DNA of 64,000 nucleotides, from contig OY760175.1 of assembly GCA_963663165.1 (NCBI GenBank), positions 5,024,001-5,088,000 of the forward strand, read 5' to 3'. Source of the DNA: an uncultured Desulfospira sp. (GTDB lineage: Bacteria > Desulfobacterota > Desulfobacteria > Desulfobacterales > Desulfobacteraceae). A model generated the notes under the pieces. That model saw only the letters and a program-made list of their open reading frames with translations, was not told where the DNA came from and searched no databases. Positions 1 to 64,000 of the stretch are shown one piece after another (positions within the stretch are counted from its first letter, which is position 1; the number at the start of each line of letters is the position of its first letter). Made by a program: the position numbers and the translations under genes.

Positions 1-21
1 GAAGGAGAAGAAGAAAAGCTG

Positions 22-759
22 GTGGATCAGCTGATGTCAACCATGCTCCGGCCTGACGCCATTGTGGAGGAGGTTGTTCCCGGTCCTAAATTCATTGCGG
101 TCAAAGCAGATGGGCGAGTGGGGCTGTCCTCCCTTCTTGGGGCTGCGCCAAAACCCGGAGAAGTGGAAACGGCCATGAATTGTGTGGGGAAATCAGTAAG
201 GGACGGGGCGGCTTACTTGAAAGAATCCTCGCCGTTTTTAATTTCCCTGGGCGCGGGATGCCTCAATGCCGCTTATTGTCCTGATCCTGACCGGGTGAAC
301 CCGTTAAATTATCCGGCCGACAGCCTGATAGAGACCTTGGGCAAAGACCGGAAAGTCGGGCTGGTTGGCGAATTTCCCTTTGTCAAAGATCTGGGAGAAA
401 AAGTGGGGGAGCTTTTTTTGTTTGAACTCAAGCCGGTTGAGGGCAGCCTGCCCGAGGACCAGTGGGAAGAGGTATTATCCGGCCTGGATGTTCTGGCCCT
501 AACCGGAACCACCCTGCTGACCCGGAAGATGGCCTGGTTTTTGTCCCGGGCCGCACAGGCAAAGATCATTATTATCGGGCCCAGTACCCCGTTTGCGCCG
601 GTTTTGTTCAAACGGGGGGCGGACTATCTGTCAGGATCGGTAGTTACGGATTTTGAAAAGGTCAGGACCGGCATAGAAGCGGGCCTGCCCTTTAAAAAAG
701 TAAAGAAAAACGGCGGCGTGGTATTCACTCAGTGGGACAATCCCTTGGGTAGCGTTTAA
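22..759 (+). CDS. DUF364 (Rossmann-like, putative heavy-metal chelation) protein; may extend 5' beyond the window
   Basis: VGLVGEFP and TGTTLL...GPSTP motifs typical of DUF364; frame is open back to base 1. Confidence 0.7.
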   Translation: MDQLMSTMLRPDAIVEEVVPGPKFIAVKADGRVGLSSLLGAAPKPGEVETAMNCVGKSVRDGAAYLKESSPFLISLGAGCLNAAYCPDPDRVNPLNYPADSLIETLGKDRKVGLVGEFPFVKDLGEKVGELFLFELKPVEGSLPEDQWEEVLSGLDVLALTGTTLLTRKMAWFLSRAAQAKIIIIGPSTPFAPVLFKRGADYLSGSVVTDFEKVRTGIEAGLPFKKVKKNGGVVFTQWDNPLGSV

Positions 760-797
760 CCAGTGAGAGCGAATTTAAAAACAAAGGATTCATTTTC

Positions 798-1565
798 ATG
801 TTAAAAAAAGAGATTCAGGACCAGGTGCTTATTGCCACCTTAACCGATCAGAAAACCAATGCCATTGACCTTGATACCCTAAGGCAGCTGGCTGAGGCAG
901 TCAAAGAAGTTAATGCTGATCCGGCCGTCAAGGGCCTTGTCCTTACCGGAGAAGGACGGTTTTTTTCAAGCGGTTTCAGCCTGCCCATGTTCATTGATTT
1001 TAAAACCGCAGAAGATGTTGTGGATTTTTTTACAGAGGAAGAGGATACCCTTGTGGGCTTTTTCACTTGTTCAAAGCCGGTGGTTGCGGCCATGAACGGC
1101 CATTCCGCCGCCATGGGAATGATTCTGGCCATGGCCTCAGACTACAGAATTGCGGCCGACCACCCCAAAATCAAGCTGGGAATGAGTGAAATTAAGATTG
1201 GCCTGGCCCTGTCCGTTGCCCAGGCCGCCATCATGCGGTTTGGCCTGGATACCAACAAACGGTTCAGGGATGTCATGTATTTTGGTGAAATGGTTGACCC
1301 AAAATCTGCAAAGAAACTTGGAATGGTGGATGAGGTGGTTGAGCAGGCCTGTCTGATTTCAAGGGCCAAGGAAATTGTTTCCCTTTGGATTGATACCCCG
1401 AACCGGCCCTTTGTCCAGCTTAAGGCGTCACTTAAAAAGGACACGGTTGAGGCCATTAGAGCGGAGCTTGCCAGGGGTAAGTGGAAAGATGCGATGTCTG
1501 CTGCTTTGCTCAATCCGACTGTCAAGGCTACCTTGGAATTTGTTCAGGCATCCATGGAAAAATAA
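798..1565 (+). CDS. Enoyl-CoA hydratase/isomerase (crotonase family)
   Basis: FSSGFSL, KPVVAAMNGH, LGMSEIKIG crotonase motifs; AAGGA RBS. Confidence 0.9.
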   Translation: MLKKEIQDQVLIATLTDQKTNAIDLDTLRQLAEAVKEVNADPAVKGLVLTGEGRFFSSGFSLPMFIDFKTAEDVVDFFTEEEDTLVGFFTCSKPVVAAMNGHSAAMGMILAMASDYRIAADHPKIKLGMSEIKIGLALSVAQAAIMRFGLDTNKRFRDVMYFGEMVDPKSAKKLGMVDEVVEQACLISRAKEIVSLWIDTPNRPFVQLKASLKKDTVEAIRAELARGKWKDAMSAALLNPTVKATLEFVQASMEK

Positions 1566-1595
1566 TGTCTGGGTGGAAATCCGTGGTTGGGCGGC

Positions 1596-2249
1596 TTAAA
1601 CCCCGATGCCTAAGAACCTGGACCGTATCCTCTCCAGGTGGCGCACCAGATGGTCTTTTCTGGCCCGGCCAACCTGATCGGGCTGGTTCTCTTTTAACAG
1701 CCGGGAAAGATCGGTTAAATCATTTTGAACGGCGCCAACCTCTAAATTCCATGCCGTATTGTCCATTTTGAGCATGGTGAAATACCAGAGGCGAAAGGTT
1801 AACAGGTAGAGCCGTTCCGACATCTCTATTAAAAAGGGGTTGCCGGCGGCTTCGTGAAATATCTGCTTGATTTCCATGTCCAGATCTGCAAGGGCTCTGG
1901 GGTCTTTATGATCAACCAGGGCGTCGCACCGGGCCTGAAATTCATCCATCCGGTTCATCAGCGGCCGGGTAAACCGTTCAGCGGCCATGGTGCCGATGAC
2001 CCCCTCTAATTCCAGTCTGGCCTGGAACACATTGGTGATGGTGTTGATTTCCAGTTCGGAAACCTGGATGCCGGTCCGGGGAAGAATCCTAACCAGGTGT
2101 TCCCATTCAAGACGAAATAAAACCGTCCTTAAAGGCGTCCGGCTGACACCGAATTCTTTGGCCAGGACCTGCTCTTTTAAGATGGTTCCCGGGGGGGCTT
2201 CAAGGTAGATGATGCGGTCCCTGAGCCGATTATAAATATCCTGATTCAT
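1596..2249 (-). CDS. GntR/FadR-family transcriptional regulator
   Basis: wHTH LAKEFGVSRTPLR and FCD-like C-terminus (FHEAAGNPFL). Confidence 0.9.
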   Translation of the reverse strand: MNQDIYNRLRDRIIYLEAPPGTILKEQVLAKEFGVSRTPLRTVLFRLEWEHLVRILPRTGIQVSELEINTITNVFQARLELEGVIGTMAAERFTRPLMNRMDEFQARCDALVDHKDPRALADLDMEIKQIFHEAAGNPFLIEMSERLYLLTFRLWYFTMLKMDNTAWNLEVGAVQNDLTDLSRLLKENQPDQVGRARKDHLVRHLERIRSRFLGIGV

Positions 2250-2413
2250 GGTATACCTTAATAATTCTTATGATTTTTTTTAAAAATATTTTAACCATCA
2301 TATTCTAAAATCATTTGATATTTCAAGATAATTTCATATTGACTTTAAAAATTTTTATAGTATACCATAAAAATATTAAAATAATTATAATAAATAAAAC
2401 GAAAGGTTAAACA

Positions 2414-3691
2414 ATGAATGACAATATAACTCACGGACTCTGGGATGTGACGGCCAAAGACAAACCGTCTCTTGAACCATTCAAGGGCGTTCAAACAACG
2501 GATGTGGCCATTGTCGGCGGTGGATTTACCGGACTTTCCGCAGCCCTTCATCTGGCCCGGGCCCAAAAAGAATGCGTTATGCTTGAAGCAAAGCATGTGG
2601 GCTTTGGCGGTTCGGGAAGAAATGTGGGGCTGGTCAATGCCGGCCTCTGGCTCATGCCTGAGGATGTGGTCAAGCTGGTGGGGCCCCGGTATGGCGAACA
2701 GCTGATCCGGATTCTCGGGGCTTCGCCGGAGCTGGTCTACGGGATTATTGAAGAATATGGAATTGACTGTGAGGCCTGGCATTACGGGACCCTTCACTGT
2801 GCCGACTCCAGCGCCGGGCTGAAAAACCTTGAGCAAAGACAAGCCCAGTGGCAGGCCCAGGGGGCCCCGGTAAAACTGCTCAGCAAAGCAGAGGCCGCAG
2901 AAAAACTCGGCACTGACGTGTATCTTGGTGCCCTGCTGGATGAACGGGCCGGCACGGTTCAGCCTTTGTCTTACACCTATGGGCTGGCCAATGCCGCCTT
3001 AAAAGAGGGGGCTGCCCTGTATGAGCAATCCCCTGTTCAGGGACTGGAAAGGCAGGGAAACCTGTGGACGCTGACCACGCCGCAAGGGACCTTGACCGCA
3101 GAATCCGTTATTCTGGCGCTCAATGGGTATCCGGAGGCCGCCTTTGGAGAGCAGATGGGCAATATTGTTCCGTTTAATTATTTTCAATTTGCCACCCGTC
3201 CCCTGCCGCCAAAAATTCTTGAAACGGTCATCCCCGGGAAAAACGGGGCCTGGGACACCAATCTGATTCTCTCATCTTACCGGCTTGACGCTCAGGGAAG
3301 GCTTATTATCGGCAGTGTGGGAAGCCTTGACGGAATGGCAAAAGGGATCAATGAGGCCTGGGCAAAACGATCGGTTAAAAAAGCGTTTCCCCAGATTGAT
3401 GATGTCGAATTTGAATATGGCTGGTACGGCCGGATCGCCATGACCACCAACCATATCCCCCGATTTCATATCCTGGGCGACAACATGGCCATGGTCACCT
3501 GTTATAATGGCCGCGGCATAGGTCCCGGCACCGTTTTCGGTAAACTTCTGGCAGAATATATGTCCGGCGGGTCTGTTGATGATATTCCCCTGCCCGTATC
3601 TCAGGTTAAGCCGGTTGCGGGCCGGATGGCCAGGGGATTGTTTTATGAGACCGGATCACGGCTGTATCACTTTGTCCAAAGAAGACTTTAA
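2414..3691 (+). CDS. FAD-dependent amine oxidoreductase, L-pipecolate oxidase (AmaA)-like, DAO family
   Basis: GGGFTGLSAALHLA, GGSGRNVGLVNAG, YNGRGIGPGT motifs. Confidence 0.8.
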   Translation: MNDNITHGLWDVTAKDKPSLEPFKGVQTTDVAIVGGGFTGLSAALHLARAQKECVMLEAKHVGFGGSGRNVGLVNAGLWLMPEDVVKLVGPRYGEQLIRILGASPELVYGIIEEYGIDCEAWHYGTLHCADSSAGLKNLEQRQAQWQAQGAPVKLLSKAEAAEKLGTDVYLGALLDERAGTVQPLSYTYGLANAALKEGAALYEQSPVQGLERQGNLWTLTTPQGTLTAESVILALNGYPEAAFGEQMGNIVPFNYFQFATRPLPPKILETVIPGKNGAWDTNLILSSYRLDAQGRLIIGSVGSLDGMAKGINEAWAKRSVKKAFPQIDDVEFEYGWYGRIAMTTNHIPRFHILGDNMAMVTCYNGRGIGPGTVFGKLLAEYMSGGSVDDIPLPVSQVKPVAGRMARGLFYETGSRLYHFVQRRL

Positions 3692-3693
3692 CA

Positions 3694-3765
3694 AAGACTG
3701 AAGACTCAAGGCAGATAGGCTGAAGGCTGTGCAACCCTTCAGCCTAACGGCCTTCAGTCTAAACC
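3694..3765. repeat. Short imperfect ~7-mer repeats (AGGCTGA/TCAGCCT) forming a hairpin between convergent genes; probable bidirectional terminator
   Basis: taggctgaagg...ccttcagccta inverted pair between stops at 3691 and 3767. Confidence 0.5.
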
Positions 3766-3766
3766 C

Positions 3767-5044
3767 CTAAACCAGTACCTTTTCCAGCCCGGACACCAGA
3801 AAATCAATCTCTTCTTCAGTGATCACCAGGGGAGGGGAGATCCGGATGGTATGGCCGTGGCTGTCATTGGTCACGATACCGTGGTCCAGCAGTTTCCGGC
3901 AAAAATCCATGGCATTTCCCTCTTTGACCTCAATGCCGATAAACAGCCCTTTTCCCCTGACCTCTTTGACATGGGAAGATCTGGCCGCAACGGCCTCAAT
4001 TTTATCTTTAAGGATTTTTCCCTTTCTTTCGGACTGCCCTGCTAAGTCCTCTTCCTGAAACACTTTCAGGGAGGCGGTCCCGGCCACGCAGGCCAGGGGA
4101 TACCCCCCAAAGGTGGACCCGTCAGACCCCTTGGTGAAAATCATGTCCATGAGTCCGGCATTGGTGATGAACACGGAAAGGGGAACCAGTCCCCCGGACA
4201 GGGCCTTGCCCAGGATCACGCCGTCCGGGACAATTTTTTCATGCTCAAAACAAAATTTTTTCCCGGTCCGCCCCATGCCCACCTGGATTTCGTCACAGAC
4301 CAGGAGCAGGTCATGGTCATCAGAAATTTCCCTTAACCCTTTAAGGAAGCCATCCGGCGGAATGATCATCCCGCCTTCTCCCTGGAACGGCTCAACCAGG
4401 ATTCCGCATGTGTTGGCCGTGACGGCTTTTTTAACGGCATTCAGATTGCCGAACTCAACACTGACAAATCCCGGGGTCAGGGGGCCGAACCCTTCCTTAT
4501 ATTTTGGGGTCGAAGAAAAGGAAATCACGGAAATGGTCCGGCCATGAAAATTGTTGTTAAACACAATGATTTCCTGTTTTCCGTCAGGGATCCCTTTTTG
4601 CTTGAATCCATAATACCGCATGGTTTTAATGGCCGTCTCCACCGATTCCACCCCGCCGTTTTTGGGCAGCACCTTGTTGCCGTGATTGCCGAACCTTGGG
4701 CCCATTTGGGGAGCGAATTTGGCCGCCTCTGAAAGGAAAATCCCTAGGGGATCGGTATAGACCACATTGGAAAGAACCGAGGCATAATTGCCGATCAGGG
4801 CATCCATGACCGCATTGGTAATGGCCGGGTGATGGTGGCCGGGGTTGGCGGCGGAATAGGCGGCCAGGCAGTCCAGATACCGCTTGCCCTTATTATCGGT
4901 AAGCCAGCACCCCTTAGCCTGCCTTACCACCAGGTTGATCCGGTCGTAATGATGGGCCCCGAAATCCTGTTCAAGGCCGAATATGGTGGTATCCTTTTCA
5001 TTGGAAAAACCATTAAAGGAATGAATTTTGCGCATGCTTGTCAT
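3767..5044 (-). CDS. rocD: Ornithine aminotransferase (class III PLP aminotransferase)
   Basis: DCLAAYSAANPGH, FHGRT, EPFQGEGG, DEIQVGMGRTG, LGKALSGG, GSTFGG. Confidence 0.8.
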   Translation of the reverse strand: MTSMRKIHSFNGFSNEKDTTIFGLEQDFGAHHYDRINLVVRQAKGCWLTDNKGKRYLDCLAAYSAANPGHHHPAITNAVMDALIGNYASVLSNVVYTDPLGIFLSEAAKFAPQMGPRFGNHGNKVLPKNGGVESVETAIKTMRYYGFKQKGIPDGKQEIIVFNNNFHGRTISVISFSSTPKYKEGFGPLTPGFVSVEFGNLNAVKKAVTANTCGILVEPFQGEGGMIIPPDGFLKGLREISDDHDLLLVCDEIQVGMGRTGKKFCFEHEKIVPDGVILGKALSGGLVPLSVFITNAGLMDMIFTKGSDGSTFGGYPLACVAGTASLKVFQEEDLAGQSERKGKILKDKIEAVAARSSHVKEVRGKGLFIGIEVKEGNAMDFCRKLLDHGIVTNDSHGHTIRISPPLVITEEEIDFLVSGLEKVLV

Positions 5045-5056
5045 GATGCACCTCCT

Positions 5057-5125
5057 TAGTTTAGCTATTGGCTTTTAGCCTTTAGCTATTAGCCGTTAAA
5101 AGCTAACGGCTAACGGCTAACCGCT
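5057..5125. repeat. Heptamer tandem repeats in inverted arrangement (ttagcNN / NNgctaa)
   Basis: tttagctattggcttttagcctttagctattagcc...agctaacggctaacggctaaccgct. Confidence 0.6.
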
Positions 5126-5130
5126 TATTT

Positions 5131-5919
5131 TCAATGCTCGCTTTGAATCAAATGGTAAATCTGTTTTTCTTCCATGGTCAGTTCCCGGCCCTGGTCCAGG
5201 ATCTTGTCCAGGAAGCAATGGTAAAAGTCATGTTTAAGGCTGTCCCGGCCGGCAATAACGAACCACGGGTTCCGGGTCCAGTTGACCGGGGAGCCGTTTT
5301 CGTTTCCCTGTTCAAATATCCCGGTCAGGGCCTGGGCTTTATCACCAACAATGTCAAAAGACCGGCCCCCGATAGTGCTGATCAGGGTTTCATGGCCCGG
5401 ATGGGTAACCTGAATTTCAAACTTTCGATCCACTTTTCCCATGGCAATGTACCGGATGGCTGCCCCTCTTTTTTGTGCTTTTTCCAGGTATGGCCCTAAC
5501 TGCCTGTCTTCGTCGGGAAAGAGCCTGACATAGAGTTCCTCTTGTGATGATTCGATCATTTCAATCGCCTTTTCCATCACGTTGTCATAACCGGTCAGGG
5601 TCCAGACAAACTCCAGGTTTTCCTTTTGAGAGGCTTTCCGGATCTGGGCTTCAAAGGCTGAAATGGTAGTTTCAAACCCTCTTTTTAAGCGGCGGATCAG
5701 TTCATCTGAGGGCAGGGGGGCGTAAAGGCCGGTATTGACTTCAACCACGTATCCTTTGGCGGTCAGATTCCTTAACACATCATAAATCCTGGACCGGGCA
5801 ATCCCCGAGAGTTTGCTTAGCTGAGAGCCGTTAACGGGATGATCTTTTATCAGGGCCATATAACAGGCAGCTTCATATTGTGAAAACCCCAGGTCTTTTA
5901 AATTTGAGTTGTTTTCCAT
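5131..5919 (-). CDS. TrmB-family transcriptional regulator
   Basis: LGFSQYEAACY...SGIARSRIYDVL N-terminal TrmB HTH. Confidence 0.9.
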   Translation of the reverse strand: MENNSNLKDLGFSQYEAACYMALIKDHPVNGSQLSKLSGIARSRIYDVLRNLTAKGYVVEVNTGLYAPLPSDELIRRLKRGFETTISAFEAQIRKASQKENLEFVWTLTGYDNVMEKAIEMIESSQEELYVRLFPDEDRQLGPYLEKAQKRGAAIRYIAMGKVDRKFEIQVTHPGHETLISTIGGRSFDIVGDKAQALTGIFEQGNENGSPVNWTRNPWFVIAGRDSLKHDFYHCFLDKILDQGRELTMEEKQIYHLIQSEH

Positions 5920-5930
5920 GTTTGTTTTTT

Positions 5931-5990
5931 CGGTTAATTTATTGTTGCTACCTTAATAGCAACAATAAATTAACCGGGGAATATTGTCAA
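5931..5990 (-). promoter_or_regulatory. Perfect 20-bp inverted repeat (probable TrmB operator) overlapping a sigma-70 promoter
   Basis: cggttaatttattgttgcta-N6-tagcaacaataaattaaccg (5931-5976); minus-strand TTGACA (5990-5985)-17 nt-TATTGT. Confidence 0.6.
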
Positions 5991-6097
5991 GTTTAAACCC
6001 ATTGGATTCCAAAACAAAGAATTGACAATTCAGGTTGCCTGTGGGCATATAAACACTTTAATTAAAACCCGTCCAGGACAGCACAAAGGAGTTAAAA

Positions 6098-6661
6098 ATG
6101 GGAAATTTAAATAAGGTCATGCTCATCGGCAGGTTGGGCAGGGATCCGGAGATCCGGTACAGCCAGCAGGGCGCTGCTGTGGTGAATTGTGCCCTGGCCA
6201 CCACGGAATTCTGGAATGATAAAAACAGCGGTGAACGCCAGGAACGGACCGAATGGCACCGGATTGTGATTTTCGGCAAACAGGGGGAAACCTTTGAACG
6301 ATACATGTCCAAAGGCAGCCAGGTCTATGTGGAAGGCAGCCTTCGGACCACTTCCTATGAAAAAGAAGGCCAGACCCATTATTCAACGGATATCGTTGTG
6401 AGTAATTTTCAGTTTCTCGATTCCAAAGGCGGCGGCCAGAGCGGCGGCCAGAGCGGCGGTTATAACCAGGGCGGTGCTTATCCCCAGCAGGGCGGACCTC
6501 AACAGGGCCGACCCCAGCAGGGCGGGGGCGGATATCCCCAGCAAAACGGCGGACCGGCTCCCAATTCCAATAACTTTCAGGGGCACACCAGCCCGGGCAT
6601 GGCCCCGGACCAGGGGTTTAACGGCGGCAGCGCCATTCCCGATGACGATATCCCGTTTTAA
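6098..6661 (+). CDS. ssb: Single-stranded DNA-binding protein
   Basis: LNKVMLIGRLGRDPE, TEWHRIV, G/Q-rich linker, DDDIPF tail. Confidence 0.98.
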   Translation: MGNLNKVMLIGRLGRDPEIRYSQQGAAVVNCALATTEFWNDKNSGERQERTEWHRIVIFGKQGETFERYMSKGSQVYVEGSLRTTSYEKEGQTHYSTDIVVSNFQFLDSKGGGQSGGQSGGYNQGGAYPQQGGPQQGRPQQGGGGYPQQNGGPAPNSNNFQGHTSPGMAPDQGFNGGSAIPDDDIPF

Positions 6662-6863
6662 GCTGAATCGTTGCCCGGACAAATACCCATGTCTGGATGG
6701 CTCGTTAGAGGAGCTTTAGCTCACAAAGCGGCCAGAGGCAAGGCGTAACCTAAATAAAGGTCAGAAACCAGAAAAAGTATGGCAGCCGGAGCAACCTTTT
6801 GGTTGTGGGGATTGCCATTTTTCTGAAGCAAAGCAGATGGGTGACTTTTCGTTTAAACACGAA

Positions 6864-6960
6864 TTAATCCCTGGGGCGTTCCTTACGCCAGCCCCTGGGA
6901 CTTTGATAATGCCGGCCCAGGACCACATGCCTGCGCCGGCGTTCCGGGTTTTTTTCTCTT
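6864..6960 (-). pseudogene. Frameshifted 3'-end remnant of a thermonuclease gene homologous to 10902..11546
   Basis: Reads EKKTRNAGAGMWS / (1-nt deletion) LGRHYQSPRGWRKERPRD* versus intact EKKARNAGTGMWSQGRRYQSPRIWRISHPRKN*. Confidence 0.75.
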
Positions 6961-6990
6961 CTTGAAAGTACTGACATATTTCGGCTAAGA

Positions 6991-9900
6991 TTAAAACGGG
7001 AATCGAAAATTGATGCTGCCTGTGTGGTTCTTAAAGTCTTTTCGTGCTTCCATACGGTAATGCAGGGCAATTTCGAGGCCGGTTGAATGGTTTAGTTCAT
7101 AGCCTATTCCACCGCGATAAACAATTTCATCCGGACTATTGCCCCGGATCGCAAAAGAAGGCCCGCCTCCAGCATAGCTTGAAATTAGAGAAGATGTGTC
7201 AGCTAAGAAATCGTACCCGATATCGATACGGGCCGTCAGATTTTGATTCGATGCAACCGCATACTTAAGCCCGCCGCCGATGGAGGCTACCAGGCTATCT
7301 GCATCAGTGCCTTCCACTGACAGGTTCAGGCTGTCTGCCCCAGTTTCCTCATATCCCTCGACATCCAGGTAAATGTATTGGATTTTCAAAGATGTTGAAA
7401 GGGAAAGTTTTTCGTCTAAGGCCCAGGTCTTTATCAACTCACCGTCTAAAAGGGCATGTAGAGAATCATATTTGGCAGAAGCAATCCGGTTAATGTTACC
7501 AAAAAGAATATTTCTGTCCGATTCATTGGTGTTGAATCCAAGGGCTCCAATGAGATTCAATGTGAGTGTGTCTGTTATTTCGTTATTTGTGTACAGTGTG
7601 GCCTGCCAGGTTTTTACATCCTGAGTATGGGTTGCAATTGAAGAATCGCTATTGATATCGGATGTCCCGTAAGATAAGGCGGCACCAATTTGCAAGTTGG
7701 GATGGACCCGTCCATCCACGCCGATAACAAGTCCATAAGTATCGGCCGTATAACCGTCTATGCCATTGCGTTTATCCTGCTCTGTTCTCGAATAATAAGG
7801 CTTAATCCAGGCCATCCGGTCTTCAAAAACGGCATCTCCTGCGGACATGCCCCTGAAACCGGCCATACGGCTGCCGACCACCTGGACTGCACCGTTGACG
7901 GCCAGATCAAAGCCAATTTGATTTCCGGCCCCAGCCAATACCGGCACTATCTGGGCCACTGCCCGGCCTACCTGATTATTGGTGCCAAGGGCACTGAGTT
8001 CATTGAGAACAGTCTGCATATCGCCATTGGTTGTGCCGGTTTGAAAAAGATGATCCAGAACCCCTGCCGCTCCAGAGGCCAGTGGGCTGAAAACGGAACT
8101 GCTGCCTGAGACTGCTTCTGTGCAGGTCAGATGGCTTTTATAAATTAAATCGATGGCATTGTTATTAATGTAAGGGACAAACCTCCACATGGCACTATTA
8201 TAATTCACCGTAATTTCGTCAGAATCAGCAATTAGAATTCCTGCAGAAACGACATCCTGAAGAACATCATTTGCCTTTAGGGTGTTATCAGAGGACAATT
8301 CAACAGTCAGAGTGTTTGAATCACTGAAATCAGCTGTGCCGGTGACCACCAGTTTACCATAGTCGGCAATACCGCATGCTTCCAGCACAAGAGAGCCGTT
8401 TTCGGTCTGGGAATAATTGCCTTCGATCCTGCCGGTTTGTCCGCCGGTAACCGTCAGAACAGAATTATTGACAAAATAATTGCTATGGTTATCAGTATTG
8501 GCTGCATGGTTTAAGAAAGATGAGCCGGAATTCAGGGATAGTGTCCCGTTTAAAAAAACTTCAGAGCCTGTGTGGGTATGGACGCCGGCCAGAGAATAGG
8601 TGCTTCCCTGACCAATATATATGGTGCCGTCTGTGGACATGGCCCGGGTGACATTCAGATTGGCAGCAGCGTCTGCAATGGCGGCAAGACTTGTCGTGTC
8701 GCCGAACCCCTCCGGTACGCTTACCCCGTCAAATGTAAGTCCGCCGATGAAAAGATTTCTAAATTCGTTAGAGGTGCCGCTCAAGGTCGTCGATCCGCCG
8801 GCAAAATATCCGTCCCAACTGCCGTCTGACGAAGATGTAATACTGCCCCCCAAAGTGAGGGTAAAATTGGGGTCTACAGCCGTCATGTTCGCAGTTCCGT
8901 CCCTGTTTTTCGCATAACCGAATGTCAGGTGAGCGGTCCTTCCCGATGTCAGGTGAGCGGCCCATCCTGCACCGCTGTTGTGGATATCCCCGGCAATGTC
9001 AACCCCGTTGAGGAGGTGAAATACATTTTCTCCGGACGGTTGGTCGGAATCTCCCCCCGGCCCTATAAGATTATACATGGATTGGGAATGCAGGGCATAA
9101 GATCCTGACCCGGATGCTGAAATCCAACCTGACAGATGGACAGAATTTCCCCCGTATTCCAAATTGATCCCGTCTGCCCCGTCACCTGCGGCTGAAACAA
9201 TTCCTGAAATATTTAAAAAATTGTCACTGCTGGTAAAGATTCCGTGGGCTTCGGTTCCCGATGTGGAGACGGTACCGGACATGAGCAGATTGGTTCCGTA
9301 AACTATAATGCCATAGGATTGCGTACCAGAAGTCTGAATCGTTCCTGACACATCAGCACCTTCGCCAGGATTGAGGCCTGGATTTTGATAACCAGTGGTG
9401 GAGATGGTGCCGGACATGTCAAGATGTCCGGAAGCCTCTATGCAGGTCCCGTTATCGCCGGCACTGGAAACAATTCCGGATATGTTCAAATTACTGCTTC
9501 CCTCATCATGGATTCCCGTGTTGCCCAAAGATAAAACGGAACCGGAAATGTTGACCGTGTCCAGATAGGCGGTATGAATGTATCCGTTGACGGTTCCTGA
9601 AACGTTCAGCATGTCTGCGTAATACACCCCAATGCTCATCCCTGTGGAGTTTTTGGTATTCACAGTGCCGGAAATGTCTATAGTATTGCCGCCGTAATTA
9701 TAGATGCCGGGAGACGTCTCTCCGGATGTGGTGATGGTGCCGGACATATTGATATTTGTCCCGTACCCTGTATATAAGCCGTGCGCGTTTTCTCCAGCAG
9801 TCGTAATGGTGCCCGAGACGTTGATGTTATTTCCCGACACGGCAATAATTGCGTCTGCATATTTTCCCTGGGTGGTAATACTGCCGGTCAGGTTTATGTG

Positions 9901-10623
9901 GTTGTCATCGTAAGCATAGATTCCACTGGCACCTTTGGCCTGAGTTGAGATGTTGCCTGTAATGTCAATGCTGTTATCTGACTGGATGATAACGGCGTCG
10001 GACGCTGAACCGATGGCCTTTATTTCGCCGGATAGGCTTAATGTATTGCCCTCGTTGAGATAAACCCCCTGGGCACCGTCTCCGGTAATGTCGACCAAGC
10101 CTGATATGTCGATCTGGTTGTTGTTGTTGGCCTTGATTCCGAACAAAAAAGGCTGAGAGGGTCCGATAACGACCAAGTCATCTCCATATACAGGGATTCC
10201 CGAGCTTGGACGGTCAAATACATCCCCGATACCTTCCCCGGAAATATTGATAGTGCCGGCAAGGTTGATGGTAGAGTTGTTGCTTACCTGGATACCCATG
10301 GCGCCACTGCCCGAAGTGGAAATGGTTCCTGACACATTGATGTCGTTGTTGCTGCTTCCATAAACACCGCAATTTCCCGCCCCGGTTGTAGTGATCGATC
10401 CCCCAGCCTCAATGGTCAACGCCTCTCCCTGTGTAATGGGCCAGGGATTGGCAGGGTAAGTGGTACTGCCGTTGGTGCCTAAAGCCGCATCTGAAATGAC
10501 TAGGTCAGCCCGGATTGGAACAGGGGCAAGGAACAAAAGACAAATGATTAGACATAGCCTGGTACAAGTGGACAGTGGAAGTGACATTCTGAGTTGATTT
10601 ATGACTGGATCCGGTAAAAACAT
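6991..10623 (-). CDS. Type Va autotransporter with repetitive beta-helical passenger
   Basis: Signal-peptide-like N-terminus, many ~22-aa SG(T)IxTxG repeats, C-terminal barrel (GIDGYTADTYGLVIGVD...INFRFPF) ending in F. Confidence 0.9.
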   Translation of the reverse strand: MFLPDPVINQLRMSLPLSTCTRLCLIICLLFLAPVPIRADLVISDAALGTNGSTTYPANPWPITQGEALTIEAGGSITTTGAGNCGVYGSSNNDINVSGTISTSGSGAMGIQVSNNSTINLAGTINISGEGIGDVFDRPSSGIPVYGDDLVVIGPSQPFLFGIKANNNNQIDISGLVDITGDGAQGVYLNEGNTLSLSGEIKAIGSASDAVIIQSDNSIDITGNISTQAKGASGIYAYDDNHINLTGSITTQGKYADAIIAVSGNNINVSGTITTAGENAHGLYTGYGTNINMSGTITTSGETSPGIYNYGGNTIDISGTVNTKNSTGMSIGVYYADMLNVSGTVNGYIHTAYLDTVNISGSVLSLGNTGIHDEGSSNLNISGIVSSAGDNGTCIEASGHLDMSGTISTTGYQNPGLNPGEGADVSGTIQTSGTQSYGIIVYGTNLLMSGTVSTSGTEAHGIFTSSDNFLNISGIVSAAGDGADGINLEYGGNSVHLSGWISASGSGSYALHSQSMYNLIGPGGDSDQPSGENVFHLLNGVDIAGDIHNSGAGWAAHLTSGRTAHLTFGYAKNRDGTANMTAVDPNFTLTLGGSITSSSDGSWDGYFAGGSTTLSGTSNEFRNLFIGGLTFDGVSVPEGFGDTTSLAAIADAAANLNVTRAMSTDGTIYIGQGSTYSLAGVHTHTGSEVFLNGTLSLNSGSSFLNHAANTDNHSNYFVNNSVLTVTGGQTGRIEGNYSQTENGSLVLEACGIADYGKLVVTGTADFSDSNTLTVELSSDNTLKANDVLQDVVSAGILIADSDEITVNYNSAMWRFVPYINNNAIDLIYKSHLTCTEAVSGSSSVFSPLASGAAGVLDHLFQTGTTNGDMQTVLNELSALGTNNQVGRAVAQIVPVLAGAGNQIGFDLAVNGAVQVVGSRMAGFRGMSAGDAVFEDRMAWIKPYYSRTEQDKRNGIDGYTADTYGLVIGVDGRVHPNLQIGAALSYGTSDINSDSSIATHTQDVKTWQATLYTNNEITDTLTLNLIGALGFNTNESDRNILFGNINRIASAKYDSLHALLDGELIKTWALDEKLSLSTSLKIQYIYLDVEGYEETGADSLNLSVEGTDADSLVASIGGGLKYAVASNQNLTARIDIGYDFLADTSSLISSYAGGGPSFAIRGNSPDEIVYRGGIGYELNHSTGLEIALHYRMEARKDFKNHTGSINFRFPF

Positions 10624-10699
10624 TTTTTCTCCTTCAAAAAGAACAATTCAAGGGAACTCTCATGAACAACAGCTATACAGGAACAACAGTTACATAGGC

Positions 10700-10904
10700 C
10701 AACCCGGATATTTCACAAAGTGCTTTTGCCCCATATGCAAGGCACAGTCGGGAAAATTGTAGTGACTTTACCGCCACCGGACCGTAACGCAGCAGATCAG
10801 GCCTAAAAGCTTCTCCCAGGGGACAGCTTTTCGGAATTTTTTCGATAATAAACACAACCTCCCATAACAAAATTATTTGAAAAAGTCATGAGAAATCTAA
10901 GCTA
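10700..10904. mobile_element. Degenerate ~205-bp MITE-like element
   Basis: Imperfect terminal inverted repeats caacccggatatttca / tgagaaatctaagcta; no transposase; right end coincides with the nuclease stop codon. Confidence 0.5.
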
Positions 10905-11546
10905 ATTTTTTCTGGGGTGACTTATTCGCCAAATCCGGGGACTCTGATAACGCCGGCCCTGGGACCACATGCCTGTGCCAGCGTTTCTGGCTTTTTTTTC
11001 TGCCTGAACGTATGGTTTCGAATTCAGGGTTTTGGGCTTTTTCCCCTGATAGACTTCGGCTAAGCCCGCCTTCACCATTTCCAGGTTAACATTAATGCCC
11101 TCGCAGAAAACCTCAGCCAGAACCCGGTTATAGCCACCGAGTCCATGGCTTTTGAGGAAAACCTGTTTTCCGTCCGTCAACCGGGATAAGAGGTTTTTGG
11201 CCTTCTGGCTGAAAGGCTGCCCTTCCTGTCCCCCATATCCGGTTTCAGGGGCATCAATCCCCACCAGGCGGATTTTTAATTTCAGCCCGGCCCCCTGCAC
11301 CAGAATGGTATCCCCGTCATACACCTTGACCACAGCAAACCGGCTTCCCTGTTGTGAGGCCCGGGTGACCTTTTCGCTGATCTCCTCGGTAACCTGATCC
11401 GGCATAACGCCTAATGGCGCCCCGGTATTGGAATAATGCCTGATCCCATCATCATCGGTCCAGGAATATACTTTTCCGGCTGTTGCCGTGGCCGGGCCGC
11501 CGAAAATGACCATGCAAAGGAAAAAGCCTGAAAAAAAACCTTTCAT
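10902..11546 (-). CDS. Secreted thermonuclease (SNase-like) with N-terminal DUF4124-like domain
   Basis: Signal peptide, VYSWTDDDGIRHYS, VYDGDTI, IRLVGIDAPE, NLEMVKAGLA, GMWS. Confidence 0.9.
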   Translation of the reverse strand: MKGFFSGFFLCMVIFGGPATATAGKVYSWTDDDGIRHYSNTGAPLGVMPDQVTEEISEKVTRASQQGSRFAVVKVYDGDTILVQGAGLKLKIRLVGIDAPETGYGGQEGQPFSQKAKNLLSRLTDGKQVFLKSHGLGGYNRVLAEVFCEGINVNLEMVKAGLAEVYQGKKPKTLNSKPYVQAEKKARNAGTGMWSQGRRYQSPRIWRISHPRKN

Positions 11547-11604
11547 AGTTTCTCTCCTAAGATGAGAGAAACTATAAAGGCTTCACGCTTTTCGGGCAAG
11601 GCCC

Positions 11605-11630
11605 GGGACAAAAATAAACTTTTTGTCCCG
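11605..11630. terminator. Hairpin downstream of the disrupted receptor gene
   Basis: gggacaaaaa-taaac-tttttgtccc. Confidence 0.4.
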
Positions 11631-13154
11631 AAAATTTGATTTTCAAATCCGCTTAAAACGAAACATTTAAACCGATAAGCATATTGAATCCCGGAAACGG
11701 GTAGAATGTTTCACTGCCGGGATCACCATCGCCGGTGCCAACAACGCTCTGATCAAAAATGTTGTTCGCCGCTGCATAGAACTCAACCCGGCCGAATGTT
11801 TTTGCATACCGGGCATTTAAGACCCAATCGCCATCTTCTTCATTGGTGTTGGCATAGTTGAAATAGCGCTTGCCCGTATACACCGGATTAATTGAAATAT
11901 CGCCCAAAGTTTCGTGTCTATAGCCCAGCTTCAAGGCAAACATCATTTCCGGTATACCGGTCAGGTAATTTCCGGAATAATCCACGCCCCCGCTGATAAA
12001 CTCATCAAACTTAGACTCCTGCCAGGTGAAGCTGGCCGAAGCGTAAAAACCATGGGGCAACCTGGCATTGGCCCCCATTTCCACACCTGTGGTGCTGGTC
12101 TCTCCTGCGTTTTCATATTGTCCGGTCCAAAAGTTCGCAGTGGGCCTGACAAACTTATCGGTTACGTTTTGCCAGAAAACAGCCAGATTGTAGTCCAGCC
12201 AATGGGAAATATTGCCGCGAACACCGACTTCATAGGAATAGAGCTTTTCCGGGTTCAAATCACCATTGGTAAACCATTGCCGTAATCTTACCGGGCTTTT
12301 CATGCCGGTGTTAAATCCTGCAAACAGGTTTACTTCATCACACAATTGGTAGGTGAGGCCGATCTTGGGGCTCAAGGCGTTGTGTTTTGAAGACCAGGTG
12401 CTGGAACTTGCCATATTGGCTTCTTGCTCCAGATCAAAATAGTCGTATCGTATGCCGGCGGTAATGGTGAGGGCATCGGTTATTGCCAACTCATCTTGCA
12501 GATAAGCCGCATAACTGATGTCTTCCCGGGAAAAGTCCTGATTTTTGGCTATCAAGTCATGAAAACTGACGGCTGTATGCCTTATTCCATGAAGATCATG
12601 ATACCGATACTCGGCGCCAATCACCAGCTTGTTTGCCATGCCCCCGATGTCATGGTTAAAGGCCATGCGCACTTCCGGGTGCGCTACTACCGAATCAGCA
12701 CCCATATAATAATAACCGCTAAACATTCTCCAGCTAGTGTCCTGCGCTTCTATTTTGCACATGAATTCATGGGGCCCCAGGTTTTGTTCATATACAAGTG
12801 CGCCCAGGCTTGCTTCGTTTTCGGAATAATAATCAGGGCCGGTGTTCGGATTTTGGGTGGGATCTTCGTTAAATTGTTCCCGGGTCATGCCTGCCGTGTA
12901 ATTTCCTTTTGAATCCGTGTATGAACCATGAAAAGCAAGGGTGGAATTATTGTTCAGGGACCGCTTCACCGTGGTGTATACATTATTGATATCAAAATAC
13001 CCCCCGTCCTGATAAGAATCTTCGCGTGTTAAGGAGGCGTCAAGGTAGTATTCCCAATTCTCATTAGAACCATTGATCACGCTATAGGCATTGCCGCTCC
13101 CAAGGCTTGTATAGGCGACTCCGGCCTTGGCTTCCAGGGGGGGTGCATTCCCAT

Positions 13155-14555
13155 TTAGTGGCCTAAGCAAAGTGACCGAATTTGTATGAAGATATTGTCA
13201 GTCAAGATGTTCCACCTCCCGGAAAGGAGCTGACTCCTTAAGAACAACATTGATTCGGATGTTTCCGGTTTCCAGAATATACCCGGTGATTTCATTCTGA
13301 GATTTATAACCCGACGTATTGCACTTTCAACACAGCCGCTGCCAGTAGGTATTTTCAGGCTGCAGAACTGGCGATACTGCATTCTGTTTCGATTTTTCAC
13401 GAAGTAACTTTTAAATTTGGATAGTGCTTCTATGCGCCTTTTAGGGTACGTAATGTGTTTTACAATTTCTTTTCTAAGGTCTTTGAATCTGCCATCCCAA
13501 AGGAGGTTCTTCCAAGATTCTGCTATCCGGTTTCTTTCTTTTATAGGGATTCTCTTTGGCAATTTGTCCACGATTTCATGTAAATTCTGTTTTGCATGGG
13601 TGTAGTCGATTACCTCATAATAGGATTCGATTTCAAGCCGTTTGGCCAGCGGGCCTGTTCGCTTCCAATAGCTACGTGCACCGTCACAGCAGAAAACAAC
13701 ACGCTTGGCTTTGGGAATATCTAATTCACGCAAGTAGATCTCAAGAATATCAAAAGCGGCATCAATACCGCCCATTGTGGCATCATAAACCGGCAAGTGT
13801 TTTTTGGATATTGTGCCGTCCGGATCGACAATATGTATGACAAACTGAATGGGTTCTTTCCATTCAGCATGATATCCCTGCCGCTTTTGGCCTTTTGATT
13901 TACGTCCCCGTTTTGGCCTCCGTTCTCGAAGGCGACCGCCGTCGATACAAACCAGAACCGTTTTGCCACCAACGCGATCAGTATCTCCAAAAGATACCCG
14001 GCCACGCAGGGGCATAGCTTCCTGTGCAAGATTCATTGTTATGCGGCGTATGGTTTTGACATTTAAGTTGATTGCATGGTTTTCCAGGGATCTTCGGGCA
14101 ATTTCAAAAGAGGGACAGAGCAATGCTGCATGGACCACCGACGAAGCGAACAGCGTTGAACACCTGCCGATAAAACCAAGGTAATCAAGCCCAAAATGGC
14201 GGCCTGTCCCCTTTTGTCGTTTTTTTGTTTTAGGGCCTGGCCGTTGTTTGGAAACAACTTTTGAAAAGTAAGGGGATCGGATGCTCAGGGTAGTTCCTGT
14301 CAATAATCGAATGCTGCTGGGGCGGTATCCGTTGAAACGCAGTCCCTTTTTACCGGCACCAATTTTCAGTTCAGATAAAAGATCCGGGTCAGACAGTGCC
14401 TTTTCAATGACGGGAACCAGAAATGCTTCCACAATAATGAAGAGGCCGTTCCGTACCTGCTCACACAGGATATTAGCATTTTGATGGTTTTGGAAATCAG
14501 CTACGGCTTTTGTTAGAAGGGTTCGAATATCCCTTATAGTGGAAGCAAGTTTCAT
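13155..14555 (-). CDS. Transposase, ISKra4/ISLre2-like (Mutator-type)
   Basis: CIDGGR, CCDGA, DYTHA (DxxH), GSGCVESAIRRVINLRMK; stop lies inside the inverted repeat. Confidence 0.8.
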   Translation of the reverse strand: MKLASTIRDIRTLLTKAVADFQNHQNANILCEQVRNGLFIIVEAFLVPVIEKALSDPDLLSELKIGAGKKGLRFNGYRPSSIRLLTGTTLSIRSPYFSKVVSKQRPGPKTKKRQKGTGRHFGLDYLGFIGRCSTLFASSVVHAALLCPSFEIARRSLENHAINLNVKTIRRITMNLAQEAMPLRGRVSFGDTDRVGGKTVLVCIDGGRLRERRPKRGRKSKGQKRQGYHAEWKEPIQFVIHIVDPDGTISKKHLPVYDATMGGIDAAFDILEIYLRELDIPKAKRVVFCCDGARSYWKRTGPLAKRLEIESYYEVIDYTHAKQNLHEIVDKLPKRIPIKERNRIAESWKNLLWDGRFKDLRKEIVKHITYPKRRIEALSKFKSYFVKNRNRMQYRQFCSLKIPTGSGCVESAIRRVINLRMKSPGIFWKPETSESMLFLRSQLLSGRWNILTDNIFIQIRSLCLGH

Positions 14556-14612
14556 GATCAGTCCTCGAATTGCAGGTTGAAAAATTACCTGTCATTTCGA
14601 TGACTGAAACCC

Positions 14613-15485
14613 TCAAGGTTGTGTGCATAGCTGCTTTTTATAATTGGAAGTCAACGGGTATACATAGATGTCTTTTATCGGCACCTGAAGTCTGTGGTGC
14701 CTGTCTTGACGGCTTCGCCCTTTGCTTTGACCAATTTTTTGCCAATTTGCCGCCTGGTAGCAAGTTCCGGCAAAGCGTGATCGATCCACGAAAGTTTCTA
14801 CCAGACAGATATCGTGACCATATTTAGCTGTCCAGTCCCGGCTCAGCCGCCTAAGACATGAACCCAGAATATGACTGGCAAGATGGGGAATTCGAATCCA
14901 TGGCAAAATCAAAAATCGGGTATTGTTGGTCGTCATATGCAGGTTCCTGCGACGAGCCGACCTATCCCAACCGATGAATCGGTCACGAGGGGCCGTTTTC
15001 CATGCTGCTGAGCCAAAAAGCAGGCAGGCAACCGGACGAGAATTGCGATCAAAAGCCATATACTTCATATGTTCTCCGACATACCCTTTACACCCAAGGT
15101 AATGATATCGATCCATAAGGCAATGGAATAAATCATCAATATCTCCACGGCCCGATACCGGTATCAATTGTATCGGGCGGATCTTACGCAAAGTGGTTTC
15201 TATCGGCTTACAATCATGGGGGACATCGGGAATACGCCGCTGACGGTTACCGCTATGACGGGCAACGGGAAGTGTGACCATCCCTTTTTGCTCAAGTTTT
15301 CTCAGCATGCTTCGACAGGCCATGTCCTTGAGCAGACCTTTTTCCGTGCGCCAATCCCAGCGAGCACACAATTCTTTGGATAAACGAGTGCGGTGCCAGG
15401 CGGGATTGTCGTTAATCAAATGGCGTATCGTTTGTATATCAACTTCTGAAAATTCACGTCCTTGAATGGTTAAAGTCCTGCTCAT
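14613..15485 (-). CDS. DUF4338 protein (DruA-annotated, Mom-like GNAT fold) carried inside the IS
   Basis: YHYLG, AAWK...RDRFIGW, NNTRFLILPW, LASHIL, ETFVD...GTCYQAANW. Confidence 0.8.
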   Translation of the reverse strand: MSRTLTIQGREFSEVDIQTIRHLINDNPAWHRTRLSKELCARWDWRTEKGLLKDMACRSMLRKLEQKGMVTLPVARHSGNRQRRIPDVPHDCKPIETTLRKIRPIQLIPVSGRGDIDDLFHCLMDRYHYLGCKGYVGEHMKYMAFDRNSRPVACLLFGSAAWKTAPRDRFIGWDRSARRRNLHMTTNNTRFLILPWIRIPHLASHILGSCLRRLSRDWTAKYGHDICLVETFVDRSRFAGTCYQAANWQKIGQSKGRSRQDRHHRLQVPIKDIYVYPLTSNYKKQLCTQP

Positions 15486-16265
15486 GCAAATCTATATAAC
15501 CTTTCATGAGCCAGGAGTCCAGCTTTTTTTGGGAGGGCAGAGTATTCAATGCAGCATGAAAAACGGAAAAATTGGATACATGTCAGTTCATGCCACTAAA
15601 TGGGATTGCACCCTTCCAGGGGTTTCTTTGCCTTCCGGGTAATGATGTTGATAACGCCGCCCATGGCCTGGTCTCCATATTCAGCCGATGGGGTTTTGAT
15701 GATCTCAATGCGCTCTATATCATGCACTGCCAGGCGCCCGGGCCTCATGGCGCCATTTCCATTATTGAGTTCTATGCCGTTGATCATCAACCTCATTCCC
15801 CACTGGGTAAGCTCACTGCCCCTGCTGCTCACCGAAATATCGATATCTACAGGACTGTGGGGGAGATACAGTCCCGGTATATTTAATTCCTGCAACAAGG
15901 TGAGCGCGTTGTAATGACCCGGATACTGTTCTATTTCTTCCCGGGAGACGACGCTGACATTGGTGGGTATTTTATCCACCTCGGTGCTCATCTTGGTTGA
16001 GGTGACGATTATATCGCCAAGATCAGTAGTTTTGGAATCTTCTTTATCATCCTGGGCCCACCCGGGCGGACAGGATAAAAGAAAGATCATTAGTGTGATA
16101 AAGGCAAGGTAAAATATTGATATACCAGTGCTGCTTAATTTTTTTTCCTTAACTGCATCAACCATGTTAAATTCCTTTCAGACCGTATCAAGTTGTTTTG
16201 AAATAACATTTTCATTTCAGATAATCATACGGAATAACATATATATGGGCAGTCTTTGACGCGGC

Positions 16266-16301
16266 TATCAGATCCGTTCAATTCTTTATCATCAGCGTTC
16301 A
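16266..16301 (-). promoter_or_regulatory. 21-bp-spaced direct repeat, putative AraC binding site for receptor 1
   Basis: tatca-N4-cgttca at 16266 and 16287. Confidence 0.4.
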
Positions 16302-16305
16302 TTTT

Positions 16306-17310
16306 TTATACGGTTTCATTCTGACGGTAGTAACTTGGGGGCATGCCGAAAAAGTCCCGAAATGCTTTTGCAAAATGGCTTGAACTTGAATAGCCTAAAG
16401 TGTAAGCAATCTGTGTCATGCTCAAATCTTTATCTTCAATCATCAGCTTGGCCTTTTCGATGCGTTTTATACGAAGATATTCCATGGGAGATACGCCGAA
16501 CAGCTGGTTAAACCCATGGTATAGCTTTGTACGGGACACACCGATTGTCCTGGCCAGTTCCATTACATCGGGAGGAGAGGAAAGATTCTTTGACAGCAGC
16601 TCCCCGGCAAAGTGAAACCGGTCGGCATCGCCGGATCTGACAGATGAGTTATTTTGCTGCTTTTTCCCGGCCGGTCTGATCTGATCAAGTTTACAGGCAA
16701 TCAGTTCCATTGCCTTGCCTTCGATAAAAATACGACGGGCAGCCCCTTGGTAAGGACACGAAAAAAGCTGTTGCAAAATAACCCGCATGGAAGGTGTCAA
16801 AATCCCCTCGGCATGATAAGGTTCGTATACGGCTGTTCCGGAACCCGCTGAAATCTTTGGTTTAAAAGGGATTGAATCCATTTCTTCTTCCAATAAAGGA
16901 AAAAACAATGACGGTTCAATCAGGATCAGGACCTTGTGAATATGTGTTTCGGGCATATCTTTATGAGAATGCATCATGTTCGGTGAATAAAAGAACCCAC
17001 TGTCACCGGACTTCACAGTCAAGGGTTTTTTTAAACACTCAAAGCTTAATTCCGTGTGTCCTGAAAGACAAAAGCGGAAGCCAAATAAAGGCGAGGTGAC
17101 TTTGTTTTGACTGGTTAATAGCTGTAAGGTTTTGTAGTTGTGCAAGTATACAGTAAGGCCGCTTTTAAATCGGAACTCTTTCATTATCCCCGTTCCGATA
17201 TCGGGCCGGACGCCCCAGCATGTTTCAAAACCAGTGGTCTTTATCTTAATATAATCCGGCGAATCTACATTACTTCCCGGTTGTCGGCCGCCCCATTTTT
17301 TTCTATTCAT
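16306..17310 (-). CDS. AraC-family regulator (PchR/YbtA-like)
   Basis: RRIFIEGKAMEL; double HTH; IAYTLGYSSSSHFAKAFRDFFG. Confidence 0.9.
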   Translation of the reverse strand: MNRKKWGGRQPGSNVDSPDYIKIKTTGFETCWGVRPDIGTGIMKEFRFKSGLTVYLHNYKTLQLLTSQNKVTSPLFGFRFCLSGHTELSFECLKKPLTVKSGDSGFFYSPNMMHSHKDMPETHIHKVLILIEPSLFFPLLEEEMDSIPFKPKISAGSGTAVYEPYHAEGILTPSMRVILQQLFSCPYQGAARRIFIEGKAMELIACKLDQIRPAGKKQQNNSSVRSGDADRFHFAGELLSKNLSSPPDVMELARTIGVSRTKLYHGFNQLFGVSPMEYLRIKRIEKAKLMIEDKDLSMTQIAYTLGYSSSSHFAKAFRDFFGMPPSYYRQNETV

Positions 17311-17560
17311 TTCTATCTCTTTGCAGCGTAAATTGGCCTGCTCTGCAGGTCTATGTTGAAAACAATCAAAAGAGCAACTTGCAAGTCTGGCATAAAAAAA
17401 GCCGGGAATTCCGGATGGAGTTCTTTTCTCCCGGCCTTCCTGGCTTTAACTATTGCTATTTAACTATTAATTAATTGTTTAGGATCAACGGTTTCAGTAC
17501 CGTTATTTAAGGATTATTGGGTATTATACTTTTTTGCTGGTGTCAAGATATATACTATAA

Positions 17561-19520
17561 CAGGAGTTTCGGAGATAAGCCTCTCGGGATTGCTGAACGC
17601 CTTTATTGATAAGCCTTTTCGGCTCTGCCTTTTGTAGTACCCCTCAAATCAAGCCGCCTTCTATGTTAAAAACCCTGTCAAATAGGGCTTTCTATTATTT
17701 TTCTCTTGACTTGTAAGACCCTACCATATACTATGAAGCATGGCACATTTCCACATTAAGAAGAAAAAAGGAAGACCCTACCTTTATGTGAGGGAGATCG
17801 CTCGGGTAAACGGCAAGCCCAAGGTCATTTCTCAAACCTATATTGGGTCACCGGATCGGGTAGCGGGCCTTGTGAAGGGACAGTCCCAGGAAATAACAAC
17901 CTTGAGGGCTGAAGAATTCGGTGCGCTGTGGCTGGCCCAGCAAGCAGATAAAGACTTTGATCTTTGCTCTTTGATTGATGAGATTATTCCACCTGCAGAT
18001 CGAGAAAAAGGACCTACAATAGGGGAATATTTCCTTTATTGTGTCTGGAATCGCATGATTGAGACCGCCAGTAAAAACAAATTGTCGGATTGGTATAAGA
18101 GAACCGCGATCCAGCATATACGCCCTGTCGATCTAAACGAACTCTCATGCAAACGATACTGGGACAAATGGGACCGGGTTGATGAAAAAAACTTAAACGC
18201 TATCATATCCAAGTTCTTTGAACGATTATGGCAGGTCGAAAACCCTTCTTCTGATTGCCTGCTATTTGACACCACTAATTATTATACCTTCATGGGAAGC
18301 CAAACCGAGTCAGAAATAGCGCGCAGGGGTAAAAACAAGGAAGGGAGGCATCATCTCAGACAGATCGGCCTTGGCCTTCTGGTTGCACGAGACACCAGGC
18401 TCCCTTTATTTTATTCGATTTATCCAGGCAACATTCATGATAGCAAACACTTTGAAGCGGTCATGGAGGCAGTGTTTGGGGTAGTATGCGCCCTGAACAA
18501 GACCAAAGAGCGGCTTACAATTGTTATTGACAAGGGAATGAATTCAGAAGGGAATTATACCTGGATTGACGAGCATTCCAGGGTCCATTTTATTACGACA
18601 TATTCCACTTATTTTGCCCAGGAACTTGCCACCATCCCACTCGACCAGTTTGAAATTGCAGATACTGCCCGAAACAGAAGGTTGATTGATGAAGAATGCC
18701 AGGATGAGTGTCAATTGGCACATCGGACCAAAAAAGAATACTGGGGCAAGGAGCGGGCAGTTATCATAACTTATAACCCCAGAACAGCCCGAAAGAAATC
18801 ATACACCTTTGAAAGCAAGCTTGATACGATCCGACAGGAACTGCTCTTAATGAGGGCCAAGGTGAAAGAAGGGGCCGTTCACTGGAAAAAAGCCGAGGAC
18901 ATACAAGCCAGATATATCCGGTTGTGTCAAAGGCTTCACATGGCCTCCGATTTATTTACTCTGAATTTTGAAACCTCAGAAGATGGCTTGAATATGAGCT
19001 TCCGAAAAGATCCATACATAGTGAAGCAAAAAAAAATGATGTTCGGTAAAAATATTATCATCACAGATAATACGGATTGGGCAACAAGAGACATTATTGA
19101 AGCGAGTTTAGACCGCTGGCAAGTTGAAGACCGCTTCCGTCTCAGTAAGAATGAGGACTTAGTCGGTGTGCAGCCGATCCGGCACTGGACTGACAGCAAA
19201 ATCAAATGCCATTTATTTACATGTGTGGCAGCCATGGTTTACCTGCGCCGAATTGAATTAAAACTAAAGAACTCCGGAATTGAACGGACAGCAGAGGACG
19301 TCATGGATGATATGAAGCATCTACATTCCATTTTGACGTTGCCGAAAGGTGCAAGAAAACCGACCAGGCGCCTTGAGACGCCGAGTAAGACCCAGGCCGA
19401 AGTCCTATCGGCCTTTGGCTATCATGTTAATGAAGGTGGGGTCTTACAGTCAGAAAATTGAGTTACGCCCGCCAAGCAAGGCTTTCGCCGAGCCATGCCC
19501 TCTTAACCACGAAACTCCTG
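17561..19520 (+). mobile_element. IS1634-family insertion sequence (1,960 bp)
   Basis: Terminal inverted repeats CAGGAGTTTCG...TAAG (16/19 match); 5-bp TATAA duplication at 17556-17560 and 19521-19525. Confidence 0.9.
17740..19461 (+). CDS. IS1634-family transposase
   Basis: KKKGRPYLY...GKPK, FDTTN, YPGNIHDS, IDKGMNS, RWQVEDRFRLSK, PIRHW. Confidence 0.9.
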   Translation: MAHFHIKKKKGRPYLYVREIARVNGKPKVISQTYIGSPDRVAGLVKGQSQEITTLRAEEFGALWLAQQADKDFDLCSLIDEIIPPADREKGPTIGEYFLYCVWNRMIETASKNKLSDWYKRTAIQHIRPVDLNELSCKRYWDKWDRVDEKNLNAIISKFFERLWQVENPSSDCLLFDTTNYYTFMGSQTESEIARRGKNKEGRHHLRQIGLGLLVARDTRLPLFYSIYPGNIHDSKHFEAVMEAVFGVVCALNKTKERLTIVIDKGMNSEGNYTWIDEHSRVHFITTYSTYFAQELATIPLDQFEIADTARNRRLIDEECQDECQLAHRTKKEYWGKERAVIITYNPRTARKKSYTFESKLDTIRQELLLMRAKVKEGAVHWKKAEDIQARYIRLCQRLHMASDLFTLNFETSEDGLNMSFRKDPYIVKQKKMMFGKNIIITDNTDWATRDIIEASLDRWQVEDRFRLSKNEDLVGVQPIRHWTDSKIKCHLFTCVAAMVYLRRIELKLKNSGIERTAEDVMDDMKHLHSILTLPKGARKPTRRLETPSKTQAEVLSAFGYHVNEGGVLQSEN

Positions 19521-19683
19521 TATAACCATGTTCTTTATCATTAATTAAAATATGATCTTGTTTACCAAATTTATTTAGTCTGATAGAATATATAATTGAC
19601 AGAATAAAATTTTTTATATACATGCTGTTCTTGCACATAAATCCTTAAAACCAAACGGTATGTCCCAAGCAGGATAAGGTTAA

Positions 19684-20676
19684 ATGAAGACGGTTCCCCT
19701 CACCAGACAACGCGGCAATGATACCCGGCAAAACGGCCCCATGCGTAAAGAATGCAATTTATTTGGATCTTACAAAGAAATCCCCCCGTCCCTGGGCGAA
19801 GGATATAGCAAAACAATCCCTCTTCTTTCAGGGGCTGTCCTTTGTATGGCGAATATAAGATACTTTGAGAATTATGATTATGAAATAGATGAAAAATTGC
19901 CTGATCTCGGGTTTGGTTTTTGCCTTTCAGGGCAAAATCATGCTAAAAATATTTTGAAACATAATTTTACCATTAATGAAAACCAAAGTTCATTTTATCA
20001 CCTGAAGGGGGAAAAAGGGGTATACCGGATTACCCCCAACGATCGTTTTATCAGTATAGGTATCATGATGCAGATGGATTTTTTCCGCTCTTTTATGGAG
20101 GAAGAGCAGCATTACCAATCAACGGCTCTTAGAAAGGTTGTTGAAAAAAAACGTTTGGATGCTTTCCGTTATGTTGATACGGTTACACCTCTCATGAGGC
20201 AAATCACCGAACAGATTTTGCTTTGCCCTTACCATGAGCCCACCCGCCGTTTCTTTCTTGAAGCCAAAGCAATGGAACTTATCTTTCACAAGCTCAAACA
20301 AATAGATTCCCTAAACATGCAGGCAAAAGGTGCCTTGCCCGGCAACCGGAAAAACCGGGATAAAATTTATATGGCAGAAGAGTTATTGAGAAATAACATG
20401 GACAATCCTCCCGGACTTCTCGAACTCTCCCGCTCGGTTGGCTTGTCCAGAACACAATTGTTGAGAGATTTTCAAGCCATATTCAATACATCTCCTTATA
20501 GCCATTTGCGAAACATGCGTCTTAGAAAAGCCAAAACCATTTTTTATGAAGGGGAAACCAATATAACCGAAACCGCTTATCTGATCGGTTATTCAAGTGC
20601 CAGCCACTTTACAAAAGCATTTAAACAACATTTTGGCACGACGCCAAGCTCTTATATCCGCACCTTACATTCTTAA
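19684..20676 (+). CDS. AraC-family regulator (PchR/YbtA-like)
   Basis: RRFFLEAKAMEL; ETAYLIGYSSASHFTKAFKQHFG. Confidence 0.9.
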   Translation: MKTVPLTRQRGNDTRQNGPMRKECNLFGSYKEIPPSLGEGYSKTIPLLSGAVLCMANIRYFENYDYEIDEKLPDLGFGFCLSGQNHAKNILKHNFTINENQSSFYHLKGEKGVYRITPNDRFISIGIMMQMDFFRSFMEEEQHYQSTALRKVVEKKRLDAFRYVDTVTPLMRQITEQILLCPYHEPTRRFFLEAKAMELIFHKLKQIDSLNMQAKGALPGNRKNRDKIYMAEELLRNNMDNPPGLLELSRSVGLSRTQLLRDFQAIFNTSPYSHLRNMRLRKAKTIFYEGETNITETAYLIGYSSASHFTKAFKQHFGTTPSSYIRTLHS

Positions 20677-20690
20677 TTTATCAGGGTTAA

Positions 20691-20741
20691 AATATCCTTA
20701 ACCGCTAAAAGAATATCCTCTGTCGATATCAAATTATTCCT
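20691..20741 (+). promoter_or_regulatory. 21-bp-spaced direct repeats, putative AraC binding site for receptor 2
   Basis: aatatcct at 20691 and 20712, degenerate third copy near 20733. Confidence 0.4.
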
Positions 20742-20924
20742 TTCTTGTGCTTAAATTCAGATTGCATGACTCATCAAAGAATTTTTTTTCTTTAGAAGAA
20801 AATTGGGTATGCCATATAGAAATTTAAATTTTTCCACGGAGGAATCCGGCGGCAGTATGCTGACTATCCGTGGTGCTATTTCAGGCCCGTGATCAATTTA
20901 TTTTACACCAAAGGAGAGAAAGAA

Positions 20925-22997
20925 ATGTATTCTGGCAAACACTTGATGGTTGGATGGTCAATTTTCATACTGTTGGTTTTGAACTTTGGCGTGCCCGCTC
21001 TTGCACAAGAAAATAATGATGGGGGAATCCTACTCGAATCAATTACCGTAACGGCGGATAAAAGAGAAAAAGATATCCAGGATATCCCCGGCAGCGTGTC
21101 CGCATTAAATGACATCCGGATAGAGGAAGCCGGAATAAATGCAATAGACGATATTGATAAATATGTCCCCAATTTTGAGATTTATAGAACATACGGCTCT
21201 AACAGCTATCAGAGCATAAGAGGACAAAGTAATCTGATTGATTTCTCATCAGCAGTCGGCACATATATAGATGATGTGCCTAATTTTGGTTTTACCGGGG
21301 TAATGACAAGTCTCTTTGATATTGAGCGTGTTGAGGTTTTAAGAGGACCCCAAGGTAATTTATATGGAATGAACTCAGCGGGAGGGGTTGTAAATATCAT
21401 CACCAAAAAACCTGGAAATGTTTTCAAAGCTAAGGCGTTAGCAGAATACGGCAATTATAACTTGAGAGCTTTTCGTGCCGGGGTAAGCGGCCCTGTTGTT
21501 AAAGATAAGGTTTTTATCGGATTTACCGGATCATATCGAATACGTGACAGCTATATCGAAGAAGAGGGAGCAGATACCCATGAAGAGGAAATTTTTTCAA
21601 GCAGATTGCAGTTACGATGGGTCCCATCTGATGAAACAGACATTCTTTTTACCAAAAATCAGGATGATTATTATTGCGATTTCGATTCATGGGTCGTTCC
21701 GGGCTATGATGATTTCAAGATTAAAAATAGAGGACTCAAAGAAGGGGATGATATAACCGACAATGTATATTCCCTGAGAATCAAGCATCATACGTCTTGG
21801 TCGGATATTACTTCAATCACCGCTCTGGTGGACAATGACAAATACACTGATGCAGGAAAAGATTATAAAACAGGGGGTGATAACTTAAAGCATCGAATCA
21901 TGGACTTGGAAGATAATAGATTTCTTCAGGAGATCCGATTTGCTTCTGTGGATAAAACAAATAGCTTACAATGGCTTTTAGGCGGATTTTATCTGAACGG
22001 CACTCAAGATACATATTATAATATGCGCAGGGATACCGGTACTGCAGGTGCTCCTACCGGGGTCTATACAGATGATTACACCACAAGTAAAATCGACACA
22101 ACCACCTTTTCTCTTTTTGGTCAGGCTGATTATTTCTTTTGGGAAAAGTTTACGTTCACAACTGGTGTACGATTCGATTATGATGAAAAAAAATCTGATT
22201 TTTATCACAACAACAGGGGAGCGGTGACTGCAGATTATGTGGATTCCGAAACTTGGACCAGTTTTTCACCGAAAGTTGCTCTCGATTACCGGATCAATAA
22301 TTCTGCCATGACTTATATCAGTGTAGCAAGAGGGTACAAAGCAGGCGGTTATGCTACTTGCTCTTCAATGGGCGATACTCCAGATTTAGCCAAGTTTGAT
22401 CCGGAATATGCAATATCTTACGAAGCCGGTATCAAAACAAACTGGTTGAATAACAGACTTATCGCAAACATGAGTATGTTTTATTCAACTGTGGATGATA
22501 TCCAGGTTTTATATATTAATCCGGACAGTACCTTTGGGTTGAGAAATGCCGCCGAAGCGACAATGTGGGGAATTGAGGCAGAGTTAAATTTTCGTCCGAT
22601 AACCGGTCTGCAGATCATAGGATCTTTGGGCACACTTGAAACGGAATTTGAGAAACACGAAGAAACTGCATACGAGGGGAATGACGTTCCCTTTGCTCCG
22701 AAATTCAATGCAGGATTAATTGTCCAGTATAACGCATCATGGGGGGGATACATACGAGCAGAATCTGTTTGGCATGGCAAAAGTTTTTTTGACGAGTCCA
22801 ACACATACAGTCAGGATGATTATATCGTATCAAATGCAAAGATTGGGTATGAAATAGGAGCCCTGAATATCAATGTATATGTAAACAATATCTTCGATAA
22901 AACATATTATACTATTTACAATTACGGAAGCGGTGTCGAAAAAGCGGTAACCGGCACCCCCCTTACCTGTGGCGTTCAGGCGACAATAAGATTTTAA
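20925..22997 (+). CDS. TonB-dependent receptor (FyuA/metallophore-receptor-like)
   Basis: AAGGAG RBS, signal peptide, TonB-box ESITVTA, DIERVEVLRGPQGNLYG, terminal F. Confidence 0.93.
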   Translation: MYSGKHLMVGWSIFILLVLNFGVPALAQENNDGGILLESITVTADKREKDIQDIPGSVSALNDIRIEEAGINAIDDIDKYVPNFEIYRTYGSNSYQSIRGQSNLIDFSSAVGTYIDDVPNFGFTGVMTSLFDIERVEVLRGPQGNLYGMNSAGGVVNIITKKPGNVFKAKALAEYGNYNLRAFRAGVSGPVVKDKVFIGFTGSYRIRDSYIEEEGADTHEEEIFSSRLQLRWVPSDETDILFTKNQDDYYCDFDSWVVPGYDDFKIKNRGLKEGDDITDNVYSLRIKHHTSWSDITSITALVDNDKYTDAGKDYKTGGDNLKHRIMDLEDNRFLQEIRFASVDKTNSLQWLLGGFYLNGTQDTYYNMRRDTGTAGAPTGVYTDDYTTSKIDTTTFSLFGQADYFFWEKFTFTTGVRFDYDEKKSDFYHNNRGAVTADYVDSETWTSFSPKVALDYRINNSAMTYISVARGYKAGGYATCSSMGDTPDLAKFDPEYAISYEAGIKTNWLNNRLIANMSMFYSTVDDIQVLYINPDSTFGLRNAAEATMWGIEAELNFRPITGLQIIGSLGTLETEFEKHEETAYEGNDVPFAPKFNAGLIVQYNASWGGYIRAESVWHGKSFFDESNTYSQDDYIVSNAKIGYEIGALNINVYVNNIFDKTYYTIYNYGSGVEKAVTGTPLTCGVQATIRF

Positions 22998-23001
22998 TAT
23001 A

Positions 23002-23255
23002 AACGGTCACGGACCGTCTTTGGTTATCCAGCCAAGCATCGGTCCACAACAAAAAATGACCGTCTTTTCAGCTTGCTAGCAAGACTTTCTTATAACGGCC
23101 ACGGGCCGCCTTGGTTATCCAACCAAGAACCGCCCACAACAAATATTGAAAGAACTCAAAAGGTTGCTGAGTCTTTCATATAAAAACAACCACAGACGGA
23201 TTGTTTGTTAACCCTGGTCCGTCCAATTTTTCAGCCTTTTGGGGGACTTCCTTAT
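23002..23255 (+). repeat. Tandem ~92-bp structured repeat (two clear units plus a degenerate third), copy A
   Basis: Units start at 23002 and 23094 with aacgg(t/c)cacgg(a/g)ccg...ttggttatcca(g/a)ccaag...ccacaac; homologous copy at 57186-57370 on the minus strand. Confidence 0.85.
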
Positions 23256-23272
23256 AAAAAAGAGGATTAGGA

Positions 23273-23905
23273 ATGTATAGAAAACAAAAAATATGGGCAG
23301 TGGCAATAACAATTGGCATGAGTCTTTTTCTATCGGGCAGCGTTCAAGCCGAAACCTCAAGTAATATTTTCAGTGATTGGCAGGGCGAATTCATGAGCAG
23401 GGAATTTGTTAATGAAACCCCTGAAATGGATGCGGTTTACAAAAAAGTGGTCATTGAAGCCAAAAAGTTTGATAAAAATTATACCAAAGCCCAGGTCAGG
23501 GATATTTTAAAAGGAAAAGCGCACACGAGTTTTTGTCGTATTTCCTTAAAAGCGGATGTCATTTCTTTTTATGATGAAATGGGGAATGCGGTGGAACACC
23601 GGTATAAAGCAACCGGAACCGTACCGGATATTTTTGGAAAACAGCAATTTGAATGGCATGCCTTTGAAGCTGTGGGCAAAGAAGCTGAGGGCTCTGAATA
23701 CAGGTATATCCTTATGCTTAAAATTCATCAGCATAAAAACGGCCAGCCCCATTTCCATCTCAGGTACGGCAGCAAGGGGGCCAGGGAACTGACCGGCTTG
23801 TATGGCATGAAAAATTGGTGGCCCACAATGGTCAGGCCTGATTTTGATGTGAGCGCTTATATAAGCAACCTCAATCCTAAAATAATGGCCAGATTTTTGC
23901 CTTGA
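23273..23905 (+). CDS. zinT: ZinT/AdcA-like periplasmic metal-binding protein
   Basis: SDWQGEF, HQH...HFHLRYG, NWWPT motifs; signal peptide. Confidence 0.7.
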   Translation: MYRKQKIWAVAITIGMSLFLSGSVQAETSSNIFSDWQGEFMSREFVNETPEMDAVYKKVVIEAKKFDKNYTKAQVRDILKGKAHTSFCRISLKADVISFYDEMGNAVEHRYKATGTVPDIFGKQQFEWHAFEAVGKEAEGSEYRYILMLKIHQHKNGQPHFHLRYGSKGARELTGLYGMKNWWPTMVRPDFDVSAYISNLNPKIMARFLP

Positions 23906-24175
23906 AATTGTGAAATCATACAATTATCAGGGTCGGAAATATGAAAGATTCGATCCTGATAACTCAATGGGCTAAACAAATATGAAGCACTGATGAGCAG
24001 TTACGGAACCTAATTTTCGCTTATTTTTCATCATTAGCCGAATAGTTAAAAATAAACAATTTTGACAAAAAAACGGAAGATTTTGATATCCGGGCCTGCT
24101 CCAAAAGGGTTATCCTTTCCTCCGCATTTATCATTATTAGACATGACAGGGCGTTTGAGCAAAAACAATAACATC

Positions 24176-25192
24176 ATGAAAAAAATACCTGAAATCCGCC
24201 ATTCATGGGCCCGGATCTATTCACTTCTGAGAATGGATCCGGCCGGGAATGTCCTGGTTACCGCCATTAAACAAAAAATATTTGACCATCTTGGGGAGCC
24301 TGAGTCTTCCGATCATATTGCCCGGCTGTTAAACTCCCATCCCCGGAATACCAAAATTTTTCTTAATGCACTGGCTGGCGTGGGGGTCATTCACAAAAAA
24401 AACGGGCAGTTTTTCAACACCCCTGAAAGTGATGCCTTTCTGGTCAGTACAAGCCCATCGTACTTGGGGAAGTTTTTCTGCCGTGTCCGGTATTTTTTTA
24501 CACGGTGCCGGTCATCGGAACATATGGAATCCCTGCTCATAAACGGCCCGGAAAACAAAACAGGCACCCGAGATGACGCCGAGTGGGTAGCCTATACCCG
24601 GCAGGCATCGGCCCACCAGTTTTGCGGACCGGCACAGAGAACTGCAAAATTTTTAGCTTCCCTGCCCGAATTTTCAGGCATGAAGAAAATGCTTGATCTC
24701 GGGGGAGGGGCGGGTTTTTACGCCATGTTAACGGTTTCGGCCCACAAAACCATGACAGGCGTTGTTTTTGACCTTCCCCCGGTAGTTGCCGTTGCCCGTG
24801 AATTCATCAGGGAATACGGGTTCTCAGACCGGGTATCCACCATGGGAGGCGATTATACCACAGACCCTTTGGGGGATTCCTATGACCTGGTTTATGCCGG
24901 GGGTACCCTCAATTTTGCCAAGGTCCATATTGATACGGTGTTTCGAAAAATATATACGGCCCTTAATCCGGGCGGCGTTTTTATATCCCAGCATGGCTCA
25001 GTTTCCCGGGACCGGACTGAACCGGGGGATCAGGTTCTGGATTTTTTGTTTGACGAGCTTAACGGGATGGATATCATCTTTCCCAAAGGCATGATTGCCA
25101 ACGCAATGAACCGTGCCGGTTTCAAGTCCGTAACCAGCACGGCCCTAAAAAGTGAATTTGGGAAAGCGGACATTGATATTGCCAGAAAATAA
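24176..25192 (+). CDS. SAM-dependent O-methyltransferase with dimerisation domain (start uncertain)
   Basis: MLDLGGGAG, FDLPPV, GGDY, LNPGG. Confidence 0.85.
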   Translation: MKKIPEIRHSWARIYSLLRMDPAGNVLVTAIKQKIFDHLGEPESSDHIARLLNSHPRNTKIFLNALAGVGVIHKKNGQFFNTPESDAFLVSTSPSYLGKFFCRVRYFFTRCRSSEHMESLLINGPENKTGTRDDAEWVAYTRQASAHQFCGPAQRTAKFLASLPEFSGMKKMLDLGGGAGFYAMLTVSAHKTMTGVVFDLPPVVAVAREFIREYGFSDRVSTMGGDYTTDPLGDSYDLVYAGGTLNFAKVHIDTVFRKIYTALNPGGVFISQHGSVSRDRTEPGDQVLDFLFDELNGMDIIFPKGMIANAMNRAGFKSVTSTALKSEFGKADIDIARK

Positions 25193-25202
25193 AACCAAAG
25201 AA

Positions 25203-26411
25203 ATGATAATGACTAAACTTACCTGCCCCAAATCAATCCTTGTTTTCCTGTTTGCATTGATTGTTATTCTTTCTGTGTCAAAGGTTGCCCCATGTGATGA
25301 TACCGGTTTTACCACAACAAAAGACCACAGGGGAAAATCCGTCAGGATCCCCAAAACCATCAACCGGGTGGCAACCATCAGCGACGGCATGATCGCACAG
25401 GTTATGACCCTCTTCGGTGTGGCCGAAAAAATTGTTGCCACCGGTTCTGAATGCATTCCCAGGACATGGACCCCTACCTACCCGGGAGCCGGGGAAAAAA
25501 AATATACATACCATGGGGGCATGAATACGGCGACCTATCTGAATCCCCGGCTCATGGATGTTCCCCTTATTGCAAGATACGGCTCTGCCATCAACTATGA
25601 AAAACTGGCGGTTCTCAAGCCGGATCTTCTCATTGCCCGCATGGGCTCATGTACCCTTGCCGCAGGCCGGGATGTGGTGGAAAAAAGCCTTGATCTGGTG
25701 GAATCCTTAGGGATACCGGTGGTAATGCTGTCCGGTCCTGAATCCGCAAAGGCCCCTGACGTTTCAAGCATGTACCGTGAAATCTACTTGCTGGGAAAGG
25801 TGTTCGGCAAAGAGGGCCAAGCCAGACAACTGGTTGATTTCCTGGAGCAAACCCTTGGATTTATTAAGAACCGGACAGACCGTATCCCGGATGCTGACAA
25901 AAAGAATATCCTGTTGTTGGGGCTTTCCCCCAAAGCCAGAACTAACGGCGCAGCAGGGCATGCAAAAGGTGCCGGCACCCTTCAGGGCTATTTTTTGAGC
26001 GAGTTTGTCAATGCAGCGAATGCCTATGAAGGACCGGGGGCATGGGTAGTTCTAAATGCTGAGCAGATCCTTTCACTTGATCCTGATGTTATCATACTCA
26101 TTACAGACTGGGGGTACCATCCCCCACAGGAACTTTACGAAGCCCTTTATTACCAGAGCCTTAGACATCTCAGGGCAGTGAAAACCCGCCGCGTGGCAGC
26201 CCTTCCTTTTACCCCCTGCAACTGTGAAAAAAGACTTGAATTTCCCATAGACGTTATGATTATGGCAAAAACGGCCTACCCCCGGCTGTTTAAGGATATC
26301 GATCTTGGTGACTGGATTCTTAAATTTTATCAGGGCCTTTACGGCATTGATGTCCAGGCGGCAAGAGGGCTTATGGACTGTCAGTGGGTAGACTGGGCCT
26401 TATCTGAATAG
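25203..26411 (+). CDS. ABC-transporter substrate-binding protein (Fe-siderophore/cobalamin class)
   Basis: KDHRGKSVRIPKTINRV, INYEKLAVLKPDL, AEQILSLDPDVI, LRAVKTRRV. Confidence 0.85.
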   Translation: MIMTKLTCPKSILVFLFALIVILSVSKVAPCDDTGFTTTKDHRGKSVRIPKTINRVATISDGMIAQVMTLFGVAEKIVATGSECIPRTWTPTYPGAGEKKYTYHGGMNTATYLNPRLMDVPLIARYGSAINYEKLAVLKPDLLIARMGSCTLAAGRDVVEKSLDLVESLGIPVVMLSGPESAKAPDVSSMYREIYLLGKVFGKEGQARQLVDFLEQTLGFIKNRTDRIPDADKKNILLLGLSPKARTNGAAGHAKGAGTLQGYFLSEFVNAANAYEGPGAWVVLNAEQILSLDPDVIILITDWGYHPPQELYEALYYQSLRHLRAVKTRRVAALPFTPCNCEKRLEFPIDVMIMAKTAYPRLFKDIDLGDWILKFYQGLYGIDVQAARGLMDCQWVDWALSE

Positions 26412-26517
26412 CTGGGCAATATGAAAACGCTCTTTGTCCCCCTGAAGCTCATGGATAAAAAAATTATGGGGAGCTTTAAATATGCCTCACCCTCAGTGGA
26501 CTATGGTGATCTGAATT

Positions 26518-28194
26518 TTATGGTAAGTCCCGGTGAGTGGAATGGAGGCTTTTGTCATGGATGATGTTCCACGTCAAATTATATGATTTTAAGTACTTAT
26601 TAAGTCTTGAAGTGTCGTCTGAAGTTTTTTTCCTTTTCCGGGAACAGGAAAACAATCGTATACCTGCCTCGGAACGGGTGGTGCTGTCCATACAGACCTT
26701 TATGGTGCTTTCCAGTTGAATTTTTTCAAACAAATCCAGTTCCCTTGCAATTTCCAAAGAAAAGAGATCAATCAAAGGGAAATGGGATTTGGGTTTATCC
26801 GTCAAAATTGATGAACCGGTATTTTTGTTTTTCCATAAAGCAGAGAGCAGATCAATCTCTTTTTGGACAATGTTGTCGTCGATGACACCATGGAATGAAT
26901 ATGTGATCATTCGTTCCAGCGAACCTAAAAGACTCCTGAAATTATTCGGCCACACAGCATACTTTGATGAGGCAAAGGTCAAATAGGTTTTCCTGGCGGA
27001 GGGAAGGAATTCGGCAAAGATTCCTCTTTCTTCGGCTATGCGTTGCAGTTCATAATCAATATTCGGCTCAATGTCCTCGGGGCGCTGGCGCAAGGAGGGA
27101 AGTTCAAAATGCCAGAGATTGATCCGGGAAAGCAGATCCCCACGAAAGTGTCCGGCTGAAACCGCCACAGAAAGGTCTTGGTTGGTTGCACAGATAAGCT
27201 GGAAGTTGCTGTTTACTTCCGTATCCGACCCAAACGGGATGAAACGTTTTTCCTCTATTGCCTTTAGCAGCATGACCTGCATGTCCACAGACAGTTCTCC
27301 GATTTCGTCAAGAAATAAAATACCATTGTCCGCAGTCCGTAAAAGCCCTTTGCGGTTTATGATGGCGCCAGTATAGGACCCTTTTACATGACCAAAAAGC
27401 GTTGACATGGCGCTAACTCCGTGCAGGGTTGCGCAGTTTATTTCCACGAACCCGCCTGAAACCATGCCCCGCTGAACACGCAGCTCATAAATTTTCCGGG
27501 CAAGTTTGGATTTTCCCGACCCTGTTGGACCGGAAAACAACATCGGGGCAATGGAGTGGGTCGCCACGTGTTCAATGTCCTTTATCAACGAGTTGAAGGC
27601 GTGGTTTTTTGTTTTTATGGATGATTTCAGATAGTCCAGTGAGTCGGTCCTTTTCCGTTCAAAGGAACCGAGTTCGGAGATCCATTTGCTGACGGCACAA
27701 TCATAAATTTCAATTTTTTTTTCGTGGTCCCGAACACCATGTTTCTGGGGTGAGCGAAGGTGAAGAATTTTCAGTGGAAGTTTGCGCGCGTTGATGAGGG
27801 TCGCAAGCATGAACGCATGGAGGAAAAGATTGCCCGGCCCGAAATGAAAATAGTAATCTTCTTTTTGGGTATTAAAGGTAAAACCTTCAAAATAATGGCA
27901 GAAAAATCGGTAAAATTCACCGATATTTGACGATGAAAAATCCTGGTTCAAGGTTGACGGGACCGGTGTGATTTCAGACTCAGGAGATATCTCCAGCAAG
28001 TCGTTTTGAAGCGTTTCTATATTTTTTATCTGGGAGGCGCTGACAAAATAGTTCAGCTTGCGGATAAAAAAATTTTTCACACCCATCAGTTCAGTCAATG
28101 GACGCCATTGTTTCCATCGGTTCTGATCCGTGGCCATGTCATGATCTTTGGAAATGGTGCTGAATACGACGATGTCTTTTTCGATGGTTTCCAC
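26518..28194 (-). CDS. rtcR: RtcR-like sigma-54 enhancer-binding protein (divergent CARF + AAA+ + HTH)
   Basis: RWKQWRP, KEDYY, GPTGSGKS, NCATL...FGHVKGSYTGA, LFLDEIGEL, EDIEPNIDYE, RLNKYLKSYNLTW all follow RtcR; orthology uncertain. Confidence 0.75.
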   Translation of the reverse strand: METIEKDIVVFSTISKDHDMATDQNRWKQWRPLTELMGVKNFFIRKLNYFVSASQIKNIETLQNDLLEISPESEITPVPSTLNQDFSSSNIGEFYRFFCHYFEGFTFNTQKEDYYFHFGPGNLFLHAFMLATLINARKLPLKILHLRSPQKHGVRDHEKKIEIYDCAVSKWISELGSFERKRTDSLDYLKSSIKTKNHAFNSLIKDIEHVATHSIAPMLFSGPTGSGKSKLARKIYELRVQRGMVSGGFVEINCATLHGVSAMSTLFGHVKGSYTGAIINRKGLLRTADNGILFLDEIGELSVDMQVMLLKAIEEKRFIPFGSDTEVNSNFQLICATNQDLSVAVSAGHFRGDLLSRINLWHFELPSLRQRPEDIEPNIDYELQRIAEERGIFAEFLPSARKTYLTFASSKYAVWPNNFRSLLGSLERMITYSFHGVIDDNIVQKEIDLLSALWKNKNTGSSILTDKPKSHFPLIDLFSLEIARELDLFEKIQLESTIKVCMDSTTRSEAGIRLFSCSRKRKKTSDDTSRLNKYLKSYNLTWNIIHDKSLHSTHRDLP

Positions 28195-28342
28195 CTTTTA
28201 CGCCCTTTTAACAAAAAATCATTAACCGGCAAGAGTGCCAAATCAAGGCAAACCCAATCACGCCGGTTAGGCAATCTGATTGTTTCAACCCAATAACAAG
28301 ACGCGGCTTCAACAATAAGTTACTGGCAATGGCCTTATTTTT

Positions 28343-28378
28343 TACAGAATATTTTCTGATTGTACAGAATTATTTCCG
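28343..28378. promoter_or_regulatory. Putative upstream activator sequence (20-bp-spaced repeat)
   Basis: tacagaatattttctg and tacagaattatttccg, about 90-110 bp upstream of the -24 box. Confidence 0.45.
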
Positions 28379-28450
28379 GTGTCATATGCGGGTGATAAGT
28401 TCGTCTATCGTAATATATCGTTATTATTGGATAATATTATATCAACGAAA

Positions 28451-28466
28451 CGGCATATATTTTGCT
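28451..28466 (+). promoter_or_regulatory. Sigma-54 -24/-12 promoter
   Basis: cGGcatatatttTGCt with exact GG-N10-GC spacing, 70 bp before the ATG at 28536. Confidence 0.7.
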
Positions 28467-28535
28467 ATTTTTATAAGTACAAGCCCATACCGGCAAGGTT
28501 AATAAGTTGTGCCGTAATTGAAATAAGGAGGTGCT

Positions 28536-30188
28536 ATGCAAGTTACGAAAAAGAACTGGGGGAATTTGTATGAAGTAGATGTGCTGATTCTCGGAACCGG
28601 CGCTTCAGGAATGGGGGCTGCTTTACAGGCGTCAGAACAGCAAGCCGACGTGCTTATGGCAGGCAAGGGAACCTTGGAGAGTTCCGGCTCATTAGGGGGC
28701 GGAAATGATCATTTCATGGCCATTCTGGATACGGATGAGCCAAATGACAACAAGGAAGCTTTTGTAAATTTTTACATGAAATCGGCTTTTGGCTATAAGA
28801 AAGAGCAGTTAGAGCAATGGCATGCCGCCATAAAACCCTGCCTGAAAACCCTTGATGAAGTTGGAACTAAATACTTACTCAAGCCCGATGGAACACGATT
28901 CAGGTCTGTCGGTTTTGGCCAGCCCGGCGCATGGTGGTTGAACATCATCAACGGAAAAACCATCAAACGCAATTTGGCCAAAAAAATTCGGAGCCTGGAT
29001 GTCAATGTCCTGGATAACTTTCAAATCACCAGAATGTTCACAAATGAAGGGCAGTTTACCGGATGTATGGGATTCGATATCTTGAGCGGCGAAGTCAGTG
29101 CCATCCAGTGCAAGGCGGCAGTAAACTGCCTGGGATGGCACGCCCAGCGGGTTACCAACAATTCGACATACAATCCCTTTAACTGCTGGTTTACGCCCTT
29201 CACTACCGGCAGCTATCTTGTACAGCCGTACGAAATAGGGGCATCCATTATCAACGCTGATATTGCGACCCGCGCAACCCTCCTGCCGAAAGGATGGGGG
29301 GCACCCGGAATGAACGGGATCAATAACATGGGGGGACACGAACTCAATGCGCTTGGAGAACGTTTCATGGGTAAATATGACCCAATGATGGAAAACGGAA
29401 AGCGGATTAACCAGGTTTTGGGAACCTATCAAGAGCAGATTGAGGGCAAGGGCCCCCCATTTTACATGGACATGCGGCACTTTACAGAAGAAGAAGCCCA
29501 CCACCTGCAATATGTACTGATGCCTGCAGACAAAGAAACGTATCTGGATTACTGCAAAGCCCGTAATATCGATTTTAAGAAAACGCTTCTCGAAGTGGAG
29601 GTTGGCGAACTCAGCCTGTCAGGGATGCTGGTTGCAGATGAGCGCATGGAAACTTCCGTAAAAGGGCTTTTTGCAGGATGCAATTTTACAAGTTTTTCAG
29701 GAGCGATGTGCGGCGGTTATGTTGCCGGATTTCACGCTGTCAATGCCGCCCGGGAGACCGCCATTGGCCAGCTGGGTGAAAATGAGATAATGGATGAAAA
29801 ATCCCGGGCCATGGCCCCGCTTGGCCGAAAGCTGTCAAATGCTTTTTCCCAGCTTGATTTTGAAAATCCGATACGGCAGGTCATGGATTATTATGGGAAG
29901 TACCGGCGCAATATGGCCGGAATGTCCCTGGCGTTGGAAAAGCTTTCCCTGATTGATAGCTACAAGGAGCGGGTCAGTGTAAAAAATTTGCATGAGCTTA
30001 TGCGCCTGCACGAGTCATACGACATTCTTGCGTTGTGCCGGATCCATTTGCATGCCTGCCTGCAACGCAAGGAAAGCGGGCGCGGGATGTTTCAAGTTTC
30101 GGATTACCCCGATTTGGATCCTGAATTATCCAAGGGACTCGTGGTTCAGAAAAAGAACGGCGAACCTGTATATTCATGGAGCAGCTAA
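28536..30188 (+). CDS. FAD-binding flavoprotein of the SdhA/AprA superfamily (AprA-like paralogue)
   Basis: DVLILGTGASG, ETSVKGLFAG, RKESGRG...DYP; followed by an AprB-like ferredoxin. Confidence 0.8.
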   Translation: MQVTKKNWGNLYEVDVLILGTGASGMGAALQASEQQADVLMAGKGTLESSGSLGGGNDHFMAILDTDEPNDNKEAFVNFYMKSAFGYKKEQLEQWHAAIKPCLKTLDEVGTKYLLKPDGTRFRSVGFGQPGAWWLNIINGKTIKRNLAKKIRSLDVNVLDNFQITRMFTNEGQFTGCMGFDILSGEVSAIQCKAAVNCLGWHAQRVTNNSTYNPFNCWFTPFTTGSYLVQPYEIGASIINADIATRATLLPKGWGAPGMNGINNMGGHELNALGERFMGKYDPMMENGKRINQVLGTYQEQIEGKGPPFYMDMRHFTEEEAHHLQYVLMPADKETYLDYCKARNIDFKKTLLEVEVGELSLSGMLVADERMETSVKGLFAGCNFTSFSGAMCGGYVAGFHAVNAARETAIGQLGENEIMDEKSRAMAPLGRKLSNAFSQLDFENPIRQVMDYYGKYRRNMAGMSLALEKLSLIDSYKERVSVKNLHELMRLHESYDILALCRIHLHACLQRKESGRGMFQVSDYPDLDPELSKGLVVQKKNGEPVYSWSS

Positions 30189-30214
30189 AATATTTTTACA
30201 TGAAAGGAATTAAA

Positions 30215-30427
30215 ATGCCTCCTGTATTTAAAGATGAAGAATGTATCCGTTGCGGTATGTGCGTTCGCGACTGCCCGGCGTATATTTTGGAGATGGATGA
30301 CAGTAACGGGGACTTGCCGCATGTAATAGAGGAATACAAGCTCGAATGCTGGCACTGTGGAAACTGCCGAATCAGTTGCCCAAACAATGCCATTACGTTT
30401 GAGTTCCCCCTTTATACTTTGGTGTAA
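30215..30427 (+). CDS. 2x[4Fe-4S] ferredoxin (AprB-like)
   Basis: CIRCGMCVRDCP and CWHCGNCRISCP; AAGGA RBS. Confidence 0.9.
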   Translation: MPPVFKDEECIRCGMCVRDCPAYILEMDDSNGDLPHVIEEYKLECWHCGNCRISCPNNAITFEFPLYTLV

Positions 30428-30466
30428 GACAAACAATCTGCCATACCGAAAAAGGAGACCGAGAAA

Positions 30467-31552
30467 ATGAAAAAGTTTTGCGTATTGGGAATTTTTATTA
30501 TCATTATGGCCTTTTCCATTACGGTTCCGCTCCATGCGGCACCGGATTTTATCCTCTCTTTTAACCTGGCAATCCCCCCGATTCACAACCGGTGGAATAT
30601 GGCCCTGAAACCTTGGGCAGAAGAAATCATGAAGCGCAGTGAAGGCCGCATTCTCATTGAACCCTATTTTGCCCAGGCCCTGAGCAAACAAGAAGAAGTG
30701 GCTGAGTCGGTCCGGTCAGGCGTAGCCGATATCGGGGAAGCGACTTTTACGGTACGCGGGTTGGGAAGGTTCCCTTTTCATGAACAGCTGATTAATTTAA
30801 CAAAACCCAGCAATTGTACCCGTGATGCAGCCAGCCTTGTCAAAGAACTCCACAACGCATTCCCTAAAGAGGCAATGGGGGATGTGGCAGGGACCAAACT
30901 ATTGTTTTTAGAAGGCCATTCGGTGGGGATGCTAATCGGCTCCAGCAAGAAGCCGGTAAAGACATTGGAAGACCTGAAGGGGTTAAAGCTGGGGGTGTCC
31001 GGTGGGGGAATCCGTCTGGAACGGGCCAAAAAACTGGGCGCAACCGTGGTCGGCATTACGGTTCCGGACATGTATATGTCCATTGAAAAAGGCATTATTG
31101 ACGGCGCTGTCGTTGACTGTGAGTTGCTAGTTTCCCGGAAACTGGGTGATGTCATCAAACACTTGACGCTTATAAACATGGGGGGCAGTGTTTTTTACTG
31201 TGTAATGAACCAGGATACATTTGACCGAATGCCTCCGGATTTGCAAAAAATTATTGATGATGTTTCCCGGGAGGTCGCACCAAAACTATTTTATAACTTT
31301 TGGGAAAGGATGCAATATGTAAGCCTTGAAAAATGGGAAAAGGAAATGGGCGGAAAGCTCTATATGCTGTCTGATGCGGATTATGCCAAAGCGGATGAAC
31401 TGGTTGAGCCGACCTTTACCGAATGGGTTAAATTTTCAAAAACAAAAGGCCTGCCTGCTGAGGCTATTTTGAAAAAGTATCGGGAGCTTGAGAGCCGTTT
31501 CATGGAACCTTGGGCAAAATCAAAAGCGGCCCAGTTTGTAACCGGAGGATAG
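30467..31552 (+). CDS. dctP: TRAP transporter substrate-binding protein
   Basis: Signal peptide, KRSEGRI, KPVKTLEDLKGLK, YMSIEKGIIDG, MPPDLQKII. Confidence 0.88.
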   Translation: MKKFCVLGIFIIIMAFSITVPLHAAPDFILSFNLAIPPIHNRWNMALKPWAEEIMKRSEGRILIEPYFAQALSKQEEVAESVRSGVADIGEATFTVRGLGRFPFHEQLINLTKPSNCTRDAASLVKELHNAFPKEAMGDVAGTKLLFLEGHSVGMLIGSSKKPVKTLEDLKGLKLGVSGGGIRLERAKKLGATVVGITVPDMYMSIEKGIIDGAVVDCELLVSRKLGDVIKHLTLINMGGSVFYCVMNQDTFDRMPPDLQKIIDDVSREVAPKLFYNFWERMQYVSLEKWEKEMGGKLYMLSDADYAKADELVEPTFTEWVKFSKTKGLPAEAILKKYRELESRFMEPWAKSKAAQFVTGG

Positions 31553-31678
31553 ATAAAAGGGAATAGATTTTGGCGGCAAAAAGGCAACAAACGAAGCGCT
31601 TATGGTTTTAGACGCAACCGCCATTTAAACCGTAGCACAATCGAAAAAGCACCGGGAATTTCTTTTAGGAGGAACATC

Positions 31679-33610
31679 ATGGAGATGCATCATCAAATGT
31701 CGAATTTTTCCCGTAAACAAGATCCATTGCATACAATTGTTCTTGCTGTTCGTGCATTGAAAAAAATTCAGCCGCTGTGCAAGTGGCTGAGTACCATCGG
31801 CATGTATTTTTTCTTGATCATGGTGGCCATTACGTTCCTGGATGTGTTTCTTCGGTATTTTTTCTCCAGTCCGTTAAGCGGGACTATTGAGCTAACTGAA
31901 TTCTTTATGGTCGTGGTGTTCTTTTCATCCGTTGCCTATACTCATTGGATCGGCGGCCATATCTCAATGGATATCATTACGGGAAGGCTTCCCCCTGAAA
32001 GACAGCAACAGCTCTTGTTGATAACGAATGTCTGGTCGCTTGTAACCATATGGTTCTGTATTACAGCGATGTTGAAATACGCTGGAAATCTTGACCTGTA
32101 TTCATCTGTTATGGACATCCCCATCAAACCCTTTGTCTATTTTGCAGCACTGGGGTGCATTCTTTTGCTGCTCTCTTTGTCTCACGATGTGCTTGAGTCC
32201 ATTCTTGTGGTTCACCGGGAGAGCGGGAGGAAAACTTTGGGTCTGGTGGTTGCTATTGCGGTGTTGTCCACTGGAATTGTTTGCTGGTTTGCCATGAACC
32301 GCCTGCCGGGAATATCGACCGTGAAAATAGGTATCCTCGGCATGGCGTTCATGTTTTTTCTTTTTTTTTCCGGGATGCCGGTGGCTTATTCATTAATGGC
32401 ATCGGCATTTGTTTTCATTTCAAACCTCAGGGGATTTGAGGCGGCATACGCGATGCTTGGAAAGTTTTGGTACAGTACCGTTTCCAATTATTCATGGTCT
32501 CCGCTGATGTTTTTTTTACTGATGGGGTATGTCTGTTTTCAGGGCAAATTCGGCCAGGACCTTTATTATGCCGCACGCTGCTGGATGGGCCATTGGCGCG
32601 GCGGCCTGGCGACCGGAAGTGTTTGTGCCTGCACGGCGTTTGGTTCGGTGGTAGGCGACTCCCTGGCCGGTGCGGTCACGATGTCTGCCATTGCGCTTCC
32701 GGAAATGCGGAATAACGGATACAAGGATGAACTGGCATTGGGATGCCTGGCCTGTTCCGGAACCATCGGCAGCCTCATCCCGCCCAGCACGACGTTTATT
32801 CTGTACGGGGTTCTCGCCCAGCAATCCATCGGCGAGTTGTTCATTGCCGGGGTAGTTCCCGGGATCTTGTGTATGGTCATGTTTATCGCCACCATATGGA
32901 TATGGGTCCGCCTGGACCCTTCCATCGCACCCGCTTCTCTGCGAGCCTCCCGGCCGGAAGCCTATGCATCCTTAAAATCAGCCATCCCGATCATCATCAT
33001 GTTTTTCGTCGTCATCGGGGGAATTTACGGCGGCATTTTTACCGCCACTGAAGGCGGTGGAATAGGTGTTTTTGGCATGTTGTTATTGGCCCTGTTCATG
33101 GGGCGGTTAAATTTCACGGTTTTGAACACAGCGCTCAAAGAGGGGGCAAAGTTTACGTCAATGTGCTTTGCCCTGCTGGCAGGGGCAAATTTGCTGGGCT
33201 ATTTCATGACATTGAGCCGTATTCCGATGGTTCTGGCAAATGAAATTTCCATGTTGACACTGCCCCCAATGTTGATAATTTTCATCATCATTGGGGTCCT
33301 TTGTTTTCTGGGATGTTTTATTCCGGCGATTCCACTGGTGCTGATTTGCGTGCCGATTTTTGTACCCATTGCCGAAGTCTTTGCCTGGGACCTGGTTTGG
33401 TTTGGTGTGGTAACGACCTTGGTAAAAAACATGGCCTGTATTACACCGCCGTTTGGAATTAATCTTTTTGTCATGAAGGGCATTGCCGAGGTGCCTATTG
33501 GCTGTATGTATAGGGCGTCCATGCCGTTTATTGTTGCCCTGTTCTTTTGCATTGCCGTTATTGTTGCTTTTCCGCAACTTAGCTTATGGTTGCCAGGATT
33601 GATGAAGTAA
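31679..33610 (+). CDS. dctM: TRAP transporter fused small/large permease (DctQM)
   Basis: DVFLRY...GHISMD (DctQ); GTIGSLIPPS, FTATE, TPPFGINLFV (DctM). Confidence 0.9.
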   Translation: MEMHHQMSNFSRKQDPLHTIVLAVRALKKIQPLCKWLSTIGMYFFLIMVAITFLDVFLRYFFSSPLSGTIELTEFFMVVVFFSSVAYTHWIGGHISMDIITGRLPPERQQQLLLITNVWSLVTIWFCITAMLKYAGNLDLYSSVMDIPIKPFVYFAALGCILLLLSLSHDVLESILVVHRESGRKTLGLVVAIAVLSTGIVCWFAMNRLPGISTVKIGILGMAFMFFLFFSGMPVAYSLMASAFVFISNLRGFEAAYAMLGKFWYSTVSNYSWSPLMFFLLMGYVCFQGKFGQDLYYAARCWMGHWRGGLATGSVCACTAFGSVVGDSLAGAVTMSAIALPEMRNNGYKDELALGCLACSGTIGSLIPPSTTFILYGVLAQQSIGELFIAGVVPGILCMVMFIATIWIWVRLDPSIAPASLRASRPEAYASLKSAIPIIIMFFVVIGGIYGGIFTATEGGGIGVFGMLLLALFMGRLNFTVLNTALKEGAKFTSMCFALLAGANLLGYFMTLSRIPMVLANEISMLTLPPMLIIFIIIGVLCFLGCFIPAIPLVLICVPIFVPIAEVFAWDLVWFGVVTTLVKNMACITPPFGINLFVMKGIAEVPIGCMYRASMPFIVALFFCIAVIVAFPQLSLWLPGLMK

Positions 33611-33622
33611 GGAAGGTATATG

Positions 33623-34429
33623 TTATCTATACAAAATGACCGCTGACCACTGTTTTTGGGTCCTTTCCCAAACCAGGGAAAACCCCTGGGAAGAATAATG
33701 GGAAATCAACTCTTGTTTTTCCCATTCCCGGATGCCGGACAGGATCAGGGTACCATCAGGGCTCAGGTTTTCTGTGATGAGCCCGGACAGTCTGGCTAAA
33801 GTGGGGAACCTGAGGTTGGCACAGATGACGGAAAACTCATTGGGGCAGGGCGGCATGAAGCTTTCCTCTATCCGGATCCGCCCGGATAGCTGGTTGGCCG
33901 CAATGTTGGCCTCCGCTTCGGACACGGCATTGGGGTCAATATCCCATGCCCGGCACGAGGACAGGCCGGCAAGGCAAAGGGCAATGGCCAGAACCCCGGA
34001 ACCGGTGCCGATATCGGCACCTGAGGCGGCTGAATCAGGGGGGGTAAATTCCGGCTTAAAAAACAGGTCATCAATGGCCTGAAGGCAGAGCCGGGTGGTG
34101 GGATGGTGGCCTGAACCAAAAGAAATGCCTGGCAGAAGGTTGATGTCAAGTTCGCCTTTCTGTGCCTTGGAGGCCGATGTCGGGGGCTTTAAATAAAAAT
34201 GATCCGTGACCCTCACTGGTTTTGAAAAGCTGATATCCACATAGGTGGAGCCGTAAAGATCCTGAAAGGCAATTTCCTGTTCTGCCACCAGGGTGTTGAG
34301 AACCTTTGCGGCATCCCGCCGGGTAAGGGAAAGGGCAGTGCGGATGGCATCAATATAATCCCTGGCCGTCAGCCTGACCCGGGACCGGGTCAGGATATCT
34401 AAAACCGCCTTCCGGTCAAAGGGAATCAT
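33623..34429 (-). CDS. prmA: Ribosomal protein L11 methyltransferase-like
   Basis: SFGSGHHPTTRLC, DIGTGSGVLAI, ILSGI. Confidence 0.75.
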   Translation of the reverse strand: MIPFDRKAVLDILTRSRVRLTARDYIDAIRTALSLTRRDAAKVLNTLVAEQEIAFQDLYGSTYVDISFSKPVRVTDHFYLKPPTSASKAQKGELDINLLPGISFGSGHHPTTRLCLQAIDDLFFKPEFTPPDSAASGADIGTGSGVLAIALCLAGLSSCRAWDIDPNAVSEAEANIAANQLSGRIRIEESFMPPCPNEFSVICANLRFPTLARLSGLITENLSPDGTLILSGIREWEKQELISHYSSQGFSLVWERTQKQWSAVILYR

Positions 34430-34772
34430 GCCCCTCTTGTTTCAGGAGCGCCTTATACCAGACGGCAAAATCAAACATGCCCCTGATTTTTTCATCATCA
34501 TTGATGATCCCCAGGCACATTTCAAGGGCCCCCTGGGCATAGGTGTTGGAGTAATCATCGTGATTGATGCGGGTCAGGAATTCCCGGATCAGTTCCTGGG
34601 AGGTCCGCTTGGTTTTGTCTTTTCTGATGTCAATGGGGTCTTTGGGCTCCTGGAAGGGATCCCAGTTCTCATACCCCACTTTGTTTAAAATCTGACGCTG
34701 GCCCCGCTTGCCCATGGCGTCAAATATGGCCTTTTTTTTGGCCTTAATTTCTTCGGGTGTAAAGGTTTCCAT
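34416..34772 (-). CDS. Hypothetical protein
   Basis: 118-aa ORF tightly packed in the operon with overlapping stop/start. Confidence 0.75.
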   Translation of the reverse strand: METFTPEEIKAKKKAIFDAMGKRGQRQILNKVGYENWDPFQEPKDPIDIRKDKTKRTSQELIREFLTRINHDDYSNTYAQGALEMCLGIINDDEKIRGMFDFAVWYKALLKQEGHDSL

Positions 34773-34787
34773 TGGTTTCTTTCCCCC

Positions 34788-35438
34788 TTATTGTTTAACC
34801 CCGAGGTACTCTTCAGTAAAGTCCGTGACCAGGGCCATTGACACGGGGATCAGAAGCTCATGCATTTTAATGTTCTGGGAGTCAATCCCCTTGATGAGCT
34901 TGGCGGAAATCAACTGGAGCTGTCCGTAGATTTTGTCCATGTTCAAGGTGGGGTAGGGATTGCCCTGGATAAAATTGGTCCGGCCGCAGATATGGCTGGC
35001 CCCTGCGGTTGAGACCGGAATGCCGTAGACCCGGCAGGTGATGGGCCGGTGTTCGTACATGACACACAGATTGTCCTGGCCCAGAAGGGGACAGCGAACC
35101 CGCTCCTGGGACATCTGGGCGACAATTTCGATCTGGTCTGCCCCGTCTTTGACTTTTTTATAGGCATCCCGTTTGAGCCGGACCAGGACCCGGTCTGTTT
35201 TTCCGGCAACTTCAAGGAGATCGTTTTTCTCTTTGCCTGAAAACTTCTTTTGAAATTTTTCTTTCAGGTACAAGGCTTCCACCAGGGTAAGATCAAAAAT
35301 AGCATAACAGCAATCTGAACATTTCTCCCTGCAAAATACCTCTTTGGGGAATTCTTTTTTTACCCGGTCAAATATCCCGTCCACCACCTGGACCAGGCCT
35401 TCATACTCTGTAAAATACGGTGTTAAATCAATTGTCAT
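34788..35438 (-). CDS. YkgJ-family CxxCxxCC cysteine-cluster protein
   Basis: CREKCSDCC, CPLL, CVMYEHRPITCRVYG. Confidence 0.85.
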   Translation of the reverse strand: MTIDLTPYFTEYEGLVQVVDGIFDRVKKEFPKEVFCREKCSDCCYAIFDLTLVEALYLKEKFQKKFSGKEKNDLLEVAGKTDRVLVRLKRDAYKKVKDGADQIEIVAQMSQERVRCPLLGQDNLCVMYEHRPITCRVYGIPVSTAGASHICGRTNFIQGNPYPTLNMDKIYGQLQLISAKLIKGIDSQNIKMHELLIPVSMALVTDFTEEYLGVKQ

Positions 35439-35449
35439 GGGGTTGTCCT

Positions 35450-36844
35450 TTACTTGCCAATACAAAAATTACTGAAAATGGTGTCTAAAATATCCAGGGA
35501 TGCGGTTTCGCCGGTGATCTTTCCCAAAGCATCAATGCCGTTTTTGATGTCAATGGCCAGGGTCTCTTCGGTGGCGTTGTTTTCGATTCCCTGTCTGGCG
35601 GACGAAAGAAAAGCCACGGCCTGTTCAAGGGCCTTTTTATGCCGAAGGTTGGGAATCACCTGGGAGCGTTCCGTATCCAGGTCCTGGATACAGGTGTTAA
35701 CGATTTTCCCCTTTAGTTCCCGAATCCCCTGGTTTTTGAGGGCGGAAATTTTGACCACCGGAATATGGCTGTATTCAGGGGGCGGCAGCACCAGCCGGCC
35801 GTCACCTTCACCGGCCAAATCCATTTTATTGATCACCACAATGACCCGTTTGCCCTTGGGGACGGTTTTTAAAAAATCATTTTCTTTAAAGGTATCCTGG
35901 GGCTCTTTCATGAAAAGAACCAGGTCGGCACCCTTGATATGCTCCATGGCCCTTTCGATGCCGATGATTTCAACTAAGTCGGCGGTGTTGTGAATTCCGG
36001 CCGTATCGATCACCACAAAGGGGATTCCGTCCATGTTCAGCCCTTCTTCAATGGGATCGCGGGTGGTTCCGGGAAGGGGGGTGACGATAGACTTTTCCTG
36101 GCTTAGCAGCCGGTTCATCAAACTGGATTTGCCCACATTGGGCCGGCCGGCAATGGCTACGCGGATGCCTTCTTTAAGAAAACAGGCATCGTCATGCTGC
36201 CGGATAAATTCCCGGCATGTTTCGATGACCTGGTCTAAGGCCGGGATATCTTTCTGGGATACAGACACCCCGTCTTCATCGTCCGGGAAATCAATGGAAA
36301 CTTCCACAATGGCCAGAAGGGCAATCAGGGTTTCCCTTAAGCTCAAGATATCCTTTTTCAGGGTGCCAAGGCCCTGGGATGCGGCAAATTTTAATGCCCG
36401 TTCCGACCGGGCATTGATAATATCGGCTACAGCCTCGGCCTGGGTCAAGTCAATGCGCTGGTTTAAAAAGGCCCGCCGGGTGAACTCTCCCGGGTCTGAA
36501 AGCCTGGCCCCTTTGGACAGGATCAGGTCCAGAATCCGCCTGAGTACAAAGGTGCCTGAATGGGCCTGAATTTCCACCACATCCTCGGCCGTATAGGACT
36601 TGGGCCCTTTCATGGGAATGATCAGGACTTCATCGATGATTTGCCGCTCATCATCGAAAATGTATCCATGAACCACCCTGTGGGAAACCAGGGACGAAAC
36701 ATCCGTGCCGGCCCCGGAACCGGGATGTCGGGTTTTCGAGAAAATCCGGGCCGCAATATCAAAGGAAGAGTGCCCGGAGATCCGGATGATCCCGATGCCG
36801 CCGCTCCCGAAAGGCGTGGCTATTGCGGCGATGGTGTCATTCAT
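35450..36844 (-). CDS. mnmE: tRNA modification GTPase
   Basis: [37 protein letters not shown]. Confidence 0.98.
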
Positions 36845-37686
36845 GACGGTTTGTTTTTATACCGCTTTTTCCCCTTAAAAGATTTTTTTTGGGGAAAAAT
36901 GACAAGGCGTCTGTAATAACCGTCCCCCATGCTCTGGGTCCTGACCCGGTTGTCGTTTTTTAAGGCCAGGTGGACAATGCGCCGGTCCTGGGCGCTCATC
37001 TGGTTGATGGTGGCGGGCCGGCCGGTTTTCTTTGCCTTTTCAGCCATTTTTAAGGCCAGGTGGCGCAGGTTGGCTTTCCGGGTTTCCATATACCCTTCAA
37101 TATCCACCCTGACCCTGACCCGGGCCTCGCTGTGCCGGTTGATGATTTTGTCGGCAAGGAACTGCATGGCGTCCAGGGTCTGGCCTTTCCGGCCGATGAG
37201 AATCCCTGAGTTTCCCCCTTCTATTTTAAGGGTGAGCCGGTCCTGCTGGGTGTCTGCGTTGACCACGGCATCGTCTGTGATCAGGTCGGCCATTTTTTGC
37301 AGGGCCTCTACCCCTAAGTCAATGGATTCCCGGGTGACGTCAACAGGCTCGGCCGTGTCATCATCTTCCTCGGGTTCGGTTTCTTCGGGCTCATCCATGT
37401 CAAGGTCACGGCTTGGGGGGGCATTGGACCGGGTTTCTTCGCCAAAGGCTTCGTCAACAATGGATTTGATCCCTTCCATTTCCGCTTTGGCGTCCTGTTG
37501 ATCATCGGATTCGGGAACCTGGACTTTAATGAGTGCATCCTTGCGGCCCACAATGCCGAAAATGCCGGATGCGCCGGCGCTCATAACATCGTACTTAAGT
37601 TTATCCCTGGTGATTCCCAGAGCAGAGCAGGCACTTTTTACAGCGGCATCCACATCTTTTCCGCTAAATTCTCTGGTGTTTGTCAT
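36841..37686 (-). CDS. jag: Jag/EloR (KhpB) RNA-binding protein
   Basis: Jag_N, KH (LIGRKGQTLDA), R3H (RRIVH). Confidence 0.95.
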   Translation of the reverse strand: MTNTREFSGKDVDAAVKSACSALGITRDKLKYDVMSAGASGIFGIVGRKDALIKVQVPESDDQQDAKAEMEGIKSIVDEAFGEETRSNAPPSRDLDMDEPEETEPEEDDDTAEPVDVTRESIDLGVEALQKMADLITDDAVVNADTQQDRLTLKIEGGNSGILIGRKGQTLDAMQFLADKIINRHSEARVRVRVDIEGYMETRKANLRHLALKMAEKAKKTGRPATINQMSAQDRRIVHLALKNDNRVRTQSMGDGYYRRLVIFPQKKSFKGKKRYKNKPS

Positions 37687-37699
37687 ACGCATTCTCCTG

Positions 37700-39370
37700 C
37701 TATTTTGAAAATTTCTTCTGGGTATAATATTGCTGTCCCATTGAAATAATGTTGTTCACAAGCATGTACAGGACCAGGCCGGCCGGGAAGTTGATAAACA
37801 GAACCGTCATCATGACAGGCATGATCATCATCATTTTGGCCTGCATGGGATCCCCTGCAGTCGGGGTCATTTTCTGCTGAAGCAGAAATGAGGCGCCCAT
37901 AATAAGGGTTAAAACCGGAATACCGTATGGTTCCTGCATCATGGGGATGGAAAAATTAAAGTGAAACAGGCGGTCCGGCCCGGACAGGTCATTGATCCAC
38001 CCCACAAAGGGGGCATGCCGCAGTTCAATGGCCTGGTAAAGCATCCGGTACAGGGCAAAGAAAATGGGCATCTGCACCACAAGGGGCAGACAGCCCGATG
38101 CCGGGTTGACTTTATAGGTCTTGTAAAGCCCCATGATCTCCTGGTTCATCCGCTGCTTGTCGTCTTTATATTTTTCCCGGATTTCCATCATCAAAGGCTG
38201 AACCTTTTTCATTTCATTCATGGATTTGTAGCTTTTGGTCCCCAAAGGCCAGAAGATCAGCTTAATGAAAATGGTCAGCAGGATAATGGCAATCCCGTAA
38301 TTGGGAATAAAATCGTGGATGGTATTCATGACAATGAGCAAGGGTTTGGCAATGATGTCAAACCAGCCGAAATTGATGGCCTTTTTGAGCATGTTGTCAT
38401 AATGGCTCAGGACCTTGTAGCTTTTGGGCCCCATAAAAATCACATAGGAATAGGTGGCCTGTTTTTCCGGGTCAATCTTTTCCATTTTCCGGACCAGGTC
38501 ATTGGTCACGATATCCTGGGCAAAGGAAAGTTTTATAGTCCCTTCCACGGCCTGGTCCGGCATGACACAGGTCAGGAAATACCGGTGGGCATAACCGGCC
38601 CAGTCCACGTTACCGGTATAAATATTTTTGTCTTCAATATCATCCGGATCAATGGTTTTAAATTCACTGTTGATATAGGCAATGGGGCCTTCAAAGGCAA
38701 ACCGGGACCGTTTTTTGATTTCCTCGGTAAAATATCCGGGGACATTAAACACCAGGGAATCATCCAGGGGAATGCCAGAACCGTTCTGGATCAGGACATC
38801 ACAATCAATGAGATAGGTGTCCGCCTTAAAGGTAAAGATTTTTTTGACCGTAATATTCTCAGGGCTGGTCCAGGAAAAGGTGACTTGTTTCTCCCCCTGG
38901 TCAAGCCGGGTGGCAGGGGCATCAAGATCCGCCGTAAATACCGCATTCTCAAGGCCGGGGATGCTGTTGTTTTCAAGGCCGACGGTCATGATCCCCCGGA
39001 CAAGCTCTTCGGGGACAAGCTGTTTTAATGGGGAATCCGCATCAATGGTTTCCTTGTAATTTTTCAGCTCAAGACTTTTTACGGAGGCTAAGTATTCAGA
39101 CAGTACAATGTCATACAAAGGGGTTGAAAGGGAAAGGGTCCGAAAGGATTTGTCCGGAACCTGCGCAGCCGGTACAGCAGACGCTTTGGGCGCCTTGTAG
39201 TCTGAAATATTGGAACTGCTCTGCTCGGGGGAGGGCTGCTGCACCTGTTCCTGGTTGTTGTCCTGAGGGGGATTATTGACTTGTTGGGGGGCTACAAAAA
39301 AGAACTGGTAGCCCACAAGGACAATGATGGAAAGCACCACTGCCAGCAATAATCGTTTTTGCTCATCCAT
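37700..39370 (-). CDS. yidC: Membrane protein insertase
   Basis: NYGIAIILLT, GCLPLVVQMPIFFALY, ELRHAPF, PAGLVLY. Confidence 0.98.
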   Translation of the reverse strand: MDEQKRLLLAVVLSIIVLVGYQFFFVAPQQVNNPPQDNNQEQVQQPSPEQSSSNISDYKAPKASAVPAAQVPDKSFRTLSLSTPLYDIVLSEYLASVKSLELKNYKETIDADSPLKQLVPEELVRGIMTVGLENNSIPGLENAVFTADLDAPATRLDQGEKQVTFSWTSPENITVKKIFTFKADTYLIDCDVLIQNGSGIPLDDSLVFNVPGYFTEEIKKRSRFAFEGPIAYINSEFKTIDPDDIEDKNIYTGNVDWAGYAHRYFLTCVMPDQAVEGTIKLSFAQDIVTNDLVRKMEKIDPEKQATYSYVIFMGPKSYKVLSHYDNMLKKAINFGWFDIIAKPLLIVMNTIHDFIPNYGIAIILLTIFIKLIFWPLGTKSYKSMNEMKKVQPLMMEIREKYKDDKQRMNQEIMGLYKTYKVNPASGCLPLVVQMPIFFALYRMLYQAIELRHAPFVGWINDLSGPDRLFHFNFSIPMMQEPYGIPVLTLIMGASFLLQQKMTPTAGDPMQAKMMMIMPVMMTVLFINFPAGLVLYMLVNNIISMGQQYYTQKKFSK

Positions 39371-39467
39371 TTTCTCTCCTAAACGTAATGTTACGGTGTT
39401 AAGAGGGAAGGCAAAAAAAGCGTTATGTTAATTAAAAAAAACGGAAAATAATCAGGGAATCCGGAGA

Positions 39468-39680
39468 CTAGGGCACAGGGTCATAACCGCCCGGATGAAA
39501 CGGGTGACAACGCAGTATTCGCCTTAGTGCAAGAAACCCTCCCCTAAGGCAGCCGTAGCGTTCAACGGCCTCAAACGCATAAGCTGAACAGCTTGGATAA
39601 TACCTGCAGTTCCGGCCGGTCAGCGGTGATATAAAAAATTGATAACATTTAATACATATCAACAGTGGCTTTTTAAACAT
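39468..39680 (-). CDS. yidD: Membrane protein insertion efficiency factor
   Basis: [27 protein letters not shown]. Confidence 0.97.
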
Positions 39681-39685
39681 ATTTT

Positions 39686-40042
39686 TTAAAGCGCCTTATC
39701 CCGTGCTATTTTGTTGAAAAGTTTATCAAGCTTTTCAATAATCCGGCTGTTTTCCAGCCCGCTCAGACTTTTTTTAGCAATGATATTGATGTCCAAGATT
39801 CCCGGTAAGAAATCTTTTTTATGTCTGATATATTCCCTGATAATCCGTTTAATTCTATTACGCTCTACTGCGTTCCCAACTTTTTTAGATACGGTAATTC
39901 CAATTCGATGGTTTGTTTTTTCCCCTTTCAGGGCAATGGCGATGAAACTGCCTGTGTGTATCTTTTTTCCTTTTGTTGAAAGCTTTAAAAATTGGCTTCT
40001 TTTTAGCAGCCTCGATGTTTTTGGGTAAGAAAAGTCGCTCAA
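39686..40042 (-). CDS. rnpA: Ribonuclease P protein component
   Basis: [19 protein letters not shown] (RNR motif). Confidence 0.96.
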
Positions 40043-40055
40043 TAAGGTTCCTAAA

Positions 40056-40190
40056 TTACAAGGCCAGCCGTTTTCTTCCCTTAGCCCTTCTGGCGTTGAT
40101 CACCCGCTTTCCCCCGGGGGTGGACATGCGTTTAAGAAATCCGTGTTTTCTTGTTCTTTTCCGATTGCTGGGCTGAAATGTACGTTTCAT
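40056..40190 (-). CDS. rpmH: 50S ribosomal protein L34 (not in the ORF track)
   Basis: Translates [44 protein letters not shown]. Confidence 0.98.
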
Positions 40191-40407
40191 AAATCTGCGT
40201 CCTTAAAAGTTTGCTTAATGGTTCCTTTTAGTTTGTGTGAAAGCCTTTTCCTTCCGGCTCCTGGTCGTCACCTTAAAACCGATGGCCAAAAAGTCAAGTC
40301 TGTTATCACCCAATAATAAACACAAAAAATTAATATTAATCCGTCAAAAAGTCAATCTTTAATTTGGCCGCTTGCGGGGCCCTTGTCTGTCACCTGGCCG
40401 CAGTTTG

Positions 40408-40525
40408 GTAGGGTGGGCAAAAGCGCAGCGTTGCCCACCTGTGACCATATAACATCTTGTTTTTTTAACGATAAATCAAATGGCATTGCGGCAACCGGTG
40501 GGCACAAAAAGTGTGCCCACCCTAC
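40408..40525. repeat. GTAG-family REP doublet (REPIN)
   Basis: GTAGggtgggcaa...ttgcccacc and inverted ggtgggcaca...tgtgcccaccCTAC. Confidence 0.75.
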
Positions 40526-40643
40526 CGAATTTTTCCGATTTCGATTTGGATTTCGATTTTGAGCGGTGCCCCTGTTTGAACCGGCACTCGGTAAATTCAA
40601 TTATATTATCCTTGCCTCCTCAAACGCAATCATCCTAAACCGC

Positions 40644-42176
40644 TTATTTCACCAGAGACTCGAAGATGTGGTACTCCTCAATATGATAATGGGGCTCCGG
40701 ATAGATGGCAATGGGCTTGGAAAACATGGTTTCCAGAGAAGAGATCAAGTGCTTTTCCCGGCCGTGGAGAAGCTGGGCAATCTCCGGATGGACTTTTACC
40801 GTAAACCGGTTTCCCATCATGTCCGAGGCCTCGGAGGTCAGATCCCGGTATATTTTATGGCAGATGGATTTTCTGGATAAAAGATGGCCGTTGCCGTTAC
40901 AGTAAAAGCAGGGTTCACACAGGGTCCGTGTCAGGTTTCTCCGGGTCCTTTTGCGGGTCATCTGGACCAGCCCGAGTTCGGTTAACGGGAGGATGTTGGT
41001 CTGGCTTTTGTCCTTTTTCACGGCTTCGTTGAGCCGGGACATGACCTTTTCCTTGTGGGACTCCTTTTTCATGTCAATAAAATCAATGATAATAATGCCC
41101 CCGATGTTCCTGAGCCTTATCTGGTAGGCAATCTCCTTTACCGCCTCAAGGTTGGTTTTAAGGATGGTTTCATCAAAGTTGTGCTTGCCCACGTACCGCC
41201 CTGTATTCACATCTATCGCCACTAAAGCTTCGGTCTGTTCAATGACAATATACCCGCCGGATCTGAGCCAGACCTTTTTTTTCAGGGCACGGGCCACGTC
41301 CGCCTCAATGTTGTAGGCATCAAAAATGGATTCCCGGCCTTTATAAAGTTCCACTTTGAGCTTTACATCGGGCATGAATTTGGCCAGAAATTTTTTAACA
41401 TTTTCATACTCGGTTTCAGAATCTATGATCAGCTTGTCGGCCTCGTTGGCCAGAAGGTCTCTGACAGCCCTGAAGGTGACGGTGAGGTCCTTATATATCA
41501 GGCAGGTGGCGGACCGTTTTTCAGACCGGTACAGAATGTCTTCCCAGGTGTTGCTTAAAAAATCAATTTCCTTTTTAATGGCGGCTTCATCAACCCCTTC
41601 TGCCTGGGTTCTGAAAATATAGCCAAAATCGTTTTTTCGAAGCCCTGAGAGCATTTCTTTGAGCCTTGTGCGCTCTGCCTCATGTTCAATCCGTTTGGAA
41701 ATCCCGATATGGTTTACCGTGGGCATGAGAACCATGTACCGGCCGGCCAGGGAAATATGGGTGGTGACCCTGGGCCCTTTGGAGCCGATGGAGGATTTGG
41801 CCACCTGGACCATGATCTCCTGGCCTTCGGTGAGCAGGTCTTCAATACAGGGGCCGGAATTTTCAGAAGGTTTTTCCATTTCCTCGACATCTTCCTCGCC
41901 GTCCTCCTCGGGGTCCTGTTCAAACTTCTGGAACATTTTGTGGCTGGCTGTATCCAGAACATCATCGACGTATATGAATGCGGCCTGGTCAAACCCGATA
42001 TCCACAAAAGCGGCCTGCATTCCGGGAAGGACCCGCTGGACTCGTCCCTTGTAAATATTTCCAGCAATACTGGTTTCATCCTCCCGTTCAATGAAAACCT
42101 CAACGATGGTGCCGTTTTCAATCAGCGCCACCCGGGTTTCATGGGGAGCTGTATTTACAACTAACTCTTTGAGCAT
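40644..42176 (-). CDS. rng: Ribonuclease G (Rne/Rng family)
   Basis: GNIYKGRVQRVLPGMQAAFVDIG, IDVNTG, GGIIIIDFIDM, CFYCNGNG; ATG at 42176 preferred over the track start. Confidence 0.93.
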   Translation of the reverse strand: MLKELVVNTAPHETRVALIENGTIVEVFIEREDETSIAGNIYKGRVQRVLPGMQAAFVDIGFDQAAFIYVDDVLDTASHKMFQKFEQDPEEDGEEDVEEMEKPSENSGPCIEDLLTEGQEIMVQVAKSSIGSKGPRVTTHISLAGRYMVLMPTVNHIGISKRIEHEAERTRLKEMLSGLRKNDFGYIFRTQAEGVDEAAIKKEIDFLSNTWEDILYRSEKRSATCLIYKDLTVTFRAVRDLLANEADKLIIDSETEYENVKKFLAKFMPDVKLKVELYKGRESIFDAYNIEADVARALKKKVWLRSGGYIVIEQTEALVAIDVNTGRYVGKHNFDETILKTNLEAVKEIAYQIRLRNIGGIIIIDFIDMKKESHKEKVMSRLNEAVKKDKSQTNILPLTELGLVQMTRKRTRRNLTRTLCEPCFYCNGNGHLLSRKSICHKIYRDLTSEASDMMGNRFTVKVHPEIAQLLHGREKHLISSLETMFSKPIAIYPEPHYHIEEYHIFESLVK

Positions 42177-42180
42177 GGCA

Positions 42181-44718
42181 TTATCCTGTCGCGTGAATGG
42201 CCGCCGGCAACAGCTTTTTGATACGGGCCGGCAAGACCATGGTTTCATTGAGGCCGATCCCCTCCAGCAGGATCCGGGCCGGCCGGAGGGTTCTTTGCCC
42301 AATTGTGAGTAATTTCATGACAGCGGTGTTTTCATCTGTCAGAAAGATAGAGGCCGTAAACTTTCTAATGTCTGTTCGCCTGATCTTACCTTTTTTGGTG
42401 AGATCTTCAACTATAAACTGATCTAATGCCAAGAAACGGTCAATCATGGGCTGGGTCAGGCAGGCACTTGAAAATTTGACTTCATAGGCCGTGGCTTCAT
42501 TTGAAACGGTTTCTGATTTTGAGGCATGCCGGCAGCCCATAACGGCAAGTCCTTCAGGAAGGGTCTGGTTTAACTGCTGTTGTATTTCCTTTGGCTTAAG
42601 CCCTTTTTCAAGAAAAACAGTCATTTTTTCCTGTTCGCTTTCCATGCCTAAGGGCAAAGCTGTTTCAAAAGCCATGCGCATGGACGGGTTAAACCCTTTG
42701 GAATACTTAACTTTAAATCCGGTCCGCTTCAAGGCCCGCTGGAAGATGGTGGCCAGTTCCAGGTGGCCGAAGAACCGGGCGTTTTCCAGTTTGGAGAACA
42801 ACACCTCATACTTTATGAAATCATTGTCTGTTAAATCCGGTTCCCTAGGGCCAGTCTCCGGGACAGGGGGGGGGGAGCCATCCTTGTCAACGGCCTTATG
42901 AAGCACCGGCCGGATCTGTTTAAAGTCACAGACCCCGCACCCGGTACACCCGCCTTCCCGGCAGTCCGGGGTCAGGGCCATGTCCACAGCCTTTTGGAAT
43001 TCGGTTTCAAAAAACTGGGGGTCAACCCCGGAATCAATATGGTCCCAAGGCTTAGGCTCGGTCAGGCTCCGGTTCCGGGTCGTGTAAAAATCTGGGTCAA
43101 TGCCGGTTTCTTCAAAGGCCTCCTGCCAGAGGTTAAAATTGAACTGGTCGCTCCAGCCGTCCAGGCGGCAGCCTTTCTCAAAAGCGGCAACCAGAAGCTT
43201 TGACAGACGGCGGTCCCCCCTGGCAAAAACCCCTTCTAAAAGACTCATTTTAGGATCCTGCCACTTGAGGTTGACCTTTGGGTGGCGAAGGTTGGCCTTC
43301 AGGTAGGAAAGTTTTTCAAGCCCTTGTTCAAGACTGATTTGGGCATGGCGCTGAAACGGGGTGTGGGCCTTGGGGATAAAGGAGGCCACGCTGACATTGA
43401 TCATTTTCTTGCCCTTGGCATGGGCCGATGAAAGGCGTTTGGCAAGGCTGCAGATGCCTTCAATATCTGCCATCTCTTCAAAGGGAAGCCCCATCATAAA
43501 ATAGAGCTTGATGTTCTTCCATCCCAGGGCAAAGGCGTTCTCCACCGCAGCCGTGATACTCTCTTCAGTTAAGTTTTTATTGATGATATCCCTTAACCGC
43601 TGGGTCCCGGCTTCCGGGGCAATGGTAAATCCGGTTTTTCTGACACGCCTGATGATATCCATCAGTTCCGGGGTCAGCCGTTCCGCCCGGATGGAGGGAA
43701 GGGAAACCGCATTGCACTCTCCCTGGCTCATGGCAAAGAGCTGCTGGATCAGACGGGTTAAATTTGAGTAGTCTCCAGTGCTCAGGGACAAAAGAGAGAT
43801 GTCCGAATACCCCGTGGATTTAAGGGAGGCCCGGGTAATGGAAAGGATATCGTCCAGGGACCGTTCCCGGACCGGCCGGTAAATCATGCCGGCCTGGCAG
43901 AACCGGCACCCCCGGGAACATCCCCGGGCAATCTCAAGCCTGAGCCGGTCATGGACGGGTTTGCCAAAGGGAACAATGGGGTCCAAGGGGAAATCTTCAA
44001 CGGTGAGATCCGGTAAAAAGGCCCGCCGGACAGTGGTATAATCTTCATACAACGGCGTTAGGGTCTGGATGCCGTTTTCATCTGTGCCGGGGTCAAAAAA
44101 ACAAGGGACATAGACCCCGGAAAGCTTTGACAGCAGCCGCAGCAATTCTTTCTTAGAACCGCCGCCGCTGTTTTTGAAGGCCGTCACCGTGTCGGCAATC
44201 TCAAGAACAGCCCTTTCCCCGTCGCCAATAACAAACAGGTCAAAAAAGTCTGCTAAGGGTTCGGGGTTAAAGGCACAGGGGCCTCCCCCGATGACCAATG
44301 GAAAATCTTCCGGCCGGTCCGCCGCAAAAAACGGGATGCCGGACAGGGAAAACATGGAAAGGATATTGGTAAAGTTCAGTTCATACAACAGACTGACCCC
44401 GATCAGATCAAAGTCTGCCAATGGCCTTCGTGACTCCATGGACAGGCAGGGGATCTGCCGTTCCCTCATAAGGGCTTCCATGTCCGGGGCGGGTGTAAAG
44501 AACCGTTCGGCGGCAATGTTCTCCCGATGGTTTAATATGGAATAAAGGATCTGAAGCCCGAAATGGGAGGTTCCGATTTCGTAAAGATCCGGAAAAACCA
44601 GGGCAAATGTCAGGTCGATTCGGCCCGGCTCTTTTCTGACAGCGTTCACCTCATTTCCGGCATACCGCGTCGGGGTCTGCACCAGAGAAAGGATTTCTTG
44701 ATAATTTTGTTCGTACAT
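42181..44718 (-). CDS. TIGR03960-type radical SAM protein fused to a TIGR03936/DUF2344 domain
   Basis: FPDLYEIG, GCSRGCRFC, APEAGTQRLR, C-terminal FFGHLEL...YSKGFNP; usual neighbour of rng. Confidence 0.88.
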   Translation of the reverse strand: MYEQNYQEILSLVQTPTRYAGNEVNAVRKEPGRIDLTFALVFPDLYEIGTSHFGLQILYSILNHRENIAAERFFTPAPDMEALMRERQIPCLSMESRRPLADFDLIGVSLLYELNFTNILSMFSLSGIPFFAADRPEDFPLVIGGGPCAFNPEPLADFFDLFVIGDGERAVLEIADTVTAFKNSGGGSKKELLRLLSKLSGVYVPCFFDPGTDENGIQTLTPLYEDYTTVRRAFLPDLTVEDFPLDPIVPFGKPVHDRLRLEIARGCSRGCRFCQAGMIYRPVRERSLDDILSITRASLKSTGYSDISLLSLSTGDYSNLTRLIQQLFAMSQGECNAVSLPSIRAERLTPELMDIIRRVRKTGFTIAPEAGTQRLRDIINKNLTEESITAAVENAFALGWKNIKLYFMMGLPFEEMADIEGICSLAKRLSSAHAKGKKMINVSVASFIPKAHTPFQRHAQISLEQGLEKLSYLKANLRHPKVNLKWQDPKMSLLEGVFARGDRRLSKLLVAAFEKGCRLDGWSDQFNFNLWQEAFEETGIDPDFYTTRNRSLTEPKPWDHIDSGVDPQFFETEFQKAVDMALTPDCREGGCTGCGVCDFKQIRPVLHKAVDKDGSPPPVPETGPREPDLTDNDFIKYEVLFSKLENARFFGHLELATIFQRALKRTGFKVKYSKGFNPSMRMAFETALPLGMESEQEKMTVFLEKGLKPKEIQQQLNQTLPEGLAVMGCRHASKSETVSNEATAYEVKFSSACLTQPMIDRFLALDQFIVEDLTKKGKIRRTDIRKFTASIFLTDENTAVMKLLTIGQRTLRPARILLEGIGLNETMVLPARIKKLLPAAIHATG

Positions 44719-44803
44719 GGTACTTAAAATCTTACGGTCTCCTGATAGATACTGTGTAATAAAATCAAAACGCTGAGTATATTGTTTTTTTTGGAATCAG
44801 GCA

Positions 44804-46183
44804 ATGGGAAGAACGAAAATCAATGCCCTGGAGAAACTTGACCAAACACCGGGCAGGGTCCTTATCAAAGGATGGGTAAGGACCAAACGCGACTCAAGAC
44901 AATTCTCGTTCATGGAAATCAACGATGGGTCATCGTTGAAAAACATGCAGGTTATTGCGGCACAGGACCTGGAAAACTACGAGCAGATTCAAAAAATCAC
45001 CACCGGCACCTCCCTGAGTGTGGAAGGGGAGATGGTGGCCTCCCCGGGAAAGGGCCAGAAATGGGAAATCCAGGCCCGGCAGGTGGAGATCATCAGTATT
45101 GCCCCGGAAACATACCCCCTCCAGAAAAAAAGACACTCCGACGAATTTTTAAGAACCATTGCCCACCTGAGGCCCCGGACCAACAAATACGGCGCGGCGT
45201 TCAGGATACGGTCCGAAATGTGCCATGCCATTCATCAGTTTTACCGGGACAAAGGCTTCGTGTATCTGACCTCCCCGGTGATCACCGGATCGGACTGTGA
45301 AGGGGCCGGAGAGATGTTCCGGGTCACCAGCCTGGACCCGGCCGAAGTTGAAAAACAGGGGAAAATGGACTTCTCAAAAGATTTTTTCGGCCAGGAGTCC
45401 AACCTGACTGTATCCGGCCAGCTGTCCGCCGAAATGTTTGCCCTGTCTTTGGGAGACGTGTACACCTTTGGCCCCACCTTCAGGGCTGAAAATTCCCATA
45501 CCAGCCGGCATGCCGCGGAATTCTGGATGCTGGAGCCGGAAATGGCCTTTTGTGATTTACAGGGAAACATGGACCATGCCGAAGAACTGGTCAAAGCCCT
45601 GGTCAACCACGCGTTAACCCATTGTGAACAGGATCTGTCACTGTTTAGCAGCTTTGTAGACAAATCCCTTCCTGAACGGATGGATATCCTTGCCCACAAG
45701 GAATTTCAACGGCTGACCTATACGGAGGCCATTGAGATTCTGGAAAAATCAAAGAAAAAATTTGAGTTCAAGGTATGTTACGGGATAGATCTTCAATCGG
45801 AACATGAACGGTTTCTGGCGGAAGAATATTTTAAGAAACCCGTGTTCCTCATTGATTATCCCAAAGACATCAAGCCATTTTATATGCGATTGAACGATGA
45901 TCATCAAACCGTTGCTGCCATGGACCTGCTGGTCCCCGGGATCGGGGAGCTCATTGGAGGCTCTGCCAGGGAAGAGCGGCTTGACGTGCTGGAAGCCAGG
46001 ATGGACGAGATGAACTTGCCCAAAGACCCCTACTGGTGGTATCTGGATTCCAGGCGGTACGGCACTGTGCCCCACGCAGGGTTTGGAATGGGCTTTGAAC
46101 GGTTCCTGATGCTGATCACCGGGATCGGCAATATCAGGGACGTGATTCCCTTTCCCAGGACCCCGGGCAGCATAGATTTTTAA
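44804..46183 (+). CDS. asnS: Asparagine--tRNA ligase
   Basis: HLRPRT, LTVSGQL, FRAENS, RHAAEFWM, GFGMGFER, PFPRTPG. Confidence 0.97.
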   Translation: MGRTKINALEKLDQTPGRVLIKGWVRTKRDSRQFSFMEINDGSSLKNMQVIAAQDLENYEQIQKITTGTSLSVEGEMVASPGKGQKWEIQARQVEIISIAPETYPLQKKRHSDEFLRTIAHLRPRTNKYGAAFRIRSEMCHAIHQFYRDKGFVYLTSPVITGSDCEGAGEMFRVTSLDPAEVEKQGKMDFSKDFFGQESNLTVSGQLSAEMFALSLGDVYTFGPTFRAENSHTSRHAAEFWMLEPEMAFCDLQGNMDHAEELVKALVNHALTHCEQDLSLFSSFVDKSLPERMDILAHKEFQRLTYTEAIEILEKSKKKFEFKVCYGIDLQSEHERFLAEEYFKKPVFLIDYPKDIKPFYMRLNDDHQTVAAMDLLVPGIGELIGGSAREERLDVLEARMDEMNLPKDPYWWYLDSRRYGTVPHAGFGMGFERFLMLITGIGNIRDVIPFPRTPGSIDF

Positions 46184-46195
46184 AAGGAGGGACCC

Positions 46196-46399
46196 ATGCC
46201 CACACTGGAAGAAAGACAAAGTGAAAGCCATGAAGATTTAACCCTAAGACTTGAAGCCAGGACCCGGGAGCTTGGCATTACCTACAGTTTTGCCCACTAC
46301 CTGGAGCAAATGGAAAACTACCTTTTGGAGTTGGAGAAGAGGGTGTCGACCCTTGAAGCTGAAAATGAACAGTTAAAGATCAGGCAGGAAAGCGCCTGA
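46196..46399 (+). CDS. Small coiled-coil hypothetical protein
   Basis: AAGGAGG RBS; 67-aa ORF fills the gap between asnS and hisHF. Confidence 0.7.
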   Translation: MPTLEERQSESHEDLTLRLEARTRELGITYSFAHYLEQMENYLLELEKRVSTLEAENEQLKIRQESA

Positions 46400-46424
46400 C
46401 CGGCAGGAGAAAGAGTTACCATTC

Positions 46425-48005
46425 ATGATTACTTTGCTTGACTACGGGGCCGGCAATGTCCGGAGCGTAATGAATGCCGTTAAAAAACTGGGGGCTGAAC
46501 TGAAAACCGTTCAGGCCCCAGAGGATATCCTTAGTGCTGAAAAACTGATTTTTCCGGGTGTGGGAAATTATGAAAGCATGATCCGGATCCTTCACCGGAA
46601 ACATTATATTGAGCCTTTGCGTGAGTACCTTAAAGCAGACCGGCCGTTTTTAGGGATCTGCCTTGGCATGCACGCCCTTTTCGAGGGCAGTGAAGAGGAC
46701 GCCTCAGGCCTTGAAAGCATTGGTTTTTTTAAGGGCAGGGTCAAGCGATTTAAGACCGGGCTTTCCGTTCCCCACATCGGATGGAACGGGGTGAACATCA
46801 AGCAGGATTCCCCGTTCCTTTCCGGGGTGGATTCAGACACCAAATACTATTTTGTCCACTCATACCACATCGTTCCTGAGGATGATGCTGTTATCCTGAC
46901 CCGGACCACCTATGATTATGAGTTTGCCAGTGCCGTGCAGCAGGGCAATGTCATCGGCACCCAGTTTCATCCGGAAAAAAGCGGGGAAGCCGGCAGCCGT
47001 CTTTTGCAAAATTTTATCACCAGCCGGGATTTGAAGTCTAAAGGCCCGGTTGACCGGCCCGGCAAGGGGCTGTCCAAGAGAATCATCGCCTGCCTGGATG
47101 TCCGGTCCAACGACAACGGGGACCTGGTGGTCACCAAGGGGGACCAGTACGATGTCCGGGAAAAAGGCGACGTCCGGAACCTGGGAAAACCTGTTGAACT
47201 GGCCGGCCGGTACTATCAGGAAGGGGCCGATGAAATTACCTTTTTGAACATCACCGGGTTCAGGGATTTCCCTTTAAAGGACATGCCCATGATCCGGGTT
47301 CTGGAAAAAACCAGCGAACAGGTGTTTGTCCCCTTAACCATTGGCGGCGGCATCCGGGATTATACGGACAGCCAGGGCAAAACCTATACCGCCCTTGATG
47401 TGGCGGCCCGGTATTTTCGTTCCGGGGCCGATAAGGTGTCCATTGGCAGTGATGCGGTGCACATTGCCATGGACTACGTCAAAACCGGCAAAAAAACCGG
47501 CAAAAGCGCCATTGAAACCATTTCTGCCGTATACGGCAATCAGGCCGTGGTGATCTCCGTGGACCCCAAACGGGTCTGGGTGAAATCCCCGGAAGATGCC
47601 CCGGGTAAGCATGTGATCCCCACCAAGTTCCCCGGGCCTGCCAATGAGGCCTATTGCTGGTATCAGTGTACGGTCCAGGGCGGCCGGAAGGCCATGGACC
47701 TGGATGCGGTCTCCCTGGCCAGGGCCTGTGAGGAACTGGGCGCCGGAGAGATCCTGCTCAACTGCATTGACAAGGACGGCACCAATTCAGGCTTTGACAT
47801 TGAGCTGATCAATGCGGTGCGCAACAACGTCACCATTCCGGTGATCGCGTCATCCGGGGCCGGGTGCGAAGACCATTTTACCCAGGTGTTTAAGGAAACC
47901 CGGGCGGAAGCCGCCCTGGCAGCGGGAATTTTCCACCGGAAAGAGGTCCCCATCCACGCGGTGAAACAGACCCTTTCAGAACAGGGGGTAGAGGTCCGGT
48001 TTTAA
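46425..48005 (+). CDS. hisHF: Bifunctional imidazole glycerol phosphate synthase (HisH-HisF fusion)
   Basis: DYGAGN, GICLG, QFHPEKSG, then RIIACLDVRSND, GGGIR, DKDGT, IASSGAG in one ORF. Confidence 0.95.
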   Translation: MITLLDYGAGNVRSVMNAVKKLGAELKTVQAPEDILSAEKLIFPGVGNYESMIRILHRKHYIEPLREYLKADRPFLGICLGMHALFEGSEEDASGLESIGFFKGRVKRFKTGLSVPHIGWNGVNIKQDSPFLSGVDSDTKYYFVHSYHIVPEDDAVILTRTTYDYEFASAVQQGNVIGTQFHPEKSGEAGSRLLQNFITSRDLKSKGPVDRPGKGLSKRIIACLDVRSNDNGDLVVTKGDQYDVREKGDVRNLGKPVELAGRYYQEGADEITFLNITGFRDFPLKDMPMIRVLEKTSEQVFVPLTIGGGIRDYTDSQGKTYTALDVAARYFRSGADKVSIGSDAVHIAMDYVKTGKKTGKSAIETISAVYGNQAVVISVDPKRVWVKSPEDAPGKHVIPTKFPGPANEAYCWYQCTVQGGRKAMDLDAVSLARACEELGAGEILLNCIDKDGTNSGFDIELINAVRNNVTIPVIASSGAGCEDHFTQVFKETRAEAALAAGIFHRKEVPIHAVKQTLSEQGVEVRF

Positions 48006-48046
48006 TTTTTGGCATCCCCAATATCCGGTGGTTTATCCTTTTCAGG

Positions 48047-49321
48047 GTGTTTTTTAACTCCCGGTTTTATTACCCGGTCTTCACGGTTCTTTTTCTTGAT
48101 TTCGGACTGACCCTGGCCCAGTTTTCCCTTCTCAACGCGGTCTGGGCCGCCACCATTGTTGTGGCTGAGGTGCCGTCCGGGGCACTGGCCGATTGTATCG
48201 GCCGCAAACGGCTGCTGGTATCTGCTGCCCTCATCATGGCCGTTGAAATCGGGGTGATTGCCTTTATCCCTGAGACCCGGCCGTCTGTTGTATTCGGGGC
48301 CTTTCTGGTCAACCGGGTCCTCAGCGGACTGGCAGAGGCGGCGGCCAGCGGCGCTGATGAGGCCCTGGCCTATGATTCCCTGGCCCAACAGGGCCTGTCG
48401 GCCCACTGGGGAAGGGTTCTGGAAGTTCTCATGGCGTTTCAGGCCATGGGCTTCATCATTGCAATGACCGTGGGGGCAATGGTTTATGATCCGGTCCTTG
48501 TATCCCGGGTGTGCGGCTTTTTGGGATTTGACGGAAGCATAGCCCAGGAAACCACCATGCGGTTTCCCCTTTATCTCACATTGATAACCGCCGGTCTGAC
48601 CATTGTTGCCAGCCTGAACATGACTGAGTCTGATGCCGGCCCAAAACCTGCCGTCCATGGCAACAAGGGACCGGCCCGCTCTCTGACCCTTAAGGCCGGC
48701 CTCTGGATAATCAGAACCCCTTTTGTCCTGACGGTCATGCTGTTCGGCATGCTGTTTGACGGGGTGATCCGCATGGTCATCACCCTGTCCAGCCAGTATT
48801 ACCGGGTGATCGGCTTACCCGAATCCCTGTTCGGCGTGATGGGGGCACTGACAGCGGTCCTGGGCCTTGTCATCCCCAAATTGGCCCGGATCATAGCCGA
48901 AACATACCGGCCGGCCCATGCCCTGGGCATCACCTTTTCCGTTGCCCTTGCCGGCCTGTGGGCCATGAATTTCTTCTGGCCGCACCTTGGGGCGGTACCT
49001 GCCCTGGCCGTTTTCAGTGCCATGTATTTTAACGGGTTTTTCATCAGCTTTTATATCAACCAAATGGCCTCCTCGGATCAACGGGCCACCGTCCTGAGTT
49101 TCAAGGGGCTGGCCTGCAATGTTTTCTACGGCACCCTGGGGCTCGCATATGCGGCCCTGGTCAAGGCAAAGCGCCTGGGCCTGGATCTGTCGGACCCGGA
49201 AAACCAAATTTTCATGGATACCTTTTGCTGGTTTCCCGTTACCCTCGTTGCCGGCTTTTTGATTCTTATGTTGATTTGTTTTATTCAGCTTAGGAGAGAT
49301 GCCCGTGATCAGGGCCTTTGA
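48047..49321 (+). CDS. MFS transporter (real start probably about 48005)
   Basis: EVPSGALAD..GRK, SGADEALAYDSL, many transmembrane segments. Confidence 0.85.
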   Translation: MFFNSRFYYPVFTVLFLDFGLTLAQFSLLNAVWAATIVVAEVPSGALADCIGRKRLLVSAALIMAVEIGVIAFIPETRPSVVFGAFLVNRVLSGLAEAAASGADEALAYDSLAQQGLSAHWGRVLEVLMAFQAMGFIIAMTVGAMVYDPVLVSRVCGFLGFDGSIAQETTMRFPLYLTLITAGLTIVASLNMTESDAGPKPAVHGNKGPARSLTLKAGLWIIRTPFVLTVMLFGMLFDGVIRMVITLSSQYYRVIGLPESLFGVMGALTAVLGLVIPKLARIIAETYRPAHALGITFSVALAGLWAMNFFWPHLGAVPALAVFSAMYFNGFFISFYINQMASSDQRATVLSFKGLACNVFYGTLGLAYAALVKAKRLGLDLSDPENQIFMDTFCWFPVTLVAGFLILMLICFIQLRRDARDQGL

Positions 49322-49582
49322 AAAACCGGTGAACCGGTGTTTGTCTGCCCTGAGTCCGGATGCCCCAAACGTACCCGGAACGGGCCTTGCGGCGGCAGCC
49401 GGGACGGCCAATGCGAAGTCTATCCGGACAAGCGGTGCCTGTGGGTTAAGGCCTATGACCGCCTGAGCCTCTCCGGGAACCAGAACACCTTTATGGCCGA
49501 CCGGGTTCCGCCCAGGAACTGGGAACTGAATAAAACATCGGCCTGGGTTAATTTTCATCTGAACCGGGACCACCAGAAATAA
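49298..49582 (+). pseudogene. Truncated methylene-THF reductase C-terminal (MetV-like) Cys-rich domain
   Basis: CPESGCPK..RNGPCGGS.DG.CEV...C.WVKAY; first Cys cluster missing; no good in-frame start. Confidence 0.55.
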
Positions 49583-49677
49583 GATTAAGCGCTACAGCAA
49601 AATAACAGCCCGGAGGAATCGGAACAAGCGGTCTCCCATTCCCGGTCTCCGGGCGCCATCCTTTCCGTTGATTCGAT

Positions 49678-49865
49678 ATCAGTTTTTATTGACATGTTAA
49701 GAAATCTTTATGTGTTAATCAATGCCATTAACTTAAGAAATTTGGCATAGCGCGCAGGGGTTATAAAATGGGCGCGAACGGCGCTTCGCCCTCTTGTCTC
49801 TTGTTTCTTGTCTCCAGTTTCTTATAAAAAGAACCCGCGACAACCCGCTATTAAGTTTTGTTGAT
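49678..49865. promoter_or_regulatory. Putative enhancer sites, ATCAAG-N4-CTTGAT-like
   Basis: ATCAGT-tttt-ATTGAC (49678), GTTAAG-aaat-CTTTAT (49696), ATTAAG-tttt-GTTGAT (49850). Confidence 0.55.
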
Positions 49866-49942
49866 ATTACGGGGGTGCCCAGACCCCTTTCGGTATTTCT
49901 CTATCTATTTGAAAATATTTAAAAAATTATTTATCTAAATGA

Positions 49943-49958
49943 TGGTCTGATTCTTGCT
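49943..49958 (+). promoter_or_regulatory. Sigma-54 promoter
   Basis: tGGtctgattctTGCt, GG-N10-GC. Confidence 0.6.
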
Positions 49959-50061
49959 CTTCTCCTGAATTATACATAGGCAGACGCCTTAATCTTTATT
50001 CTTTTAATGAACGATATTTAAACAGATTGACTGACCATGGTTAATCGAAAAGGAGGATTTT

Positions 50062-51354
50062 GTGAATCAGACAGACGCAATGGGACAGACCAAAAGCAAC
50101 GGGGTAAATGATTTTTTAAGACCAAATCACCTGATTTCACCTGAAGCCCAGATGTACTGCAAAGCATTAAGGGAATTTATCAATAAGGAAATTATTCCGG
50201 TTGAAGATCAGTTTGATGAATACTGGGACTGGTCCGAGCGGGGCGGAGACACCATGATCGATGCCATCTGGCATAAGCTGCTGATTGATATGGAGCTTCA
50301 GCATTCCTTTATCCCGCCGGAATTCGGGGGCAGCGGCGGCCCGTCACTGGTGGACGCCTGTGCGCTGGTCTCTGAGGTTTCCAGAGGGGATTTTGGCCTG
50401 GCCTGTTCCGGATTTATCAGCTCCTGGGCCATTGCCGGGTTAATGCTGCCCAAGGTCAATGAACCGCTGCTCAAAAAGATTGCGGATTACATGTGCGGCA
50501 ACAAGGTGTACATGATCTGCAGCGCCATTACCGAGCCCCACTCCGGCGGATCTGTGGAAGACCACCGGATGAAGGGGGCAGGGATTCAGACCACGGCCCG
50601 TCTTGAGGGGGATCAGTGGGTGATTGACGGGCATAAGCTGTGGCCGTCGGCTTACCGGGAGGCCAAAATGTTCCGTGTCCTCTGTCGGGTGGAAGGGGCC
50701 GAAGCACCATATAACCTGGCCCAGATATTTGTCCCGGCCGACACCCCCGGTCTCTCCACCAGCAAGCCGTATCAGAAGATGGGATCATCCATCGATACCA
50801 ATGGCGATATCTGGTTTAACAATGTCCGGGTACCGGTTGAGGCCAGGGCCCAGCAGGACCCTGTTGATGATTATACCTCTGTGATGGCCAGTGTCACCAT
50901 TGGCCGCCTCACCTCTTCGGCCTTTCCCATGGGGGTGATGAAACGGGCTTATGAATTGATCAAGGCGTATGTTGATATTCGCATCATCGCCGGCAAACCC
51001 ATGAGGGAACACGGGGTGGTTGTCCATGAACTGGGCACCATTGCCAAGGATATCCTGACGGCGGAAGCCATGCTGTACAGCGTAGCGGCCCGGTTTGACA
51101 ACCCGGACGTTTACGGTTTTCCATGGGACTTAAAAAATCAGGCCCTGGCCAGTGCCTGCCAGAATACCGTTGCCGGGCTCGGCATCAGCGTGGTTAACCG
51201 GGCAATGGACCTGATGGGTTCCTACGGATATTCCAAAGATGGCAAAATGGAGAAACTGCTAAGGGACATCAAAATTACCAATATCATTGTCGGTGGCCCG
51301 CTGCTGCGGCTGACGGAGCTGTCCCGCTGCTATTTCGGCACCCAGACCGTTTAA
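50062..51354 (+). CDS. Acyl-CoA dehydrogenase
   Basis: AITEPHSG, WVIDGHKLWPS, FNNVRVP, MGSYGYS...EKLLRDIK; AGGAGG RBS. Confidence 0.93.
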   Translation: MNQTDAMGQTKSNGVNDFLRPNHLISPEAQMYCKALREFINKEIIPVEDQFDEYWDWSERGGDTMIDAIWHKLLIDMELQHSFIPPEFGGSGGPSLVDACALVSEVSRGDFGLACSGFISSWAIAGLMLPKVNEPLLKKIADYMCGNKVYMICSAITEPHSGGSVEDHRMKGAGIQTTARLEGDQWVIDGHKLWPSAYREAKMFRVLCRVEGAEAPYNLAQIFVPADTPGLSTSKPYQKMGSSIDTNGDIWFNNVRVPVEARAQQDPVDDYTSVMASVTIGRLTSSAFPMGVMKRAYELIKAYVDIRIIAGKPMREHGVVVHELGTIAKDILTAEAMLYSVAARFDNPDVYGFPWDLKNQALASACQNTVAGLGISVVNRAMDLMGSYGYSKDGKMEKLLRDIKITNIIVGGPLLRLTELSRCYFGTQTV

Positions 51355-51435
51355 GGGGTAAAGAAAAAAATATTTTTTCCGCATTAACTGCCATCACAAT
51401 CAAACATACCCCAGGGTATTAGAAAGGAGACATAT

Positions 51436-52284
51436 ATGAGACGTTTAACCGGTCTGCTGTGCGCACTTTTGTTTATTGCTGTTCCAAACGGTGTTCTGGC
51501 GAGCAATGCAAGAGACTATATCCCCCTGCCGGCGGGAACCAAACTGGTCAACCTGTACTATGACATGTCCTTTGGTGATGAACTTTACCAGGATTCCGAT
51601 AAGGTGACCAGCGGCATGGATATGGACATTAATCTCGGTGTCCTCAGGCCCATTTATTATACCGAAATTGGCGGTATGATCGTCGCGCCCCAATTTATCC
51701 TGCCCTTTGGCAAGGCCGGGCTCAACGGCGAGCAGTCCAGCGGTCTGAGCGATCTGTTGCTGGCCTGTGCCATTTTTCCCATAAACGACATGCAAAACAA
51801 GTTTTTCCTGGCCTACATGCCCTTTCTTACGGTTCCCATTGGTGAGTATGACCGGGATAAACTTGTTAACCTCGGCAACAACCGCTGGGCCACCAAGCAT
51901 GAGCTGGCGGTGGGCAAGGGCTTTGGTGAGAAAGTCTGGCTGGAGTGGGTCAGCTCGGTGGAATTTTTCTTTGACAATGACGATGCCGGTGCCCGGTCAG
52001 TGGACTTGGCCAGGGATGAACTGTACAAATCAGAATTACACCTGAGCTACAGCTTTACCAAACGGTTCTTTGCCTCGGTGGATTACTATTTCGCCTATGG
52101 CGGAGAAACCGAGCTTGACGGCGTCAGCCAGGACGACAAGCTCCGGACCCATACCATGGGGATGTCTTGTTTTTTCATGCTCAATGACAATACCCAGGCC
52201 ATGGTCGATTTCCGGCGGGATCTGGATGTAAGGTGCGGCATTAAAACCAGTGAGATAACCTTCAGACTGGCCTACCTGTTTTAA
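51436..52284 (+). CDS. Outer-membrane beta-barrel channel (SphA / phenol MetA-pathway-like)
   Basis: Signal peptide, ARDYIPLPAG, SGLSD, PIGEYD...NLGNNRW, terminal YLF. Confidence 0.75.
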   Translation: MRRLTGLLCALLFIAVPNGVLASNARDYIPLPAGTKLVNLYYDMSFGDELYQDSDKVTSGMDMDINLGVLRPIYYTEIGGMIVAPQFILPFGKAGLNGEQSSGLSDLLLACAIFPINDMQNKFFLAYMPFLTVPIGEYDRDKLVNLGNNRWATKHELAVGKGFGEKVWLEWVSSVEFFFDNDDAGARSVDLARDELYKSELHLSYSFTKRFFASVDYYFAYGGETELDGVSQDDKLRTHTMGMSCFFMLNDNTQAMVDFRRDLDVRCGIKTSEITFRLAYLF

Positions 52285-52324
52285 CTATAACCACCGGCTA
52301 AAAAAACGGCATTCTCCACCGGTT

Positions 52325-52361
52325 AAAAGAATCCGTCAATTCCCATTGACGGGTTCTTTTT
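52325..52361. terminator. Bidirectional rho-independent terminator
   Basis: aaaagaatccgtcaat-tccc-attgacgggttcttttt between convergent genes. Confidence 0.75.
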
Positions 52362-52377
52362 AAAAACCAACAGAAAA

Positions 52378-54483
52378 TCAGGTCTCTGCAGGCAGGGATA
52401 AAGTGACTTTTGTTCCCTGTCCCACGGCGGAATCAAAAGAGAGGGTGCCTTTGTGTTCTTTTAAGATAGCCGTGCATACACTCAGGCCCAACCCGGTTCC
52501 GCCGCTGTTGGATTTGGTGGTAAAAAACGGCTCGGAGATCCGGGGGATATGGTCCGGGCGAATTCCGACGCCATTGTCGGTAATCCACAGCAGAACAAGG
52601 TTCTTCTCGGAATCAAAAGCGGTTTCAATTAAAATCCGGCCGTCTTTTTCAGTAAGGGCCTGGAGTGAATTTAAAACCAGGTTGACCACCACCTGTTCCA
52701 GCCGCTGAAAATTTCCGGGCACCGGGGGCAACGGGTCCAATAACCGCTTTAAGACAATCACCGTCCGGTTTTTGAGCTGGGTGGAGACCAGGGTCAAGGC
52801 CGTCTGGATTACCTCGTTGAGATTCACCGACTGCAATTTGGTCTGTTCGTCCCTTCGGGCAAAGCTTTTCATGTTTTTGACAATTTTGCGGATTCGCTGG
52901 GAACCGGCTTCGATTCCCTCAAAAAGCACGGGGATTTCTTTGGACATTTCCGAATACGGGACATTGGCAATAAGAAAGTCCCCGCAGGCGTCATGGTACT
53001 TTTTTAAAATACCCGATATATCGTCCCAGGCTTTTTTGAGGATGGGGGCGTTCAAGGCTATAAAATTATTGGGATTGTTTATCTCATGGGCCACTTCTGA
53101 GGCAAGGACGCCCATGGAGACCATTTTATCGGCTTCCACCAGCTGGCGCATCCGGGTTTCGGCCTTTTCTTCCGCGGCCTTTTTTTCGGTTATATCAACG
53201 CCGATGGAGACAATATGGGTGCGGGGTTTGATGCTGTCGGCCATAATGCTGTTGGTCCAGGAGATCAAGCGGCGCTCTCCGGTTCGGGTGACAATCATAT
53301 TCTCAAAGGAAGAGGGGAAATCGATATCCTGGGCATGGGGAAACATGTTCCTCATTTTATCCCGGCTGTTCCGGGCCATCCCGATCTCCCAGACATATTT
53401 GCCGATAACCTCGTTCCGGTCATACCCGGTCAGGCGCTCGCAGGTTTTATTGAACCTCACGATCTGTCCGTACCGGTCCATGACCATGATCAAAGGCCCG
53501 GCATTGTTCAATACGGCCAATGTAAAGTTTCGCTCTTCGCGCAGCCGCTCATCGGTCTTTTTGCGATGGATCTCTGCGGCCAGACGGTTGGCAATGGTGC
53601 CGAGCCGTTCCATGGTCAGATCTGTTTCCATGCGTTGAATCACATCCACCAGAACAATGGCGCCGATGACCTGTCCCTGGATTTTCATGGGAACCGCCAG
53701 AACCGTTTCTGCCCCGTGTTCTTTCAAATAGTATTGGTCGAACCGGTTTGTGGTGCTCAGCCCGGAAATATTTAAACTTTCACCGTTTTCCATTACGATT
53801 CCGGTAAAGGTCCGGGAAACGGACAGGCTGTCCAGTGTCGGAAAATTCCCATTCAGATCGGTTCCCCCAATGGCGATAATTTCATCAGGATGTTCTCCGC
53901 ATAGGGTAATGACCCCATAGGCATAAGCGAATCTGGACAGAATATGCCCGATTAATTTTTTGCAAATCCTCTGCAAGCGGTCCTCTTCGTGAAAGAGTTC
54001 ACTGATCCGGTTGAGGATATCCATAACACTGTACCGGTTTTTCAGGTTGGAAATATCCTGGGCCACAAACATTCTGCCGGGCAGAATGTCTCCGTTTTGA
54101 AATATAGGATAGGTCCGGGTATAAAAAAGACGACCGCTAAAGGGATTGTTTTCAATGGCCTCGGCCCTGTTGGAATGCAGCCCCATGATGACCGGGCAGC
54201 CGTCGCAGGGTTCTGCAAGCTTGCAGCTGACCTCGAAAAACGGTCTGCCAACCATTTGTTCCGGTGTTAATCCATGATCTGCTGCAGCGGCGTAATTGGC
54301 CCACAGCACTTTCAAATTCTGATCATAGTAGATGATGAAATCAGGCATGGCGTCCAGAAGGGACCTGAAGGGGGTTTCATCAAGCTCAGGGCCGGTAAAG
54401 TGGTCTCCTGTCTCAGGGGCAGGGGTATAAAAGCAGGCTGAATCTAAAACACAACCCTGGGCTGGATTATCAAATTTGGCCAT
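52378..54483 (-). CDS. Cytoplasmic PAS-GAF-PAS sensor histidine kinase
   Basis: AHEINNP H-box, NLVLNS, DNGVGI, FFTTK, GTGLGL; PAS with CxxxxxCxxCP. Confidence 0.93.
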   Translation of the reverse strand: MAKFDNPAQGCVLDSACFYTPAPETGDHFTGPELDETPFRSLLDAMPDFIIYYDQNLKVLWANYAAAADHGLTPEQMVGRPFFEVSCKLAEPCDGCPVIMGLHSNRAEAIENNPFSGRLFYTRTYPIFQNGDILPGRMFVAQDISNLKNRYSVMDILNRISELFHEEDRLQRICKKLIGHILSRFAYAYGVITLCGEHPDEIIAIGGTDLNGNFPTLDSLSVSRTFTGIVMENGESLNISGLSTTNRFDQYYLKEHGAETVLAVPMKIQGQVIGAIVLVDVIQRMETDLTMERLGTIANRLAAEIHRKKTDERLREERNFTLAVLNNAGPLIMVMDRYGQIVRFNKTCERLTGYDRNEVIGKYVWEIGMARNSRDKMRNMFPHAQDIDFPSSFENMIVTRTGERRLISWTNSIMADSIKPRTHIVSIGVDITEKKAAEEKAETRMRQLVEADKMVSMGVLASEVAHEINNPNNFIALNAPILKKAWDDISGILKKYHDACGDFLIANVPYSEMSKEIPVLFEGIEAGSQRIRKIVKNMKSFARRDEQTKLQSVNLNEVIQTALTLVSTQLKNRTVIVLKRLLDPLPPVPGNFQRLEQVVVNLVLNSLQALTEKDGRILIETAFDSEKNLVLLWITDNGVGIRPDHIPRISEPFFTTKSNSGGTGLGLSVCTAILKEHKGTLSFDSAVGQGTKVTLSLPAET

Positions 54484-54912
54484 GTCCCTCCCCCCCTTTT
54501 TTTGCAACGGGCTCAATTATATGATTGTTCTGGGGGTTGCGGCATCCTTACATGAAGGAACAGTAAGGGCACAAACGGGGTTCAGGCAGCAGCTTTTTTC
54601 AGGGTGCCAACGCCTCCAGGTCTTGGTATTATCAGTCATCTATAAACAGGTAAAAAGACGGGGCCTAATGGTTCTCATTGCCGGCATTTCCAATAAAGGC
54701 AAAGACCCGGCCGGACCTTTTTCCCTGTATGCATAGACGGGGATATCATAGATATTACATCAATGACAAGCGGTTTACCTGATTAGGGGATTAGGCTGGT
54801 CTATGGCTGCGCATCTTTTCAGCCTACCCCCAGGGCGATCACATTATGTAAAATTGAATTAAATTTTTAATATAATTGAATCTTGGATTATCATATTACA
54901 GGTGATGGTGGT

Positions 54913-54981
54913 GTAGGGGCAATTCATGAATTGCCCACGTAAAGGTTATTCATAAAAGGGCGATTCATGAATCGCCCCTAC
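54913..54981. repeat. GTAG-family REP doublet
   Basis: GTAGgggcaattcatgaattgccc ... gggcgattcatgaatcgcccCTAC. Confidence 0.75.
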
Positions 54982-55020
54982 GACCGACCCACCACCACCT
55001 CATCCGGTCTCCTTTTCTAA

Positions 55021-55815
55021 TCAGATCTTGTTTGACGCAATGACCGCCGCGCCTAAGGCACCGATAACCTGGGGGTCAATGTCATCGGGGAAACTGACAA
55101 ACTCCTGTCCAAGGGTTTGTTTGAGCATCTCCACAACCCCGGTGTTCTTGGCCACCCCGCCGGTGACAACGATTTCTTTTTCCACCCCCACCCTCCGGGC
55201 CAGTGTTTTAAGGCGGTTGGCCACAGATTTGTGCAGCCCCTTGATAATGGAGGGCAACGGGACCTCTTCATTGACCAGGTTAATCACTTCCGATTCAGCA
55301 AATACGCTGCACATGCTGCTGATCAATGCGGGTTCACCGTCCTGGAAATGCAGGTTAGCCATCTGCCGGATATCCATGTCCATGGTCCGGGCCATGAAGT
55401 CTAAAAACCGCCCGGTGCCGGCGGCACATTTATCGTTCATGGCAAATTCCCGGAGGTTGCCCGAAGGGTCAACCCCGATGGCCTTGGTATCCTGGCCGCC
55501 GATATCAATGATGGTCCTGACGTCCGGCAGAAGGTAATGGGCCCCCCGGGCGTGGCAGGAAATTTCAGAGGTGTTTTCATGGGCAAAGTCAACCTTGGCC
55601 CGGCCGTATCCGGTGCCCACGATGTATGATACCCGGCCGCTGTCTATTTTGGCGGCATCAAGGGCTTTTTGGAACACTTCCCTGGCGGTCTTGGACGGGT
55701 TAACGGTGCTGGGTCCGATATAGGCGGCGACAATGTCTCCATCGGCCATTACCACGGCCTTGCTGGCGGTGCTGCCGATGTCAATGCCGACGGTAACCGT
55801 TGATGAACTGGGCAC
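55021..55815 (-). CDS. ATP-dependent activase (HgdC/FldI/BcrAD family)
   Basis: GIDIGST, TGYGR, DIGGQD, NDKCAAGTG, CSVFAESE, GGVAKN. Confidence 0.95.
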   Translation of the reverse strand: MPSSSTVTVGIDIGSTASKAVVMADGDIVAAYIGPSTVNPSKTAREVFQKALDAAKIDSGRVSYIVGTGYGRAKVDFAHENTSEISCHARGAHYLLPDVRTIIDIGGQDTKAIGVDPSGNLREFAMNDKCAAGTGRFLDFMARTMDMDIRQMANLHFQDGEPALISSMCSVFAESEVINLVNEEVPLPSIIKGLHKSVANRLKTLARRVGVEKEIVVTGGVAKNTGVVEMLKQTLGQEFVSFPDDIDPQVIGALGAAVIASNKI

Positions 55816-55827
55816 AATATCCTCCTT

Positions 55828-57144
55828 TTATTTGGCGTTTTTTCTGGGTAAGACAATGTCATGTGCAAATCTGCGGAATTCTTCTTTGAGGTCTTCTTCG
55901 GACTTTACCCGGGGATCAAACATGTCATAGGCAAAGCTTAAAAGGGGAATATCTGCCTTTCGCATGGCTTCCTTGAGCAGGCCGATGAGTCCCCAGGCAT
56001 GCTTGCAGCCCATGTGCCCTGCGAAAATGGCACAATCGGCATTGAATTCATGGACCACGTTGATCAGATCGTCAATATACAAATCGGCGTTGCCTTTGAA
56101 CTGGCGGGACATGGGCATCACGATGGTCAGTTTTCGGGCAAGGCTGGTCAGGATCGCCTCAGGGCTTGAGGTGTCCAGATAGGCCTCGGGCGTGACATAT
56201 CCGAACAGGTCCATGGGGACCACCATGTCCAGTTCTTCTTCCATCCAGTCATAAAAGGGAAGGTTCCACCAGATGGGGTCATGAAACCAGATGGCCCGTA
56301 TTTTTTCATCGTTCTTTGTGGCCTTTTTGCCGGCCTGGGCCCGCTCCTTGGCATCGGCCGCCCATTCCGAGGCCAGCCATGTGCCGGCCGGGGTCCCGGA
56401 CAGGGTGTTCTGGATGATAAAACCGAAGGTCACCACCCGGCCCAGCTGAGGACAGGGCAGTTTTGTGCGGTAGTTAGACCATTCCAGCAGGTGTTCCACC
56501 ATTTTATTGCTCTCTTCGCAAATGGCCTTGAGGCGGTCCCAGTCCAGTTTTTTGCCGGTTACCCGTTCCAGGTATTTGATCTCTTCCTTTAACTGGGAGG
56601 CAATAAATTGAATCTCCCGGTCACCGGCGTAATAAGGAACATCCAGGATAAAGGGATCTTTTTTCATGATGGACCGGAACCCCTCGGCCGCCACCATCTG
56701 GCTGTCACAGGGGGTGTTCACGAAAATGCCGCCCAGGGGGGGCGGGGTCAAATTTTTAAGCATATACCCCAGGGCCAGCCGGTCTGCGGAACAGACATCC
56801 ACGGCCAGGGCATTGGCTTCGGTCAGGTCCATGACATCCATATTGATCTGATTGTCGCCGTACCAGCCCTGGAGTCCGCCAAGGGCTTCAAATCCCAAGG
56901 GTGCCACAGACCCCTCTTCCCCTAAGGCAAATACCAGTTCAGGAGAGTTTCCCAGGTTGGTATAGATAAAGGGAACCTGGTCCATCTGCAGCTGTACCAG
57001 GCCCTCCACAAGCCCCTTGGTCACGGTGAGCCAGGCGTTCCAGGCCCGGGAATCCGGATTGCCCTGATGTTTTTTGATTTCTGAATTGATACCGGAATAG
57101 ATGGTTTCCAGTTCGGTGGGGACATCAAGTCCTAAAATTGCCAT
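55828..57144 (-). CDS. 2-hydroxyacyl-CoA dehydratase / benzoyl-CoA reductase family subunit (alpha-like)
   Basis: CSADR, TPCD, LERVTGKKLD, GCKH, DMFDPR; GGAGG RBS before the ATG at 57144. Confidence 0.85.
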   Translation of the reverse strand: MAILGLDVPTELETIYSGINSEIKKHQGNPDSRAWNAWLTVTKGLVEGLVQLQMDQVPFIYTNLGNSPELVFALGEEGSVAPLGFEALGGLQGWYGDNQINMDVMDLTEANALAVDVCSADRLALGYMLKNLTPPPLGGIFVNTPCDSQMVAAEGFRSIMKKDPFILDVPYYAGDREIQFIASQLKEEIKYLERVTGKKLDWDRLKAICEESNKMVEHLLEWSNYRTKLPCPQLGRVVTFGFIIQNTLSGTPAGTWLASEWAADAKERAQAGKKATKNDEKIRAIWFHDPIWWNLPFYDWMEEELDMVVPMDLFGYVTPEAYLDTSSPEAILTSLARKLTIVMPMSRQFKGNADLYIDDLINVVHEFNADCAIFAGHMGCKHAWGLIGLLKEAMRKADIPLLSFAYDMFDPRVKSEEDLKEEFRRFAHDIVLPRKNAK

Positions 57145-57185
57145 TTCACTCCCTCCTGTGCAAAATTCCAGCGGTTCTGAATTTT

Positions 57186-57370
57186 TTTTTATATGAAACA
57201 CTCAGCAACCTGTTGAGTGCTTGCAATATTTGTTGTGGGCAGTTCTTGGTTGGATAACCAAGGCGGCCCGTGGCCGTTATATAAAAGTCTCACTAACGTC
57301 CTGAGAAGACTTTCATTATTCGTTGTGGACCGGTCCTTGGCTGGATAACCAAAGACGGTCCGTGACCGTT
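57186..57370 (-). repeat. Tandem ~92-bp structured repeat, copy B
   Basis: Reverse complement aligns unit-for-unit with 23002-23185. Confidence 0.85.
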
Positions 57371-57431
57371 AGTCATGAATTTTAATTTCCATTTGGTCCG
57401 GCCGCCCTGTCCGGCGGCGTCAGCCTATGGC

Positions 57432-58577
57432 CTATCTCAAGGCCCCGCTTTCAAGGCTCTCGATAAAGGCCTGCACACGGGTATTGATCTGGCCGTACCC
57501 CCTGGACAGGTATTCCCGGTCAAGAATCAGCAAGGGGGTGCCGTCCGACTTTGCCTTCCGGTTAAACACAAAGGTGTGACCCGAGTTGAGAATGCAGTGA
57601 TTGAGCCGTTGAACAATATATCCGTTGGTGTTGTAGTCTGGGCTGATTTTTTTAAGGTTTTCGTACCGCTTGTCCATACTGGCTTCCATCCGGGCACAGG
57701 GCATTCTGAAAAAGTAGCGCTGAGCAATGCTGGTGAGGGGATCGCCGTCTTCAGCCACCGGTTCTTCATAATACCGGGCACCAAAACAGGTATCTTCATA
57801 AACCACAAGGGCGCCCTGGTTTTCGATGGCGGCCACCAATTCAGGTTCATCCATTTCACCGCCGGTGATGGCCAGCCGCGCCCGGATTTTGCGGGTTTCT
57901 CCCGGTGCGGTTTCAAGGGCCTTGAGCAAGTCTTCAAGCAGGCGGTTGTACGGTTCAAGGGGCATTACCTGGGCCGCAATGGTCACGGCACTGGCCTGGG
58001 CACCGGTAAGGGGCGGATCGGGCCGTTTTAAAAGGTCATGGAGAAAGGACAGATTCTTTCGAACCCCATTGTGAATCTTGATGGCTTTGGACAGTTTTTC
58101 AGGATCAATTTTAACGTCAAAATGGGCTTGAAGGGCGACCACCAGGTTCTTTAACTCCTCAAGGTAAAAGGCAAAGTTATTCTGATCCTGGGTGCGGGGA
58201 ACCGAAATAACCCTGCAAAACTCGGTGTCTGTCTTCTTTTCCCAGATATCATAGGCCCTTCTGCTCTGATCACACCCGTTGGTGGCCACAAGGGCGTCAA
58301 TAAACCCGAACCGGCCGTCCAGGGCCAGGTTGGACGTGTGCCGGATAAAGGAACACAGATAGGGGCTCAGATAGACATCGGCATCGGCGGTGTCCTCGCT
58401 GCCGGCCCCCCGGATCCGGTAAGGCGCCATGCCCGCAGCCGTGAAAATTTCCCCCGGCACAAGAGAACAATAGCATCCCGCCACTTTGCCCCCGGAAGAT
58501 ATCCACTCGGCCATATGGGGGTTAAGCGGCTGTTCCAGGGCATCTTGAAAAATCTGGATGATCTCGTCTTTTTCCAT
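57432..58577 (-). CDS. 2-hydroxyacyl-CoA dehydratase / benzoyl-CoA reductase family subunit (beta-like, Cys-rich)
   Basis: CYCSLVP.E, LCSFI, GCDQ, EDTCFG, PCARM, NHC, GQINTRVQAFIE. Confidence 0.85.
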   Translation of the reverse strand: MEKDEIIQIFQDALEQPLNPHMAEWISSGGKVAGCYCSLVPGEIFTAAGMAPYRIRGAGSEDTADADVYLSPYLCSFIRHTSNLALDGRFGFIDALVATNGCDQSRRAYDIWEKKTDTEFCRVISVPRTQDQNNFAFYLEELKNLVVALQAHFDVKIDPEKLSKAIKIHNGVRKNLSFLHDLLKRPDPPLTGAQASAVTIAAQVMPLEPYNRLLEDLLKALETAPGETRKIRARLAITGGEMDEPELVAAIENQGALVVYEDTCFGARYYEEPVAEDGDPLTSIAQRYFFRMPCARMEASMDKRYENLKKISPDYNTNGYIVQRLNHCILNSGHTFVFNRKAKSDGTPLLILDREYLSRGYGQINTRVQAFIESLESGALR

Positions 58578-58587
58578 GTAAACCTCC

Positions 58588-59349
58588 TTAATTTGGGATC
58601 AAAAAATGAACCATCTGCCGGACTGATTTCAATACGGGTGAATCCGGTGCCAGATCGAAAATGGGTTTGCCCAGGGTATCGTTGTTTCTTAAGACATCAT
58701 CTTCGGGAACGGTTCCCCACACCGGAATGCCGGTATGGGCCATCTGCTCTAAAATGGGGGCATGCTCCTGTTCCCGGAACCGGTTGAAAACCATGCCCAC
58801 AGCGGTTTCCATCTTCATCTGGGAGGTCATTTCACGGATCAGTTCCAGGGAGTGCAGGCTTCGGCAGGAGCCGTCAATGACCGCCGCAATATGGCTGACG
58901 CCGGCCAGAACCTCCCGGTTGATCTGCTCAAGGCCGGCTTCGGCATCCACGACCACGCAGTCGTAGTTGTCGGCCATCTTCTTGACGGACCGCCGCAATA
59001 AGGTGTTCACCGGACAGAAACAGCCCCGGGTCCGGGACCTGCCCATGGCCATGAAACTGAAGTCCCCGGTTTCAATCAAAGACTCCAGAACCAGGTACTC
59101 CATGGCATCGGCGATCTCTTCGGGTTCGTTCCCGGTCCTGGCCTGGTCAATGATATCCCGGCGGACACTGGCCAGGGTCTTGATGTCGGCTTTGAGTCCG
59201 AGAATAAACGATAAGCCCATGGCCGGGTCCGCGTCGATGGCGAGAACTTCATGACCCATGGCGGAAAGGGTTCTGACCAGTGCGCCGCTGGTGACGGTTT
59301 TCCCCACCCCGCCTTTACCGCAGACGGCAATAATGGTTCCTTTTTTCAT
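58588..59349 (-). CDS. CooC/AcsF-like nickel-insertion ATPase
   Basis: GKGGVGKT, IDADP, GCFC (CxC), DAEAGLEQ. Confidence 0.85.
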   Translation of the reverse strand: MKKGTIIAVCGKGGVGKTVTSGALVRTLSAMGHEVLAIDADPAMGLSFILGLKADIKTLASVRRDIIDQARTGNEPEEIADAMEYLVLESLIETGDFSFMAMGRSRTRGCFCPVNTLLRRSVKKMADNYDCVVVDAEAGLEQINREVLAGVSHIAAVIDGSCRSLHSLELIREMTSQMKMETAVGMVFNRFREQEHAPILEQMAHTGIPVWGTVPEDDVLRNNDTLGKPIFDLAPDSPVLKSVRQMVHFLIPN

Positions 59350-60128
59350 GTCTTTCCTTTGTAAAATTGCGGTGATGATCGTCCATGGTTTTCAACCGCC
59401 TTCCGGCGGGCCGCGGCAACGGCTTCCCTGAGGACGTCACAGGTCGCATTTTCCGGGCAGTCCGTGCAATCCAGGCCGGTTTCACATGCCATTTTATCAA
59501 TGAGTTCTTCCCGGTACCGGTCGCTGCGCTCCCGGGCCTGTCTCTGGGCCACCGGCTTGAACCGTTCAACCCGTTCCCTCTCCCCGGCCGTGAAGATGAC
59601 CTCAGCCTTTTTATGGCCGTGTCCATTGGTTTTTATATGGGTGATGATATGTTGGCCGATGGTGTTCAGGGTGAGCCCGTCAGCCATTGCATCGGCTTTA
59701 AGCCGCAGCCAGATCCGGCCTGAAGTCATCCGGACCATGACACCGTCGATACGGTTGGCGGACAGGACGTGTTTGCTCAGATCCCGTCGGAGGGTTTCCG
59801 TGACTTTGGCCGCACTGGTCAGCAGGATCAGGGAAAGGGAATGCCGTCCGGCAGGCAGTTCAGACAAAGGCTTTCCGATGGTGACCACCCGGCCGTCCTG
59901 TATCAGATCCTCCTGATCCGTGACCATTCCCATGAAAATAGAGGCGGTCGCCGGATGGCCAAGTTCCAGTCCGACGGTATTGGCCGTGATGAAACCGGTT
60001 TGCGGTGCACCGGCCGTGGAGGCCGTGCCGCCGGCTGGCGCGGATGAGACCTGAAGGCCGGCCCCCTCTTTGGCCAGTGCTGCTTCAATTTCCCTGATCT
60101 GCGCTATAAAGTAATCCTGATTCAACAT
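59346..60128 (-). CDS. Stand-alone acetyl-CoA synthase middle-domain-like protein with C-terminal four-Cys motif
   Basis: ELG...DGRVVTIG...DGVM...IWLRL..DA...G..L..IG pattern recalls ACS/CdhC; C-x5-C-x2-C-x5-C tail. Confidence 0.5.
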   Translation of the reverse strand: MLNQDYFIAQIREIEAALAKEGAGLQVSSAPAGGTASTAGAPQTGFITANTVGLELGHPATASIFMGMVTDQEDLIQDGRVVTIGKPLSELPAGRHSLSLILLTSAAKVTETLRRDLSKHVLSANRIDGVMVRMTSGRIWLRLKADAMADGLTLNTIGQHIITHIKTNGHGHKKAEVIFTAGERERVERFKPVAQRQARERSDRYREELIDKMACETGLDCTDCPENATCDVLREAVAAARRKAVENHGRSSPQFYKGKT

Positions 60129-60203
60129 TATGGCTGTCCTGCCGGTTCCGGTGGTTAATCCCCAAATGGTTTAAGGGGCAGCAATGGATATACGGGGATA
60201 TTA

Positions 60204-60219
60204 TGAAAGAAACATGCCA
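60204..60219 (-). promoter_or_regulatory. Variant sigma-54 promoter
   Basis: Minus strand TGGCATGtttcTTTCA (GG-N10-TC). Confidence 0.4.
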
Positions 60220-60526
60220 TGCCTTGCCAAATTAGACGGGATCAGGTGAAATAATATGGGCATTATCCCTGAAAAGTAATGATCATGTGAGGCTGACGGC
60301 CGGACTTGGCTGCCATTAAAAAGATGTTTGAGTGAAGACAAAGAAGACCCCTCAGAGCAAAAGAACAACTTATATTGATACGGCCCTCATGCAACGGAAC
60401 ACCCGGCTTGGTCTGCCGGTTTTCATCTCAGGCCGGAGTGACCGTGACCGGGTCAGCCATGGGCGTCGGGAAAGCTTACACCAGACATCGATTGCCATCG
60501 GGCCGTTTCCGTTAGGTCAGGTGCTT

Positions 60527-60560
60527 ATCAAGATTTCTTGATAGATTAAGAAATCTTGAT
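60527..60560. promoter_or_regulatory. Tandem palindromic enhancer sites
   Basis: ATCAAG-attt-CTTGAT then ATTAAG-aaat-CTTGAT, 18-bp period. Confidence 0.65.
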
Positions 60561-60611
60561 CATCCATGAGGCAGGCATACGGCCAAGGTCGGGCATAGGG
60601 CTTTGAAGGGC

Positions 60612-62039
60612 TTATTTTCGTTTCAGGCGCTGGTTCAGGGCCTGGGGGGTGATGCCCAGGATCCGGGCGGCCTGGCGCTGGTTGTCGTTGGATCTTCGCA
60701 GGGCTTCAGCAATCAGATCCCGGGTTAAATCCTTGATTGTGGGAAGCGGGGCCAGTTGCGACAGCCATGGCCGGCTGTTCACCGTGGCCGGGCAGCGCTC
60801 CTCAGACAAAGTGTCCGGCAGGCGATGGCCGCCTTTTTTAATGGTATTGATAAACAGATCGGCGGGGATGACATCGGCCTGGTTTATGCCCACGGCATCA
60901 TAAACCATTGATTTGAACTCCCGGATGTTGCCGGGGAAATGGTAGTGAGAGAGGATGGACAACAGCCTGGCATCAAAGGACGGCGGATCTTTTTCAAACT
61001 CCTGTGATGCCGAGGCAATGCAAAATTCCAGCAGCAGCGGCAGGTCGTCGAGCCTTTCGCGCAGGGGTGGAATATGGATATGGTGGGTTTTGAGCCTGAA
61101 AAATAAATCCTTTCGGAAGGCCCCTGATTTAACCAGTTCGGGAAGATCTTTATGGGTGGCAAACAAAAACCGTGCGTCCGTGGCCCTGGCCGTATCCGCC
61201 CCTAAAGGAAAATATTCATGCTTATCTAGAAGGCGAAGCAGTTTCACCTGGGACAGCAAAGACAGATCTCCAATTTCATCCAGAAAAAGGCACCCGCCCC
61301 CGGCCCTTTCAATGCATCCCTGGCGAATACTGGCAGCCCCGGTAAACGCCCCTTTGATGTGGCCGAAAAGGGTGTCGGAAAACACATTGTCATCGAGTCC
61401 GGCCACGTTGACGGAAACCATCTTCTGTTTGCGGCCGCTCACGGAATGGATGGCTTCAGCCATGAGCTCCTTGCCCACACCGGTCTCTCCGGTGATCAGT
61501 ATGGGATGGTTCCCTTTTCCGATGGCCTCGCAATATTTGAAAATAGACATCATTTTGGGATTTCGGGTAATGATGTGGTCAAAGGCTTCCGGGTTCTGGA
61601 GGGTATCGGAAAGAAAATGCTCGGTGAGCCGCATGTTTTCCCGCCGCAGCTGCCGAAGTTCAATGGCTTTTTCAACAGCGGCCACCAGCCGTTTGCTGTC
61701 AACGGGTTTGAGCACATAGTCAAAGGCGCCTGCCTGCATGCACCGGACGGCGGTCTCCACCTCGTTGAGCCCGGTGACCATGAAAACCGGAATGTATGGA
61801 AAGTGTTCAACGATTTGCTTTAAGACCGACTCGCCGGTCAGGCCGGGCATGATAATGTCCAGCAGGACCACTTCGACTTCCCGGGTGTTCAGGATATCCA
61901 TTACCTTGGCGCTGTCCCGGCACAGGATAATGTTGTTCAAACCGTGGGACCGGAAGGAGAGCTCAAAGCTTTTTAAGGCATGCTCTTCGTCATCTACCAC
62001 GATGATGGGAAAATCGGGTTTGCTGCGTTCCTGTTGCAC
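60612..62039 (-). CDS. NtrC-family sigma-54-dependent response regulator
   Basis: REC (VDDE, DIIMP), GETGVGKE, GAFTGA, LDEIGD, FPGNIREF, Fis-type HTH. Confidence 0.95.
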   Translation of the reverse strand: MQQERSKPDFPIIVVDDEEHALKSFELSFRSHGLNNIILCRDSAKVMDILNTREVEVVLLDIIMPGLTGESVLKQIVEHFPYIPVFMVTGLNEVETAVRCMQAGAFDYVLKPVDSKRLVAAVEKAIELRQLRRENMRLTEHFLSDTLQNPEAFDHIITRNPKMMSIFKYCEAIGKGNHPILITGETGVGKELMAEAIHSVSGRKQKMVSVNVAGLDDNVFSDTLFGHIKGAFTGAASIRQGCIERAGGGCLFLDEIGDLSLLSQVKLLRLLDKHEYFPLGADTARATDARFLFATHKDLPELVKSGAFRKDLFFRLKTHHIHIPPLRERLDDLPLLLEFCIASASQEFEKDPPSFDARLLSILSHYHFPGNIREFKSMVYDAVGINQADVIPADLFINTIKKGGHRLPDTLSEERCPATVNSRPWLSQLAPLPTIKDLTRDLIAEALRRSNDNQRQAARILGITPQALNQRLKRK

Positions 62040-62361
62040 TGATCTTTATGCCCTTTCAATTCTTTGTCATGGCCCACCAGTATCTTAAACGGTGTCATCC
62101 TTTAAGTTCTGTTTGATCCGTCTTGAGCGCAGGGACTGGTTCAATATCCGTTTGAAGCTTGATCGGCAACAGATATAATATAGTTGCCATCTCCGTGCAA
62201 CCATCGATTCACCGCCTTACGGCGGTATCCGGTTTCAGGGGTATGCCGCTGAAGCGCTTAATTCAGACGGGTGATTTAATGCCAACAAGAGACAACGGCA
62301 TACCCGGGAAAAATTCAATTACCCCCCGGCAAACGCCGATTCACAAACCGGCCGGAAAAGT

Positions 62362-62718
62362 TTATTCTCCCCCGTCATAGGCTTCCATCCCCCCCAGTAT
62401 GGTGAACTCACCCACCCATTTGGTAAACCATTGGGCAAAAAATTCTTTTTGAAATTTTTCAGACTCGCGGTCCTTATTGAGTGCCTCCATGCTGTGCACG
62501 TTCATAATACCGATATATTGATAAGGAGACGGTGCGGGTTCAGGAAATTTACCGGTTTCGCCGTTGCCCTGGACCCCGCCCAATATTTTCACCAAGGTAA
62601 AACCGGCAACCGAATCCAGACCTGTCAGCAGCGGGCCTTTATATTCCCGGCACCATGCTTCATAATCTTCTGGGCTCACATCCTTTTTCAGATTGTATAA
62701 AATGATTTCCTTTGCCAT
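62362..62718 (-). CDS. Small EthD/REDY(HapK)-like dimeric alpha-beta barrel protein
   Basis: YNLKKDVSPEDYEAW...PYQYI; AGGAGG RBS. Confidence 0.55.
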   Translation of the reverse strand: MAKEIILYNLKKDVSPEDYEAWCREYKGPLLTGLDSVAGFTLVKILGGVQGNGETGKFPEPAPSPYQYIGIMNVHSMEALNKDRESEKFQKEFFAQWFTKWVGEFTILGGMEAYDGGE

Positions 62719-62859
62719 CCGTTCCTCCTTTTTGATTTTGCCCTTCTAAGGCAGATTGTTTTGTTTGTCCATCACGCCGGTTAGACGATCTCCGGTATGA
62801 TACCTTGAACATACGGTGTGGCGGGCCCTTGGCCTGCCGACAACGAATATTGACAGAAA

Positions 62860-62875
62860 AGCAAAAATTAGACCA
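62860..62875 (-). promoter_or_regulatory. Sigma-54 promoter
   Basis: Minus strand tGGtctaatttTTGCt, GG-N10-GC. Confidence 0.55.
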
Positions 62876-62960
62876 TTGTGGTCTATTGATAATAATTGTG
62901 TTTATTTTCAATTGGATATAAAAACAGCGCGGCCCAATGAAAATGAAACTTGATGATTAT

Positions 62961-62976
62961 ATCAAGAAAACTTGAT
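62961..62976. promoter_or_regulatory. Palindromic enhancer site between divergent sigma-54 promoters
   Basis: ATCAAG-aaaa-CTTGAT. Confidence 0.65.
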
Positions 62977-63087
62977 ACTTTAGCGGCCGCTGTATCCTTC
63001 TGCCGGCCATCAGCCGCATGGTCATTTCTCTTATTTTAATGGTAACTGTTTGTTATCATTCGGGTATGTAGTTTCCGCCTGATTTTC

Positions 63088-63103
63088 TGGCATACATATT
63101 GCT
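63088..63103 (+). promoter_or_regulatory. Sigma-54 promoter
   Basis: TGGCATAcataTTGCT, near consensus. Confidence 0.75.
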
Positions 63104-63230
63104 GTGACATGGGCATGTTGCCATTATGGCAGGCCGGTTGTTTTCGGCCCAAAGCGGTTGTGATGTGCCAGCGTTAAATTATAACGGAAAAAATAATTAA
63201 AACAGTAACTTTAGTGAATGGAGGAAGCCA

Positions 63231-64000
63231 ATGAGTGACTATCAGATGCTGATTAACGGAAAGTGGGTGGATGCGGTCTCATCAGAGCAGTTTGATGATT
63301 TTAACCCCTATACCGGCCAGGTGTATGCCACCGTAGCAAAAGGGAGTGAAAGCGATGCCAAGCTTGCCATGGAAGCCGCCTTTAACGCCAGAAAGGCCTG
63401 GGCCGCCGTACCGCCCCCTGAGCGGTCGGCCATCTTATTTACCGCAGCGGATCTTATGGAAAAACAGATGATGGAGTTTTCTCAGATCCTTATCCACGAG
63501 GCCGGCAGCACCTTTGGGAAAAGCATGTTTGAAATCTCCCAGACCATTGACCTGTTAAGGACGGCCGCCGGTGACTGCAAAGCCGTCAAGGGGGAGACCT
63601 TCCAGACCGATTCGGGGAAACTGTCCATGACCATCCGCTCCCCTAAAGGGACGGTGGTGGGCATCAGCCCCTGGAATTTTCCTTTGATTTTATCCATGTT
63701 CAAGGCGGCCTACGCCGTTGGCACCGGCAACACGGTGGTATTGAAACCGGCCAGCGAAACCCCGGTGATCGGGCTTAAGATCGGCAAACTGTTTGAAGAG
63801 GCCGGCCTGATGCCGGGGGTCCTGAACGTGATCACGGGCCCTGGAAGCGTTATCGGGGATGCCCTGGTGGAAAGCCCGTACTGCTCCATGGTCTCCCTGA
63901 CCGGGGAGACCGCCACGGGCATGCATGTGGCCCAGCTGGCCGCCAAACACGGCAAAGATTACCACCTGGAGCTGGGAGGAAAGAACCCGCTGATCATACT
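63231..64000 (+). CDS. Aldehyde dehydrogenase (3' end outside the window; not in the ORF track)
   Basis: GGAGG RBS; MSDYQMLINGKW...ISPWNFP...GNTVVLKPAS...LTGET...LELGGKNP. Confidence 0.95.
   Translation, partial: MSDYQMLINGKWVDAVSSEQFDDFNPYTGQVYATVAKGSESDAKLAMEAAFNARKAWAAVPPPERSAILFTAADLMEKQMMEFSQILIHEAGSTFGKSMFEISQTIDLLRTAAGDCKAVKGETFQTDSGKLSMTIRSPKGTVVGISPWNFPLILSMFKAAYAVGTGNTVVLKPASETPVIGLKIGKLFEEAGLMPGVLNVITGPGSVIGDALVESPYCSMVSLTGETATGMHVAQLAAKHGKDYHLELGGKNPLII

Follow-up and report, generated by a model that had tools for sequence, protein, structure and literature searches.

What are the hairpin-rich repeats that follow a receptor gene in this window (the whole stretch of DNA analysed, 64,000 nucleotides, from an uncultured Desulfospira sp.), and do they serve the host as RNA or move as DNA? 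The first-pass annotation had described tandem units at this site and a second two-unit block farther along, and had left both readings standing. We located the units at 23002-23256 and at 57190-57370, the second block lying on the minus strand in sense with its flanking genes, as had been described. In what follows, G000 is the genome holding the window and G001 is its sister genome, which holds the orthologous locus L016. The elements and their neighbor genes are these:

20889..22997, plus strand: TonB-dependent receptor gene (PF00593, PF07715), a host gene outside the element
23002..23093, plus strand: mini-element unit 1, with ends equal to those of the insertion sequence (IS) described below
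23004..23016, plus strand: leader hairpin C-GGTC-ACG-GACC-G, adjoining the AA core and competing with the base of hairpin 1
23094..23182, plus strand: mini-element unit 2, 89 bp, ending in TTTCATATA
23185..23256, plus strand: decayed third unit, its right half alignable to other copies
23273..23905, plus strand: gene for a ZinT-like periplasmic protein (PF09223, E 5e-7), a host gene downstream of the array
55828..57144, minus strand: second 2-hydroxyacyl-CoA dehydratase D-component gene (PF06050), a host gene downstream of the second array
57190..57370, minus strand: two-unit array inserted at ACT^AA; the orthologous site in G001 is empty
57432..58577, minus strand: 2-hydroxyacyl-CoA dehydratase D-component gene (PF06050), a host gene upstream of the second array

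Units in the window and copies in the genome

Unit 1, which starts 4 bp after the stop codon of the receptor gene, consists of the left end AAC-GGT-CACG followed by the leader hairpin, a long hairpin (hairpin 1) and the CACAACAAA motif, and its left inverted repeat has mutated to TGACCG. Its right end is TTTCTTAT, the final A of which was displaced by the insertion of unit 2; the latter occupies the TAT^AA site made by the right end of unit 1 (junction class TAT|AAC). The structure called hairpin 2 in the first description is formed by two subterminal inverted repeats brought together, with a short filler between them. In unit 1 it is broken, and the left inverted repeat is now the exact complement of the unit's own leader (TGACCGT versus ACGGTCA), a change (23002-23066) that looks like a template-switch conversion.

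Two details of the first description stood only in part. The stated unit length of 92 bp is that of unit 1, but the commonest single unit is 91 bp long (63 of 109 single units) and array periods are 90 or 91. The degenerate third unit was recovered in its right half, which matches another copy with a BLAST E of 5e-6 and is the sole support for the unit; the left half gave no match with the left-end HMM, the middle (the CACAAC motif and the left inverted repeat) is lost, and the segment folds no better than shuffled sequences (z −0.4). The decayed third unit occurs at L016 too.

The copy number check proposed earlier was run over the whole of G000 with an HMM built from its own copies, and gave 323 matches in 268 clusters, 258 of them near full length, which places copies at about 250 loci. 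Longer variants of 127-147 bp have the same ends. Among the members of the taxonomic family, the skeleton pattern occurs in 65 of 112 genomes, with up to 488 matches per genome, and in 26 of 301 genomes of the order; a reversed control gave 0. Viral contigs yielded six pattern matches, all of which lacked the left end and lay within ORFs, and these were judged to be chance. An all-against-all BLAST of the neighbor genes of 20 low-copy loci revealed no common mobility gene.

Around the 23002 array, genes for an AraC regulator, the TonB receptor, the ZinT-like protein, a methyltransferase and a binding protein form a cluster. A 573-aa DDE transposase gene (PF01609, 17740-19461) lies just upstream of it, and an RtcR-type sigma-54 regulator gene (PF06956, 26518-28194) lies downstream of this uptake cluster.

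An IS110-family element with the same ends

The mini-element skeleton is exactly that of an IS, with both ends and no gene. The IS starts with AAC-CCC-CATG, a hairpin, CACAACGAA and a 10-bp inverted repeat, and the partner repeat lies 3 bp from the IS right end TTTCATATA. Its gene is accompanied by about 110 bp of non-coding DNA upstream and about 370 bp downstream. A relaxed left-end search found four G000 copies that continue into other DNA: two intact copies of 1,738 bp, one copy interrupted within the 3′ non-coding region and one left-end remnant. Other insertion sequences have landed in the copies at G000:C1:4960282 and 4913741, immediately behind the donor guide (see below) in one and 67 bp inside the left end in the other. 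We consider it very probable that the unit is a MITE of this IS110-family element, that is, the IS ends alone, with the recombinase gene and the guide-RNA region deleted. The class is a known one, so the suggestion of a novel motif was dropped.

The IS, referred to here as the helper, encodes a 419-aa DEDD recombinase (PF01548 and PF02371). Residues D22, E73, D109 and D112 are invariant in all 75 aligned recombinases, and position 310 is S in 71 and T in 4 of them. The protein thus combines a DEDD RuvC-like domain with a PF02371 domain bearing the G--P----S motif of the IS110 family, the serine being followed by AG rather than G. It resembles the IS621 recombinase (PDB 8wt6), which likewise has a DEDD RuvC domain together with a C-terminal one that contains the catalytic serine (phmmer E 3.5e-9).

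The ends were compared at 78 metagenome loci from relatives and at 25 loci with PF02371 in four genomes, a sample in which copies of one IS count several times and 5 loci have no match to the query. The left-end motif was found at 76 of the 78 IS loci with 150 nt of upstream sequence, the two misses being distant IS110s and one match (L201) being spurious; the right-end motif was found at 65 of the 71 loci with enough flank. Among 40 distinct end pairs, subterminal inverted repeats were 8-11 bp long in 37 and 7 bp in one, and none was read in two. They leave a left extension of 29-34 bp (31 bp in this element) and a right extension of 3 bp; at the 7-bp position there is only a 3-bp ATG.

These features recall the IS1111 group, which has subterminal inverted repeats of 7-17 bp (PMC11208160), usually 11-13 (PMC11187229), terminal extensions of 7 bp on the left and 3 bp on the right, and recombinases of 330-350 aa, those of the subgroup to which IS110 belongs measuring 395-455 aa (PMC11187229). 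The helper is like IS1111 elements in its subterminal repeats, its 3-bp right extension and the absence of target duplication, and, as in ISEc11, in the long non-coding region downstream of the recombinase gene (PMC11187229, PMC11208160). It is unlike them in its left extension, which is 29-34 bp long and contains a hairpin instead of measuring 7 bp; in its recombinase, whose 419 aa fall in the 395-455 range (PMC11187229) rather than that of 330-350 aa; and in its guides, of which we found only left-side ones. Because the left extension and the protein length do not agree with the IS1111 features, the sequence would place the helper in the IS110 family only.

Helper and mini-elements occur together in arrays. 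Full ISs lie inside mini arrays in G005 and G162, tandem full ISs occur in G162, and the ends abut at tandem IS junctions in G162, L171 and L190. In contigs of runs X4, X6 and X7, from two studies, the right end of this IS is followed without a gap by the left end of a mini-element of the unit-1 subtype; additional IS sites in these contigs all come after TAT. A right-end-to-left-end joint was absent from the contigs of four runs, contigs being a form of data that drops rare forms. The shared ends, shared targets and mixed arrays suggest that the mini-elements are mobilised in trans by the helper recombinase.

Insertion rule, guide region and tandem arrays

Relatives were searched for empty sites, and clean ones were found. 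Of 77 relative loci, 52 have syntenic flanks in G000; 13 of these sites are filled and 39 have no unit, although at one of the 39 (L038) a decayed remnant is present. At most syntenic sites divergence prevents the junction from being read. Six are exactly readable (L015, L034, L040, L044, L066 and L071), and the comparison of G000 with G001 provided one more. In all seven, AAC...ATA has been inserted between NNN and AA (NNN^AA), with nothing duplicated. L023 and L077 fit this rule with one change each, and L032 departs from it; the filled site of L032 has a partial left end in addition, with resolution at a stretch of 8 bases that match between element and target. Across 800 kb of G001, eight of nine syntenic G000 arrays are absent, and seven of eight G001 arrays are absent from G000, with 16 and 12 arrays left aside as lacking a syntenic pair. 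The 57190 array is among those absent from G001. At L065, the relative and G000 are 100% identical over the array and its two 900-bp flanks, against about 92% elsewhere, which could reflect either recent exchange or a matter of assembly.

The triplet that precedes a conserved AAC in the 3′ non-coding region of the IS is the same as the triplet to the left of the element. This identity holds for 75 of the 77 IS copies and for 54 of the 55 distinct RNAs, with 16 different triplets represented, compared with a mean of 8.5 and a maximum of 19 matches in shuffles; column by column, the match is 49/49, 49/49 and 48/49. On a 52-tip tree the guide triplet has changed 16 times or more, so the match is not accounted for by kinship, and the empty sites show that the matched triplet belongs to the target. 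A second string, the donor guide, tracks the IS right end, including its ATAC and AGAT variants, in 74 of 76 cases. The non-coding region therefore holds guides matching both target and donor, as in the IS110 family. Comparison of RNA columns, a method blind to invariant positions, found no guides for the right half of target or donor, in contrast to the bridge RNAs characterised so far; no column tracks target positions +3 to +7 or −4 to −6 or the variable left-end triplet. RNAalifold gave only a weak consensus for 60 guide regions. Judged by its letters, the region is laid out like the left guides for target and donor of a bridge RNA (PMC11208160), with an AA core and with right guides not detected, and it is predicted to be transcribed and bound by the recombinase. 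In G000, no guide RNA with another triplet was found standing alone.

A further observation concerns the IS's left end. At L160 the target-guide arm of the element's own RNA region runs collinear with the left junction (NNN-AAC, ATG, hairpin, CACAACRAA). This collinearity is clade-wide, but the R position shows no covariation. It may be that the left end is a paralogue, in DNA, of the RNA target-guide arm. At L160:1626-1666, contigs of runs X1 and X6 also show a second guide-RNA variant, different from the first but again of this clade, so these samples contain another helper.

How might the arrays arise? The helper's DEDD/serine recombinase, loaded with its RNA, would excise or copy a mini-element (junction CATATA-AA-C) and, at the AA core, recombine it into whichever NNN-AA the guide specifies. 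Top-strand-only and direct-transfer routes have been described in a preprint, so that a circle would not be the sole possible path (bioRxiv 10.1101/2025.10.25.684509). The right end CATATA-AA contains both TAT^AA and ATA^AA, and a helper guided by TAT or ATA could therefore insert into any resident copy. With such a guide the resident right end would itself be the target, and mini-elements and full ISs would pile up head to tail. In G000, where the guide is TAT, tandem junctions are TAT in 54 cases, ATA in 23 and other in 5, the ATA-type junctions also matching the predicted circle junction; in G005, where the guide is ATA, all 24 junctions in nine loci are ATA. The guide pattern occurs in 24 genomes of the family. 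Mini matches number 15-488 in the 10 of these whose guide is TAT or ATA and 0-15 in the other 14, a contrast that is confounded by kinship and assembly quality but holds within genera g3 and g11. We conclude that self-targeting is the likely cause of the arrays and of the copy-number blooms.

The sequences to the left of the mini-elements follow the same code. In G000, the flank is TAT, ACT, AAT or ATA, the four commonest guides in the clade, at 137 of 156 arrays (153 of 185 in another count), compared with a background of 7.7%. In G001 the flanks are nearly all TAT (37 of 47, with the duplicate L078 and L010 excluded). Self-insertions behind units that went unrecognised swell the TAT class, as is seen for unit 2. 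These flank classes would record visits by helpers with different guides. Only a TAT helper was found in G000, so the ACT and AAT classes must rest on vanished helpers or on tolerance of mismatches; our reading is that ACT and AAT helpers visited the G000 lineage later.

One could envision instead that the units are IS110 scars, left where full ISs were deleted on site, or that they were multiplied by recombination or gene conversion in the host. The helper was not found in G001 (267 pattern matches), G013 or G138, and a strict guide-RNA pattern is missing from 47 of the 65 mini-positive family genomes. That helpers are missing from many mini-rich genomes agrees with scars; mobilization in trans requires that helper loss be assumed. 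The 23002 array also fits in part: L016 holds the same number of units in flanks that are 95-98% identical, yet both of its units differ in subtype from those at 23002-23182, which conversion could explain, as could replacement or independent insertion at one site. No empty orthologue of this locus was found, the G001 site being filled and the receptor gene not being found in five other genomes. However, identical interiors of 89, 91, 127 and 147 bp recur at dozens of unrelated sites, empty sites are clean and flank triplets match guides. We therefore regard the origin by scars or host recombination as very unlikely, and retain the MITE with its dispersed copies, its filled and empty sites and the target rule of the helper. 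The earlier suggestion of a non-autonomous mobile unit is borne out by the hundreds of copies, by orthologous sites that are empty and by an autonomous partner that shares its ends with the units.

Hairpins, gene context and known relatives

The four full units of the window fold better than shuffled sequences on their given strands (z −3.1 to −4.3), and the A-T to G-C and G-U to A-U swaps noted earlier in hairpin 1 are present in the sequence. Covariation was found as well, although not chiefly there: in an alignment of 168 distinct units the strongest signal falls on leader columns 5:15 and 7:13, so no helix of the family covaries more strongly than the leader, previously described as fixed. 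In a hand-picked set of 24 units from five genomes, 97.5% of the cells of the leader are paired, with 20 double changes, compared with 81.9% for the competing long hairpin and 91.7% for its base; these are counts and not probabilities, the units being related to one another. The leader helix is present in 185 of 216 G000 left ends and in 0 of 50 distinct IS left ends, and it is missing from most low-copy mini-elements of other genomes. The donor bases that it covers lie beside the core, where no RNA guide was found; so placed, it may help to open the donor. The covariation would also result from template-switch repair of a quasi-palindrome or from selection on the transcript.

One possible hypothesis is that the units are a cis-acting structured RNA family kept by the host for processing, stabilisation, attenuation or as a two-state switch, with the likeness to the IS being secondary or the copies domesticated. 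Three observations speak for it: two mutually exclusive helices, the leader and the base of hairpin 1, both keep their pairing; the leader hairpin belongs to the mini-elements and not to the IS; and orientation is biased. Gene contexts were determined with a simple purpose-made gene caller, using genes that scored above 25. The first-pass annotation had both blocks in sense between co-oriented genes, and the family at large is not confined to that arrangement: of 252 G000 loci, 111 are in sense and 48 antisense between co-oriented genes, 59 lie between divergent and 28 between convergent genes, 5 are mixed and 1 is inside a called gene. A sense excess between co-oriented genes remains (111 of 159) that exceeds target availability (P 1.5e-5), which leaves room for selection at the RNA level. 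Stop-codon targeting was rejected as the cause of this bias, given that called stop codons occur at only 12 of 156 arrays and that 53% of target words are in sense.

Against a host RNA family, intergenic regions of all kinds are used at similar rates (co-oriented 159 of 1,527, divergent 59 of 643, convergent 28 of 332), most sites are polymorphic between the sister genomes, hairpin 2 has a free interior in which unrelated repeats are often found, and a genome of the same genus (G002) has no pattern matches. Rfam has no family that reaches its gathering threshold in the window, in keeping with the earlier remark that no known riboswitch was recognised; three sub-threshold matches are weak and at chance level (the best is U7, E 0.048). 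A host RNA family thus appears unlikely to us, and the tandem RNA structure offered earlier does not account for the family, the contexts being proportional to the available regions and the conserved letters being the ends of the IS. Integron attC sites and hammerhead, HDV-like and group II intron RNAs were dropped on inspection of their motifs, with no Rfam match at threshold. A scan called no terminator on the antisense strand.

Alternatively, the units might be REP- or BIME-like elements spread by an HUH transposase (Y1, RAYT or IS200/IS605). They do share with REP/BIME served by TnpA-REP a high-copy, intergenic, hairpin-rich and modular makeup without target duplication (PMC6006769), and G000 has 14 PF01797 matches. 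But none of these 14 Y1 genes is flanked by units, the nearest unit being 680 bp away; there is no GTAG foot, which agrees with the earlier remark that the units are unlike the GTAG REPs; the tandems are direct; replichore bias is absent (121 leading, 126 lagging); the ends belong to an IS110 element, whose RNA the target follows. We consider this explanation largely refuted already, and extremely improbable.

Returning to a MITE with an IS110-family helper, the closest precedent is MITEPpu9 (the ssr9 module) of ISPpu9, an IS110-family element of Pseudomonas putida KT2440; it has eight copies, encodes a small RNA and inserts into REP sequences (PMC12288879). Both are gene-less modules within IS110-family ends, found next to the IS and alone (PMC12288879), with a long left box containing an internal inverted repeat, a short right box and a common core dinucleotide. 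The present family differs in its hundreds of copies, its five-base NNN-AA target, its downstream guide region, its 8-11 bp inverted repeats at the ends and its arrays formed by self-insertion. IS621 has a nine-base left and a four-base right target guide, a CT core and an upstream RNA (PMC11208160, PMC11208158). The helper resembles it in that target and donor have guides of their own, which covary with target and IS end, and in having a core dinucleotide, but would read three bases plus the AA core, on one side, from a downstream RNA. A description of this clade or of self-targeted arrays was not encountered in the literature consulted, mostly open papers without supplements and without ISfinder, where the IS may be catalogued.

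What is unusual within a known class is therefore the five-base, one-sided target, the self-targeting, the 31-bp left extension and the covarying leader hairpin confined to mini-elements. The proposed origin names a source and a mechanism for one of the family's commonest intergenic repeats, which could otherwise pass for a regulatory RNA. It provides a natural minimal donor of about 90 bp and 16 natural guide variants for a short-target bridge recombinase, so that guide rules, one-sided recognition and self-targeting become directly testable, and it makes mini flank triplets readable as a record of helpers gone from the genome. Two features give the family its interest: a guide that is short, one-sided and reprogrammed in nature, and self-targeting, to which arrays and blooms are likely due. 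As a joint scheme, which we put forward tentatively and with more doubt than confidence that all of its parts hold together, a one-sided five-base code with many natural reprogrammings would turn resident copies into landing pads whenever the guide is self-matching, and would drive family-wide mini blooms with repeat cargo; the mini hairpin would replace the right donor guide and open the donor beside the core, and the left end would be a DNA copy of the target-guide arm.

As for cargo, GTAG-type palindromes, C-run/G-run palindromes and heptamer tandem repeats lie between the inverted repeats in pattern matches of G280, G222, G122, G205, G110, G162 and G315-G317, and mini-elements may spread such other repeats. 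In three G000 units the inner loop of hairpin 1 is inverted relative to the usual orientation, seen in 143, and five G000 clusters hold units on both strands. A CRISPR-like array of regular palindromic units and unique spacers is located at G000:C1:6442094-6443431.
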